Of a DNA stretch of 64,000 nt, positions 1-64,000 are shown one piece after another (position 1 is the stretch's first letter; every line of letters starts with the position of its first letter). Below the pieces are notes generated by a model, which did not search any database, had not been told where the DNA came from, and saw only the letters and a list, made by a program, of their open reading frames with translations. A program made the position numbers and the translations under genes. Source of the DNA: Lachnospiraceae bacterium (GTDB lineage: Bacteria > Bacillota > Bacilli > Lactobacillales > Streptococcaceae); contig CAVHFY010000003.1 in NCBI GenBank assembly GCA_963635745.1, forward strand, positions 8,850-72,849, read 5' to 3'.

Positions 1-635
1 TGACTTTCACTATCAAAAGTACGAATACTGTCAAGTTCGTCTCCGAAAAATTCTAAACGATAGGGACTATCTGCTGTCACGGTGTAAATATCCAGAATAT
101 CACCACGGATGCTATACTCCCCAGGTGATAGAACTTGAGACACGCGCTCATAGCCCATGTTTACCAATTGTTCGCTTATTTTTGTTAAATCATACTCATC
201 CCCGACACAAAATTGAGCATGAGCCTGTGCGTAATTCTCAGGTGTTGGTAATAGGACACGTGTACCTGCAATGGTTACTAAGAGAACCCCTTGTGCTTCT
301 TGATTTTGCAAAAAATCAAGACTCTGCACCCGTGATAAGGCTCTATCCAAAGAAGCAAAAATAAACTCTGCTTGAGGCACGTCATCCGCAAAAAATTGGT
401 AAATGTTCTCTTCTCCCAAAAGAGCCACCAAATCACTGGATAAGCGCTCAAGTTCTCCTTGATTGGCACACACAACCACCAGCTTTCCACCAGTAGTTTG
501 AAAAGCACTAGCAATAGCAAGTGCTTTAGTTGTTCCAGAAATCCCCATTAAAAGCTGACGTTGTTGAGAAACCAAGCCCGACTGCCAGTTTGCGATTGCA
601 GTATTTTGTCCAAAAATATCAATAAGAGTTGTCAT
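1..635 (-). CDS. mfd: Transcription-repair coupling factor, 5' part (runs off the window)
   Basis: Manual translation from ATG at 635 (ATGA overlap with the pth stop): MTTLIDIFGQ...RQLLMGISGTTKALAIA...RGDILDIY...PYRLEFFGDELDSIRTFD, the UvrB-homology N-terminus of Mfd. pth-mfd order is conserved. Confidence 0.95.
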   Translation of the reverse strand, partial: MTTLIDIFGQNTAIANWQSGLVSQQRQLLMGISGTTKALAIASAFQTTGGKLVVVCANQGELERLSSDLVALLGEENIYQFFADDVPQAEFIFASLDRALSRVQSLDFLQNQEAQGVLLVTIAGTRVLLPTPENYAQAHAQFCVGDEYDLTKISEQLVNMGYERVSQVLSPGEYSIRGDILDIYTVTADSPYRLEFFGDELDSIRTFDSES

Positions 636-1201
636 AAACGATTTAATTCCTCTTGTAGCGACTTATAGTTTAGGCCTGAAAGCCACGCTTGCAAAAGCTT
701 CTGCGCTTTATCGTTTGATAGGTCTATGGTAATGGCATCATCTGTATCAAAAGCCCCTAAAACATGATTGACTACTTTCCCCACTTGAGGACGACCAATG
801 CCAATTTTCAACCGCAAAAACTCAGATTGTCCAGTTTCTGCTAGGATACTTTTGATGCCATTATGCCCACCTGCTGAACCTTTCTCACGCAGACGAAGTT
901 TACCAACTGCCATATCTAAATCATCATAGACGACTAAAAGATCATTTACGGTTAAACCATAGTAAGCCAAGAGGGATCTAACTGCCAAACCACTGGCATT
1001 CATAAAAGTTGTTGGTTTGACTACCAAAATTTTCTCTCCTTGATGAAAAACAGTTGCGATATCTGCCTTAAAGGTTGTATTACTGTGAAAACTTTCTCCT
1101 TGTTGGTGCACAAAACGATCAACTACCATAAACCCCACATTATGCCGAGTTTTTTCATATTTTTTTCCAGGGTTTCCAAGCCCCACTATCATCTTTGTCA
1201 T
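632..1201 (-). CDS. pth: Peptidyl-tRNA hydrolase
   Basis: IVGLGNPG..Y..TRHNVGF, KPTTFMN, YDDLD and GSAGGHNGIKS motifs. Confidence 0.98.
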   Translation of the reverse strand: MTKMIVGLGNPGKKYEKTRHNVGFMVVDRFVHQQGESFHSNTTFKADIATVFHQGEKILVVKPTTFMNASGLAVRSLLAYYGLTVNDLLVVYDDLDMAVGKLRLREKGSAGGHNGIKSILAETGQSEFLRLKIGIGRPQVGKVVNHVLGAFDTDDAITIDLSNDKAQKLLQAWLSGLNYKSLQEELNRL

Positions 1202-1246
1202 GCACTATTTCTCCTTACTTTTCTCAACGACTCATCCTTGGCTTGA

Positions 1247-1278
1247 AAAGAATCTGGGGCATATGCCCCAGATTCTTT
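1247..1278. terminator. Perfect 32-bp palindrome between ychF and pth; probable intrinsic terminator
   Basis: AAAGAATCTGGGGCAT|ATGCCCCAGATTCTTT directly after the ychF stop. Confidence 0.7.
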
Positions 1279-1285
1279 GTTAGGT

Positions 1286-2401
1286 TTAAACATTAAAACG
1301 AAATTCCATAATATCGCCATCTTGAACGATGTATTCTTTACCTTCTTCACGCAGACGACCAGCTTCCTTCACAGCTTTTTCACTACCATAAGTTACTAAG
1401 TCATCATATGACATAGTGACGGCGCGGATAAATCCTTTTTCAAAGTCTGAATGAATAATCCCAGCTGCTTGAGGAGCTTTCATGCCGCGTTTAAAGGTCC
1501 ATGCTCGAACTTCTTTTTCACCTGCTGTAAAATAAGTCCCTAATCCCAGTAAATGGTAGGCAGCGCGTGTGAGTTTGTCTACCCCAGATTCTGCCAATCC
1601 CATGGCTTCTAAAAATTCTTGCTTGTCTTCATCATCAAGTTCAGCAATTTCTTCTTCAGCGCGTGCAGAGATAACAACAACCTCAGCATTTTCAGTAGCG
1701 GCAAAGTCACGAATACTTCTCACATAATCAATCTCATCTGGATCCGCCACCTTGTCCTCATCGACATTAGCGACATAGAGGACAGGTTTTGTGGTCAGTA
1801 AGAACAATTGTTTGACAATAGCTTGTTCATCTTCGGTAAAATCAACTGTACGAGCTGATTTGCCATCTTCTAAGACAGGTTTAATTTTTTCTAAGACATG
1901 AAATTCAGCCAAAGAATCTTTATCTTTTTGTGTCCTTGCCATTTTTTCAACACGTGCATACCGCTTATTGACACTCTCTAAATCAGCCAAAATCAATTCT
2001 AAATTAATGGTATCAATATCAGCTAGAGGATCAACAAAGTCAGATTCACGCCCCTGCTCACGCATGACATTTTCATCATCAAATGCACGAACAACATGAA
2101 CAATCGCATCTACTTCACGAATATTTGCTAAAAATTTATTACCAAGTCCTTCCCCTTTGGAAGCTCCCTTAACAATCCCAGCAATATCTGTAAATTCAAA
2201 AGTTGTCGGAACTGTTTTTTTCGGTGTGATGATCTCGGTCAACTTCTCTAGACGAGCATCTGGAACCTCTACGACACCAACATTAGGTTCAATGGTGGCA
2301 AAAGGGTAATTAGCTGCTTCAGCTCCTGCCTTAGTAATTGCATTAAAAAGAGTGGACTTTCCAACGTTAGGTAGTCCAACAATACCAGCTGTTAAAGCCA
2401 T
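1286..2401 (-). CDS. ychF: Redox-regulated ATPase YchF
   Basis: [47 protein letters not shown]-terminal [11 protein letters not shown]. Confidence 0.98.
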
Positions 2402-2461
2402 AACTTTCTCCGTTTCTTTGACTCTTATAGGACTGTCTGTTGTGCTGCTTCCCCCAGATGA

Positions 2462-2662
2462 CTAGGGTAGAATTTTTTTTAGTTTACGCTCAAAATCATG
2501 TCGGCTCATCATAACGATATGATTGCAATTGCTACAACGAATCTTGATGTCTGCTCCCATACGTATGATTTCCCAGTGATTAGCTTTTTTCCCTGTCGCT
2601 TTAATCGTACAAGCGTGAGATTTTTTCATTTCGACAAAACTGCCTAAATCATAGACTGGCAT
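2462..2662 (-). CDS. DUF951 (YyzM-like) small protein
   Basis: VEMKKSHAC...WEIIRMGADIKIRCSNC motif. Start moved to ATG 2662, which follows a GAGGA RBS. Confidence 0.9.
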   Translation of the reverse strand: MPVYDLGSFVEMKKSHACTIKATGKKANHWEIIRMGADIKIRCSNCNHIVMMSRHDFERKLKKILP

Positions 2663-2725
2663 AGTTTTCCTCATTTCCACCAGATATAGGTATTATCCCA
2701 AAAATCAGGCTATCTGGCACTTATT

Positions 2726-3865
2726 TTAACCGTTTGTTCGCACTGGTGTGATCAATTGAATGAAATCTTCTTCTTGTCCAGCAGGAACTAAGGTAAATGG
2801 GCGCAGAGCTGATAAAAATTTGATGCTTACTTCATCTGATTTGAGTGCTTTAAGCGCATCAATGAGATAACTAGGATTAAAACTAATGGTTAAATCAACA
2901 CCTTTTAGACTTTGGGTATCAATGTCCTCATTAACTTTTCCCACTTCTGGAGAATTAACGTGAGCACTCACCTGACCTGAGACAATCTCAAGTTTTACAG
3001 TTCCATTTTGGCTAGCATTGGAAACCAATTGTGCCCTTTGCATGGCATGCAACAAGGTCTGTGTTTTAAAGACCACTTCTGTTTCAAATGCCTTTGATAA
3101 TAAGCGGTCTGTATCTGGGTAATTTCCTTCCAAGAGACGTGAATAAAAGCTAATGTGTTCACTACGAAAAAGAATTTGACTTGTCGATAAGAAAACTTCA
3201 ACGTGTTCAATTTGTTCTGTAAAAACAGCTGAAAACTCGCGTAATGAACGACTTGGAATGACAACATCAAAATTATCAGAGATATCATCTAATTCTAATT
3301 GCCGTTGACTCAAACGATGAGAGTCTGTCGCTACTGCCTTAAAGGTTTTTTGATCAGATAAGACAAAGTGAACTCCTGTCAAGATGGGACGACTTTCTTG
3401 TGTACTTGCTGCAAAGGCTGTTTCAGCAATCACTTCTTTTAGGACACGCGTTTCCAAAATTAATGGTTGAGCGGTTGCCATTTCTTGTAAACGAGGATAT
3501 TGATCAGCATCTTTTCCCTTTAAGGTAATTTCTGATTTTCCACTTGTAAGCACAACCTGATTTTGTTCAATTTCAGTAAAATTCATTGTCACATCAGGCA
3601 AACTAGAGACGACATTGATAAAGAAATTTGCCTCTAATAGAATACTTCCACTTTGTTCAACAAAAAGTCCTGCATCTTCTTGGCTAGTTAAAATAGTATT
3701 TTCAATAGAGATTTGTCCATTAGAGCCTGTTAGGGTGAGACTATCTTGTTTTACATCCAATTTGATTGTCGACAAAATAGGAATTGCGTTTTTTGTACTG
3801 ATTGCACGTTTGGTTGTATTTAGAGCTTGTAAAAAGAAAGCTTTATTGATAGCGAATTGAATCAT
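2726..3865 (-). CDS. dnaN: DNA polymerase III beta sliding clamp
   Basis: SRPILTGV, ATDSHRL, SRLLEGNYPDT, QLITPVRT; lies next to dnaA. Confidence 0.98.
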   Translation of the reverse strand: MIQFAINKAFFLQALNTTKRAISTKNAIPILSTIKLDVKQDSLTLTGSNGQISIENTILTSQEDAGLFVEQSGSILLEANFFINVVSSLPDVTMNFTEIEQNQVVLTSGKSEITLKGKDADQYPRLQEMATAQPLILETRVLKEVIAETAFAASTQESRPILTGVHFVLSDQKTFKAVATDSHRLSQRQLELDDISDNFDVVIPSRSLREFSAVFTEQIEHVEVFLSTSQILFRSEHISFYSRLLEGNYPDTDRLLSKAFETEVVFKTQTLLHAMQRAQLVSNASQNGTVKLEIVSGQVSAHVNSPEVGKVNEDIDTQSLKGVDLTISFNPSYLIDALKALKSDEVSIKFLSALRPFTLVPAGQEEDFIQLITPVRTNG

Positions 3866-3880
3866 GAGAACTCCTTTGCT

Positions 3881-4025
3881 TTATTTTTATATATTATATA
3901 TAAATAGTAATAGTAGTAGGGGCTGTGTAAGTTGAGGAAAACAGAGGTAAAGCCTTGTAGTTCTAAGAGAGAAGCCTGTGGATAGCTTGTGGAAAACTTT
4001 GTAACTTTATCTTTGTTTATCCACA
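3881..4025 (-). other. oriC, dnaA-dnaN intergenic part: DnaA boxes plus basal unwinding system (DnaA-trios and AT-rich DUE)
   Basis: Boxes TTATCCACA 4017-4025, TGTGGAAAA 3988-3996 and TGTGGATAG 3977-3985. The minus strand then reads TTTTCCTCA-ACTTACACA-GCCC-CTACTACTATTACTA-TTTATATAATATATAAAAA, the Bacillus-type box-box-GC-trio-AT-rich layout. Confidence 0.92.
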
Positions 4026-4027
4026 AG

Positions 4028-5440
4028 TTAACGGATATTGTCTTTGATGGTGGCTAGCTCAACTTGTAAGTTTTCATCATTAGTCAATGCTTTTTGAATT
4101 TTATGGTAGGCATGAAGTACGGTAGAATGATCGCGTCCGCCAAATTCTTTACCAATTTTTGGAAGTGAATTGTCCGTTAGTTCACGAGCCAGGTACATGG
4201 CAATTTGTCGAGCAAAGACGACTGACTGGGTACGTTTAGTACCGATAATTTGTTCTAAACTAACACCATAAAACTGGCCAACTTGTTTTTGGATATCCTT
4301 GATTGAAATAACTTTTTTGGCAGCATGTTCGGACTCTTGCGAGCGAATAGCTCCTGCGACTAGGTCAACTGTAATGGTATGTACCTGTTGGACTGAGGCA
4401 ACCAGACTAATCTTTTTTAAGGCACCTTCTAGGTCTCGGACATTGTTATCAAACTGTCTGGCAATATAGTTAATCGTTTCTTGTGGGAAATCGTAGGGGT
4501 AGTCACGCACTTTACTTGTTAAAATAGCCACGCGCATTTCATAGTTTGGCGGTGTAATCTCTACGGTTAATCCCCAGTTAAAACGTGAAACCAGGCGCTC
4601 CTCCATACCATTGAGTTCGTTTGGATTACGGTCACTGGTCAGTACAATTTGTTTTTCAGTGTCATGCAACGCATTAAAGGTATTAAAGAATTCCTCTTGC
4701 ATAGTCCCTTTTTTAGCTAACAACTGAATATCATCGATCAAGAGGACATCGACTTCACGGTATTTTTGTTTGAAAGTCTCCATCGAGTTCCGTCCGGTTG
4801 TATTAAGACTCATATGCTTAATCATATCGTTGATGAAGTCTTCAGAGGTCACATACAAAATGCGAGCCTGAGGATTTTCTTCCTGAATAGCATTGCCAAT
4901 AGCTGTAATAAGGTGTGTTTTTCCTAAGCCGGAACCACCGTGAATAAACAGGGGATTGTAAATCTTTCCAGGTGTGTTTGCGACAGCTATTGCCGCGGCA
5001 ACCGCCCACTGGTTTCCCTCACCTTTGACAAAATTTGAAAATTGGTACTTGCTATTTAGAGTATTTGGTAAGTTAACGAGAGCAGGTATTGATACTTGTT
5101 GATTTGATGCCACTTCTGCCTTTTCTCGATAGGTTTCTCGTGTAGGAGTACTTTCGTAAGTTTCTTGTTGAACAAAATGTCGCGGGTTATCTTCTCCAAA
5201 TTCGTAGGTAATATGTAGCTGTTGTTCAAAAATTTCAAAGCCCGCTGTAATCACAATATCTTCAAGATTTTGTTCCCAAAATAGGCGTTTCATTTTAGAG
5301 GTTAAAAATATGGTCACGCTATTTTTTGAAACACCAACGAGCTGGCTATCTCCAACATAAAATTCGTAAGTAGTTTGCTTGAGACGTTCTTTTGAAAGCA
5401 CTAGGACACGGTTCCAAAAAAGTTGTTCATTTTCGGTCAT
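4028..5440 (-). CDS. dnaA: Chromosomal replication initiator
   Basis: [32 protein letters not shown]. Start at ATG 5440 (MTENEQ) after a TAGGAG RBS. Confidence 0.99.
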
Positions 5441-5488
5441 AAGAATTCTCCTAGTTAAGTCACTATATTCTAGCACAATTCAAAAAAG

Positions 5489-5681
5489 TTTTCCACAGGT
5501 CCTTTTAGAAAAAACTTACCCACAGGCATAAAAAAAATCCACAGTGTGGATTTAAGTTTTCCACAGGTTGTGGAAAAAAGGTGAATACTTGGGGATTAAA
5601 GGCTTTTCGCCTGTGAATTTCCTGTTAAAATAGATGTTGATGTGAAAAGTTATCCTCATTCTGATTTAAAACTGTGGATAA
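5489..5681. promoter_or_regulatory. oriC, upstream-of-dnaA DnaA-box cluster
   Basis: TTTTCCACA 5489, TTACCCACA 5516, AAATCCACA 5535, TGTGGATTT 5545, TTTTCCACA 5557, TGTGGAAAA 5569, TTATCCTCA 5650, TGTGGATAA 5673. Confidence 0.9.
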
Positions 5682-6441
5682 GTTGATCAAACTCTTCTAA
5701 GTTATTAAAAGGTATGATAACCTTACCTTTCCCTTTTTTTTCCTGAAACTCAATGGTGACAGCTAGACCCAATTTTTGTTTGAGCCACTCTTCTTGGGTC
5801 TTGACGTCAGCATTTTTTTCTGGATTGACTTTTGGCAGGTGAGAGCGACTGGTTTGTTTGAGGAGTATTTCGAGTTGACGTACGCTGAGGGACTCTTTTA
5901 AAATACGTTCAAGCCAGTAATATTGTGTATTTTGTGAGAGACCAATGAGAAGTCGGCCATGGCCGGCACTTATTTTACCTTCTATCAAAGCAGTTTGTAG
6001 GTCTTTTGAGAGTTGCAAGAGTCGTAAACTGTTGGTCACATAGGGTCTTGATTTTCCTATAGTTTTTGCGACGCTTTCATGAGTGGCGCCCACTTGTGCG
6101 AGAAGATTTTCAATGGCAAGGGCTTCTTCAATTGGATTTAGGTCCGAACGTTGAATGTTTTCTACAAGTGCTTGGTTACGACTTTCTTGGTCAGAAATCG
6201 GTCGAATGATGGCTTTGATTTCAGTCATTCCAGCCAGTTGACTTGCTCTTAGTCGCCTTTCTCCAGCAATGAGTTCGTAACCTGAGATTGGAGATTCTCT
6301 CACAATGATGGGTTGAATCAGACCATTTTTACTGATGGAGGTAGAAAGGTCGATTAAAGCATCCTGATCAAATTGGAGACGTGGTTGGTAAGGATTGGTG
6401 TGAATTTGTTCAATAGGGATGATGGCAAAACGTTCAGACAT
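5656..6441 (-). CDS. parB: Chromosome partitioning protein ParB/Spo0J
   Basis: NPYQPR, YELIAGERRLRA, ENIQRSDLNPIEEA, HTH GKSRPYVTNSLRLL. Confidence 0.97.
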   Translation of the reverse strand: MSERFAIIPIEQIHTNPYQPRLQFDQDALIDLSTSISKNGLIQPIIVRESPISGYELIAGERRLRASQLAGMTEIKAIIRPISDQESRNQALVENIQRSDLNPIEEALAIENLLAQVGATHESVAKTIGKSRPYVTNSLRLLQLSKDLQTALIEGKISAGHGRLLIGLSQNTQYYWLERILKESLSVRQLEILLKQTSRSHLPKVNPEKNADVKTQEEWLKQKLGLAVTIEFQEKKGKGKVIIPFNNLEEFDQLIHSFKSE

Positions 6442-6480
6442 AGGTTACCTCATTGTTACTTAGAATAGTTAACATACAAA

Positions 6481-6510
6481 AATAGGAATCGATGGATGTC
6501 GATTCCTATT
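6481..6510 (-). terminator. Hairpin between htrA and parB
   Basis: AATAGGAATCGA-tggatg-TCGATTCCTATT, followed by a T-run on the minus strand. Confidence 0.6.
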
Positions 6511-6529
6511 ATACTCTATTGAGCAGAGA

Positions 6530-7777
6530 TTAACTGCTTGCTGATGTCGATAAATCTGTACTTGATTTAGACAAGGTAATTTCAGTTGTTTTTTTATCGC
6601 CATTACGATAGAAAGTCACAGTGATTTTGTCATTTATTGCGTGGCTATACAAAGCGTTTTGCAATTCACTGGTAGATGAAATATCTTTGTCATCTAATTT
6701 TGTTATCACATCGTATTGTTGAAGTTTACCATCTGCAGGCATACCTGTTTGAATAGATGACACGACGACACCTTTATCAACATCACTAGGAAGATTCAGT
6801 TGTTTCTTGGCACTAGAAGACAAGGTACTAAGGTCAACCATGGATACGCCTAAGGCAGGACGTTCAATTTTTCCATTTTTTTCAAGTTGGTTGATAATCG
6901 TAACGACATCGTTTGAAGGAATGGCAAATCCCATACCTTCGACAGATTCACCAGATGAGGTACCAGTTGTTGAGATTTTACTTGACGTAATTCCGATAAC
7001 TTGTCCCTCGGTATTGATAAGTGGTCCTCCAGAGTTCCCTGGGTTGATAGCCGCATCTGTCTGAATCGCATTAGTTGAAATTGTTGAACCATCTTCACTA
7101 GTTAAGGTCACTGTTCGACTGAGACTAGATATAATCCCTTTTGTTACTGAGTTGGCATACTCAGTTCCCAATGGGCTACCAATAGCGATAGCATCCTCAC
7201 CGACTTTTACTTTAGAAGAGTCTCCAAAGTCAGCGACGGTGGTCACTTTCTTACTAGAAATCTTTACCACAGCGATATCAGAGTAAGTGTCTGCACCAAC
7301 CAACTCTCCATCAACTTCACTACCATCAGCCATTTGAATTTTGATTTCAGAAGCACCATTGATAACGTGTGTATTGGTGACGAGATAGGCAGAGTCGCCA
7401 TCTTTTTTGTAAATAACTCCAGAGCCCTCACTGTACAGAGTCAAACCATCATTATCAGAGGAGGAAGCACTGTTAGTGTCGTCATTACCAAAGATTTGGC
7501 TGTAGATACTACCAGAACTAGATGACGACGCCTGTTGGTAATTTAATACCGAAACCACTGAATTTTGAACAGTTTTTATAGCATTAGTGGTTGACGTTGT
7601 GTTGTTGTAGACTGTCTTACTAACAGTTGTTTTACCTTTGGAAACGGAGATTCCATTCAGATTTAGTGTCAGATAACTGCCTCCAATTCCTGCCAAAAAA
7701 GCAAGAAAAATAATTAAAAACGCAGCTAAAATTTTTTTAACGGTTGTTGCCGAAAAACGTTTCGGGTTGTTGTTCAT
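6530..7777 (-). CDS. htrA: Serine protease/chaperone HtrA
   Basis: N-terminal TM helix, TNTHV, DIAV, TDAAINPGNSGGPL, C-terminal PDZ domain. Confidence 0.97.
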   Translation of the reverse strand: MNNNPKRFSATTVKKILAAFLIIFLAFLAGIGGSYLTLNLNGISVSKGKTTVSKTVYNNTTSTTNAIKTVQNSVVSVLNYQQASSSSSGSIYSQIFGNDDTNSASSSDNDGLTLYSEGSGVIYKKDGDSAYLVTNTHVINGASEIKIQMADGSEVDGELVGADTYSDIAVVKISSKKVTTVADFGDSSKVKVGEDAIAIGSPLGTEYANSVTKGIISSLSRTVTLTSEDGSTISTNAIQTDAAINPGNSGGPLINTEGQVIGITSSKISTTGTSSGESVEGMGFAIPSNDVVTIINQLEKNGKIERPALGVSMVDLSTLSSSAKKQLNLPSDVDKGVVVSSIQTGMPADGKLQQYDVITKLDDKDISSTSELQNALYSHAINDKITVTFYRNGDKKTTEITLSKSSTDLSTSASS

Positions 7778-7799
7778 AAAATTCCTCCATACTAGCTTG

Positions 7800-7851
7800 A
7801 TTTTACTGATGTTCTCTTAATTATAGCTTAATAGCTTATCCCTGTCTTAAA
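7800..7851 (-). promoter_or_regulatory. CiaR-dependent htrA promoter
   Basis: Minus strand ATTAAG-ctata-ATTAAG (7832-7816), then 10 nt, then -10 TAAAAT (7805-7800). This matches the CiaR NTTAAG-n5-(T/A)TTAAG geometry. A second repeat TTTAAG-acagg-GATAAG lies at 7851-7835. Confidence 0.8.
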
Positions 7852-7870
7852 AAATGCTATACTTATGTGT

Positions 7871-8350
7871 ATGAAAGTCAAATTGATAACAGTTGGTAAA
7901 CTAAAAGAAACTTATCTCAGGTCAGCCGTTGCAGAATATAGTAAGCGTTTGGGACGTTTTGCGAAAATTGAAACTATCTCCTTGGCTGATGAGAAGACGC
8001 CTGATAGGGCTAGTGAAGCAGAAAACCAGCAGATTATAGAAAAAGAAGGGCAACGTATTTTACAAAAAATCGGGGAACGTGATTACGTGATTGCATTAGC
8101 TATTGAAGGAAAGATGCTATCTTCAGAAGAATTAGCCCAAAAAATTCATCACCTCACCTTGTCTGGACATTCGACATTGGCATTTATTATTGGGGGTAGT
8201 CTGGGATTATCACCTGCAGTTAAACAACGTGCACAACTCTTACTGAGTTTTTCACCTATGACCTTTCCACACCAGCTCATGCGCGTGATATTATTGGAAC
8301 AAATCTATCGTGCCTTTATGATAAATGAAGGTAGCCCCTACCACAAGTAA
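7871..8350 (+). CDS. rlmH: 23S rRNA m3-pseudouridine-1915 methyltransferase
   Basis: [40 protein letters not shown]. Start ATG 7871 lies 7 nt after TGcTATACT. Confidence 0.97.
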
Positions 8351-8360
8351 GGATACTGAT

Positions 8361-9068
8361 ATGTTGTCATGGCTAACTATTGAAAAAGATTATCGTATCT
8401 TTGAAGGATTTCGAACGGCACTGACTTTAACCTTTGTTAGTGGTTTTATCGATGCTTATACTTACATGATGCAAGATCATAGCTTTGCAGGCATGCAAAC
8501 AGGGAATGTCATTTATATGATAGTTCATTTTGCTTCAAATGAATGGCAACAAGGGCTATTATATATTCTCCCTATTCTTGTTTTCATGATTGGTCAGGTT
8601 TTTATTTATATTTTACGAAAGATGGGCAGGCATTTTGCCTTTCATTGGCATATTGTCAGTGGTCAGATACTCTTACTTCTTTTAATCATCACCAGCTTGA
8701 TTGCTCCCTTTTATCCGAATAGTCATTTACCTATTATCGTTCTTTCTTTTTACGCATCTGTTCAACTGGAAACCTTTAAAAAGATTAGGGGAATGCCTTA
8801 TACTGGTATTATGATGACGGGTAATATTCGTGTTTTATCTGCTTTGTTATGTCAATGGGTAGATAGTCGGGACAAACATTTGCTAGAAAAGTCAAGAAAT
8901 GTCTTGCTTATCATCGTGGCCTTTATGGTAGGAATTGCTGTAGCGACCTGTTCTATTCCTTATTTAGGCAGGTGGACTCTGTGTCTTACCATAATCCCAG
9001 TAGCTTTTGTCAATTTGTTATTATTAGCGGAACTTTTAACGAAACGTAGGTTAGAAAGTAATAGATAA
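8361..9068 (+). CDS. YoaK/DUF1275 family membrane protein
   Basis: LTFVSGFIDAY..FAGMQTGN and a second MMTGN repeat. Start ATG 8361 after AAGGA. Confidence 0.88.
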   Translation: MLSWLTIEKDYRIFEGFRTALTLTFVSGFIDAYTYMMQDHSFAGMQTGNVIYMIVHFASNEWQQGLLYILPILVFMIGQVFIYILRKMGRHFAFHWHIVSGQILLLLLIITSLIAPFYPNSHLPIIVLSFYASVQLETFKKIRGMPYTGIMMTGNIRVLSALLCQWVDSRDKHLLEKSRNVLLIIVAFMVGIAVATCSIPYLGRWTLCLTIIPVAFVNLLLLAELLTKRRLESNR

Positions 9069-9121
9069 GAGTGATGAGAAATAAGCATTTCTGGAGTTCA
9101 GACTGAAATAGTTAATTAAAT

Positions 9122-9154
9122 AAAAACGTCTAGGAGTCATTCCTAGACGTTTTT
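9122..9154. terminator. Bidirectional terminator
   Basis: AAAAACGTCTAGGA-gtcat-TCCTAGACGTTTTT between the convergent YoaK gene and tRNA-Arg. Confidence 0.85.
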
Positions 9155-9227
9155 GATCCCAGCAGGATTCGAACCTGCGACCGTTCGCTTAGAAGGCGAA
9201 TGCTCTATCCAGCTGAGCTATGGGACC
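9154..9227 (-). tRNA. tRNA-Arg(UCU)
   Basis: GGTCCCATAGCTCAGCTGGATAGAGCA-TTCGC-CTTCTAA-GCGAA-CGGTCGCAGGTTCGAATCCTGCTGGGATCA; CCA not encoded. Confidence 0.97.
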
Positions 9228-9326
9228 ATCCCTCTCATTTTAACAAAAGACGTTAAGAGGGTCAATAGCAAAAAAATATAAAAAAGACTAGACAAACAAA
9301 TTATTTTCGGTATAATGAAACTACTT

Positions 9327-9398
9327 GGTCCGTTGGTCAAGGGGTTAAGACACCGCCTTTTCACGGCGGTAACACGGGTTCGAATCCCGTACGGACTA
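9327..9398 (+). tRNA. tRNA-Glu(UUC)
   Basis: Cloverleaf with anticodon arm CCGCC-TTTTCAC-GGCGG and T-loop GGTTCGAATCC. Confidence 0.97.
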
Positions 9399-9403
9399 TA
9401 TTA

Positions 9404-9477
9404 TCCGCCATAGCTCAGTTGGTAGTAGCGCATGACTGTTAATCATGATGTCGTAGGTTCGAGTCCTACTGGCGGAG
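9404..9477 (+). tRNA. tRNA-Asn(GUU)
   Basis: Anticodon arm CATGA-CTGTTAA-TCATG and T-loop GGTTCGAGTCC. Confidence 0.97.
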
Positions 9478-9482
9478 TTATT

Positions 9483-9516
9483 AATAAAAAGACAGCCCTA
9501 GGGCTGTCTTTTTATT
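9483..9516. terminator. Bidirectional terminator (perfect 34-bp palindrome)
   Basis: AATAAAAAGACAGCCCT|AGGGCTGTCTTTTTATT between the tRNAs and the yfhO stop. Confidence 0.85.
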
Positions 9517-12154
9517 TGTTTAAAGCTTTAAGTAACTCCTTATTTGTATTATTTTCCTGCCATTTAATTCTATAATTCAAAAAGAATCTTAAGAAAATGT
9601 ACAGCATGAGTCCTATTGTAGAAAGGATTAGACCCGTTTTAAATCCATTTGGGATAAAGGTTAGTGTAACAGTGCCTGAACCTTTTGGGATAGGCACTGT
9701 CATAAACCCTTCTTGAGCTTGAGAAACAGTGACTTTTTTTCCATTGACAGTAGCTGACCATCCCTTGTCATAAGGAATGGTATAAAATAAGGAGGAGTTG
9801 CTATCAGTAGAAAAATGGCTAATGACTTGATTGCCTGAAACGGTTGTGTTAACTTTTCGATTCTTTAAGCTAGTCATAGCTGTCGTATAGTTTGGGATAT
9901 TCAGCGCATAGAAGGTTGGTCTGGAATAGCTCACTTCTTGTGTATCTGGGAATTGAAGCGTTACAGAGACTTGCGTATTCTGAGAGAAGTAACCAATGTT
10001 AAAGAAACTAAAGGTATTGTCTGTTGTAAATTGTTGAACTTTTCCATCAACTGCAATTTGTACTGTCGAATTAGAACTCGTACCAAAAGATAGATTTGGA
10101 AGACTAAGGTAAACTTGACGTTCAGCAGGCACGTTGACAAGATATGTGACAGTAGTGTAAATATCATTTACAGGTTTTTTAATGGAAACAAAGCCATTAT
10201 TATCAATTATATTGTCGTTTTCTTGCAAGGTGCTTGTCAATCTTGTGAAGTATTGTAAATTTAATCCCGTTAGTTGATTGACTAGTCTTGATTGGTTGTC
10301 TAGGGTATTCAGATTGAAGGTAACATCCTGATAAGGACCATTTGTCATCACGGCTAAGGAATTAGCGTAGTTATTTTGATAAAGATAAAGATTATTGATT
10401 TGTTTATTGAGAGAAAAACCAAATTTTTCTGGATTCTGCTGGCTAATATTATAGCGAATACCAAAGAGGCTATCCATTAAAAGCGTGTTATTTTGGTAGC
10501 GTAAATTCAAATTAGTGCCACTTGACTTGAAACCTAGTAAGTCTAAAGTATGACTGGAATGTGTATTGCGAATAGATGAAAATTGTGAAATTCCATTATA
10601 GTCAAACTTCATGCTATCATTGCCGGTTTGAGGAAGCAACTCCTCCATGCGAAAGAAATCAGTGTTTTCTGATTTAGCTTTTTTAACGAGTGTTTCAGTT
10701 TGTGAGAGATTTTGAAGGTAACCTTGTTTTGAAGGAAAATTCCATTCATTTCCTAAACCGACTACTTGATAGTAAGTATTGATGGAAATTTCAAATAGAC
10801 CAAAGCCAAGTAAAATCAAGAAAAATAAGGAAGTTTGTAATTTATGATGAATGATCCCCCAGAAAGCTAATAGATACGCTAAAAGAAAAGTTAAGCTGAT
10901 GATAAAGTTGAAAGATTCTAAAAACGTGTAATGGTTTGAAAAAATCCAGGTGGCGAAAAAGCCAAAAGAGATTAAACTGAAACTTAATGAAATGTGTAGT
11001 GTTTTTACCTGATCAATTCTAGTCAATACCTCAGCTGATAAAATAATCAAGATAAAGGATAAAAGCCAAGCATACCGATGGAGAAACATATTTGGTGCAT
11101 GCATAGCTTGCCAGATCAAATCCAGAGGCTGTATATAAAAGCTAGCAACTATTAAAGCAATCAGACAAAAATAGGCTATTCTAACCGTTCGTTTAATAGA
11201 TGGCATGACAAAGAAAATGAAGGTTAAAGATAAAGGAATTAATCCTACATAAACCATTGGAATAGCACCGTATTTAGTTGTGTCATAAGATGCTACCAAA
11301 TTTTTTGCAAAGAGGTCAAGATACCAACTATTTTCTGTTAACAACTGTGTAAACTGTGAAAATTGTTCTCCATGACTAGATAAGTCTAGATAGCTAGGTA
11401 TCAGCATGATAGAGCTTGACAAAGTTGACAACAAAGAGACTATAATAAAGAGAAAAAAACGTCGCCACCTTTGTTTGAATTGCCAGGAAATTTGAACAAG
11501 ACAATAGAAAAATAGAAAAATAGCTACCATGTAACCAAGATAGTAGTTTTCGATGAACAGGAAGGTTAAGGTGATAAAGTAAAGGGTAGTTTTCTTTTGA
11601 GTGATAAGCTGGTGTAGGCCGAGAACTATTAAAGGGAGAATCATGAAGACATCTAGCCACATATTGATTTCCAATTGACTAGTCGCAAAACTCATCAAAC
11701 TATAAGAAGTTGACAATAGTAGTAAAGCACTGTAAGGTAGTCTGGAGTAAATTTTTCCAAGACTGTAGGAGGTTGTTAGACCAATGACACCAAATTTCAG
11801 TAATGTGATGAAATAGATACCATTAGCCATACTCTCTGCTGTAAAAAAATAGTAAATCAGAGAGAATAAGGAACCTAGATAATAACCAATAAGAGCGTAG
11901 AAATTGAGCCCAGCACCACTTGTAAAGGTATAAAAGATACTTCCTTCTCCATGTAACATACGGCTGAGAGTAGAAGCGAAAATGGCGTATTGGTGAAAGG
12001 CATCACTGACTAATATTGTTGTATTACTATTCCAGTAAATTCCACGGCTGTATAGAACTAAAGCCATAATACAAAATGGGAGTAAAAAACTGGTCGTTCT
12101 TGTGTAAAGTAAAGGATGTCTTTTTAGAGACACCCTTAAATATTTGAACATCAT
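9512..12154 (-). CDS. yfhO: YfhO family membrane glycosyltransferase (GT-C type)
   Basis: About 880 aa, multi-TM; DAFHQY, G.GLNFY..YYLGS, MFLHRY and TIPYDKGW motifs. ATGA overlap with the upstream ABC-F stop. Confidence 0.9.
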   Translation of the reverse strand: MMFKYLRVSLKRHPLLYTRTTSFLLPFCIMALVLYSRGIYWNSNTTILVSDAFHQYAIFASTLSRMLHGEGSIFYTFTSGAGLNFYALIGYYLGSLFSLIYYFFTAESMANGIYFITLLKFGVIGLTTSYSLGKIYSRLPYSALLLLSTSYSLMSFATSQLEINMWLDVFMILPLIVLGLHQLITQKKTTLYFITLTFLFIENYYLGYMVAIFLFFYCLVQISWQFKQRWRRFFLFIIVSLLSTLSSSIMLIPSYLDLSSHGEQFSQFTQLLTENSWYLDLFAKNLVASYDTTKYGAIPMVYVGLIPLSLTFIFFVMPSIKRTVRIAYFCLIALIVASFYIQPLDLIWQAMHAPNMFLHRYAWLLSFILIILSAEVLTRIDQVKTLHISLSFSLISFGFFATWIFSNHYTFLESFNFIISLTFLLAYLLAFWGIIHHKLQTSLFFLILLGFGLFEISINTYYQVVGLGNEWNFPSKQGYLQNLSQTETLVKKAKSENTDFFRMEELLPQTGNDSMKFDYNGISQFSSIRNTHSSHTLDLLGFKSSGTNLNLRYQNNTLLMDSLFGIRYNISQQNPEKFGFSLNKQINNLYLYQNNYANSLAVMTNGPYQDVTFNLNTLDNQSRLVNQLTGLNLQYFTRLTSTLQENDNIIDNNGFVSIKKPVNDIYTTVTYLVNVPAERQVYLSLPNLSFGTSSNSTVQIAVDGKVQQFTTDNTFSFFNIGYFSQNTQVSVTLQFPDTQEVSYSRPTFYALNIPNYTTAMTSLKNRKVNTTVSGNQVISHFSTDSNSSLFYTIPYDKGWSATVNGKKVTVSQAQEGFMTVPIPKGSGTVTLTFIPNGFKTGLILSTIGLMLYIFLRFFLNYRIKWQENNTNKELLKALNK

Positions 12155-13770
12155 TGCCACAGTTCAGCCACCTTTTCTTGGACCTCTGTATTTTCTAGGA
12201 ATTCATCATACGTTTCGTCAATGCGGTCGATGACACCGTTAGATGAAATCACGACAATATGGTTTGCAAGTGTTTGAATAAATTCATGGTCATGGCTAGC
12301 AAAAATAATTGACTGATTAAAGTTCTTTAAGCCGTCATTTAAACTGGAGATGGATTCCAAATCCAAGTGGTTAGTAGGATCGTCAAGGACGAGGACATTC
12401 GATTTAAGGAGCATCAATTTAGATAGCATGACGCGGACCTTTTCTCCCCCTGACAGAACGTTGACAGATTTGTTAACCTCATCACCAGAAAAGAGCATTC
12501 TTCCCAAAAAACCGCGTAGGAAAGTATTGTCATCTTCTTCTTTACTAGCAAATTGTCGCAACCAGTCAAGAATAGTTTCCCCGTTAGCAAAATCTTTAGA
12601 ATTATCTTTTGGTAGGTAAGATTGACTAGTGGTGACACCCCACTTTACAGTTCCTTCGTACGGAATTTCTCCCATGATAGCACGGATAAGAGCTGTCGTT
12701 TGAATATCATTTTGTCCAATAATGGCAGTTTTGTCTCCTGGATTGAGAATAAAGCTAATATTATCTAGCACTTTTTCGCCATCAATAGTGACAGATAAGT
12801 TTTCAACAGTTAGAAGGTCGTTACCAATTTCACGTTCAGCTTTAAAATTGATAAATGGGTATTTACGGCTGGAAGGAACAATCTCTTCAAGCTCGATCTT
12901 GTCCAACATTTTTTTACGGGAAGTTGCTTGTTTAGATTTTGAAGCATTGGCTGAGAAGCGTGCCACGAATTCTTGTAATTCTTTAATTTTCTCTTCGGCT
13001 TTGGCATTGCGATCAGCTTGTAATTTTGCGGCAAGTTCGGACGATTCTTTCCAAAAGTCATAGTTTCCGACATAAAGTTTAATCTTTCCAAAATCCAAGT
13101 CAGCCATATGGGTACAAACTTTGTTAAGAAAATGGCGGTCGTGGGAAACTACGATAACGGTATTTTCAAAATCAATCAGAAAATCTTCCAACCAGTTAAT
13201 AGATTGGATGTCTAAACCATTGGTTGGTTCATCAAGCAAGAGAACATCAGGTTGTCCAAATAACGCTTTTGCCAAGAGGACTTTAACCTTATCCCCATTG
13301 GCTAATTCACTCATGTTTTGGTAATGGAGGTCCTCAGGGATATTTAAATTTTGTAAAAGTTGAGCAGCTTCTGTTTCAGCTTCCCAGCCCCCTAATTCAG
13401 CAAACTGACCTTCCAATTCGGCTACTCGAACACCATCTTCTTCTGAAAAATCAGCTTTCATATAAATGGCATCTTTCTCTTTCATAATGTCATAGAGTTC
13501 TTGATTTCCCATGATGACGACATCGATAGCGCGTTCTTCTTCGTAGTCAAAATGGTTTTGTCGCAAAACAGATAAGCGTTCATTTGGCCCCAAAGCAACA
13601 TGACCAGTTGATGGTTCAATATCCCCAGCAAGTATTTTTAAAAAAGTTGATTTTCCAGCACCATTGGCTCCAATGAGTCCATAGGTGTTACCAGGTGTAA
13701 ACTTAATATTAACCTCGTCAAACAGTTTTCGGTCGCTAAAGCGTAATGAGATATCGGATACAGTAAGCAA
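12151..13770 (-). CDS. ABC-F family ATPase (YbiT/YkpA-like, two NBDs, no TM)
   Basis: GANGAGKST, LLLDEPTNGLD, linker FSANASKSKQATSRKK, second NBD LSGGEK. TTG start after a GAGG RBS. Confidence 0.93.
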   Translation of the reverse strand: MLTVSDISLRFSDRKLFDEVNIKFTPGNTYGLIGANGAGKSTFLKILAGDIEPSTGHVALGPNERLSVLRQNHFDYEEERAIDVVIMGNQELYDIMKEKDAIYMKADFSEEDGVRVAELEGQFAELGGWEAETEAAQLLQNLNIPEDLHYQNMSELANGDKVKVLLAKALFGQPDVLLLDEPTNGLDIQSINWLEDFLIDFENTVIVVSHDRHFLNKVCTHMADLDFGKIKLYVGNYDFWKESSELAAKLQADRNAKAEEKIKELQEFVARFSANASKSKQATSRKKMLDKIELEEIVPSSRKYPFINFKAEREIGNDLLTVENLSVTIDGEKVLDNISFILNPGDKTAIIGQNDIQTTALIRAIMGEIPYEGTVKWGVTTSQSYLPKDNSKDFANGETILDWLRQFASKEEDDNTFLRGFLGRMLFSGDEVNKSVNVLSGGEKVRVMLSKLMLLKSNVLVLDDPTNHLDLESISSLNDGLKNFNQSIIFASHDHEFIQTLANHIVVISSNGVIDRIDETYDEFLENTEVQEKVAELWQ

Positions 13771-13868
13771 ATGAATTACCTCTTTTTTTCTTATTAGAAT
13801 GTGTCATCTTATTCTACAAGAAAAATGTAATTTTATCAACGACATAAGGTTATTAAGCAAACAGGTAC

Positions 13869-13898
13869 TTGACGCAAGGCAAGTGCATATACTATAAT
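13869..13898 (+). promoter_or_regulatory. sigma-A promoter of the trpS leader
   Basis: TTGACG-18 nt-TATAAT. Confidence 0.75.
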
Positions 13899-13903
13899 CA
13901 AAA

Positions 13904-14140
13904 GTACCAGAAAGAGTAACTATCGTATTTACTTTTAGAGAGCTTGTGGGTGCTGTAAACAAGTAGTAAAGGTAGTGGAATGGGCTGGGTGTTTTGAAGA
14001 AGGAAATATCTTCAGGGTTAACATTCCTTATCGTGTTTTCCAACTTGGAATTGAGTGTAAACATTGTTTTACAAACTGAGGTGGCACCGTGTTATAGTTA
14101 TTTGACGCCCTCACACAGATTTTTTCTGTGTGTTTTTTTA
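13904..14140 (+). ncRNA. T-box riboswitch (Trp)
   Basis: AGTA, AGAGA and GCTG stem-I motifs; GAA-TGG specifier (UGG at 13981-13983); T-box GAGGTGGCACCGTG at 14078-14091; terminator ACACAGA...TCTGTGT-TTTTTT; sits upstream of trpS. Confidence 0.92.
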
Positions 14141-14194
14141 TCGTTTTAATTTTAAAGAAAGGTTAACTCCTCAGTGGGGTTATTTGGTGGAAGT

Positions 14195-15220
14195 ATGTCT
14201 AAACCAATTATTTTAACAGGAGACCGTCCTACAGGAAAATTGCACTTAGGGCATTATGTAGGAAGCCTAAAAAATCGAGTATCTCTTCAAGCTGATGGAA
14301 AGTACGATATGTACGTTTTTTTGGCGGACCAGCAAGCCTTAACCGATCACGCTAAAGAATCTGAAAAAATCGAAGAATCTATCGGCAACGTTGCTCTTGA
14401 TTACTTAGCTGCTGGCTTAGATCCTGAAAAAGTGACTATTTTTATACAGAGTCAGATTCCAGAGTTGGCAGAATTGACCATGTACTATATGAATTTAGTA
14501 TCTGTTTCTCGTTTGGAACGTAATCCAACAGTTAAAACTGAGATAGCTCAAAAACAATTTGGAGAAAGTATTCCATCTGGTTTCTTGGTTTATCCAGTGT
14601 CACAAGCAGCGGATATTACAGCATTTAAAGCTAATTATGTCCCTGTCGGCAATGATCAAAAACCAATGATTGAACAAACCCGTGAGATTGTCCGGTCATT
14701 TAATCATACCTATCATACGGATATCTTGGTTGAACCTGAAGGTATTTTTCCTGAAAATGAAGCAGCAGGTCGTTTACCAGGTCTAGACGGCAATGCTAAA
14801 ATGTCTAAATCATTGGGCAATGGGATTTATCTTAGTGATGATGCTGATACGGTTCGAAAAAAAGTTATGAGCATGTACACGGATCCAAATCATATTCGTG
14901 TTGAAGATCCAGGACAAGTCGAAGGAAATATGGTTTTTCATTATTTGGATATTTTTGGTCGCGAGGAAGATCAAGCAACCATAGCAGAGATGAAAGATCA
15001 CTACCAAAAAGGTGGATTAGGGGACGTTAAAACGAAACGTTACCTTCTTGATATCCTAGAGCGTGAATTGTCACCGATTCGCGAACGCCGTTTGGAATAT
15101 GCCAAGGACATGGGTGAGGTGTTTAGGATGTTACAAAAAGGTAGTGAAAAAGCACGTGAAAAAGCTGCTAAAACTCTGGATGAGGTAAAATCAGCTATGG
15201 GCATTAATTACTTTAAATAG
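14195..15220 (+). CDS. trpS: Tryptophan--tRNA ligase
   Basis: [13 protein letters not shown] (HIGH-like), [12 protein letters not shown]. Confidence 0.98.
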
Positions 15221-15336
15221 TCTAATCGTCAATAGATTAAAATGGAATGATTTTTAGTCGTAAATTTCTCAGAACCATTTGATTGATTTTGATACCAGAA
15301 AACGTGTTGACAAAATAATTTAGAGTGTTATCATAG

Positions 15337-16866
<1,530 letters not shown>

Positions 16867-16869
<3 letters not shown>

Positions 16870-16908
16870 TAAAAGAAGGTTGACAAATTTGTCAACCTTC
16901 TTTTATTA
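16867..16908. terminator. Bidirectional terminator; perfect 42-bp palindrome overlapping both stop codons
   Basis: TAATAAAAGAAGGTTGACAAA|TTTGTCAACCTTCTTTTATTA. Confidence 0.85.
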
Positions 16909-17986
16909 TATTTCCTTGATTAATCGTGTAGACTCTAAGGTCTTCGGGTAATTGTGAGAGGTGAGAGAGATGTGTCGTTGTAATGAATGTTTGAATTTTA
17001 TCCTTAACTCCAGAGAGTAAACGAGATTGACGGTTGCTGTCAAGCTCACTCATAACATCGTCAAGTAGTAGTAAAGGAGTATTTCCAGTATATTTTTCCA
17101 TGAGTTCTACTTCAGCTAATTTGAGAGATAAAATCAAACTTCGTTGCTGTCCTTGACTACCAAAATTGGCATTAGTGGCGTTAATGGTAAAGAGAAGGTC
17201 ATCACGGTGTGGACCAATGCTCGTTGTTTTTCTAAAAATATCGCGAGATTGATTGACCTGTAAAGCTTGAAGAAAATCAGTTTCAATGGTGTCTTGTTCA
17301 GTCATTTCAAAAGAAGACTTGTAAGTAATGGTAAGGTGCTCTTTTTCTTGTGACAACCGATAATGCTGGTGATCGGCTAGAATAGATAACTGATCCACAA
17401 AATCCAAGCGATGACGAATAACGCGTGCTCCATGATTTGCTAATTGTTGATCAAGGACATTTAAAAAAGTCGTATCAACTGTAGCTGTTGTCTTGAGATA
17501 AGCATTGCGTTGTTTTAACACATAGTTATACTGAGCGATATCGTTTAAATAGAGAGGTCGCATTTGTCCCAAATCAATATCCATAAACTTTCTTCGTAAA
17601 CTTGGGCTACCTTTGACAAGTTGTAAATCCTCAGGAGCAAATAAGACGACATTCAGGTGCCCAATATAATCAGACAGTTTAGCTTGTTTTAAATGGTTAA
17701 CTTTTGTCATTCGTCCCTTTGTTGACAGTTGAATGTCAAGAGGGTAATGGCTGGATGACGTATGAACCTCACCTGAAACGTTAAGAAAGTCTTCATTAAA
17801 CTGGATAAGTTCTTTATCTTTATGTGTTCGGTGCGTTCGTGTTAAAGCAAGAAAATAGATTGCTTCTAAAAGATTGGTTTTTCCCTGAGCATTATCTCCG
17901 ATGAAAACATTAAGGTGAGGGGAAAAGGTTGTTTCTAATTGGGAATAGTTGCGAAAATGTTGTAATTTAATAGAAGAAAGCCACAT
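16892..17986 (-). CDS. recF: DNA replication/repair protein RecF
   Basis: [37 protein letters not shown]. Start ATG 17986 (MWLSS). Confidence 0.98.
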
Positions 17987-17987
17987 A

Positions 17988-18356
17988 TTATCTTCCTGGA
18001 AAACGCACGCTAATTTTAGTTGAGTCCGTTTTTTTTGTTTGTTGTTTCTTTTTTGGGGCTGTAGTATTGAGAGCCTTAACACGCGCTTGAATACGCGCCT
18101 TTTCCTCTTGGTCAGCTAAATACCTTTGCCTTTCTGTCTCAGTAGGGGCAATAACTGTAATGTGAATCCCTTGGGAAGGGACAGCAACGCTATCACCAAT
18201 ATACACCTTTTTACGACGACGCGTTTCAACGTGACCATTGTAGGTAATGGCTTCGTTAGCAATCCATTCTTTTATAGCTCCGCCACTTTGGATAAGTCCT
18301 GTTTTTTTTAAAAGAGCTTGCAAAGGGATGTAGTCTTCAAATAATACGAATTCCAT
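17988..18356 (-). CDS. S4-domain RNA-binding protein (Bacillus YaaA-type)
   Basis: [26 protein letters not shown]; lies upstream of recF. Confidence 0.92.
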
Positions 18357-18482
18357 GTGTTTTCCTTTCTTTACTTAAGCCATATTATAACATAAGAAAA
18401 AAGCTTTTGAAGTTTCAGAAATGTCCTCTAAATTTTGATATAATAGGACACAAGATTTTAGTTTACTATAAGGAGAAAACTC

Positions 18483-19025
18483 ATGTGGAAAAAAGAAAAT
18501 ATTCCTAATTTATTGACTGTTGGACGTATTGTCATGATTCCTATTTTTATTTTGATAACAGCATTGACAAATACCATAACTTGGCATATTATTGCAGCCA
18601 TTATTTTTGCTTTGGCAAGTTTCACCGATTATCTCGATGGTTACTTGGCACGAAAATGGCAAGTTGTGACAAATTTTGGGAAATTTGCAGATCCATTAGC
18701 TGACAAAATGTTAGTGATGTCGGCTTTTATCATGCTCGTCGGTTTGAAACTAGCCCCAGCTTGGATAATCGCTATTATAATTTGCCGAGAGTTAGCTGTT
18801 ACAGGGTTACGCTTATTGCTTGTAGAAAATGGTGGGACTGTACTTGCTGCTGCTATGCCTGGTAAGATAAAAACAGTGACTCAAATGCTTGCGATTATTC
18901 TACTTTTTTGTCACTTGTCTCTTTTGGGAAATATTTTTCTCTATATTGCACTAGTTTTTACTATTTATTCTGGGTATGATTACTTCAAAGGGGCAAGTTA
19001 TTTATTTAAGGATACTTTTCAATAA
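18483..19025 (+). CDS. pgsA: CDP-diacylglycerol--glycerol-3-phosphate 3-phosphatidyltransferase
   Basis: NIPNLLT, TDYLDGYLAR..VTNFGKFADPLADK. Confidence 0.98.
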   Translation: MWKKENIPNLLTVGRIVMIPIFILITALTNTITWHIIAAIIFALASFTDYLDGYLARKWQVVTNFGKFADPLADKMLVMSAFIMLVGLKLAPAWIIAIIICRELAVTGLRLLLVENGGTVLAAAMPGKIKTVTQMLAIILLFCHLSLLGNIFLYIALVFTIYSGYDYFKGASYLFKDTFQ

Positions 19026-19036
19026 GGGAAATCTCC

Positions 19037-19867
19037 ATGATTACTTTTAAGGATATCTCCTTTTCATATGATAAGGAAAAAAAAGACAAAACCTTGGATG
19101 GGTTATCGTTTCACGTGAAACCTGGCGAATGGATTTCTATTGTTGGCCATAATGGTAGCGGAAAGTCAACGACTGTTCGCTTGATGGACGGTTTATTAGA
19201 GGCAGATTCTGGTCATATAATTATTGATGGTGATAGATTAACAATCGAAAATGTTTGGCAAATAAGACGAAAAATTGGTATGGTGTTCCAAAATCCAGAT
19301 AATCAATTTGTGGGGGCAACAGTAGAAGATGATATCGCTTTTGGTCTTGAAAATCAAGGAATCCCTCACCATGAAATGGTGGAAAAAATCCAACAGGCAT
19401 TAGAACAGGTTCACATGACAGATTTTAGGGATCGTGAACCCTCACGACTATCTGGTGGACAAAAACAACGTGTGGCTATTGCGGGAGCCTTAGTCTTAGA
19501 ACCGAAAATTCTTGTACTAGATGAAGCGACCAGTATGTTAGACCCTGCTGCACGTGCAGAAATCACTGCTCTCATTCAAGAAATTCGTCAAAAACGAGGG
19601 TTGACTGTTCTTTCGGTGACTCATGATTTAGACGAAGTGGCATTAAGTGACCGAGTGTTAGTCTTGAAAAAAGGCCATTTGGTCATGGAAACGACACCTA
19701 AAGAATTGTTCTCACACCCTCAAGAACTTGAAGAGCTTGGGTTAGACCAACCATTTACAATGCAAGTAGTGGCTAGTCTTCGAAATACTATTCCGAATTG
19801 TCCAGATGATTATCTAACAGCGAAAGAATTGGAGAACTTGCTATGGGAATATCACTCAACCATGTAG
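19037..19867 (+). CDS. ecfA1: ECF transporter ATPase A1
   Basis: [42 protein letters not shown]. Confidence 0.96.
19107..19122. promoter_or_regulatory. parS centromere site inside ecfA1
   Basis: cGTTTCACGTGAAACc, 14/16 match to TGTTTCACGTGAAACA. Confidence 0.85.
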
Positions 19868-20682
19868 ATTACACATATCAGAAAGGAACACCTTTTGAAG
19901 GTCGTGCTCTTTTCGATGTGAGTTTGACCATTCCAAGGGGTTCTTATACGGCTTTTATCGGGCATACAGGTAGTGGGAAATCAACGATTATGCAAATGCT
20001 AAATGGTTTGCATCTACCAACTACGGGGAGTATACATGTTGATGATTTCCAAGTAACCTCTGAAACAAAATCAAAGCATATTCGTTCGCTACGCAAAAAA
20101 GTCGGTTTGGTTTTTCAGTTTGCTGAAACACAATTATTTGCTGAAACAGTTCTCAGAGATGTCGCTTTTGGACCGCAAAATTTTGGGGTAACAGCTGCTG
20201 ATGCTAAAAAAATAGCTAAAGAAAAATTAACTTGTGTTGGCATTGATGAGTCTTTGTGGGATAAAAACCCATTTGAGTTATCTGGTGGTCAAATGCGTCG
20301 TGTCGCTATAGCGGGAATTTTAGCTTTAGAGCCGGAAATTTTAGTATTAGATGAGCCGACTGCAGGTTTAGATCCAAAAGGTCGCAAAGAGTTAATGCAG
20401 TTGTTTGATAATCTTCACCAGAGTGGACTTACAATTGTTTTGGTCACACACGTAATGGACGATGTCGCAAATTATGCGAACCTAGTTTATGTAATGGAAA
20501 ATGGTCATATGATTTGTTCTGGAAGCCCTCAAGAAGTTTTTCAAAAAGTTGCTTTTTTAAAAGAAAAGCAATTAGGTGTCCCTAAAATCACAGAATTGGC
20601 CTATAATCTTAGAGAAAAGGGGTGGCCTATGGATCAACTTCCTATAACGATTGAAGCTTTTAAGGAGCTGGTAAAAACATGA
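19843..20682 (+). CDS. ecfA2: ECF transporter ATPase A2
   Basis: [30 protein letters not shown]. Confidence 0.96.
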
Positions 20683-21473
20683 ATAAAATGATACTTGGCC
20701 GTTATGTTCCAGGCAATTCCATTATTCACCGCCTAGACCCAAGAAGTAAATTGCTAGCAATGTTGGGATTTATTCTGATTGTCTTTTGGGCTAATAACAG
20801 TGTCACTAATGCTATCCTTTTAATTTTTATAGCAGTTCTTGTGAAATTATCAAAGATACGCCTGTCTTTTTTTATTGATGGGCTAAAACCAATGATCGGC
20901 TTAATCCTATTTACAACTGTCTTTCAGTTACTTTTTACAAGTGGTGGAAAGGATTTTTTTCATTGGGGAATTATTCATATTAGTTCTTATGGCATTAGCC
21001 AAGCACTCCTTGTCTTTCTTCGTTTTATTTTAATTATCTTTTTTTCAACTATTTTGACCTTAACAACGACACCCTTGAGTCTTTCGGATGCGGTAGAAAC
21101 GTTATTGAAGCCTCTTCGCTTTTTTAAAGTTCCAACTCATGAAATTGGGCTAATGCTGTCTTTGAGTTTACGTTTTGTCCCAACCCTTATGGATGATACA
21201 ACTCAAATCATGAATGCACAAAAGGCGCGTGGGGTGGATTTTGGAGAAGGCAATCTCGTAAAAAAAGTTAAATCAATTATCCCTATTTTAATTCCACTGT
21301 TTGCCATGAGTTTTAAGCGTGCAGATGCTTTGGCGATAGCAATGGAAGCACGAGGTTATCAAGGCGGTGATGGACGGACAAAATTTCGACAATTGCAGTG
21401 GAAAATGTCAGATAGTGTCACTATTTTGGTAATTATTATTCTTGGTATTGTCTTAAACTTTGCTAAATCGTAG
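20679..21473 (+). CDS. ecfT: ECF transporter transmembrane component T
   Basis: LDPRSK, LRFVPTL, AQKARG, AMEARGY. Confidence 0.96.
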
Positions 21474-21597
21474 CTATGAAAGGGATTGCAGTAATAAAAA
21501 TGATACAAAACAGTTATAAAAGTAACTGTTTTTATATTGAAATGAAATAAACCTGCTGTAAGATAGTGCCCATATCACAAAAGGAGGGTATCATTTC

Positions 21598-22134
21598 ATG
21601 AATACTAAACTATCAAAAAAGAAATTTTTAAATAAAACTTTACTCGCTGGTGCTGTAGCTGGATTTGGATTGGCTTTCTCATCACAAGTAAGCGCAGAAT
21701 CATATACGGTACAATCAGGAGATACTTTATCACAGATTGCTGCTAATCATCAGACTAGTGTTGAAGCCATTGAAAATTTAAATCATATTTCAGCAGCGAA
21801 CTATATTTATGCTGGTCAAGTGTTGGAATTGGGAAATACAACAGAAAAGTCAACTACTTCTTCTAATACAGCAGCAGTAGCTTCAACTACCTCAAGTTCT
21901 TCTTTATCAGCCGCAGACGCTGCAGCTAAAGAAACCATTGCTCAACGCGAATCAAGTGGTAGCTACACGGCTTCAAATGGACAATATTATGGACGCTATC
22001 AATTGAGTTTGTCTTATCTCAATGGTGATTTGTCTCCGGAAAATCAAGAAAAAGTTGCAGATGCTTACGTGGCAGGCCGTTATGGTTCGTGGTCACAAGC
22101 TTTGGCTTTTTGGAATGCTAATGGTTGGTATTAA
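21598..22134 (+). CDS. Secreted LysM protein with C-terminal aggregation-promoting-factor/lysozyme-like domain
   Basis: Signal peptide ending VSA, LysM YTVQSGDTLSQIA, C-terminal IAQRESSGSY..YGRYQL..RYGSW..FWNANGWY. Confidence 0.9.
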   Translation: MNTKLSKKKFLNKTLLAGAVAGFGLAFSSQVSAESYTVQSGDTLSQIAANHQTSVEAIENLNHISAANYIYAGQVLELGNTTEKSTTSSNTAAVASTTSSSSLSAADAAAKETIAQRESSGSYTASNGQYYGRYQLSLSYLNGDLSPENQEKVADAYVAGRYGSWSQALAFWNANGWY

Positions 22135-22273
22135 AGGTCAGAAGATGACGAATAATTGGTTAAGGATTTTTTATTAAATATAGAATCCGTATTGACACAA
22201 TACGATTTGTTAAGTGCAGATTACCCTGATACGACTTTAAAAAAATACAAAACTGAAATATTTGTTTTCGAAT

Positions 22274-22290
22274 TGTAATGTTAATGTAAT
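22274..22290 (+). promoter_or_regulatory. WalR/VicR binding box
   Basis: TGTAAT-gttaa-TGTAAT, an exact TGTWAH-N5-TGTWAH match upstream of a cell-wall hydrolase gene. Confidence 0.75.
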
Positions 22291-22353
22291 ATTTCTAGTG
22301 TAGGCTAGGTAGTGTTGAAAAGTTCTAGTGAAAAGTTGTCAGGGAGGAAATTC

Positions 22354-22968
22354 ATGTACAGTAGAAGTGAGCGTCACCAAAAGAAAAAACGTCTGCATCG
22401 TCACCAACACCAAACGTTACTAGCTATTGTATCTATGGGGTTAATGGTGGCCTTTACTAAAGTGTCTGTCAATACTGAAGCTGACGTCTTAAAAACTGCC
22501 TCGGTAAGTGTTGATTCAACTGCTCATTCAAGTTCATCAGAATCTGTAGCAGAGCCGGTTCCAGAAGTTACCCCGGCAGAAGAAGTAACAGTTGTTACAG
22601 AAGAACCTGTCGTTGAAGAAACAGAAACGGAACAGCCGATAGTAACTGATGACGTTTATACTGTCAATGGTGTCAGTCAAACGTCGGCAGCAGTGAGTGG
22701 CTATACACTAACAAATGGCAATACAGCAGGGGAAGTTGGAACTGGAGCAGCAGCGCAAATGGCGGCAGCGACAGGTGTTCCTCAGTCAACCTGGGAATAT
22801 ATTATTGCAAGAGAGTCTAATGGAAATGCTTCAGTAAGTAATGCTTCAGGTGCTTCAGGGTTATTTCAAACAATGCCAGGTTGGGGTTCAACTGCAACTG
22901 TACAAGACCAAGTGAACGCAGCCATTAATGCTTATAACAGCCAAGGATTATCTGCTTGGGGATTGTAA
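22354..22968 (+). CDS. IsaA-like transglycosylase (SLT domain) secreted protein
   Basis: [35 protein letters not shown]. Start ATG 22354 after GGAGG. Confidence 0.88.
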
Positions 22969-23013
22969 TTAGGAAACATCTTCTATATGGAAGGTGTTTT
23001 TAATAGTCTAAAT

Positions 23014-23042
23014 TTGTCAAAGCCATGGAATAGTGTTATGAT
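23014..23042 (+). promoter_or_regulatory. sigma-A promoter of mnmA (long leader)
   Basis: TTGTCA-17 nt-TATGAT with extended TG. Confidence 0.7.
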
Positions 23043-23070
23043 AAAGCGTGCCTTGGTGCACTTTCAAACT

Positions 23071-23116
23071 CGACCTTCAAATCGTGTTTTGAAAAGAAAT
23101 ACGACCTTCAAATCGT
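23071..23116 (+). repeat. 15-bp direct repeat (2 copies, 31-bp period) in the mnmA leader
   Basis: CGACCTTCAAATCGT at 23071-23085 and 23102-23116. Confidence 0.9.
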
Positions 23117-23141
23117 TATTTCATCTGTCAAAGGATGTTGA

Positions 23142-24311
<1,170 letters not shown>

Positions 24312-24339
24312 ATTGACAAAACTGTAAAGAGGTAATGGT

Positions 24340-24948
24340 ATGTTAACGCATTTTTTGATGACTTTTATGGCATTCTTTGCTATCATGAATCCAATTGCTA
24401 ATTTGCCAACTTACATGGCATTGGTAGCTGATGATGATGAGAGGATTTCTAGGCAAATTGCTTTCAAGAGCCTGCTAATTGCTTTTGCCATTATTATCGT
24501 ATTTATAATCAGTGGCCATTTGATTTTTGAGGTTTTTGGGATCACCATTTCAGCCTTTCGAATTGCAGGGGGGTTATTGGTAGGTATTATTGGATTTCAT
24601 ATGATTAATGGTGTCCATTCACCAACCAATAAAAATTTGTCTTCCGTCAGTGATGATCCAACTTCGGTAGCTATTTCCCCACTGGCTATGCCACTTTTTG
24701 CGGGCCCTGGTACGATTGTTACGGCTATCAACCAATCTCAAGGGGGAGTTAGTCATCAAATCATCACGGTGATAGCCTTTTTGATTCTTTGTTTGATTAC
24801 TTATGTCATCCTTTGCTGTGCCAAGACGATATCTAAGGCATTAGGTAAAAACATGATGAATATCATTACGCGATTAATGGGGCTTATTTTAGCGACAATT
24901 GGGATTGATATGGTGTTGACAGGGATTAAAACAGTTTTGAATCTCTAA
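24340..24948 (+). CDS. MarC family membrane protein
   Basis: FAIMNP, FGITISAFRIAGG, PLAMPLFAGPGTI, RLMGLIL. Confidence 0.92.
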   Translation: MLTHFLMTFMAFFAIMNPIANLPTYMALVADDDERISRQIAFKSLLIAFAIIIVFIISGHLIFEVFGITISAFRIAGGLLVGIIGFHMINGVHSPTNKNLSSVSDDPTSVAISPLAMPLFAGPGTIVTAINQSQGGVSHQIITVIAFLILCLITYVILCCAKTISKALGKNMMNIITRLMGLILATIGIDMVLTGIKTVLNL

Positions 24949-25098
24949 ATGAGAAAGAGTTGACAGACAGCGATTTTTTGTTAAACTAGAGCTTAAGAAT
25001 ATGACAATAACAATGATGGTCAAAGCTCATTGAAATTGTAGGTCTTTTTGGCTTACTCTTTCAAGAGATTTGGCTGTTTTTGTGTTTAAGGAGATAAG

Positions 25099-26994
25099 AT
25101 GACACAAACTTTTACGGAAGACTATGATATTATCGTCATTGGTGCTGGTCACGCAGGTGTTGAAGCCAGTTTGGCAGCTAGTCGCATGGGGTGTAAGACG
25201 CTTTTAGCTACTATCAATCTAGAGATGCTTGCCTTTATGCCCTGCAATCCCTCAATTGGTGGTTCGGCAAAAGGTATTGTCGTCCGTGAAATCGATGCTT
25301 TGGGCGGTGAAATGGGTCGTAATATTGATAAGACTTATATTCAGATGAAAATGCTCAATACGGGGAAAGGACCTGCGGTCCGAGCTTTACGTGCACAAGC
25401 TGATAAGGCTCTGTATGCGCAGACAATGAAACAGACCGTTGAAAAACAAAAGAATTTAACCTTACGCCAGTCAATGATTGAAGAGATTTTAGTCAAAGAT
25501 GGGAAAGTTATAGGAGTTCGTACCGCTACAAATCAGCGTTTTTCAGCTAAGGCAGTCGTCGTCACGACAGGAACTGCTTTAAGGGGTGAGATTATTTTAG
25601 GTGATTTAAAATACTCATCAGGTCCTAATAATAGTCTTGCTTCTATTGGGCTAGCAGAAAATCTTAAAGAGTTGGGACTGGAAATTGGTCGTTTTAAAAC
25701 AGGTACTCCTCCCCGAGTGAAGGCTTCATCAATTGCTTATGAGGAAACAGAGATTCAACCAGGTGATAAGAGACCTAATCATTTTTCGTTTTTGTCCAAG
25801 GATGAAGATTACCTTGAAGATCAAGTTCCTTGTTGGTTGACTTATACCAATGAGGAAAGTCATGATATTATAAAAAATAATTTAGATCGTGCACCAATGT
25901 TTACAGGTATTGTAAAGGGAGTTGGCCCGCGATATTGCCCCTCTATAGAAGATAAAATTGTTCGTTTTTCTGATAAGAACCGTCACCAGCTTTTTCTGGA
26001 GCCTGAAGGGCGCCATACAGAAGAAGTCTACATTCAAGGCTTGTCAACTTCCTTACCGGAAGATGTTCAAAAAGACTTAATTCATTCCATTAAGGGACTA
26101 GAAAAAGCCGAAATGATGCGAACAGGCTATGCTATAGAATATGATATTGTTCTACCACACCAGCTACGAGCAACTCTAGAAACGAAAAAAATATCGGGTC
26201 TTTTTACAGCGGGTCAGACGAATGGAACATCAGGGTATGAAGAAGCTGCTGGCCAAGGCCTTATAGCAGGCATCAATGCTGCGCGTAAGGTCAAAGGAGA
26301 GCCAGAGCTCATCCTGGGTAGGAATGATGCTTATATCGGGGTCATGATTGATGACCTAGTCACAAAAGGGACTTTAGAGCCTTACCGTCTATTAACTAGT
26401 CGCGCAGAGTATCGGCTAATTTTGCGACATGACAATGCTGATTTACGTCTGACAGAAATTGGACGTCAGGTTGGATTGGTTGATGATGAGCGTTACAAAG
26501 TGTTTCAAATTCGTCAAGCTCAGATTGACAACGAGTTGACACGCTTAGCAAAAACTAAAATCAAGCCAACTCAGGAGGTTAATGAAAAAATCATATCTTA
26601 TGGTTTTAAACCCTTGACAGATGCTGTGACAGCCAAGGAGTTCTTACGCCGACCAGAAATTCATTACCAAGATGTTGTCAACTTTGTCGGTCCTGCTGCA
26701 GAGGATTTGGACAGTAAGGTTATTGAGTTGATTGAAACTGAAATCAAATACGAAGGGTATATCAATAAAGCTCTAGATCAGGTGGCTAAAATGAAGCGAA
26801 TGGAAGAAAAAAGAATTCCGTCGACCATAGATTGGGATGCTATTGATTCTATTGCAACAGAGGCACGTCAAAAATTTAAACAGATTAATCCAGAAACGAT
26901 AGGACAAGCGAGTCGTATCTCAGGGGTTAATCCTGCAGATATTTCCATTTTGATGGTCTATCTAGAAGGCTACAATAAAGCTCGTAAAGGCTAG
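25099..26994 (+). CDS. mnmG: tRNA uridine-5-carboxymethylaminomethyl(34) synthesis enzyme
   Basis: [48 protein letters not shown]. Confidence 0.99.
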
Positions 26995-27061
26995 AGAAAA
27001 CAGGAAAGTCCTATGCTTTTAGGGCTTTTTATGGTATAATCTGCAGGCAGAGGTTTTATAT

Positions 27062-29056
27062 ATGAGAAAAATTCAGTTTACAGCATTTCAGACCTTGTTG
27101 CTGGCATTAATCTTTTTTGGCTTATTAGCTTTAGTGTTACAACTTTCGAACTCTAGGGCCTTACAGTTGCTCTGTGTTTTTTTGGTTTTAATTGCCATGG
27201 TAGCTCTTAACTATTACCAAGGGTTGGACAGAGAGTTGACAAGGGAGCAATTGTCGGAAACGAAAGTGAGGCAAGAACCCGTAGTCGATAAAAAACAAGC
27301 AGATGATCTGGTGTCTCTTTTAGATAAGATGCCAGTCGGTGTTATTCATTTTGAACCTAATACTGGTCATATCGTATGGTATAATCCTTACGCTGAACTT
27401 GTTTTTTCTACGGAGGATGGTTTTTTCAATAGCGATCTTGTCAAACAAGTACTAGCCGAACAAAATGACGGCAATAAAAACCATAGACTGTTTATTGATG
27501 ACAGGAAGTACACTTCCTACCTTGACGACAGTAGTGGGATGTTTTATTTTTTTGATGCGGCTATAGAAACAACAGATAGTCTATCTAATTTGGATATGAA
27601 ACCAGTTATCGGTGTTATTTCGGTAGATAACTACGATGATGCTTTGGATGGACGTTCGGACTTAGATGTTACCAGTTTAAACAGTATTATTGTGAGTGCA
27701 ATATCTGAGTTTACAAAACGCTATCACATTTTTTATAGGCGTATTGACACGGATCGTTTTTATTTCTTTACAAACTATGCTGTCCTCAGAAAATTAATTG
27801 AGCAGAAGTTTCCAGTTTTAGAAGAATTCAAGCGGATTACACAAGAAAATCATTTGCCCTTAACGTTAAGCATGGGGATTGCCTATGGGGAATCTCATTT
27901 TGATAATATTGGTCAAGTGGCTCTACAAAATCTTAATTTTGCATTGGTTCGTGGTGGTGATCAAGCTATTGTCAAAGAAGATGTGGAATTTGCTGAAGCT
28001 CAATATTTTGGTGGGGGATCAGCCTCAACCATCAAACGTTCACGGACACGGACACGCGCCATGATGACGGCAATTTCTGATAAGATTCGGTCGAGTGATC
28101 GTGTTTTTGTAGTTGGTCATCGCAATATTGATATGGATGCACTTGGGGCGTCTGTAGGGATGCAGTTGTTTGCTAGTAATGTTATTGATAATGCCTACGT
28201 CGTTTACGATGATAGTCAGATGAGCCCAGATATTGTTCGTGCCATGCTTCGATTGCGTGAAGATGAGAAAACACAAATGTTGACGTTAGGGCAGGCTAGT
28301 TTAGAAATTACGCCAAACTCATTATTGATTATGGTTGATCATTCTAAAATTAGTCTGACCTTGTCAAAAGACTTTTATCAACAATTCTCTGAAGTTGTTG
28401 TCATTGACCACCACCGTAGGGACGAGGATTTCCCTGAAAATGCGGCTATCTCATTCATTGAAAGTGGCGCCAGCTCAGCGAGTGAATTGGTGACAGAGTT
28501 ACTTCAATTTCAAAATGGAAGTAACAGTCTAAGTCGTATGCAGGCTAGTATTTTAATGGCAGGTATCATGTTGGATACGAAGAACTTTACTAGTAGCGTG
28601 ACGAGTCGAACATTTGATGTTGCCAGTTATTTACGTTCGAAGGGTAGTGACAGTACGATTATTCAACGCATTTTGGCTGTTGATTATGAGGAATATCGAC
28701 AAGTTAATGAGCTCATATTAGCTGGTAATAAAATTTTACCTGATGTAGTAGTTGCAACTGGGGCGCAAGATACAATTTACACGAATGTTTTGGCAAGTAA
28801 GGCAGCTGATACGATTCTAGCAATGAATGGTATTTCGGCTGCATTTGTGGTAGTTCGCCTGCCAGATCATCGTGTGGCAGTCTCTGCACGGAGTCAAGGT
28901 GACATTAACGTGCAACGGATTATGGAACGTATGGGTGGTGGAGGTCACTTTAACCTAGCTGCCTGTCAGGTAACTGATAAAACAGTTGTTGAAGTGTCAA
29001 ACGAGTTGATTGCATTAATCAAAGAAAATTTAACTACAGAGGAAGGAAGTAACTAA
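27062..29056 (+). CDS. gdpP: c-di-AMP phosphodiesterase (TM-PAS-degenerate GGDEF-DHH-DHHA1)
   Basis: RGGDQ, DMDALG, VDH, IDHH, GGGGH; upstream of rplI-dnaB. Confidence 0.96.
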
Positions 29057-29508
29057 TGAAGGTCATTTTTTTACAAGATGTCAAGGGTAAAGGGAAAAAA
29101 GGGGAAATTAAAGAAGTTCCTACTGGCTATGCCCAAAATTTTCTCCTGAAAAAAAACTTGGCTAAGGAAGCAACAAGTCAGGCCGTCAATGAACTAAAAG
29201 GTAAGCAAAAGTCAGAAGAAAAAGCTCAGGCAGCACTTTTGGCTGAAGCTCAAACACTAAAGACCGTTTTAGAAGATGATAAAACTGTTGTGAGATTTAC
29301 TGAAAAAGTAGGTCCAGATGGTAGAACTTTCGGTTCGATTACAGCTAAAAAAATTGCAGATGAGCTGCAAAAACAATTTAATATTAAGGTCGATAAGCGT
29401 CACATCATTCTGGATCACCAGATTCGTGCTGTAGGAAGCGTGGAAGTACCAGTGAAATTGCATAAGGAAGTTCAAGCGACTATTTCACTTTATATTAATC
29501 AAGCCTAA
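29056..29508 (+). CDS. rplI: 50S ribosomal protein L9
   Basis: [29 protein letters not shown]. Confidence 0.98.
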
Positions 29509-29519
29509 GAGGGTTAGTC

Positions 29520-30890
29520 ATGCCAGAATCACAAGAATTACGATTGCCTCCCAAAGATGAGTTAGCTGAAGCCGCTGTCTTGGGGGCTGTCTTTATTTCT
29601 CCTGATAAGCTTATCGACATTCGAGAGTTTGTCGAGCCAGAAGATTTTTATAAATATGCGAACCGTGTGATTTTTAAGGCTATGGTTGATTTGGGTGACG
29701 CACGTGAAGCTATTGATGTCACCACGGTGCGCAGTCTCTTGGACAATCAAGGAGATCTTGCAAACATTGGTGGTATCAGCTACTTAGCTGATTTAGTTGA
29801 AAGTGTGCCTCATTCTGCTAATGCTGAGTACTATGCTAAGATTGTTGCCGAGAAAGCTATGCTTCGTAAGGTTATCCAAAGCTTAACAGATCGTGTTCAG
29901 GAAGCTTACGAAGGCAGTCGGTCATCAGATGAGATTATAGCGGCAGCAGAAAAATCTTTAATTGATGTCAGTGAACATAGCAATCGCAGTGGTTTTCGTA
30001 AAATTTCGGATGTTTTACGCATTAATTTTGAAGAGTTAGAGGAGAGGGCTAGACAGACGTCTGATGTAACTGGTATTTCTACCGGTTATCAGGCACTTGA
30101 TCAAATGACGACTGGTCTCCATGAGGAAGAATTGATTATTTTAGCAGCTCGTCCAGCTGTGGGGAAGACAGCTTTTGCCTTAAATATTGCTCAAAATGTT
30201 GGGACAAAAAGTCAAAAACCAGTTGCTATTTTTTCTCTAGAAATGGGAGCAGAAAGTCTAGTTAATCGTCTGATGGCATCTGAAGGAATGATTGATGCCC
30301 ATAATATGCGAACAGGACACTTAACAGATGAAGAATGGAATTCTTACATGATTGCTCAAGGGACCTTGGCCAGAGCTCCAATTTACATAGATGATACTGC
30401 GGGTATTAGAATTACTGAAATACGGGCACGGTCACGTCGGTTAGCACAAGAAATGGCAGACCAGGGAGGCCTGGGGCTCATTGTGATTGATTATCTGCAA
30501 TTGATTCAAGGAACTGGTCGTGAGAACCGACAACAGGAAGTTTCTGAGATTTCTCGTCAATTAAAAATTTTAGCCAAAGACTTAAAAGTTCCAGTTATTG
30601 CTTTAAGTCAATTGTCACGTGGTGTTGAACAACGTCAAGATAAACGACCAGTTCTATCTGATATTCGCGAATCTGGATCAATTGAGCAAGATGCAGACAT
30701 TGTTGCCTTTCTTTACCGAGATGATTACTATGACCGAGAGGATGGAGAGCAACATCAAGACGATGGGTTTGTAGACAATACCGTCGAAGTCATTATCGAA
30801 AAAAACAGGAGCGGAGCGCGAGGCACCGTCAAATTACTATTTCAAAAAGAATATAATAAATTTTCAAGTATCTCAATGCGAGAAGAATAG
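29520..30890 (+). CDS. dnaB: Replicative DNA helicase
   Basis: AARPAVGKT, FSLEM, IDYLQL, LSQLSR, DIRESGSIEQDAD. Confidence 0.98.
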   Translation: MPESQELRLPPKDELAEAAVLGAVFISPDKLIDIREFVEPEDFYKYANRVIFKAMVDLGDAREAIDVTTVRSLLDNQGDLANIGGISYLADLVESVPHSANAEYYAKIVAEKAMLRKVIQSLTDRVQEAYEGSRSSDEIIAAAEKSLIDVSEHSNRSGFRKISDVLRINFEELEERARQTSDVTGISTGYQALDQMTTGLHEEELIILAARPAVGKTAFALNIAQNVGTKSQKPVAIFSLEMGAESLVNRLMASEGMIDAHNMRTGHLTDEEWNSYMIAQGTLARAPIYIDDTAGIRITEIRARSRRLAQEMADQGGLGLIVIDYLQLIQGTGRENRQQEVSEISRQLKILAKDLKVPVIALSQLSRGVEQRQDKRPVLSDIRESGSIEQDADIVAFLYRDDYYDREDGEQHQDDGFVDNTVEVIIEKNRSGARGTVKLLFQKEYNKFSSISMREE

Positions 30891-30900
30891 GGAGACATAA

Positions 30901-31173
30901 ATGAGTGATGTATTTGCAGATGTTGCAAAAATGAAAAAAATTAAAGATGATATCAAGGCCCATGAAGGTCAAGAGGTTGAGCTAACATTGGAAAATGGGC
31001 GTAAACGTCAACGCAACAAAATCGGAAAACTAATTGAGGTTTACCCTTCTTTGTTTATTGTAGAGTTTAATGACCATGTTGGAAAAGATGGCCTGGCGCA
31101 GTCGTCTTATGTGGAATCATTCACCTACTCAGATATTTTGACTGAAAAGACTCTCATTCATTACTTTGACTAA
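30901..31173 (+). CDS. veg: Veg family protein
   Basis: NGRKR..GKLIEVYPSLFIVE..SFTYSDILT. Confidence 0.9.
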   Translation: MSDVFADVAKMKKIKDDIKAHEGQEVELTLENGRKRQRNKIGKLIEVYPSLFIVEFNDHVGKDGLAQSSYVESFTYSDILTEKTLIHYFD

Positions 31174-31210
31174 AAGTCTTTACAGCACTAAACTTTAATG
31201 ATACAATAGA

Positions 31211-31364
31211 CCTCGTGTGAAATATCAGCAGGAACATATGGAGCTCGTCAACAGGGTATTATTTCTAAAAGTAACCTTTGCTGTTTAGGCGAAAATACTC
31301 TGCACGAACTAGGATGTTCTAAGTGACTATTTTCCACCCATATTATTTTTAGGAGGACATTTAA
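31211..31364 (+). promoter_or_regulatory. rpsD 5' leader (probable S4 autoregulatory RNA)
   Basis: About 150-nt untranslated leader after TGaTACAAT (31199-31207), with a CGTG...CACG enclosing stem. Firmicute rpsD genes carry S4-binding leaders. Confidence 0.55.
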
Positions 31365-31976
31365 ATGTCACGTTATACTGGACCATCATGGAAACAATCT
31401 CGCCGTTTGGGACTTTCCCTTACTGGAACAGGTAAGGAACTCGCTCGTCGTAACTATGTGCCAGGTCAACATGGACCAAACAACCGTAGCAAACTTTCTG
31501 AATACGGTTTGCAGTTGGCTGAAAAACAAAAATTACGTTTCACTTACGGATTGGGTGAAAAACAATTCCGTAACTTGTTTGTTCAAGCAACTAAGGTTAA
31601 AGGTGGAACACTCGGTTTCAACTTTATGGTTCTTTTGGAACAACGTTTGGATAATGTTGTGTATCGTCTAGGTTTGGCGACAACTCGCCGCCAAGCACGT
31701 CAATTTGTAAACCACGGACACATTCTTGTTGATGGAAAACGTGTTGATATCCCATCATTCCGCGTTGAAGTTGGTCAAGTCATCTCAGTTCGTGAAAAAT
31801 CAGCTAAAGTACCAGCAATTCTTGAAGCAGTTGAAGCTATCGTTGGACGTCCAGCATTTGTTTCTTTTGATGCAGAAAAACTTGAAGGTTCATTGACGCG
31901 TTTACCAGAACGTGATGAAATCAATCCAGAAATCAATGAAGCTCTTATCGTTGAATACTACAACAAAATGCTCTAA
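31365..31976 (+). CDS. rpsD: 30S ribosomal protein S4
   Basis: [35 protein letters not shown]. Confidence 0.99.
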
Positions 31977-31986
31977 GATTTCTCTT

Positions 31987-32019
31987 AAAAAGCTTTGGAC
32001 AATGGTCCAAAGCTTTTTT
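31987..32019. terminator. Bidirectional terminator rpsD/TetR
   Basis: AAAAAGCTTTGGAC-aatg-GTCCAAAGCTTTTTT. Confidence 0.85.
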
Positions 32020-32020
32020 G

Positions 32021-32563
32021 TTATAGTCCAATCATGATATGGCTTAAAATGTAATCTGTCATATCTGTTGAATTTTCTTTTTTTCCTTGAGCTACCCAAG
32101 TTTGGTAAATACCAAAAAAAGCATGTGAGAGATAGGTTGAAGTATAAGTGTTCTCAATAGGGGCCGTTGGTTTAGTTGACAACTGTTGTAAACGTTTATC
32201 AATGAACAATTTCAACTTGTTACGCAGAAAAACGTGCATTTCATGTGACCCGTTTTCTAAAATAAGGGCAGCGAATAGCTGGTCTTGACTCAGAAAATCA
32301 AAGATCTTAATTAAGGCCTGACGAAAATTATCAACTTTAGTCTCTCGTAATAATTCTTCTAAGTAGTTAAAACGCTCTTCTTGATAAGATTGAATCATAT
32401 CATACTTATCCTGATAATGGAGGTAAAATCCTTGACGTGTTAAACCAGCTGCTTTAGCGAGTTCAGTGGTAGTAATAGCATTGAAATCCTTTTGGGCAAG
32501 CAATTCGACCATTGCCGATTCGATAGCTTGTTTTGTTTTTATAGACCTTGCATTGTATTTCAT
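32021..32563 (-). CDS. TetR/AcrR family regulator
   Basis: HTH ITTTELAKAAGLTRQGFYLHYQDKYD; divergent from the pip-like gene. Confidence 0.93.
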   Translation of the reverse strand: MKYNARSIKTKQAIESAMVELLAQKDFNAITTTELAKAAGLTRQGFYLHYQDKYDMIQSYQEERFNYLEELLRETKVDNFRQALIKIFDFLSQDQLFAALILENGSHEMHVFLRNKLKLFIDKRLQQLSTKPTAPIENTYTSTYLSHAFFGIYQTWVAQGKKENSTDMTDYILSHIMIGL

Positions 32564-32707
32564 GAGCTAGTATTTCTCCTTTACACATTGTTAAATTCTG
32601 TCAAATTTTGAAAGTGAGAACTTGTTTTGAACTTAAATTTTACTATAATAGTATAATAGTATGTATTATTAATTATAACAAGAATTTATCAAAGAAGGAA
32701 CTCAATT

Positions 32708-35047
32708 ATGATTGAAGAACTCAAGGTTATTTTGAAAAAACCGATGCTATGGATAACCATGCTAGGGATTGCTTTAGTCCCAACAATATATAATGTTTTA
32801 TTCTTAGGTTCTTTGTGGAATCCTTATGGAAATATCAAGAATCTACCTGTAGCCATTGTCAATGAGGATAAATCAATTACTACAGAAGGAAAAACGTTTG
32901 CTATCGGGGCTAATATGGTCTCCAATATGAAACAATCAAAGGCCTTAGATTATCATTTTGTTTCTGAGAAAGATGCCCAAAAAGGTTTGTCAGAAGGTAG
33001 TTACTATATGGTGGTCACCCTACCAAAGAATTTGTCTCAAAATGCTAGTAGTTTGATGACGGCTAAACCGAAAACTTTGACAATTAAATACCAAACCTCG
33101 CAGGGGCATAGCTTTACGGCATCAAAAATGGTAGATTCAGCGATGACACGACTAAAGGAAAATGTAGCTAAAAATGTGACAGAGTCATATACTAGCGCTG
33201 TTTTTATGAGTATGTCGCAATTACAAACGGGACTCACAACCTTATCAAATGGAATGACTACTTTAAACCAAGGGTTACAAGTAGCGCAATCAGGTAGTCA
33301 AACGTTATCTAGTAATTTAGGAACCTTGGCTAATGGAGGTGTAACGTTATCCGATGGATTGTCAACTTTAGCCACAGGTCTAGGCACTTATACGTCGGGA
33401 GTTGGGACTGCAGCCAATGGGTCTTCAACCCTAGCTACAGGTATTGGGCAGTACACATCTGGAGTTTCTTCAGTCGCAAATGGTGCAGCGCAATTAAATC
33501 AAAATTCTGCAGCGTTGACATCAGGTTTATCTAGTCTATCAAGTAATCTGTCAACTTTGGCTTCAGCGACAAGCCTAACGGATGAACAAAGTCAACAGAT
33601 CAATAGTCTAATTGCTGCTCTACCTAGCTTAAATGATAACATTCAGGCGTTAAATACGAGCCTGTCTTCTACTGCAAGTGGTGATATATCTGCCTATCTG
33701 GCAGACATTCAAACTCAAGCAACAACTATTGCAACTGCCGCAGCAACGGATAAAGCAAATTATTTAGCTGCCATGCAGGGCACGACGACTTATCAGAATT
33801 TAACGGCAGAACAGCAGACTGAATTGACGCAATCCTTGTCTAATACACCTTCAAGTGTAGAATCACAAGCTAATGCTATCTTGACAGATGTCTCAACCAT
33901 CTCTGTGGCGTTGACTAATTACCAGGCTGCCCTAACTCAGGTACAATCTGGGGTAAGTGCCATTGCAACTGCTTCAAATTCGGCTTTACCGGGTGCAAGT
34001 ACAGCCTTGACAACCTTGTCGAGTGGCTTATCTCAGGCACATGCTGCTAGTCAAGCACTGAGTGCAGGTAGTCAAACACTCTCAAATGGACTTAATACCT
34101 ATACATCTGGTGTTGCAAGCTTATCAAGTGGAGCTAATCAATTGCAGGCTTCAAATACTACCTTGCTTGCTGGTGCGCAGTCTCTTTCTTCTGGCTTATC
34201 AACGTTATCTGCTAACTCAGGTCAACTAAATTCAGGGGTTGGGAACTTAGTCTCTGGTGCTCAACAACTGAGTTCAGGTGCTAATAAATTGGCTACAGGA
34301 GGTCAGACCTTATCTACTGGTTTATCAAGTTTGACTGATGGTTCCGATCAAATTAATTCGGCTCTAAGTAAGGCAGCTAGACAAATTAGTTTAGTTTCCG
34401 TTAAAGACAGTAATGCTAAGGCTATTGCCAATCCAGTTAAGACACAACATAGCGATAAGGATAAGGTTGCTACCAACGGTGTCGGAATGGCTCCTTACAT
34501 GATGTCAGTTGCACTCATGGTTGCAGCCCTATCTACCAATATGATTTTCAGTAGTTTACCGTCTGGTAAGGTTGTAAGGACACGTCGAGAGTGGTTGTCC
34601 CATCGCTTGGCTGTAAACGGCGTTATCGCTGTGATTGCGCCTACGGTACTTTATTTTGCTGTCAGAATGCTAGGCATGATACCAAATCACGCTGCACTCA
34701 CCTATCTCGTGACAGTTTTAGCCAGCTTAGTTTTCATGGCTCTGGTAACGGCGCTTATTTCATGGAATAACCGTATCGGTGCTTTTATCGCCTTGATACT
34801 ACTTGTTTTACAGTTAGCTTCTAGCGGGGGCACCTACCCAATCATCTTGTCAAATGGTTTTTATCAAGCCATTAGTCCATACATGCCAATGACTTATTCA
34901 GTTGCTGCACTGCGGCAAACCATTTCTATGGGAGGACAAGTTAGTCAAGAAATTATCCTCTTACTCATCTATTTGATCGTATTTATTGCTCTAGGTGCAG
35001 GTATCAGTGTGCGTAAGAATAAGGAAATTCTTCCAGAAAATGTCTAA
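32708..35047 (+). CDS. YhgE/Pip family membrane protein
   Basis: N-terminal LWNPY..LPVAIVNED, x-x-x-L-x-x-G heptad repeats, NGVGMAPY, SSGGTYP, C-terminal TM bundle. Confidence 0.93.
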   Translation: MIEELKVILKKPMLWITMLGIALVPTIYNVLFLGSLWNPYGNIKNLPVAIVNEDKSITTEGKTFAIGANMVSNMKQSKALDYHFVSEKDAQKGLSEGSYYMVVTLPKNLSQNASSLMTAKPKTLTIKYQTSQGHSFTASKMVDSAMTRLKENVAKNVTESYTSAVFMSMSQLQTGLTTLSNGMTTLNQGLQVAQSGSQTLSSNLGTLANGGVTLSDGLSTLATGLGTYTSGVGTAANGSSTLATGIGQYTSGVSSVANGAAQLNQNSAALTSGLSSLSSNLSTLASATSLTDEQSQQINSLIAALPSLNDNIQALNTSLSSTASGDISAYLADIQTQATTIATAAATDKANYLAAMQGTTTYQNLTAEQQTELTQSLSNTPSSVESQANAILTDVSTISVALTNYQAALTQVQSGVSAIATASNSALPGASTALTTLSSGLSQAHAASQALSAGSQTLSNGLNTYTSGVASLSSGANQLQASNTTLLAGAQSLSSGLSTLSANSGQLNSGVGNLVSGAQQLSSGANKLATGGQTLSTGLSSLTDGSDQINSALSKAARQISLVSVKDSNAKAIANPVKTQHSDKDKVATNGVGMAPYMMSVALMVAALSTNMIFSSLPSGKVVRTRREWLSHRLAVNGVIAVIAPTVLYFAVRMLGMIPNHAALTYLVTVLASLVFMALVTALISWNNRIGAFIALILLVLQLASSGGTYPIILSNGFYQAISPYMPMTYSVAALRQTISMGGQVSQEIILLLIYLIVFIALGAGISVRKNKEILPENV

Positions 35048-35078
35048 TATCAGAGATAGTAGATTCAAATAGTAACAA

Positions 35079-35103
35079 AAAAGGTCCCATAAGGGACCTT
35101 TTT
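35079..35103. terminator. Bidirectional terminator
   Basis: AAAAGGTCCC-ataa-GGGACCTTTTT. Confidence 0.8.
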
Positions 35104-35737
35104 ACTGTGGATAAGGAAAGAAGGTGAGCTTGCGGTCGACATATTCAGCCAGGTAAATATTGGCGATCTCTGTATAGCCAGCCTTGTGCAACTCCTGAAG
35201 GAGCCAAGATTCGTCTTTGTGGATCAGCTCAAGGACGTCAGTGTTGAGGCGACCATTACTAATAATAGGGAATTTCAAATTTTCTGCTCGTCGGTCAATG
35301 ATGGTTAGGCGTCCATTGGGTTCCATGATGGCAGATTTGACCTGTTCGATACTATTAATTCCCTCAGACCTTAACTGAACCATGAGATGGTCTGCTGAAA
35401 GCCCTAGTTGCGTACACTTGGCTACATCTACCTGACCATTTTTGATGAGAATAGTTGGATCGCCTACAACCATCTTGTGGACCAAGCTGTTGGAGTTTAC
35501 CAATAACTTGATGACGACAACGATGAGGGACCAGATAAGAAGAACGATAAGGAAAGTCAAAACAGAGATGCTGCTATTATAGATGACACCTCCAATGATG
35601 CCCCCAAGGACATAATTTTGAATTTGGTTGAGTGGGGTATTGATGGAAAATTCGTACTTGCCTAATATGTTAATTTGCAGAATCATGACCAGCATGCCGA
35701 TGCTGAACTTGAGGGCAATAATGAGGTAACTGTCCAT
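35102..35737 (-). CDS. DUF421 (YetF-like) membrane protein
   Basis: QIQNYVLGGIIGG..YN, G.PTILIKNG, LRSEG..A.MEPNG. Confidence 0.88.
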   Translation of the reverse strand: MDSYLIIALKFSIGMLVMILQINILGKYEFSINTPLNQIQNYVLGGIIGGVIYNSSISVLTFLIVLLIWSLIVVVIKLLVNSNSLVHKMVVGDPTILIKNGQVDVAKCTQLGLSADHLMVQLRSEGINSIEQVKSAIMEPNGRLTIIDRRAENLKFPIISNGRLNTDVLELIHKDESWLLQELHKAGYTEIANIYLAEYVDRKLTFFPYPQ

Positions 35738-35738
35738 T

Positions 35739-36188
35739 TCAGTCTCCTTTTATGATTGTAACTGTGTGGTCAATGACGTGCGTACGTTCTAAGCTGTAAC
35801 TGTTGTTATCTGCATTGAGATTGACGCGGTAGTTTTTCTCATCGAAGCGTACGATAATGCCTGAAGACAGCGAGGTAGCATTAACATAAACTTTTTCTGG
35901 TTTGATATCATTGTCCGTGGCAATGCTTTCTATCAGTTTGACTAAAGTCTGAGACTGTGAGAAATTTTGACGGCTTTGTAGGTAATCTTGCATCTGGATA
36001 CCTAGGAAGACAAAAGTCAAAAGGACTACACCGATGCTAATGTCTCGCCAACGGGTTCGTAGACGGTTGCGCAAATAGTAAGCACTAGATGCTGTTAGAA
36101 GCACTAGAAGAATGATGATGATCACCGAGCGGACCACAGAAGCCAGGGACTGATGCTGGGTGATATAAGTAATGTCGTAAAATTGCAT
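35739..36188 (-). CDS. DUF3290 family protein
   Basis: MQFYD.., R..TRWRD, VYVNATSL.SG, Y.L.R; typical partner upstream of DUF421. Confidence 0.8.
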   Translation of the reverse strand: MQFYDITYITQHQSLASVVRSVIIIILLVLLTASSAYYLRNRLRTRWRDISIGVVLLTFVFLGIQMQDYLQSRQNFSQSQTLVKLIESIATDNDIKPEKVYVNATSLSSGIIVRFDEKNYRVNLNADNNSYSLERTHVIDHTVTIIKGD

Positions 36189-36251
36189 AGCTCCCCCTTG
36201 AGTATGTGATACTTTATTATAGCATAGTGGGAATGGCTGTAAAAGGACAAC

Positions 36252-36275
36252 AAAAAACGCCTACTAGGCGTTTTT
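36252..36275 (-). terminator. Terminator after rpmG
   Basis: AAAAAACGCCTA-c-TAGGCGTTTTT. Confidence 0.8.
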
Positions 36276-36276
36276 C

Positions 36277-36426
36277 TTATTTGACCTCTGTAAAGACCAC
36301 GTGTTTACGCAGTTTTGGAGAGTATTTTTTCAATTTCAAACGGTCTGGTGTGTTACGTTTGTTTTTAGAAGTCAGGTACAAGCGTTCGCCAGTTTCTTTG
36401 TGTTCAAGAATGATGTTATTACGCAT
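36277..36426 (-). CDS. rpmG: 50S ribosomal protein L33, cysteine-free form (not in the ORF track)
   Basis: Manual translation [59 protein letters not shown]. Confidence 0.97.
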
Positions 36427-36442
36427 GGTATCTCCCTTCTAA

Positions 36443-36625
36443 TTATTCTGCAGAAGCTGCTTTAGCAACTTTGCGTCCTTTGTAGTATCCTTTGAGGGAT
36501 ACACGGTGTGAACGTGAGTAGTCACCAGTTGCTTCATCAAATTTTACAGTTGGAGCTGTCAAATTGTAGTGAGTACGACGTTTATTTTTCTTTGCTTTCG
36601 ACGTGCGACGTGCAGGTACTGCCAT
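36443..36625 (-). CDS. rpmF: 50S ribosomal protein L32
   Basis: [32 protein letters not shown]. Confidence 0.98.
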
Positions 36626-36816
36626 GTCTAAGTCCTCCGATATTTTATTTCTTGATTTTCATCAACTTTAGTATAATAGCACACTTTTTTTGTAAAGTAA
36701 AGTTACTTGACAAAAAAATCAGAAAACTTGTCCTAGTAGCTTTCAAATAGCTTAATAAATGGTAAAATAGTACAGGTAAGAAAACTATGGCTCAGGCTAA
36801 AAGGAACAGGATAGAC

Positions 36817-38100
36817 ATGAAGTTACAAAAACCAAAAGGGACCCAGGACATTCTCCCTCAAGAAACGGCCAAGTGGCAGTATCTGGAGAATGTTGCACGT
36901 GAAACATTTGCCCTCTACCATTATGGCGAGATTCGTACGCCTATGTTTGAACATTATGAGGTGATTAGCCGCTCTGTGGGCGATACGACCGACATCGTGA
37001 CCAAGGAAATGTATGATTTTGAGGATAAAGGGGGACGTCATATCACCCTGAGACCTGAGGGGACAGCGCCTGTCGTACGGGCTTATGTGGAAAATAAATT
37101 CTATGCCCCTGAGGTACAAAAGCCAACTAAACTTTACTACATGGGGCCTATGTTTCGCTATGAACGGCCTCAAGCTGGTCGTTTACGAGAGTTTCACCAA
37201 ATCGGTGTGGAGTGCTTTGGCTCAGCCAACCCTGCTACAGATGTGGAAACGATGGCTATGGCATACCAGCTCTTTAATAAACTGGGCGTCAAGGACGTTA
37301 CCTTGCACCTCAACAGTCTGGGCAATGCGGAGAGCCGTGCAGCTTATCGCCAAGCTCTGATTGACTACCTGACACCGCTCAAGGACAAGTTGTCGGCAGA
37401 TAGTCAGCGCCGCTTAGCAGAAAATCCTTTGCGGGTGTTGGATTCTAAGGATGCGGCGGATAAGGAAGCTGTTGCGGGTGCACCATCAATCTTGGATTAC
37501 TTGGACCAGGAGAGTTCTGAACATTTTGCCTCAGTGCGAAGTATGTTGGAAAGCCTACAGATTCCCTATGTTATTGACACGAATATGGTGCGGGGTCTAG
37601 ACTACTACAATCATACGATTTTTGAATTCATCACTGAAGTAGAAAATACCGAGTTAACCATTTGTGCAGGTGGTCGCTACGATAGTCTGGTGTCTTATTT
37701 TGACGGTCCTGAGACACCTGGTTTTGGTTTTGGCCTAGGTATGGAACGCCTACTCTTGATTATGGAGAAGCAAGGTCTCGTGCCTGAACTGGAAAGTCCT
37801 TTGGATGTGTATGTCATCGTCCTAGGTGAAGAAGTCAATAGTAAGGCATTGGAACTTGTTCAAAGCTTACGTAGTCAAGGCTTGCGTGCGGAGCGAGATT
37901 ACCTGGATCGTAAAATCAAGGCCCAGTTCAAGACAGCTGATAAATTCCAAGCGCGCTATGTCATCACACTGGGCGCGGACGAAGTTGCGCGAAATCAAGC
38001 CAGTGTGACTCACAAGGTGGCCGGCGAAAAAGTCTCTGTCACGGCAACGTTGGACGCTATTGCGACCGACTTGACTTCTGTGGTTGAAAAGGCCCTGTAA
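36817..38100 (+). CDS. hisS: Histidine--tRNA ligase
   Basis: [35 protein letters not shown]. Confidence 0.98.
36891..36906. promoter_or_regulatory. parS centromere site inside hisS
   Basis: TGTTGCACGTGAAACA, a perfect match to TGTTNCACGTGAAACA. Confidence 0.88.
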
Positions 38101-38121
38101 GGATTAGAAAAAGAGGAAAAA

Positions 38122-39873
38122 ATGAAACGTAGCATGTATGCTGGAGATGTAAGAGAAGCTCAAATTGGGCAAGTGGTTACCCTGAAAGGTTGGGTGGCAC
38201 GCCGCCGAAACCTGGGTGGATTAATTTTTATCGACCTGCGTGACCGCCAAGGTCTTATGCAACTGGTAGTTAATCCTGAGGAAGCCCCTGGTGAGGTTGT
38301 GGATGTAGCTGAAAGCCTGCGTAGCGAGTATGTTATCGAAGTGACAGGGCGCGTGGAAGCCCGTCAACAAGCCAATGACAAGCTGGCGACAGGTGCCGTC
38401 GAACTCCATGTAGAGAATTTGACCGTCCTCAATACGGCTAAAACGACACCGTTTGAAATCAAGAATGATATTGAAGTCAGTGATGATACGCGTTTACGTT
38501 ACCGTTATCTTGACCTGCGTCGTCCAGAGATGTTGGAGACATTCAAGTTGCGTGCCAAGGTAACGCACACGATCCGCAATTACCTGGACAATTTAGATTT
38601 CATCGATGTGGAGACGCCGATTTTGACCAAGTCTACGCCAGAAGGAGCGCGTGACTACCTAGTGCCAAGTCGTGTCAATAAAGGGAGTTTCTATGCCCTG
38701 CCACAAAGTCCTCAAATCACTAAGCAGTTGCTCATGAATGCAGGTTTTGACCGTTACTATCAGATTGTGAAGTGTTTCCGTGATGAAGATTTACGTGGCG
38801 ATCGTCAACCTGAGTTTACACAGGTCGACTTAGAAACGTCATTCTTATCTGACCAGGAGATTCAAGACATCACTGAAGGACTCATCGCTCAGGTCATGAA
38901 GGAAACCAAAGGCATTGACGTGACCCTGCCTTTCCCACGCATGGATTATGCAGATGCTATGGAAAACTATGGGAGCGACAAGCCTGACACACGCTTTGAC
39001 ATGCTATTGCAGGATGTGACATCTTTAGTCAAGGACACAGATTTCAAAGTCTTTGCCCAAGCTGAAGCGGTCAAGGCGATTGTGGTCAATGGTGGAGCTA
39101 GCCACTACTCTCGAAAAGCTATCGATCAGTTGACAGAAGTGGCTAAACAGTATGGTGCCAAAGGTCTGGCTTGGTTGAAATTTCAGGATGGCAAGTTAGC
39201 TGGACCAATTGCTAAGTTCTTGACAACTGTTGAAAGTAATTTGACAGAAAATTTACAGTTAGTTGACGATGATTTGATTTTATTTGTGGCAGACAGCCGT
39301 GCTATTGCTAATGACACGCTGGGTGCTTTACGTACGCGCATTGCCAAAGAAATGGGCATGATTGACACGTCCGCCTTTAATTATCTCTGGGTTGTCAACT
39401 GGCCAATGTTTGAATGGTCCGAAGAAGAAGGGCGTTACATGAGCGCCCACCATCCCTTCACTCTGCCATACACAGAAACAGCTCACGAATTGGAAGGCGA
39501 CTTAACTAAGGTACGTGCTGTAGCTTATGATATTGTTCTCAATGGTTATGAACTGGGTGGCGGTAGCTTGCGGATTAACACTCGCGAGTTGCAAGAGCGC
39601 ATGTTTACCGCTCTGGGATTCAGCCAGGGAGACGCCCAAGACCAGTTTGGTTTCCTGTTGGAAGCTCTTGACTATGGTTTCCCACCTCATGGTGGTTTGG
39701 CGCTTGGTTTAGATCGTTTTGTCATGCTTTTAGCTGGCAAGGAAAATATTCGAGAAGTGATCGCTTTTCCGAAGAATAACAAAGCAACCGATCCAATGAC
39801 CCAGGCACCTAGCCAAGTCTCACAAGCACAATTAGACGAATTAGAGTTAGCGTTACAAAAAAATGGTAAGTAA
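38122..39873 (+). CDS. aspS: Aspartate--tRNA ligase
   Basis: [48 protein letters not shown]. Confidence 0.98.
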
Positions 39874-40807
39874 AGCCCCTTTAAAAAAACGTTTTAAATA
39901 TAATGTTGAACAACAGGCAAAAAAAGTAGGCATTCTAAAAGCGGTGCGGAGTATTTCTAGGGAGAAGTATGCAGAACGCATTTCTGCCTCACTTTTGTAC
40001 GGCTTGTTATCAAGTATTGCTGTCAACTTCTTTTTTCAACCTGGTCACGTTTACTCAAGTGGTGCGACCGGTTTGGCTCAGGTTTTGTCAGCTGTTAGTG
40101 CCCGTTTTTTAGGGGTAACTATTCCAGTTTCTGTTACATTTTATGCCATTAATATTCCTTTAATTTTGTTGGCATGGAAGCAAATTGGGCATAGGTTTAC
40201 GATTTTTACGTTCATTACTGTAACATTTAGTTCTCTCTTCATTCAAGTTATTCCTGTTGTTCGCTTAACCCCTGATCCTTTGATCAATGCTATCTTTGGC
40301 GGCTTAGTGATGGGAATTGGGATTGGCTATGCTCTTAGAAACAATGTCTCTAGTGGCGGTACGGATATCGTAAGTCTGACGGTCAGAAAGAGAACGGGAC
40401 GAGATGTTGGGAGTATCTCTCTTATGGTGAATGGTTTCATCATGATTTTTGCAGGTTTAATTTTTGGTTGGCGCTATGCTCTTTATTCAATGGTTACCAT
40501 TTTCGTCTCTAGCCGTGTGACAGATGCACTTTATACGAAACAAAAGAAACTTCAGGCGATGATTATCACCACTCAACCCCAAAGGGTTGTTAAGATGTTA
40601 CACAAAAAATTGCACCATGGCGTTACACAAATTAATGATGCTAGTGGAACTTACACAGGGGAAAAGAAAACCATTTTAATTGCTGTCATTACCAGGTATG
40701 AGTACAACGATTTTAAATATTATATGAGAAAGGCTGATCCACAGGCTTTTATCTCAATATCAGAAAATGTTAAAATTATTGGTCGCTTCAAAGAGGAGGA
40801 CTCATAA
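39863..40807 (+). CDS. YitT family membrane protein
   Basis: SSGATG, INIP, SSGGTDI, C-terminal DUF2179 DP.AFI. Confidence 0.9.
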
Positions 40808-40819
40808 AAAGGAGGAGCT

Positions 40820-41725
40820 ATGAAACGAGAAGGACAAGCAAGATTAGCCCTAGATCTACTTTTGATTGCTGTAGGTGTGGCCATATACAGCTTTGGTTTT
40901 GTCTATTTCAATATGGCGAACCAATTGGCTGAAGGCGGTATATCAGGAATCACGCTGATAACGCATGCCCTTTTCAAGATAAATCCCGCTTATATGTCCT
41001 TAATATTAAATGTGCCTTTGTTTTGGTTGGGGCGACGTATTTTTGGAAACAAAGCGTTAGGTCTAACGATATATGGAACCTTGTTGCTTTCGTTCTTCGT
41101 ATGGTTATGGCAAAAAATTCCGTTACAGATTGATGTCAGCCATGATATGCTGATTGCTGCACTACTTGCCGGAGTTTTTGCTGGTTTTGGTAGCGGGTTG
41201 GTCTTCCGTCATGGTGGAACTACTGGTGGTGGAGACATTATAGGGCGAGTTATAGAAGAAAAAACAAGTCGACCATTAGGACAAAATCTTTTTATTTTTG
41301 ATAGTGTTGTTCTTTTGTGCTCTTTGTCTTACATAGGGATTCGTCAGATGGTTTACACCCTAATTGCTAGCTTTGTTTATTCACAGATAATGCCCTTAAT
41401 ATTACGTGGAGGATATGCAGCTAAGGGTATGTTTATTATTACCGATTTTCCTGTTGAAATCGCTCAGGCTATCTCAGAGGTCCTAGAACGTGGAGCGACC
41501 TTTATTAATAGTGAAGGGGCCTATACACAAACACCTAAACGAATGGTTTACGTTATTGTAAACCCCAGAGAAGTGTCTGAAGTGAAGCACCTCTTAACTG
41601 AAATTGATCCACATGCTTTTATTTCAATTGTTGATGTGGATGAAATAATAGGTGAAGGCTTTACATGGGATATTAAACGTGTCAATAAGAGAACGGGCTT
41701 ATTCACAAATAATAAAAAAAATTAG
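40820..41725 (+). CDS. YitT family membrane protein
   Basis: LAEGGISG, LNVP, GTTGGGDI, RGAT, DPHAFI. Confidence 0.9.
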   Translation: MKREGQARLALDLLLIAVGVAIYSFGFVYFNMANQLAEGGISGITLITHALFKINPAYMSLILNVPLFWLGRRIFGNKALGLTIYGTLLLSFFVWLWQKIPLQIDVSHDMLIAALLAGVFAGFGSGLVFRHGGTTGGGDIIGRVIEEKTSRPLGQNLFIFDSVVLLCSLSYIGIRQMVYTLIASFVYSQIMPLILRGGYAAKGMFIITDFPVEIAQAISEVLERGATFINSEGAYTQTPKRMVYVIVNPREVSEVKHLLTEIDPHAFISIVDVDEIIGEGFTWDIKRVNKRTGLFTNNKKN

Positions 41726-41747
41726 GAGTTTTCTCCTAATTTTTTTT
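41714..41747. terminator. Bidirectional terminator YitT/argS
   Basis: AAAAAAAATTAGGAG-tttt-CTCCTAATTTTTTTT. Confidence 0.8.
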
Positions 41748-43437
41748 ACATTTCGTCTGGTGCTTGCACCCCAAGAAGTGCAAGGGAAGATTTGATAACT
41801 GTAGCTGTTGCATAAGCCAGCGCTAAACGTGCAGATTTTTGTTCGTCGTTGTTTAAAATGCGTGTTTGCGCATAATACTTGTTGAAACTTTGAGCTAAAC
41901 GTATAGCGTATTTAGCAATAACAGACGGTTCATAGAGGTCTGCGGCGCGTAAGATAGTTTTAGGGAAATTTTGGAGTTGTTTGACTAGTTCCCAGGCTTG
42001 TTCACCATCTGGCACCGAAGTCAGCCCTGTATGAGGTTCGTAATTAGCTTTGCGTAAAATGGACTGGATCCGTGCATGGGTATACTGGATGTAGGGACCA
42101 GTTTCCCCCTCAAAAGATACCATAGCTTCTAAGTCGAAATCGTAACCATTTTTTCGATCTGTTTTCAAATCATAAAACTTGATGGCACCAACGCCGACTT
42201 GACGAGCAATGTCGTTTTTGTTTTTAAGGTTAGGATTCTTTGCGTCAATTTGCTGTAAAGCACGTTCGATGGCTTCTGCGATGGTTGGTTCAAGCAAGAT
42301 GACATTTCCCTTACGAGTAGAAAGTTTCTTGCCATTTTTAGTGACAAGTCCAAAAGCGATTTGTTCCACATCGTCAGACCAACTATAACCCATTTCTGTC
42401 AGGACAGCTTTTAATTGTTTGAAGTGACCTTCTTGTTCTTGGCCTACCACATAGAGCGCTTTATCGAAATGATAAGAATCTTTACGATAGAGGGCCGCAG
42501 CCAAATCTCGCGTAATATATAAAGTAGCACCATCGGATTTCTTTATCAAAGCAGGATGTTCAATACCGTACTGTTTTAAGTTGACTACCTGTGCCCCTTC
42601 AGATTCTTCAAGAAGCCCTTTTTCTTCTAAAATAGAAACAACTGCATCCATTTTGTCATTATAGAAAGCTTCACCGTTGTAACTATCAAAAGTGACATTA
42701 AGAATATTGTAAATACGATTGAATTCTTCTAAACTTTCGTCCCGAAACCATTGCCAGAGGTGTAAAGCTTCAGAATCGCCATTTTCAAGTTTACGGAACC
42801 ATTGGCGGGCCTCTTCATCTAGCTCTGGATTGGACTTGGCTTCTTCGTTGACACGCACGTAAAGTTTCAACAACTCATTAATCGGATTTGCTTTTACAGC
42901 CTCTTCATCCCCCCATTTTTTATAGGCAACGATAAGAAGTCCGAATTGTTTTCCCCAATCTCCTAAATGATTTATCTTTACAGTTGTGTAACCTAATTTT
43001 TGAAAAATAAGAGATAAGCTGTCACCTATTACGGTTGAACGCAGGTGACCAATGGAAAAGGGTTTAGCGATATTAGGACTCGACATGTCAAGTACAACTG
43101 ATTTACCATGCCCAATGGTTTGTTGACCGTAATCTTCCTTTTCAGTGATAATTGTTTCTAGAACTTTTTTTGTCATAATAGACTTATCAAGGAAAAAGTT
43201 AAGGTAAGGACCGACTGCTTCAACCTTTTCAAAGTTCGAGGTGTCAATTGCTTGTGCCAATTCTTCTGCAATGACTTGTGGCGCTTTACGGAAAGTCTTT
43301 GCTAAAGTAAAGGTAGGAAAGGCAAAATCACCAAGATCACTTTTTTTAGGTACTTCGATGAGGTTGAGTATCGTTTCAAGATTTAGAGGGGCAATAACTT
43401 TATCGAGCGCTTGTGCGATGTGTAATTTATTATCCAT
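41746..43437 (-). CDS. argS: Arginine--tRNA ligase
   Basis: [40 protein letters not shown]. Start ATG 43437 after AGGAG. Confidence 0.98.
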
Positions 43438-43581
43438 GTGCTCTCCTTTAACTTCTGGTTTGTGCACTCTATTTTACCATAAAATCGAGCCTTCTATAGT
43501 GCGAGGAAGAGAAAACTTAAAAAAATTTACTTTTTTTGGTATAATTAACCTGAATATAATGAAATTACTAAAGAGGTTTTT

Positions 43582-44022
43582 ATGAAGAAAGCTGAACGTC
43601 GTGATAAAATTCAACGCTTAATTGCTAGTCGCCCTGTTCGTACACAAGAAGAAATTAAAGAACACTTGCGTTCAGAAGGGATTGAGGTGACCCAGGCAAC
43701 ACTTTCACGTGATTTACGAGCTATTGGACTTTTGAAGACGCGAGATGATAAGGGGAGACATTATTATACAATTTCACAGACAGAGTCTACTGGCTTGAGT
43801 ACGCAAGCAGCCCCTTATGTTAAGACAGTCGATCGGGCTCAATTTTCACTCGTCATCCATACACCACTAGGAGAAGCAGATTTACTGGCTAATTTAATCG
43901 ATGGCCTTAAACATGAAGATATTCTTGGAACAATCGCGGGGGCAGATACACTTTTAGTTATTTGTCGTAATGAAAAGACTGCCATGATTTTAGAGAAAGA
44001 TTTGAAGGCTTTGCTTAAATGA
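43582..44022 (+). CDS. argR: Arginine repressor family regulator
   Basis: [21 protein letters not shown]. Confidence 0.95.
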
Positions 44023-44363
44023 CGGCTTGGAAGGAAGAAGCAGAAAAACTGGCCGATCTGCTCAAAAACCACGCATCCGTACAGGCATTTTCCGAGGTAA
44101 AGACTCGGATGGATAGCTTACCTGACATTCAAGATAAAGTTGGAGAAATGAAGCATTTTCAGCAAGAGGCCGTTTTTTTTGATAAAATTGAAAAAGAACA
44201 GGCTTATAGGCAGGCTGATGAAGAGGCTACACGCTTGCAGGATGATTTGTCAGAGCTTCCCATTGTAGTAGAATATCGACAAAAGATGCAGGATGCGAGT
44301 GATTTGCTTTATCATGTGACAAAAGCAATAGAAGAAGGAATAAATAAGGGAGATAACCCATGA
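44019..44363 (+). CDS. YmcA/YlbF (RicA-like) family protein
   Basis: [23 protein letters not shown]; conserved between argR and mutS. Confidence 0.85.
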
Positions 44364-46900
44364 CGAAAAAAAAATTATCTCCAGGCATGCAGCAGTATCT
44401 GGATATAAAAAAGGAATATCCAGATGCTTTTTTGCTGTTTCGAATGGGGGACTTTTATGAGCTATTTTATGACGATGCCGTCAGAGCAGCTCAAATTCTC
44501 GAACTGACACTAACTAGTCGAAATAAAAATGCAGATGATCCAATTGCCATGGCGGGTGTCCCCTACCATTCAGCCCAGCAATACATTGATGTTTTGGTGG
44601 ACCAAGGGCATAAGGTTGCCATTGCTGAACAAATGGAAGACCCCAAAAAAGCGGTCGGTGTAGTGAAACGAGAGGTAGTTCAAGTCATTACCCCTGGGAC
44701 GGCTGTTGATAGTCAGACACAAGCAACAGGAAATAACTTTCTGGTAGCTATTGACTATGATGAGAACTCCTATGGTTTAGCCTATATGGATTTATCAACG
44801 GGAGAATTTTACGCGACTCAATTGAGTGATTTTACTCAAGTTACGAATGAGATTCAAAATTTAAAAGCAAAAGAAGTTGTTGTCGGTTTTGAACTTGTTT
44901 CGGAACAAGAGGATGTCCTATGCGGTCAACTCAATTTGTTAATTTCCAAGCAAGAATTACCTATTCTGGATGCGACGCTCATCTCTGAAACGAGTCTAAC
45001 TGTAATTGAACAAGCTGTAGCGGGTAAATTGCTAGGGTATGTGCAGGCAACACAGAAGAGGCAATTAAGTCATTTACAACCTGTTAAACATTATGCGATT
45101 AGGGATTATTTACAGATGACCTACGCGACCAAGCGGAGTTTAGATCTGTTAGAAAACGCACGTACGGGTAAAAAATTTGGAAGCCTTTATTGGCTTTTAG
45201 ACGAAACAAAAACTGCGATGGGAACCCGTTTATTGAGGCAGTGGATTGACAGACCGTTGCTCCACAAGGCATCAATATTAAAGCGTCAAAATGCTGTTAC
45301 AGCGCTAATAGATAACTTTTTTGAACGTGTAGACTTGACAGAAAGTTTAAAGGGTGTTTACGATATTGAACGTCTAGCTAGTCGCATTTCCTTTGGAAAA
45401 GCTACTCCGAAGGACTTGTTACAACTGGGGCAGACCTTGCAAAAAGTTCCTCAAATTAAAGAAAGACTGCGGCAATTTGACAATGATGAGCTTAACCTAC
45501 TTGAATCGTCAATCGATGCCCTCCCAACTTTAGCACATATGATAACAGAATCCATTGATCCAGATGCTCCGGCTTTGATCACAGAAGGTGGTATCATCAA
45601 ATCTGGCTTTGACGAACAATTGGACCGTTATCGGACGGTCATGCGTGACGGGCAATCATGGATTTTAGACTTGGAAGCCAAGGAACGTGAACAATCAGGC
45701 ATTGCTACTTTAAAAATTGACTATAATCGTAAAGACGGTTACTATTTTCATGTGACAAATTCGCATCTGGACAAGGTTCCGGAACATTTTTTCCGTAAGG
45801 CGACTTTAAAAAATTCTGAACGTTATGGAACATCGGAGTTAGCTAAAATCGAAGGGGAGATATTAGAAGCACGGGAAAAGTCTGCAAATCTTGAATACGA
45901 TATTTTTCTAAGTATTCGTACAAAGGTGGAGTCCTTCATCAAGGACTTGCAAGTTTTGGCGCGTCATATAGCAACGATTGATGTTTTGCAGGGGTTGGCT
46001 GTCATTTCTGAAGAACAACACTATCAAAAACCACAATTCAATGATCACCACGAAATAGCGATTGAGGAAGGTCGTCATCCGGTTGTTGAGAAGGTTATCT
46101 CGGGAAATGATTATGTTCCTAATTCGATAAACCTTGCCAGTGATCACTGCATCCAACTCATTACAGGCCCTAATATGAGTGGGAAGTCTACCTACATGCG
46201 TCAATTAGCTCTTATTGTCATTTTGGCTCAACTGGGATGCTACGTTCCTGCAAAGAGTGCTAGTTTACCAATATTTGATGCGATTTTTACGCGTATTGGA
46301 GCAGCGGATGATTTGATCTCGGGTCAATCCACATTTATGTTGGAGATGATGGAGGCAAATACAGCGATGGAGCTTGCAACAGAAGATTCCTTAATACTTT
46401 TCGATGAGCTGGGTCGTGGGACTGCTACCTATGATGGAATGGCTTTAGCACAAGCTATTATTGAACATATTCATGATCATATTGGTGCTAAAACACTATT
46501 TGCAACGCATTATCATGAGTTGACAGGTTTGTCAACGAGCTTGACACGATTGGAAAATGTTCATGTCGCAACACTGGAACAAGAAGGGCAAGTGACTTTC
46601 TTGCATCAGATTGCACCTGGTCCAGCGGATAAATCATACGGTATCCATGTGGCGAAAATTGCTGGCTTGCCAAGTTCATTACTACAGCGTGCGGATGCTA
46701 TCCTAGATCAATTAGAAAACCAGGAGGTTTCACTACTAAGTGAAACGAACCAATCATTCTTTCAACAGACATCATTATTTGAACCAGTGGAAGATTCTGT
46801 TGTGGATAAAATTCAGAAATTAGATCTCAATTTGATGACACCTATAGAAGCGATGACCGTTTTATATGAACTAAAGAAAGAGATTTCTGAAGGGAAATAA
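44360..46900 (+). CDS. mutS: DNA mismatch repair protein MutS (HexA)
   Basis: [41 protein letters not shown]. Confidence 0.99.
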
Positions 46901-46915
46901 CGCTAAAAACTACAT

Positions 46916-46952
46916 AAAAAACGATTGACCGAGAAAAGTCAGTCGTTTTTTC
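46916..46952. terminator. Bidirectional terminator mutS/ABC
   Basis: AAAAAACGATTGAC-cgagaaaa-GTCAGTCGTTTTTT. Confidence 0.8.
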
Positions 46953-46991
46953 TGTAGTTAGTCCTTAATTTTGAAAAGTATTCAGAATTGG

Positions 46992-47651
46992 CTAAGCAAT
47001 CTGTGTGAAATGACGTTTTTTGAGTTCAAAAGTTGTATCGCTGGCTTGGGCAACTTCTCTTTCGTGCGTCACTATAATGACCGTTTTATGTTGTTCATGA
47101 GCAATTTTTTGAAATATTCTAATGATATCTTGTGTGGTTTCTTCATCTAGATTACCTGTGGGTTCATCCGCAATGATGATATCAGCTCCACTAGCTAGTG
47201 CACGAACAATAGCAACACGTTGTTGTTGACCTCCAGAAAGTTTGAGGACTGGTTTATCCAGGAGTGCCTCTTCCAGCCCGACATCTGCAAATAAAGCATT
47301 AACTTTTTTAGGGTCTACCTGTCTACCAGTAATATCTAGTGCCACCTGTATATTTTGTCTTGCTGTCATATAGGTCAAGAGGTTGTAGGCCTGAAAGATG
47401 GTCGCTACACTGCGTTTACGATAAGCCACCAAACCGCCTTTTTGAATAGGTTGTCCGTTAAGTTGGATATTCCCAGATTTTGGTGTATCTAGTCCTGCTA
47501 GTAAAGATAAAAATGTCGTTTTTCCGCTACCTGATTGACCTAAAATGGAGTAAACCCTCCCTTTTTCAAAGTTGATAGAGACATCTTTAAAAAGATAATC
47601 ATCCGGGTTATTCGAGTACCAGTAACTGATGTTATGAGTTGTTAGTGTCAT
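46992..47651 (-). CDS. ABC transporter ATP-binding protein (LolD/MacB-type, YclH-like)
   Basis: GQSGSGKTT, IFQAYNL, LSGGQQQRVAI.RA, ADEPTGNLD. Confidence 0.93.
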   Translation of the reverse strand: MTLTTHNISYWYSNNPDDYLFKDVSINFEKGRVYSILGQSGSGKTTFLSLLAGLDTPKSGNIQLNGQPIQKGGLVAYRKRSVATIFQAYNLLTYMTARQNIQVALDITGRQVDPKKVNALFADVGLEEALLDKPVLKLSGGQQQRVAIVRALASGADIIIADEPTGNLDEETTQDIIRIFQKIAHEQHKTVIIVTHEREVAQASDTTFELKKRHFTQIA

Positions 47652-47666
47652 AGGCTTACCTTCTTT

Positions 47667-49154
47667 CTAGTTAGATGAGAGGATGTCTTTAGGTTTCATT
47701 CGAATGATTCCGATGCTGGCAAGAACTGTTGAAATAAGGGAAATCAAGAGCGCGATACCGCCAAGTTTTGCGATACTAGCTGGTGTTTGTTTGATATTTA
47801 GTTTGTTGAGACTTGTAGAACTATTGTTCATGCCTGGAGCACCGTTGCCACCTTGAGGAGGTTGATTAGTGTTTGTTTTTTGGGTAGAAGATGCTGTCGA
47901 ATTTGTTTGTTCTGCAGGACCTCCGCCTTGTTCAGGTCTAGTTGACGTTTGTGTTGAGCTCGTTTGCTGGCTGACGAGTTGTTGCCCCAGGACGTTTCCG
48001 ACAACGTTTCCTGCAGCAGTCGCTATACCAATCGAAACCAGTGTAAGGACAAATAGTTCAACAAAGAATTGGCTAATAATCTTGAATCGTCCTTCCCCGA
48101 GGCTCATGAGAACACCGATTTCATAGCGCCGCTCACGAACACTTAGGATAACAATTAGCGTTAGAATGATAGCTCCAGCTATTGAAACAAGCCAAACAAT
48201 ATTTTTTGAAATGGCCGCAATGCTATTTAGTGGTTGAAGCATTTGTTGATAGACTTGGTCATTGCCAGTCAATTCATACTTATTGGTATCAATATCTTTT
48301 TTCGCACTAGCAATAAAACTATTTTTCTTAGAAGGGTTTGACAAGGTATAAACAGCCGAATCAACGGTATCACTACTTCCTTTCATAGTATTTGCTGTTG
48401 TCAAGTTGGTGTAAATGTTATTTTGCGGATTGCTAGCTTTATTTTGAAGTTGTGAGGCCGTTACTGTAGCTGTTGAGGTGTAAATACCTACTACTTTGAG
48501 GGTGTAGTTAGTAGTCGTACTATTAACGGTTGTTGTAACTGTAAAACTATCGCCAACAGACAAGTTGTTCGCCTTAGCTAAATCAGACGAGATGACTGCT
48601 TCATTATCAGCTGATGATGCTGTAATGCCTGTACCGCTTTTTAATGTATTTGTGCCATTTGAAAAATCAGATACATTATCTGTTGTATTGACTCCAGTGA
48701 TAGTGAAATCTCCGGATTGCATAGCACCTGGGCCGTTTGGTTGACTATTGTTAGAGCTTGACGTTGAGGATGAGCTAATAGCCGAGATACCACTGGAGGC
48801 TGTCGCTGTGGTTGTCGTAGTGAAGAGATATGATTTAACTCCGGACTTTTCAGCAATTTTTTGAGCTGTCTCTAGGGGAATCGGTGTCATCGTCATAGTC
48901 GGCGGTTCATCGCTACTTGAGTCTGAGGAACTTTTATTAGCTTTCATCTGTTGCATCATATAGTCGCGACTAACTTGCAGGGTTACCGTTGCCCCTGTTT
49001 CTTGCTTAGCGTTTTCAACCGCAGATTTGGCAGCTTTATTAATCGTAAGACCTGCAAGGACAAACGTTAAGATGGCTGAAGTCACTAAAATGAGTAAAAG
49101 CGATTTTCCTTTCTTTGCCCAAGTATATAACCAGGCTCTTTTGAAAAAATTCAT
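47667..49154 (-). CDS. FtsX/MacB-family ABC permease (YclI-like)
   Basis: MNFFKRAW..AKKGK N-terminal TM, large Ser/Thr-rich extracellular domain, RERRYEIGVLMSLGE, C-terminal P..IL. Start ATG 49154 after AAGGAG. Confidence 0.88.
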   Translation of the reverse strand: MNFFKRAWLYTWAKKGKSLLLILVTSAILTFVLAGLTINKAAKSAVENAKQETGATVTLQVSRDYMMQQMKANKSSSDSSSDEPPTMTMTPIPLETAQKIAEKSGVKSYLFTTTTTATASSGISAISSSSTSSSNNSQPNGPGAMQSGDFTITGVNTTDNVSDFSNGTNTLKSGTGITASSADNEAVISSDLAKANNLSVGDSFTVTTTVNSTTTNYTLKVVGIYTSTATVTASQLQNKASNPQNNIYTNLTTANTMKGSSDTVDSAVYTLSNPSKKNSFIASAKKDIDTNKYELTGNDQVYQQMLQPLNSIAAISKNIVWLVSIAGAIILTLIVILSVRERRYEIGVLMSLGEGRFKIISQFFVELFVLTLVSIGIATAAGNVVGNVLGQQLVSQQTSSTQTSTRPEQGGGPAEQTNSTASSTQKTNTNQPPQGGNGAPGMNNSSTSLNKLNIKQTPASIAKLGGIALLISLISTVLASIGIIRMKPKDILSSN

Positions 49155-49334
49155 AATAAGGCTCCTTTTATTATTGTTTAGGCATAATATACAATGAAAT
49201 ACTTGCAAAAACCTATAATTTATACAAAATAAATCTTAAAGTAGCAAGGTGACGAGCTTAAAGTAGTTTAGTAAATATGATATAATAGTAAAACTTTAGA
49301 TGAAGAAATTGAGTGTCTGATAGGGAGAAAAACT

Positions 49335-51290
49335 ATGGCAAAAATTATTGAGTTACCCGAAGTTTTAGCCAATCAAATTGCTGCTGGCGAGGTGATTGAA
49401 CGACCTGCCAGTGTTGTTAAGGAATTAGTCGAAAACGCTATTGATGCGAAGAGTCAAGTGATTCGTGTTGAGATTGAGGAATCTGGTTTAAAGAGCATTT
49501 GTGTCAGTGATGATGGTAATGGCATGGGAGAAGCAGATGTAGCTTTGTCGATAAAGCGTCATGCCACGAGTAAGATTTCTAAGCAAGCAGATCTTTTTCG
49601 CATTCGTACTCTAGGTTTTCGCGGAGAAGCTCTGCCCTCGATTGCTTCAGTTAGCCAATTGACCATAACAACAAGAGAAAGCGGAGCCCCTTCAGGAACC
49701 CAATTGGTAGCTGAAGGGGGAAATATTGCGTCGCTTGTCCCTATTGCAGCCAAACCTGGTACAAGAATTGTCGTCGAAAATCTCTTTTTTAATACACCTG
49801 CGCGTTTGAAATATATGAAAAGTTTACAGGCGGAGTTAGGACATATTATTGATGTTTTAAACCGTCAGAGTTTGGCTCATCCCGAGATTGCATTTAGCTT
49901 AATCAACGACGGTCGTGAAGTTTTAAAAACAAATGGTAATGGAAAACTTCGAGAGACACTAGCTGGAGTTTACGGTATCAATACAGCAAAGAAAATGATT
50001 TCTGTAGAAGCCCAGGATTTAGATTTTGAGGTTTCAGGTTATGTTAGCTTGCCGGAACTGACACGTGCCAATCGAAATTATATTACTTTAATTATCAATG
50101 GGCGTTATGTTAAAAATTTTTTGCTCAATCGTGCCATTCTAAACGGTTACGGTAGCAAGCTAATGGTGGGTCGTTTTCCAATTGCAGTTTTGTCTATTAA
50201 GATAGACCCTTATTTGGCCGATGTAAATGTTCATCCAACTAAGCAAGAAGTGCGTTTGTCCAAGGAAAAAGAACTAATGGGGCTCATCGAATCTGCCATA
50301 CAGGAGGCATTGTCAGAACAAGAACTTATTCCAGATGCCTTGGATAATTTAAATCAAACACGTCAACGAACAGAGCAAAGACCTGAGCAGATGACTTTTT
50401 CTTTGCCGACAGGTACAGTGAGAGGAGAAGATTACTCCCCTGATTTAAGCGCTTCTACAGACCTGCCTGACTTCTCACAAAATATTGTTGATGAAAAACT
50501 GTCTTCGCATTTGGTATACAAGACGAACACTGATAATTCTTCGGCAGTTAAAACAGCTAAACGCAGTGACGTCATAGTGGATCAAGAGCACCCAGATTTG
50601 ACTTTAAGGTCGCATAAGGAACGGCAAAAGGTTGACAAGATTGTCAAACGGTTGGAACAGGAAGAAAACCAAACTTTTCCAGAACTGGAATATTTCGGTC
50701 AAATGCATGGTACCTACCTTTTTGCTCAGGGGAAAGGAGGCTTGTACATTATTGATCAACACGCTGCACAAGAGCGAGTCAAGTATGAGTATTATCGCGA
50801 AAAAATCGGAGAAGTTGACAGTTCTTTACAACAACTCTTGGTTCCATACCTGTTTGAGTTTTCGAAATCAGATTATTTAACACTTCTTGAAAGGCAAAAC
50901 ACTTTAAAAGAAATCGGTATTCACTTAGAGCCATATGGAGACAATACTTTCATCTTACGAGAACATCCGATCTGGTTAACAGAAGATGAGATTGAATCAG
51001 GGATATACGAGATGTGTGATATGCTTCTTTTAACGAACCAGGTTTCTATTAAGCGTTACCGGGCAGAGTTAGCTATTATGATGTCGTGTAAACGTAGCAT
51101 AAAGGCCAATCATCGTTTGGATGAGACATCGGCGCGTGATCTATTGAGACAACTAGCCCATTGCCACAATCCCTATAATTGTCCACATGGTCGACCAGTC
51201 TTAGTACATTTTTCAACATCAGATATGGAAAAAATGTTTCGGCGGATTCAAGAGAATCATACTAGCCTTCGGGAGTTAGGAAAATACTAG
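49335..51290 (+). CDS. mutL: DNA mismatch repair protein MutL (HexB)
   Basis: [44 protein letters not shown]. Own extended -10 TGaTATAAT at 49278-49286. Confidence 0.99.
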
Positions 51291-51430
51291 TAAACGATTG
51301 TATCTGCGACGAGTTCAAGTTGCGTCAGAAAATAGGAATTACCACGGCTTATGATGAGTGCCGATAGTCTATGGAATCAGAAGTATTGTGGTATACTAAT
51401 GGCGAAAGAAAGTAAATCAGAAAGGGACTT

Positions 51431-52024
51431 ATGTACGAATATATTACTGGTGTCCTCACCAAAATTACCTCTAAGTATGTCGTTGTGGAAACTGGAGGAA
51501 TCGGTTATATCTTGCATGTGGCAAACCCTTATACCTATTCGTCTCGAGTTGGACAGGAAATAAAAGTTTATTTACATCAGGTTGTTCGTGAGGATGCGCA
51601 ACTTTTATATGGCTTTTTAACAGAAGAAGAAAAAGAACTCTTCTTAAATCTGATCTCGGTTTCGGGAATCGGGCCTGTTTCGGCTCTTGCCATTATCGCT
51701 TGTGATGATAATGTCGGCCTGATGAAGGCAATTGAAGGCAAAAATATTACTTACCTAACAAAATTTCCTAAAATTGGGAAAAAGACAGCTCAGCAGATGG
51801 TATTAGATTTGGAAGGAAAAATTTCAGTGACATCCGAGGATAGTCCAATCCAATCATTACCATCAACTAAACTTGAAAATCAGGCTTTAGAGGAAGCGAT
51901 GGAAGCGATGCTTGCACTAGGTTATAAGGCAACAGAATTGAAGAAAATTAAAAAATTCTTTGAGGGTACTTCTGATACAGCAGAAAATTATATTAAATCT
52001 GCCTTGAAGATGTTGGTTAAATAG
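51431..52024 (+). CDS. ruvA: Holliday junction branch migration protein RuvA
   Basis: [27 protein letters not shown]. Confidence 0.98.
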
Positions 52025-52032
52025 GAGCAACC

Positions 52033-52596
52033 ATGATACAACGATGTTCTTGGGTAAAGTTATCGAACCCCCTCTATGTGGCTTATCACGACAATGAGTG
52101 GGGGCGACCGCTACATGATGATCGGTCTCTCTTTGAGCTACTTTGTTTGGAGACCTATCAAGCAGGTTTATCTTGGGAGACGGTCCTCAATAAACGTCAG
52201 GCATTTCGTCAAGCTTTTTTTCACTATGATATAGCACGTGTGGCTCAGATGACAGACCAACAGTTGGAGGCGCTACTGGATAATGTGGCTATTATTCGTC
52301 ATCGGGCCAAACTGTTTGCGACACGGCAAAATGCTCAAGCAGCTCTAAAGGTACAAAAACAGTTCAGTAGCTTAGATCGCTTTTTTTGGAGTTTCGTGGA
52401 AGGGCAACAACAGGTTCATCACGTTGTAAAAAGTAGTGATCTTCCAAATAAGACGGACCTATCAGAAAAACTATCAAAAACACTGAAACAATTAGGCTTC
52501 ACTTTCACGGGACCTGTAGCTATGCAATCGTTTCTTCAAAGCGCTGGGTTGGTAAACGACCACGAGGAGACTTGTTCCTTTAAATGCTGTCAATAG
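52033..52596 (+). CDS. tag: DNA-3-methyladenine glycosylase I
   Basis: RC.W, YHDNEWG, LE..QAGLSW, G.VNDH..C. Confidence 0.96.
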   Translation: MIQRCSWVKLSNPLYVAYHDNEWGRPLHDDRSLFELLCLETYQAGLSWETVLNKRQAFRQAFFHYDIARVAQMTDQQLEALLDNVAIIRHRAKLFATRQNAQAALKVQKQFSSLDRFFWSFVEGQQQVHHVVKSSDLPNKTDLSEKLSKTLKQLGFTFTGPVAMQSFLQSAGLVNDHEETCSFKCCQ

Positions 52597-52618
52597 TTGT
52601 GTAACTTATAGAAATCAA

Positions 52619-52626
52619 TACGAATA
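52619..52626 (+). promoter_or_regulatory. ComX/SigX cin-box promoter of cinA-recA
   Basis: Exact TACGAATA 21 nt before the cinA ATG, followed by a GGGAGG RBS. Confidence 0.85.
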
Positions 52627-52647
52627 AATTGATGGGAGGATAGAAAG

Positions 52648-53901
52648 ATGCGAACTGAGATTATTGCAGTTGGAACAGAATTATTAACGGGACAAATTGT
52701 AAATAGTAATGCGCAATTCATATCTAAAAAATTAGCGGAGATTGGTGTCGATGTCTATTATCATACAACTGTCGGAGACAATCCGATACGATTACTAGAC
52801 GTCTTTCAAAAAGCTCAGGAACGTAGTGATCTGGTGATTGTATCAGGCGGATTAGGGCCCACTGAGGATGATTTAACCAAGCAAACCATTGCGCAAGCTT
52901 TAGGTGTGTCTCTTGCAACAGATACAGATGCCATGACAAAAATTAATCAACGTTTTGTCCATCTTGGCCGTCCCAAGACTGCAAATAATGACCGTCAGGC
53001 ACTTTATTTGGCTGGAGGAATACCCTTGCCAAATCGAACGGGCCTAGCAATCGGTTCCTACTTACAACAAGGCGATAAGACTTATGTTTTATTACCTGGG
53101 CCTCCCAGTGAATTGAAACCAATGGTGACCGAACAACTATTGCCACTTTTGGCGCAAGGAAAACAACTGTATTCTCGTGTACTTCGTTTTGTAGGTATTG
53201 GCGAGAGCTTGCTGACAACTCTTTTGGCAGACCTCATCACGCAGCAGACTGATCCTACGATTGCACCCTATGCTAAGACTGGGGAAGTCACGCTACGATT
53301 GTCAACTAAAGCAAGGAATGTTCAAGAAGCCAAGGGGCGTTTAGATCAGTTAGAGGCAAGCATTTTAAGTAAAGATCCTCAAATTCATCAAGCTTTTTAT
53401 GGTTATGGGGATAACAATTCACTGGTTCAGGTAGTAGTTGAAGCCCTTAAGGAAGCGAAGTTAACGGTGACTGCAGCTGAAAGCTTAACAGCTGGTTTAT
53501 TTCAAGCAACGGTTGCCTCTGTAAGTGGCGCTTCAGAAGTTTTTCCGGGCGGATTTGTGACCTATAGTCTGGAACAAAAAGCACAGATGTTAGATATTCC
53601 GACGTCTGATCTTGAAAAATACGGTGTTGTGAGTGCGTATACAGCAGAACGGATGGCCAGTCAAGCTCGCCTAAAGACTGGTGCTTCAATTGGGATTGGT
53701 TTGACAGGTGTGGCAGGACCTCATTCTTTGGAAGGAAATGAGGTTGGAACGGTCTACTTGGGCTTAGCAACAGAACGCGGTGTCTATTCTCGCTTGTTAC
53801 AGCTGGGTGACCGTTCACGACAAGATATTCGTGAAATTTCTGTTTTAACTGCCCTTGATTGGATCCGTCAGGACTTGAACAATTCCAAAAATATAGTATA
53901 A
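52648..53901 (+). CDS. cinA: Competence/damage-inducible protein A
   Basis: [38 protein letters not shown]. Confidence 0.97.
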
Positions 53902-53943
53902 TAACTATAGTGTTTCGTTAGTATTTAGTAAAAGGAGAAGAAT

Positions 53944-55092
53944 TTGGCGAAAAAAGCAAAGAAAACAGAAGAAATCACAAAAAAATTTGGTGAAGAGCGT
54001 CAAAAAGCCCTAGATATGGCTCTCAAAAATATTGAGAAGGATTTTGGTAAAGGTGCCATTATGAAATTGGGGGAACGAGCAGAGCAGAAGGTGCAAGTAA
54101 TGAGTTCCGGCTCTCTTGCTTTGGATATTGCTCTTGGCGCCGGTGGCTATCCCAAGGGACGCATCATTGAAATCTACGGCCCTGAAAGCTCAGGTAAGAC
54201 AACTGTCGCTTTGCATGCTGTCGCTCAAGCACAAAAAGATGGCGGGATTGCTGCATTTATAGACGCAGAACACGCTTTAGATCCAGCTTATGCAGCGGCG
54301 CTTGGAGTAAATATTGATGAACTTCTTTTATCTCAACCTGATTCCGGTGAACAAGGGCTAGAAATCGCTGCTGAGTTGATTGATTCAGGTGCCGTTGATT
54401 TGGTTGTTGTTGACTCAGTTGCAGCCCTAGTCCCTCGTGCTGAAATTGATGGTGATATTGGAGATAGCCATGTTGGCTTGCAAGCTCGTATGATGAGTCA
54501 GGCAATGCGTAAACTATCTGCCTCTATTAATAAAACTAAAACAATTGCAATCTTCATTAACCAATTGCGTGAGAAGGTTGGGGTTATGTTTGGTAATCCA
54601 GAAACAACTCCTGGTGGGCGCGCATTAAAATTCTATGCCTCTGTTCGTATGGATGTTCGTGGTAATACACAAATCAAGGGAACTGGAGACCAAAAAGATA
54701 GCAATGTTGGTAAGGAAACCAAGATTAAAGTTGTCAAAAACAAAGTAGCGCCACCATTTAAGGTTGCTGAAGTTGAAATCATGTACGGTGAAGGTATTTC
54801 ACGTACAGGAGAGCTTTTAAAAATTGCAACGAACTTAGATATTATCAAAAAGGCGGGTGCCTGGTATTCCTACAATGGCGATAAAATAGGCCAAGGTTCC
54901 GAGAATGCTAAGAAGTTTCTAGCTGATAATCCAGAAATTTTTGATGAAATTGATCATCAGGTGAGGGTGGCATACGGTTTAATTGAAGACGAAAAAGAGA
55001 CAGTAACAGAATCTCATGTCTCAAATGAACCAGATGTTACTACTGATGATGTCGTTTTAGACTTGGATGACACTATTGAAATTGAAGAATAA
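53944..55092 (+). CDS. recA: Recombinase A
   Basis: [40 protein letters not shown] start after AAGGAG. Confidence 0.99.
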
Positions 55093-55156
55093 GTTAATGA
55101 AAACGAATTCTTTAAGAAAAAATTAGGAAAATAAACTTTTTATTTGACAAAATAAG

Positions 55157-55185
55157 AAATAGGTCCTAAGACCTATTTTCTTTTT
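55157..55185 (+). terminator. Inverted repeat after recA and upstream of spxA2 (terminator and/or regulator site)
   Basis: AAATAGGTC-ctaa-GACCTATTT followed by TCTTTTT; spx -10 TGtTAAAAT at 55196-55204. Confidence 0.65.
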
Positions 55186-55235
55186 GGTCTAGACGTGTTA
55201 AAATAATAGCATCAGTGATAGAAAGCGAGAAAATC

Positions 55236-55634
55236 ATGATTAAAATTTATACGATTTCAAGCTGTACCAGCTGTAAAAAAGCAAAAACATGGTTGAACAA
55301 ACATCAACTGCCTTATAAAGAACAAAACCTAGGAAAGGAACCTCTTACTCGTGAAGAGATTTTGGACATTCTTTCCAAAACTGAAAACGGGGTCGAAAGT
55401 ATCGTTTCTTCTAAGAATCGTTACGCTAAAGCCTTGAAGTGTGATATTAATGAACTGAGCGTTAGTGAAGTAATCACTATCATCAAAGAGAATCCTCGCA
55501 TTCTAAAGAGTCCCATTCTGATAGATGATAAGCGTCTACAAGTTGGGTATAAAGAGGACGATATTCGTGCCTTTTTGCCACGTTCTATCCGAAATGTGGA
55601 AAACGCAGAAGCGCGGATGCGAGCTGCTTTGTAA
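55236..55634 (+). CDS. spxA2: Transcriptional regulator Spx (SpxA2)
   Basis: SCTSCKKA, ILKSPIL (SPI variant typical of SpxA2), VGYKEDDIRAFLPR; follows recA. Confidence 0.93.
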   Translation: MIKIYTISSCTSCKKAKTWLNKHQLPYKEQNLGKEPLTREEILDILSKTENGVESIVSSKNRYAKALKCDINELSVSEVITIIKENPRILKSPILIDDKRLQVGYKEDDIRAFLPRSIRNVENAEARMRAAL

Positions 55635-55790
55635 GTCATTGATAAAGTTCAAAGACACCTCTTTAGTCATTAGCTAGACTTTTGACAATAGGAGTTTTTG
55701 GGCTTTTTACATTGGCCAAAGCAGATGGTTGATAAAAGCCAGTAAATAGGATATACTACTGACTAAGAAACAAGAAAAAGAGGGTAAGTT

Positions 55791-56060
55791 ATGGGATTTA
55801 CTGACGAAACTGTTCGTTTTAATTTAGACGATAACAATAAAAAAGAGATTAGCGAAACCCTAACAACTGTTTATCGCTCACTCGAAGAAAAGGGTTACAA
55901 CCCAATCAATCAAATCGTAGGTTATGTGCTAAGTGGAGACCCTGCCTATATTCCCCGTTATAATGATGCGCGTAATCAGATTAGAAAATATGAACGAGAT
56001 GAATTAGTGGAAGAATTAGTCCGTTTTTATCTCAAAGGTCATGGAGTTGATTTTCGATGA
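55791..56060 (+). CDS. ireB: IreB/ReoM family regulatory phosphoprotein
   Basis: [28 protein letters not shown]. Confidence 0.95.
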
Positions 56061-56476
56061 GGATCTTAGGTTTGGATGTTGGATCTAAGACTGTTGGAGT
56101 GGCGGTCAGTGATCCTCTGGGTTTCACAGCTCAAGGTGTTGAAATTATCGCTATAGATGAAGCTACTGACGAGTTTGGATTAGAGCGTTTAAGTGAGCTA
56201 ATTACCCACTATAAACCTGAAAAGATTGTGATAGGGCTACCTAAAAACATGAACAATACGAGTGGTCCGCGTGTAGAAGCAAGTCAGGCATATGGAGAAA
56301 AAGTAGCTGAACGCTTTGGGTTACCGGTGGCCTACCAAGATGAACGATTAACGACTGTTCAAGCCGAGAGAATGCTAGTCGAACAAGCAGATATCAGTCG
56401 TAGTAAGAGAAAAAAGGTTATTGACAAATTAGCGGCACAGTTAATTTTACAGAACTACTTAGATAGTCATTTTTAA
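56057..56476 (+). CDS. ruvX: Holliday junction resolvase-like / pre-16S rRNA nuclease YqgF
   Basis: [37 protein letters not shown]. Confidence 0.96.
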
Positions 56477-56486
56477 AGGAGGGTGT

Positions 56487-56798
56487 ATGGCACACGAACA
56501 CAATCATAATCATGAGCATAAGCACGAAGTTATCACATTGGTTGATGACCAAGGGAACGAAACTTTATTTGAAATCCTTCTGACCATTGATGGTCGTGAA
56601 GAATTTGGTAAAAATTATGTTCTTTTAGTCCCTGCTGGAGCTGAAGAGGATGAAAACGGCCAAATCGAGATTCAAGCTTATTCATTCACTGAAAGTGAAG
56701 ATGGAACTGAAGGGGACTTACAACCTATCCCGGAAGATTCTGATAAGGAATGGGATATGATTGAAGAAGTTTTCAATAGCTTTTTAGACGAAGAATGA
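56487..56798 (+). CDS. DUF1292 family acidic protein
   Basis: His-rich N-terminus, [28 protein letters not shown]. Confidence 0.92.
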
Positions 56799-56817
56799 AA
56801 ACCAGTTAACAATAGGG

Positions 56818-56847
56818 AAGTCTGAGATAAAGATCTCAGACTTTTTT
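56818..56847 (+). terminator. Intrinsic terminator of the ireB operon
   Basis: AAGTCTGAGAT-aaag-ATCTCAGACTT-TTTT. Confidence 0.85.
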
Positions 56848-57027
56848 GCTTGCTTTAACCGTTTGAAGCTGGGTCTCTATTGAGTACTTTTTTGGAATTC
56901 TTTTAATGATCGTTTGCGATCAAGGAATAGTAATTGGATGCGTATAGGATTTAAAACCCTAATTTTTTTGACACAGTCTATTGCTATCAGCCTTTTTCGA
57001 ATAAATAAGAGAAGGGAGGTATCTACG

Positions 57028-57153
57028 ATAACAAAGAAAACCTTGACTCCAAATGAAAAGAAGTTTTTAGAAGATTATCAGTCGAAAAAGACGCACTGCT
57101 TTCGCGATATCTTACGCTATTGTGAATTGCGAAAGAAATTGACTAATAGCTAA
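57028..57153 (+). CDS. Putative 41-aa basic small protein with non-canonical start
   Basis: Strong RBS AAGGGAGGT (57012-57020) followed in frame by ACG (57025) and ATA (57028), with no in-frame ATG/GTG/TTG at normal RBS spacing. Product (M)TKKTLTPNEKKFLEDYQSKKTHCFRDILRYCELRKKLTNS. Confidence 0.55.
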   Translation: MTKKTLTPNEKKFLEDYQSKKTHCFRDILRYCELRKKLTNS

Positions 57154-57194
57154 AATCTGTTATACTTGATAGGAATATATCAAGGAGTAACCGC

Positions 57195-58952
57195 GTGAAA
57201 GAAGATCAAAATAACATTGAGGTGGGTTCCCAGCCGTCGAGAGGACAATACAGCCGTGTTAGTCGACTAGAAAACGCGACAAGTAAGGTCCATCCGGCAA
57301 AAGAAGCTCGAGAGCGATTGCGCTTACCCAAAGAAGAAGCATCATCTGATGTTGAGCAAAAGGTCACAGAAAAGAAACACCAGCAAGGGCACAAGCTTAA
57401 AAAGGCCCATAAGCATAAGGTAGCAGAAACTAAGGCAAAAAAAGTATCGAATCGCAAACAAGCGGTGCCGAATCGGTTGATGACGAGCAAAAAGGTTTCT
57501 GTTTTAAGACGACATCGTCTCTTCTTGGCGATTTGTAGTCTATTTTTATCTGTATTGACGGTTTCAATGCCGTATATGACTAACCTTGCGAATGGATTTC
57601 AATCGCAAAGTCTTTATACAGGCTATCTATTTGCAAATGGATCGCTACCGTATACGGATGTTTTCTCAACTGGTGGATTTTTCTATTATGTCATTATTGC
57701 TGTATCCTATGTTTTAGGGTCTAGCATATGGCTCATTTTTGTTCACTTTCTAGCTTTTTATGTGGCAGGATTTTACTTGTATAAAATCGTTGCCCATATG
57801 ACTGGGCGACGTGATGCTGCAGTCAGCTTGTCATTAATTTATTACCTCTTAAATCTCGGTCTTGGTTTTGGAGGTCTATACCCAATCCAGTGGGCAATGC
57901 CATTTGTACTTTTAGGCATTTGGTTCTTAACTAAGTACTTCTCGGGTATGACCAAAGATGAAGCATTTATTTTGTATGGTTTTGTTTCCGTCTTTGCCTT
58001 CATGATTGAGCCTCGTACAGTTATTTTTTGGATAATTTCTTTCGTTGGTATTTTAGTCTACAATATCGCTAACCATCATTTTGCACGAGGATTTTATCAA
58101 TTACTAGCTATTGTATTTGGAGCGATTCTGGTCTTTTACACCGCTGCTTATTTTATCTTAAACCTTCAAATTTTGGGTAATTATGTCTATCAAGCGGGTA
58201 GTTATCTGCTGGGGCATTTTGCCATAGGTAATGAGAATCTATTCTTAACAGTAGTGTATCAGCTGTTTGTTGCAACCGCATCGGGATTGCTGATTGGTCT
58301 AACGGCTCTGTCTAAACATAGTGCTTATGCTTCGCGAGATCGAGTGATAAAATTAATTCTGGTTTTGACGCTTGGTGTCACTTTAGTGGTAGCCCTATTT
58401 ACTCAAACTTTCCAGATCTATGATCTTTTATTACCGTTACCTTATGGTTTAATATTGGCAGCTGTTGTGGTGACCAATTCAGATGAGGTTAACGAGGAAA
58501 CGATGACAGGACGCGAGAGCGCCTTCACGGTATTCTTAGCGAAACACTTTTATCTGCCTTATGTGGTTGTACTTCTTGGAGTACTCTGTCCTCTAGTAAC
58601 GGGAGTTTTCCAGATTGCTACTGTAAAAGAGCGGGCGACAGTCTCTGGTTTTGTATCGAAAAACACGTCAAAATCTGATAGCATCTATGTTTGGGACAAT
58701 TCGGCGATGATTTATCTAAAGAGTCAGCGCAAAACGGCTTCACAAATTGTGTTGCCAAGTGTGAATGCGGCATCTGAAGTGAATCAAAAATTATTGTCAG
58801 ATGAACTCTTGCAAAACAATGCTAAATATGTCATCGTAAATAACAGTCAAAAATTACCTAGTGCAGTAAGTACGGATTTGACGAGTAATTATGATATCGT
58901 TACAGTTGATAATGTGAGTCATTTCACGGTCTATCAGAAAAAAACTTCGTAA
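57195..58952 (+). CDS. Multi-pass membrane protein, probable GT-C-like glycosyltransferase (DUF2079-type), with a long basic cytoplasmic N-tail
   Basis: GTG start after AAGGAG; G.LPY.D.F..GG..YY motif, many TM helices, C-terminal IYVWD domain; conserved position upstream of nrdD. Confidence 0.75.
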   Translation: MKEDQNNIEVGSQPSRGQYSRVSRLENATSKVHPAKEARERLRLPKEEASSDVEQKVTEKKHQQGHKLKKAHKHKVAETKAKKVSNRKQAVPNRLMTSKKVSVLRRHRLFLAICSLFLSVLTVSMPYMTNLANGFQSQSLYTGYLFANGSLPYTDVFSTGGFFYYVIIAVSYVLGSSIWLIFVHFLAFYVAGFYLYKIVAHMTGRRDAAVSLSLIYYLLNLGLGFGGLYPIQWAMPFVLLGIWFLTKYFSGMTKDEAFILYGFVSVFAFMIEPRTVIFWIISFVGILVYNIANHHFARGFYQLLAIVFGAILVFYTAAYFILNLQILGNYVYQAGSYLLGHFAIGNENLFLTVVYQLFVATASGLLIGLTALSKHSAYASRDRVIKLILVLTLGVTLVVALFTQTFQIYDLLLPLPYGLILAAVVVTNSDEVNEETMTGRESAFTVFLAKHFYLPYVVVLLGVLCPLVTGVFQIATVKERATVSGFVSKNTSKSDSIYVWDNSAMIYLKSQRKTASQIVLPSVNAASEVNQKLLSDELLQNNAKYVIVNNSQKLPSAVSTDLTSNYDIVTVDNVSHFTVYQKKTS

Positions 58953-58960
58953 CAACTAAA

Positions 58961-59006
58961 AATCAATATCTTGTGTTTTGAAAAAAACTTACCACAAGAT
59001 ATTGAT
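58961..59006. promoter_or_regulatory. Two NrdR boxes upstream of nrdD
   Basis: AATCAATATCTTGTGT and ACCACAAGATATTGAT resemble acaCwAtATaTwGtg. Together they also form an inverted repeat. Confidence 0.8.
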
Positions 59007-59056
59007 TTTTTTTGGGATTGCGTTATAATAGGTGGCGTGAAAGGAAGTATTGCGAA

Positions 59057-61261
59057 ATGATGACATTGGAAGAAGAACGTGTATTAAGTCACCCATTCAT
59101 TCGTGTTATGAAACGAGATGGTCGACTAGTTGATTTTGATGCGCAAAAGATAGATCGAGCTCTATACAAAGCCAGTCAAGAAGTTGAGGAAATGACACCG
59201 CAAGTTGAGGCCAAGTTACGTACCATTTCTGATCGTATTATTGCCGAAATTTTTGAACGATTTACTAAAGATATCAAGATTTACGAAATTCAAAGTATTG
59301 TTGAGCATGAATTACTAGCCTCTGGGGAATATACGATTGCAAAAGAATACATAAATTATCGGACACAGCGTGATTTCGATCGCCAAAAGGCGACGGATAT
59401 TAATGTTGCCATTGATAAACTGCTTAATAAAGAGCAAGCAGTGGTTAACGAAAATGCCAATAAAGATAGTGAAGTCTTTAATACACAGAGGGATTTGACG
59501 GCAGGAATTGTTGGTAAATCTATCGGACTTAAGTTGCTTCCTCCTCATGTCGCTAATGCTCACCAAAAGGGTGATATTCATTTTCATGATATGGATTATA
59601 GTCCTTACACGCCAATGACAAACTGCTGTTTGATTGACTTTAAGGGAATGCTAGAAAATGGCTTTAAAATGGGAAATGCGGAGGTTGAGTCGCCCAAATC
59701 GATTCAAACAGCTACAGCACAGATTTCTCAAATTATTGCCAATGTTGCTTCTAGTCAGTATGGGGGTTGTACGGCGGACCGTATCGACGAACTGCTGGCA
59801 CCTTATGCGAAACTAAATTACCAAAAGCATCTTAAGGATGCCAAAGAGTGGGTGGCAGAAGACAAGCAAAAGTCTTATGCACGCCAAAAGACGCAAAAAG
59901 ATATCTATGATGCTATGCAATCATTGGAGTATGAGATTAATACCTTGTTTACTTCCAATGGTCAAACGCCCTTTACCTCACTAGGATTCGGCCTTGGGAC
60001 GAGTTGGTTTGAACGAGAAATTCAAAAAGCCATTTTAACTATCCGTATTAAAGGTTTGGGAAGTGAACATCGCACAGCTATATTTCCTAAGTTAATATTT
60101 ACCTTGAAATCTGGACTTAATTTGGAAGTTGGGACACCAAACTATGACATCAAACAATTAGCTCTGGAATGTGCCACAAAACGTATGTATCCAGATGTTT
60201 TATCATATGACAAAATTGTTGAATTAACAGGATCTTTCAAAGCACCGATGGGTTGTCGTTCTTTCTTACAAGGTTGGTGGGACGAAAATGGACGAGAAGT
60301 TAACTCTGGTCGAATGAATCTTGGTGTTGTGACGCTTAATCTTCCCCGGATTGCGCTTGAAGCCGATGGAAATATCGAACGTTTTTGGGATATTTTCAAA
60401 GAACGTCTTGCGATTGCCAAGGATGCCTTAGTTTACCGTGTTGAACGTGTCAAAGAAGCGAGCCCGGCTAATGCACCGATACTTTACCAATATGGTGCTT
60501 TTGGAAAACGTCTGCCAAAAGTAGGTAGTGTAGATGAACTGTTTAGAAACCGTCGGGCAACCGTCTCTCTAGGTTATATTGGTCTTTATGAGGTCGCGAC
60601 AGCTTTTTATGGTGGTACTTGGGAACATAATCCTGCTGCTAAAAATCTGACTATTGATATTGTTCGTCAAATGAAGGAAGCTTGTGAGGATTGGTCTAAT
60701 GAGTATGGCTATCATTTCTCAGTATACTCTACACCATCAGAAAGTTTGACAGACCGTTTTTGTCGTTTGGATAGCGAAAAATTTGGTTTAGTGGCTGATA
60801 TCACGGATAAAGAGTATTATACCAACTCTTTCCACTATGATGTGCGTAAAAATCCAACACCTTTTGAAAAGCTTGATTTCGAAAAGGACTATCCTGCTGC
60901 TGGAGCGACGGGTGGCTTTATTCATTATTGCGAGTATCCTGTTTTGCAACAAAATCCCAAAGCGCTTGAAGCAGTATGGGATTATGCTTATAGTCGTGTT
61001 GGTTACCTTGGAACCAATACCCCAATAGATCATTGCTATGCTTGTGGTTTTGAAGGAGATTTCGAGCCAACTGAGCGAGGGTTCAAATGTCCAAATTGTG
61101 GTAATAGTGACCCTAAAACCGTCGATGTGGTTAAGAGAACTTGTGGTTATTTGGGAAATCCACAAGCACGCCCTATGGTAAATGGCCGTCATAAGGAGAT
61201 TTCAGCTCGGGTTAAACATATGAATGGTTCAACCATTGCTCAAGAAGGAGAGAAAATTTAA
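59057..61261 (+). CDS. nrdD: Anaerobic (class III) ribonucleoside-triphosphate reductase
   Basis: ATP cone VMKRDG, ENANKD, TNCC, MGCRS, C-terminal CxxC...CxxC and RTCGYLG glycyl-radical motif. Confidence 0.99.
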   Translation: MMTLEEERVLSHPFIRVMKRDGRLVDFDAQKIDRALYKASQEVEEMTPQVEAKLRTISDRIIAEIFERFTKDIKIYEIQSIVEHELLASGEYTIAKEYINYRTQRDFDRQKATDINVAIDKLLNKEQAVVNENANKDSEVFNTQRDLTAGIVGKSIGLKLLPPHVANAHQKGDIHFHDMDYSPYTPMTNCCLIDFKGMLENGFKMGNAEVESPKSIQTATAQISQIIANVASSQYGGCTADRIDELLAPYAKLNYQKHLKDAKEWVAEDKQKSYARQKTQKDIYDAMQSLEYEINTLFTSNGQTPFTSLGFGLGTSWFEREIQKAILTIRIKGLGSEHRTAIFPKLIFTLKSGLNLEVGTPNYDIKQLALECATKRMYPDVLSYDKIVELTGSFKAPMGCRSFLQGWWDENGREVNSGRMNLGVVTLNLPRIALEADGNIERFWDIFKERLAIAKDALVYRVERVKEASPANAPILYQYGAFGKRLPKVGSVDELFRNRRATVSLGYIGLYEVATAFYGGTWEHNPAAKNLTIDIVRQMKEACEDWSNEYGYHFSVYSTPSESLTDRFCRLDSEKFGLVADITDKEYYTNSFHYDVRKNPTPFEKLDFEKDYPAAGATGGFIHYCEYPVLQQNPKALEAVWDYAYSRVGYLGTNTPIDHCYACGFEGDFEPTERGFKCPNCGNSDPKTVDVVKRTCGYLGNPQARPMVNGRHKEISARVKHMNGSTIAQEGEKI

Positions 61262-61398
61262 TGGGGAAATACCAACTAGACGATAAAGGAAAAGCACAAG
61301 TTACCCGGTTTCACGAGAAACATTCAACGGGAGGTACCAACAAAAGAGATCGCATTGCGCATTTGCGAGAACAATTTTTGAACAAGAGTAAAAACTAA
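61261..61398 (+). CDS. Small 45-aa protein coupled to nrdD (not in the ORF track)
   Basis: TAATG stop/start overlap, AAGGAG RBS inside the nrdD 3' end; MGKYQLDDKGKAQVTRFHEKHSTGGTNKRDRIAHLREQFLNKSKN. Confidence 0.82.
   Translation: MGKYQLDDKGKAQVTRFHEKHSTGGTNKRDRIAHLREQFLNKSKN
61307..61322. promoter_or_regulatory. Candidate parS site
   Basis: gGTTTCACGaGAAACA, 14/16 match to the parS consensus. Confidence 0.55.
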
Positions 61399-61445
61399 TA
61401 AAAGTGAGGGGCTACTCTCACTTTTTATCTAGAAAGGTATGGGCA

Positions 61446-61946
61446 ATGAAACTACGCAGACCAGAACTGACAGATAAGCAAGCTGTTATGGAGATGATGA
61501 TTGACTTTAAGACAAGCCGATCTCCGCACGACGGTGGGTTTTGGCAAGCTGAGGCATTTTCTTACGACGATTGGATTGAAAGGAATCAAGAAATAGAAGT
61601 GGGCTTAGGTCTATCAAAGGATCAGGTTCCTGCGATTCAGTTTGTAGCTTTTGATGCCTATAATCGCGCTGTTGGCTTTCTTCAGTTGCGATTGCGTTTG
61701 AATGATTTGCTATTGGAAAAAGGGGGACATATTGGTTATTCCATTCGCCCGACTGAGAGGGGAAAGGGATATGCTAAGGAGGCCCTTCGTCAGGGATTGA
61801 AAATTGCAAAAGAGAAGAATCTTCAAAGTGTGCTTGTGACTTGTCATGTTGAGAATGTTGCTAGCCGTGCAGTCATTTTAGCTAATGGCGGGCAGTTAGA
61901 GGATATACGTCATAAGACAGAACGGTATTGGATAGATGTGGAGTAG
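61446..61946 (+). CDS. GNAT family N-acetyltransferase
   Basis: GGHIGYSIRPTERGKGYA, N.ASR.VI..NGG, RYWI. Start ATG 61446. Confidence 0.92.
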   Translation: MKLRRPELTDKQAVMEMMIDFKTSRSPHDGGFWQAEAFSYDDWIERNQEIEVGLGLSKDQVPAIQFVAFDAYNRAVGFLQLRLRLNDLLLEKGGHIGYSIRPTERGKGYAKEALRQGLKIAKEKNLQSVLVTCHVENVASRAVILANGGQLEDIRHKTERYWIDVE

Positions 61947-61951
61947 GTATC

Positions 61952-62557
61952 ATGACATGGAATACACCAAAGCCAGGGGAATGGAAGAGCGAAGAATTAA
62001 GCCAAGGCCGTATCATTGATTATAAGGCTTTTAACTTTGTAGATGGTGAGGGCGTTCGTAATTCGCTTTATGTCGCGGGTTGTATGTTTCATTGCGAAGG
62101 ATGCTACAATGTAGCGACTTGGTCTTTTAAGGCGGGAATCCCCTATACAGCAGAGCTTGAAGAACAAATCATGAAGGATTTGGCTGAACCCTATGTTCAA
62201 GGTTTAACCCTTTTGGGGGGAGAACCTTTTTTAAACACAGGCATTTTATTGCCTTTAGTTAAACGTGTGAAAAAGGAGCTACCAGAAAAAGATATTTGGT
62301 CTTGGACGGGCTATACTTGGGAAGAAATGATGCAAGAGACATCAGATAAGCTTGAAATGCTCCAGTATATTGATATTTTAGTCGATGGACGCTACGATAA
62401 ATCTAAGCGCAACTTAATGTTACAGTTTCGTGGGTCATCTAACCAGCGAATTATTGATGTTCAAACATCTTTGCAGACTAAGCAAGTGGTTATTTGGGAT
62501 AAATTAAATGATGGCGATGCCGCTTTCGAACAGATTAAACGAGAGGATCTCATTTAA
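61952..62557 (+). CDS. nrdG: Anaerobic RNR activating protein (radical SAM)
   Basis: VDGEGVR..GCMFHCEGCYN (CxxxCxxC), GGEP, FRGSSNQR. Confidence 0.98.
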   Translation: MTWNTPKPGEWKSEELSQGRIIDYKAFNFVDGEGVRNSLYVAGCMFHCEGCYNVATWSFKAGIPYTAELEEQIMKDLAEPYVQGLTLLGGEPFLNTGILLPLVKRVKKELPEKDIWSWTGYTWEEMMQETSDKLEMLQYIDILVDGRYDKSKRNLMLQFRGSSNQRIIDVQTSLQTKQVVIWDKLNDGDAAFEQIKREDLI

Positions 62558-62600
62558 AAAAAGCCCGCTAAGGGCCTTTTTAAATGATTGATTTACGGGG

Positions 62601-63335
62601 TTAGTTTTTGATTCGGACATAGACGAGGTCTTGTTCTGTGGATAAGTCTGGTCGATAGGTAAAGCCGTCGGCGACGATGGTCTTTAAGTCGTTGATTTCC
62701 TGAATCCCCTGAATTAGAGCTTGATTGATGAAGGCACCACGTGCTTTTTTAGAAATAGTAGCATGTTTTTTTAAACAACCATCTGCCTCTTCAAGGAAAT
62801 TTAATCGTATAAAATGTGAACGAACACTTGGTGAGAAGACGTCTTCAAACTCACTTGACAAAAGGGAAATAACAGTTTCTTGTGATTTGGCCCAGGCATC
62901 GTAGTGAGGACGCCAAAAGCTTTTAAGAGTTTGTTGATTGGCTAGTTTGATTTTGGTTTGGAAATCTAGTCGGTGAGGGACGATAGGAGTTAATGCAGGG
63001 ATAATGCCGTAGAGACTTGTTGCAATAAAGAGTGAGTTATCCACATTATCCACAAACTCTGTGGATAATGTTTCTGTGGCCATTTGTCGGTACATTAATC
63101 CATGATAGAGTAGCAAGGCTGGGTAGGCAGATGCGGTTTGGTTAGCGATAGCTTGCCACCGGTGATACTCGCGTTCAGCAGAACTATATTTTATGTGATA
63201 GGCTTGAGCTAACTCATCTATTGACAACTGTGTTAACTTATCCACAACGGGTCTTGACAATTGTGGATAAGTAGCGACTGACTTTACAAAAGGTAATTCC
63301 ATTTCTTTGGCTGGAGGAATAATAAAACTTAGCAT
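62601..63335 (-). CDS. yaaA: Peroxide stress protein YaaA (DUF328/UPF0246)
   Basis: IIPPAKEM, A..LY.GLMY, SLYG, HRLDF, L.S.EF, SKKARG. Start ATG 63335 lies 6 nt after TTGACA-17-TACAAT. Confidence 0.92.
   Translation of the reverse strand: MLSFIIPPAKEMELPFVKSVATYPQLSRPVVDKLTQLSIDELAQAYHIKYSSAEREYHRWQAIANQTASAYPALLLYHGLMYRQMATETLSTEFVDNVDNSLFIATSLYGIIPALTPIVPHRLDFQTKIKLANQQTLKSFWRPHYDAWAKSQETVISLLSSEFEDVFSPSVRSHFIRLNFLEEADGCLKKHATISKKARGAFINQALIQGIQEINDLKTIVADGFTYRPDLSTEQDLVYVRIKN
62637..63270. repeat. Six perfect DnaA boxes inside yaaA
   Basis: TGTGGATAA 62637, TTATCCACA 63037, TTATCCACA 63046, TGTGGATAA 63060, TTATCCACA 63238, TGTGGATAA 63262. Confidence 0.9.
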
Positions 63336-63461
63336 AGCATGATTGTAAAGGAAACTGTAAATCTTGTCAATAAAGCTGTCAATTTCAATTATCCCGGTCG
63401 GATAGAGTGACTTTTTTGGTATAATGAGAGTAACATAATGCAAATGTAAGGGGGTTTTGCT

Positions 63462-64000
63462 ATGAAAGTAACGACATTGGGTTGTTGGGGTGGCTATGCC
63501 TATAAAGATGCTGGCACAACGAGTTTTTTATTGCAATCTGAAGATGGGTTTAATTTACTCATGGATGCAGGGAGCCGTGCGGTAACGGAATTGGAAAAGG
63601 AAATCTCTCCACTAGAGCTTGATGCGGTTATCATCAGCCATTACCATGCAGATCACGTAGCAGATTTAGGGGTTTTGCGGCAGTACCGTCAGCTTTACCC
63701 TAAGCACTTGTGGGAGGCTAAAGTGTTGCCAATTTATGGGCACACAGAGGATCCTGAGGAATTTGCCAAATTAACCTTAACAGATGTTTCTCAAGGGCAT
63801 GCCTATGATGTGGTGAATGGTCAAATGATTGGGCCTTTTGATATTAGTTTTATTAGAACAGTCCACCCTGTTCCATGCTACGCTTTTCGTATTTGTGAAC
63901 GCCAAACAGGACAAGTTTTGGTCTTTACGGGAGATACGGGATATTTTCCTGAATTGCCTGATTTTGTAAAAGGAGCCGACCTTTTTCTAGCGGATGTCTA
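63462..64000 (+). CDS. MBL-fold metallo-hydrolase (YhfI/RNase Z-like), 5' part (runs off the window)
   Basis: Manual translation MKVTTLGCWGGY..TTSFLL..LLMDAGS..ISHYHADH..TVHPVPC..FTGDTG. Confidence 0.92.
   Translation, partial: MKVTTLGCWGGYAYKDAGTTSFLLQSEDGFNLLMDAGSRAVTELEKEISPLELDAVIISHYHADHVADLGVLRQYRQLYPKHLWEAKVLPIYGHTEDPEEFAKLTLTDVSQGHAYDVVNGQMIGPFDISFIRTVHPVPCYAFRICERQTGQVLVFTGDTGYFPELPDFVKGADLFLADV

Follow-up and report, generated by a model that had tools for sequence, protein, structure and literature searches.

A cluster of six perfect DnaA boxes inside yaaA, about 57 kb from oriC in a Streptococcus genome, as a candidate origin-proximal DnaA sink

The closest described counterparts of the locus presented here are the DnaA-box clusters (DBCs) of Bacillus subtilis, whose flanking genes differ between species while the place near oriC is kept, as stated in an excerpt of Ishikawa 2007, PMC2533591. 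According to the excerpted text of Okumura 2012, PMC3245932, deletion of these clusters leads to early initiation and an origin-proximal copy rescues it, only two of the six clusters clearly contribute to initiation control, and the authors describe the regulatory clusters as indistinguishable from the others by sequence. A site inside B. subtilis rplB is strong in vitro and unbound in vivo, possibly owing to transcription (PMC4447404, in the part consulted). The criterion for a DBC is at least four closely spaced boxes with an Ishikawa A above 0.3, and all eight stable B. subtilis sites pass it. In Escherichia coli, two kinds of off-origin site are relevant: DARS, for which the core arrangement used below agrees with passages of PMC5742627 and PMC6868365 (the latter also giving the 5-bp gap), and datA, which requires an IHF site among its boxes (PMC5742627, same passage).

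The locus lies in a 64,000-nt stretch of contig CAVHFY010000003.1 (GCA_963635745.1), hereafter the window, and coordinates are window positions unless another contig is named. The genome is that of a Streptococcus near Streptococcus sp. DD12 (YaaA 81% and DnaA 94% identical). An exact 9-mer search returned six perfect TTATCCACA DnaA boxes, all within the yaaA open reading frame (62601-63335) and all at the positions that the initial annotation of this DNA had listed:

62601-63335, minus strand: yaaA coding sequence, 244 aa, intact, PF03883 (E 1.8e-49), peroxide-stress protein family
63262-63270, minus strand: perfect DnaA box, gene position 66, codons T-Y-P-Q; perfect in DD12
63238-63246, plus strand: perfect DnaA box, gene position 90, codons V-V-D-K; one mismatch in DD12
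63060-63068, minus strand: perfect DnaA box, core box I, gene position 268, codons L-S-T
63046-63054, plus strand: perfect DnaA box, core box II; perfect in DD12
63037-63045, plus strand: perfect DnaA box, core box III; perfect in DD12
62637-62645, minus strand: perfect DnaA box, lone, near the yaaA 3' end, gene position 691, codons L-S-T; perfect in DD12

Boxes 63262 and 63238 form a head-to-head pair with 15 bp between them. In the core, box II stands head-to-head with box I across a gap of 5 bp (63055-63059), and box III abuts box II (0 bp) in identical orientation; core box I is also found in salivarius-like yaaA genes.

Such a concentration of boxes is exceptional in this genome. The window holds ten perfect boxes, the other four being at 4017, 5673, 35106 and 46801, while shuffled windows had a mean of 0.67 and five at most, and none of 100 shuffles reached ten. 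The whole genome (1.87 Mb, 36 contigs, GC 42.9%) contains 39, and in this 36-contig assembly, in which an unassembled gap could hide another cluster, only the yaaA locus brings together three or more perfect boxes at most 700 bp apart; the sole other group at such spacing is a pair on contig C19. The Markov expectation is 0.006-0.010 perfect boxes per 634 bp, so the earlier chance estimate of about 0.01 holds, and only the GC content of 38% assumed with it was too low. The cluster has an Ishikawa A of 0.271, the top value of the genome, with oriC at 0.228. It is situated on the upstream side, 57.2-57.8 kb from the dnaA start (the distance first proposed was about 57 kb) and 58.6-59.2 kb from the dnaA-dnaN box, with a distance to oriC of approx. 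3% of genome length.

Some further box groups were seen in the same genome. Four one-mismatch boxes at 41605-41707, 36 kb from dnaA, make up a weak cluster that ranks third in the genome by A (0.17). They occupy the 3' end of a gene for a membrane protein, which is convergent with an argS-like gene. The two perfect boxes of contig C19 (9365 and 9399) point the same way at a spacing of 34 bp and precede a gene that, by eye, encodes a putative secreted cell-wall hydrolase, and DD12 has a pair with identical spacing (G401:C1:643032/643066); the C19 pair is a possible DnaA-controlled promoter. Contig C26 (2.5 kb), possibly foreign or contaminating, has the fourth-ranked A value; its ORFs resemble genes for a hexuronate transporter and for a cupin and stand apart from the remaining genome.

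The origin itself serves as the reference for judging whether the cluster resembles one:

3866-5700, minus strand: oriC and dnaA, with an AT-rich stretch, a trio-like run, boxes either side of dnaA and a GC-skew turn nearby

The AT-rich stretch and the trio-like run, found with a rough trio pattern, are at 3866-4030. Both exact boxes originally reported for oriC (4017 and 5673) are the only perfect ones there, and when one mismatch is allowed the boxes number six on the upstream side of dnaA and three in the dnaA-dnaN interval. At the yaaA cluster, the same rough pattern gives no DnaA-trio-like run, no AT-rich stretch is comparable (the lowest 30-bp GC is 17% versus 3% at oriC), and the GC skew of the contig, with its turning point at 3679, stays positive across yaaA. 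A second replication origin at yaaA, which the initial annotation had also dismissed, is therefore rejected, there being no AT-rich element, trios or skew inversion.

The surroundings of the cluster include the following elements:

63342-63370, minus strand: yaaA promoter of sigma-70 type, TTGACA-17-TACAAT, 11/12 consensus matches
61952-62557, plus strand: nrdG, which closes the nrdD-GNAT-nrdG operon and converges on yaaA
61307-61322, unstranded: parS-like palindrome, 2 mismatches to the consensus, 1.33 kb from the cluster, kept in DD12

Since the promoter ends only six bases ahead of the ATG, a layout shared by seven of eight relatives when judged by eye, the yaaA mRNA is probably leaderless. 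The codon bias of yaaA is at the 39th percentile from the top among 1,490 ORFs, a value that hints only weakly at modest expression. Ahead of nrdD there are two NrdR-like boxes (58961 and 58993, spanning 58961-59007; two mismatches to the consensus), an ordinary feature. Palindromes resembling parS are present on the upstream arm at 19107, 36891 and 61307, with six in the genome (at most two mismatches to the consensus).

The boxes are kept by selection at the DNA level, in dual coding with yaaA. For this comparison boxes were defined in the study genome only and set against the DD12 yaaA, which has five of them perfect and the sixth with a single mismatch; box bases are identical at 53/54 sites and other bases at 512/678. 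Of the synonymous third positions, DD12 keeps all 17 within boxes and 93 of the 174 elsewhere in the gene (p = 4.8e-5), and when the gene was recoded synonymously with the codon usage of the genome, four boxes arose in 6 of 100,000 trials and five or six never. The protein did not force the boxes, because the residues that they encode are common to 26% of relatives on average, versus 45% for other YaaA residues; several of them are nearly private to the study lineage, and the cluster occupies variable, tolerant stretches of YaaA. A protein-forced motif is thus rejected by synonymous conservation, recoding trials and low residue sharing, in line with the initial statement that one protein motif could not explain the boxes. 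Codon choice was also compared in two LST columns of the alignment: at box 63060 (position 268) the box codons are used by 17 of 18 genes with LST, at the C-terminal column (box 62637) by only 3 of 14. In the salivarius-like group, all 15 of 15 yaaA genes carry the position-268 box and the synonymous test is not significant (5/8 versus 83/162, p = 0.40), while the pyogenic-like group gives 2/2 versus 16/87 (p = 0.04) from very few sites. The idea that synonymous sites in the boxes are frozen among orthologs is supported for DD12 and gains no significant support in the salivarius-like group.

The yaaA locus was followed in 60 loci, comprising 42 from 150 protein matches (study genome included) and 18 named records after three repeats were dropped; four pairs among them (e.g., L015/L043) look like one record twice. 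They were classed by hand according to nrdG proximity, three being too short to class. Where nrdG is just downstream of yaaA (29 loci), at least one perfect box is in or beside the gene in 23 and at least two in 20, and the six without a perfect box include the two best-scoring relatives of the 150 matches (L002 and L003). Of the 28 loci that have no nrdG close by, 26 are free of perfect boxes and 2 have at least two; L042 and L044 retain their yaaA boxes without nrdG in the vicinity. Box positions at the locus shift between groups. Salivarius-like genes have them at gene positions 109, 124 and 268, S. penaeicida, S. bovimastitidis and similar genomes have one at 518 and a tightly packed series of them between yaaA and nrdG, and genome G040 has boxes upstream of yaaA. 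The intergenic yaaA-nrdG clusters reach A values of 1.1-1.3 (L005, L019, L020, L045, L047). In DD12, the cluster is 58-59 kb upstream of dnaA, and in S. salivarius the yaaA boxes are 89 kb upstream of it.

A wider search for head-to-head boxes 1-6 bp apart covered 27 complete or near-complete genomes. Outside oriC it gave 23 loci in 17/27 genomes, 20 of the loci on the upstream arm (three loci split by rounding were merged, and some genome lengths are approximate), with no such pair in the other 10/27; the reversed control pattern was found in 0/27. Fifteen cases (15/27 genomes) are 40-110 kb from dnaA and, since the genomes are kin, represent some four to five independent host loci in addition to yaaA. 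In streptococci the common form is a pair with a 3-bp gap, which is also present in oriC. The host sequences are various: a spacer between alpha-fucosidase and adcA or arcA-like genes at 80 kb from dnaA (G083), the aspS-dltD spacer at 50-51 kb (G097 and G144), the inside of a GH2 glycosidase gene at 78 and 109 kb (G001 and G093), the inside of an M50 peptidase gene at 84 kb (G020) and a glycosyltransferase-phosphoesterase spacer at 51 kb (G026). In genomes with yaaA elsewhere, a perfect box was present in 0/5 nrdG regions. There is no cluster in the upstream arm (120-140 kb) of G038, G007 and G130, with the best non-origin A at most 0.052, and the perfect-box lists of G045, G090, G130 and G104 show at most two boxes in any 700 bp outside the origin. 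Chromosomal position, not host gene, is what recurs. As to whether other species carry such a cluster at a similar distance from oriC, a head-to-head pair is there in 15 of 27 genomes, often in unrelated genes or spacers, and ten have no pair outside oriC.

Other box groups came to light among the relatives. In G115, two perfect boxes (C1:30573 and 30610, L053) are upstream of pcsB, 30 kb from dnaA, PcsB being a division hydrolase with CC_PcsB and CHAP domains. Box clusters at the recD2 3' end occur in G105 (C1:1422409-1422452, L084/L116) and G020 (C7:217231, L082); in the one of G105, 294 kb from dnaA and with A = 3.5, three boxes are spaced and oriented exactly as in the E. coli DARS core and a fourth box abuts them. 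S. salivarius KSS6 has four perfect boxes (G402:C1:115193-115305) 117 kb from dnaA on the other arm, and in G013 and G122 (L086, L087) an array of five boxes precedes a DUF711 gene and may be the same locus as that of KSS6.

We consider it fairly likely that the yaaA cluster holds back initiation as a sink for DnaA close to the origin, in the manner of the B. subtilis clusters, an analogy supported by the Bacillus-like set of this genome, with YabA and a single HU/IHF-family gene (PF00216). DnaA itself very probably occupies the cluster in vivo, and its recognition-helix motif RDHSTV is kept; the effect on initiation and its negative sign would follow by analogy. DnaA would bind the high-affinity boxes, the three-box core cooperatively, and this binding would leave less DnaA available or active at oriC. 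Because the cluster is only some 57 kb from oriC, it would be copied soon after initiation, so the sink capacity would double early, when re-initiation must be prevented. The host gene would be incidental, with the cluster being re-created in whatever sequence sits at that distance. The step on which this reading most depends, DnaA binding within a gene that is transcribed, is made less certain by an A below 0.3 and by the rplB site that is unbound in vivo. The cut-off itself may not transfer to this organism, as the oriC of the study genome (0.228) also falls below it.

Instead of titrating DnaA, the core could reactivate it: an ADP-DnaA dimer sitting head-to-head on boxes 63060 and 63046, helped by 63037, would swap ADP for ATP and promote the next initiation. 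We regard this DARS-like role as distinctly unlikely. The E. coli DARS1 and DARS2 cores, which we take to be sited in the bioD-uvrB and rppH-mutH spacers, read +,5,-,3,- in the spacer sequences examined, while the core here reads +,5,-,0,- on the minus strand with both gaps kept in DD12; the exact E. coli geometry inside recD2 of G105 (294 kb from dnaA) speaks for the same role. DnaA residues Asp269 and Leu290 are kept, but Gln208, required for DARS action, aligns with Asn204 here. The pattern +,5,-,(0 to 4),- was found in only 3/401 genomes, by which DARS geometry as a genus trait is rejected, and the usual streptococcal unit is the 3-bp pair that oriC uses too. The 5-bp gap may even be forced by coding, because shortening it to 3 bp would interrupt yaaA with a stop codon when the box is read as L-S-T. 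A BLAST search of the core against E. coli genomes returned only 18-base plasmid matches (E = 6) and is uninformative. It also counts against a DARS-like role that relocating DARS1 near the origin perturbs initiation and that no DnaA-ATP conversion regulator is named for B. subtilis, both in the consulted part of PMC5295017. A broader version, in which a Firmicute DARS-like core evolved independently in a coding gene and streptococci tune the ATP/ADP state of DnaA via head-to-head pairs rewritten 40-110 kb from oriC, has in our estimation an equally slim chance. A datA-like site is unlikely because the genome has one HU/IHF-family gene, which we infer to be HU, and IHF-like matches are present only at 62581 and 62685, beside the lone box, with none in the core.

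Control of transcription is unlikely as the function of the cluster. DnaA would act as a roadblock on yaaA (from +66) or at the nrdD-nrdG 3' end, thereby making genes for peroxide stress or anaerobic dNTP synthesis follow the replication cycle. The first box is indeed 66 bases from the likely yaaA start, boxes remain at the yaaA-nrdG locus in three groups (and at yaaA without nrdG in L042 and L044), and several B. subtilis clusters regulate their neighbours. However, the promoter core is free of boxes apart from one match with a single mismatch, which coincides with the -35 hexamer, nrdD already has its NrdR-like boxes (58961 and 58993), and perfect boxes are lacking in 5/5 nrdG regions away from yaaA and 26/28 yaaA loci away from nrdG; on the first of these counts, a link to nrdDG is rejected. 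Genomes with yaaA elsewhere often carry the cluster at the same oriC distance in unrelated loci while their yaaA and nrdG regions have no boxes, for which reason the initially suggested role tied to yaaA or nrdDG is not favoured. A structural role, floated for the B. subtilis clusters as well, would have DnaA bridge the cluster and oriC within a ParB/parS domain and aid origin folding or segregation with little effect on timing. For this we have the parS-like site 1.33 kb from the cluster, kept in DD12, and one approx. 4.5 kb from yaaA in 10/12 long salivarius-like loci (L032, L034-L040, L042-L044, L046), but no parS-like site in the stretches of 8-11 kb around the fucosidase, dltD, GH2 and M50 clusters (L049, L069-L081, L088), and the role seems very improbable. 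That the boxes are not DnaA sites at all, and represent mRNA hairpins, a site of another protein or chance, we hold to be extremely improbable. The two head-to-head pairs can form stems of 12-13 bp, each at about -16 kcal/mol, yet whole-region folding has z = -1.76 (12/200 shuffles were equally good), the tandem, lone and same-direction salivarius-like boxes cannot pair, and across the loci one arm alone varies at position 5, a change that the N of TTATNCACA permits and that breaks the stem. An RNA family is rejected, with no Rfam match in 58500-64000, and chance is excluded by the genome-wide count and the synonymous recoding trials.

With the origin-proximal sink as the preferred reading, the cluster points to a putative and hitherto undescribed brake on the start of replication. 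To our knowledge, the timing of replication initiation in streptococci is poorly mapped. Full-text searches gave no report of a streptococcal off-origin DnaA-box cluster, although Mackiewicz 2004 and Fujimitsu 2009 could list some; the consulted parts of PMC4285127, PMC5295017 and PMC4585315 mention none, and 'Streptococcus' does not occur in three supplementary files of PMC3245932. As the boxes are located in coding sequence, they can be removed silently with the protein intact, which would separate a role at the DNA level from one at the gene level, and our comparison names matching candidate loci in several streptococcal groups together with natural cases without a cluster. In general terms, a putative regulatory DNA element keeps its chromosomal position while its host gene changes, and variable residues of a protein, YaaA, are shaped by a DNA motif. 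Phenotypes of yaaA deletion in these species may reflect loss of putative DnaA sites.

The initial annotation had left the choice between a datA-, DARS- and DBC-like locus; the DBC type is the most likely of them, the DARS type finds little support and the datA type is not favoured. With E. coli datA the cluster shares the character of an off-origin group of strong boxes expected to restrain initiation. With E. coli DARS it shares three boxes, of which box I faces II and III, and the 5 bp between I and II; it differs in the spacing of boxes II and III (3 bp in E. coli, 0 bp here and in DD12) and in being origin-proximal and intragenic with no IHF heterodimer evident. Streptomyces coelicolor, of another phylum, has an oriC-proximal box cluster likewise implicated in replication control (cited in the excerpted text of PMC3245932). 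We did not file the cluster as a DBC member, since its A of 0.271, with six boxes spread over 634 bp, is under the 0.3 cut-off and it is wholly intragenic, whereas all eight B. subtilis sites are listed by flanking genes, i.e., between genes. Further differences are that all six boxes here are perfect, whereas a B. subtilis site has 0-3 boxes of the highest affinity, and that there is one dominant cluster rather than six. In common with the B. subtilis DBCs, it is off-origin yet near oriC (57-59 kb here), it has several high-affinity boxes and neighbour genes that vary by species while the position stays, and it belongs to an organism with YabA and ParB-type control.
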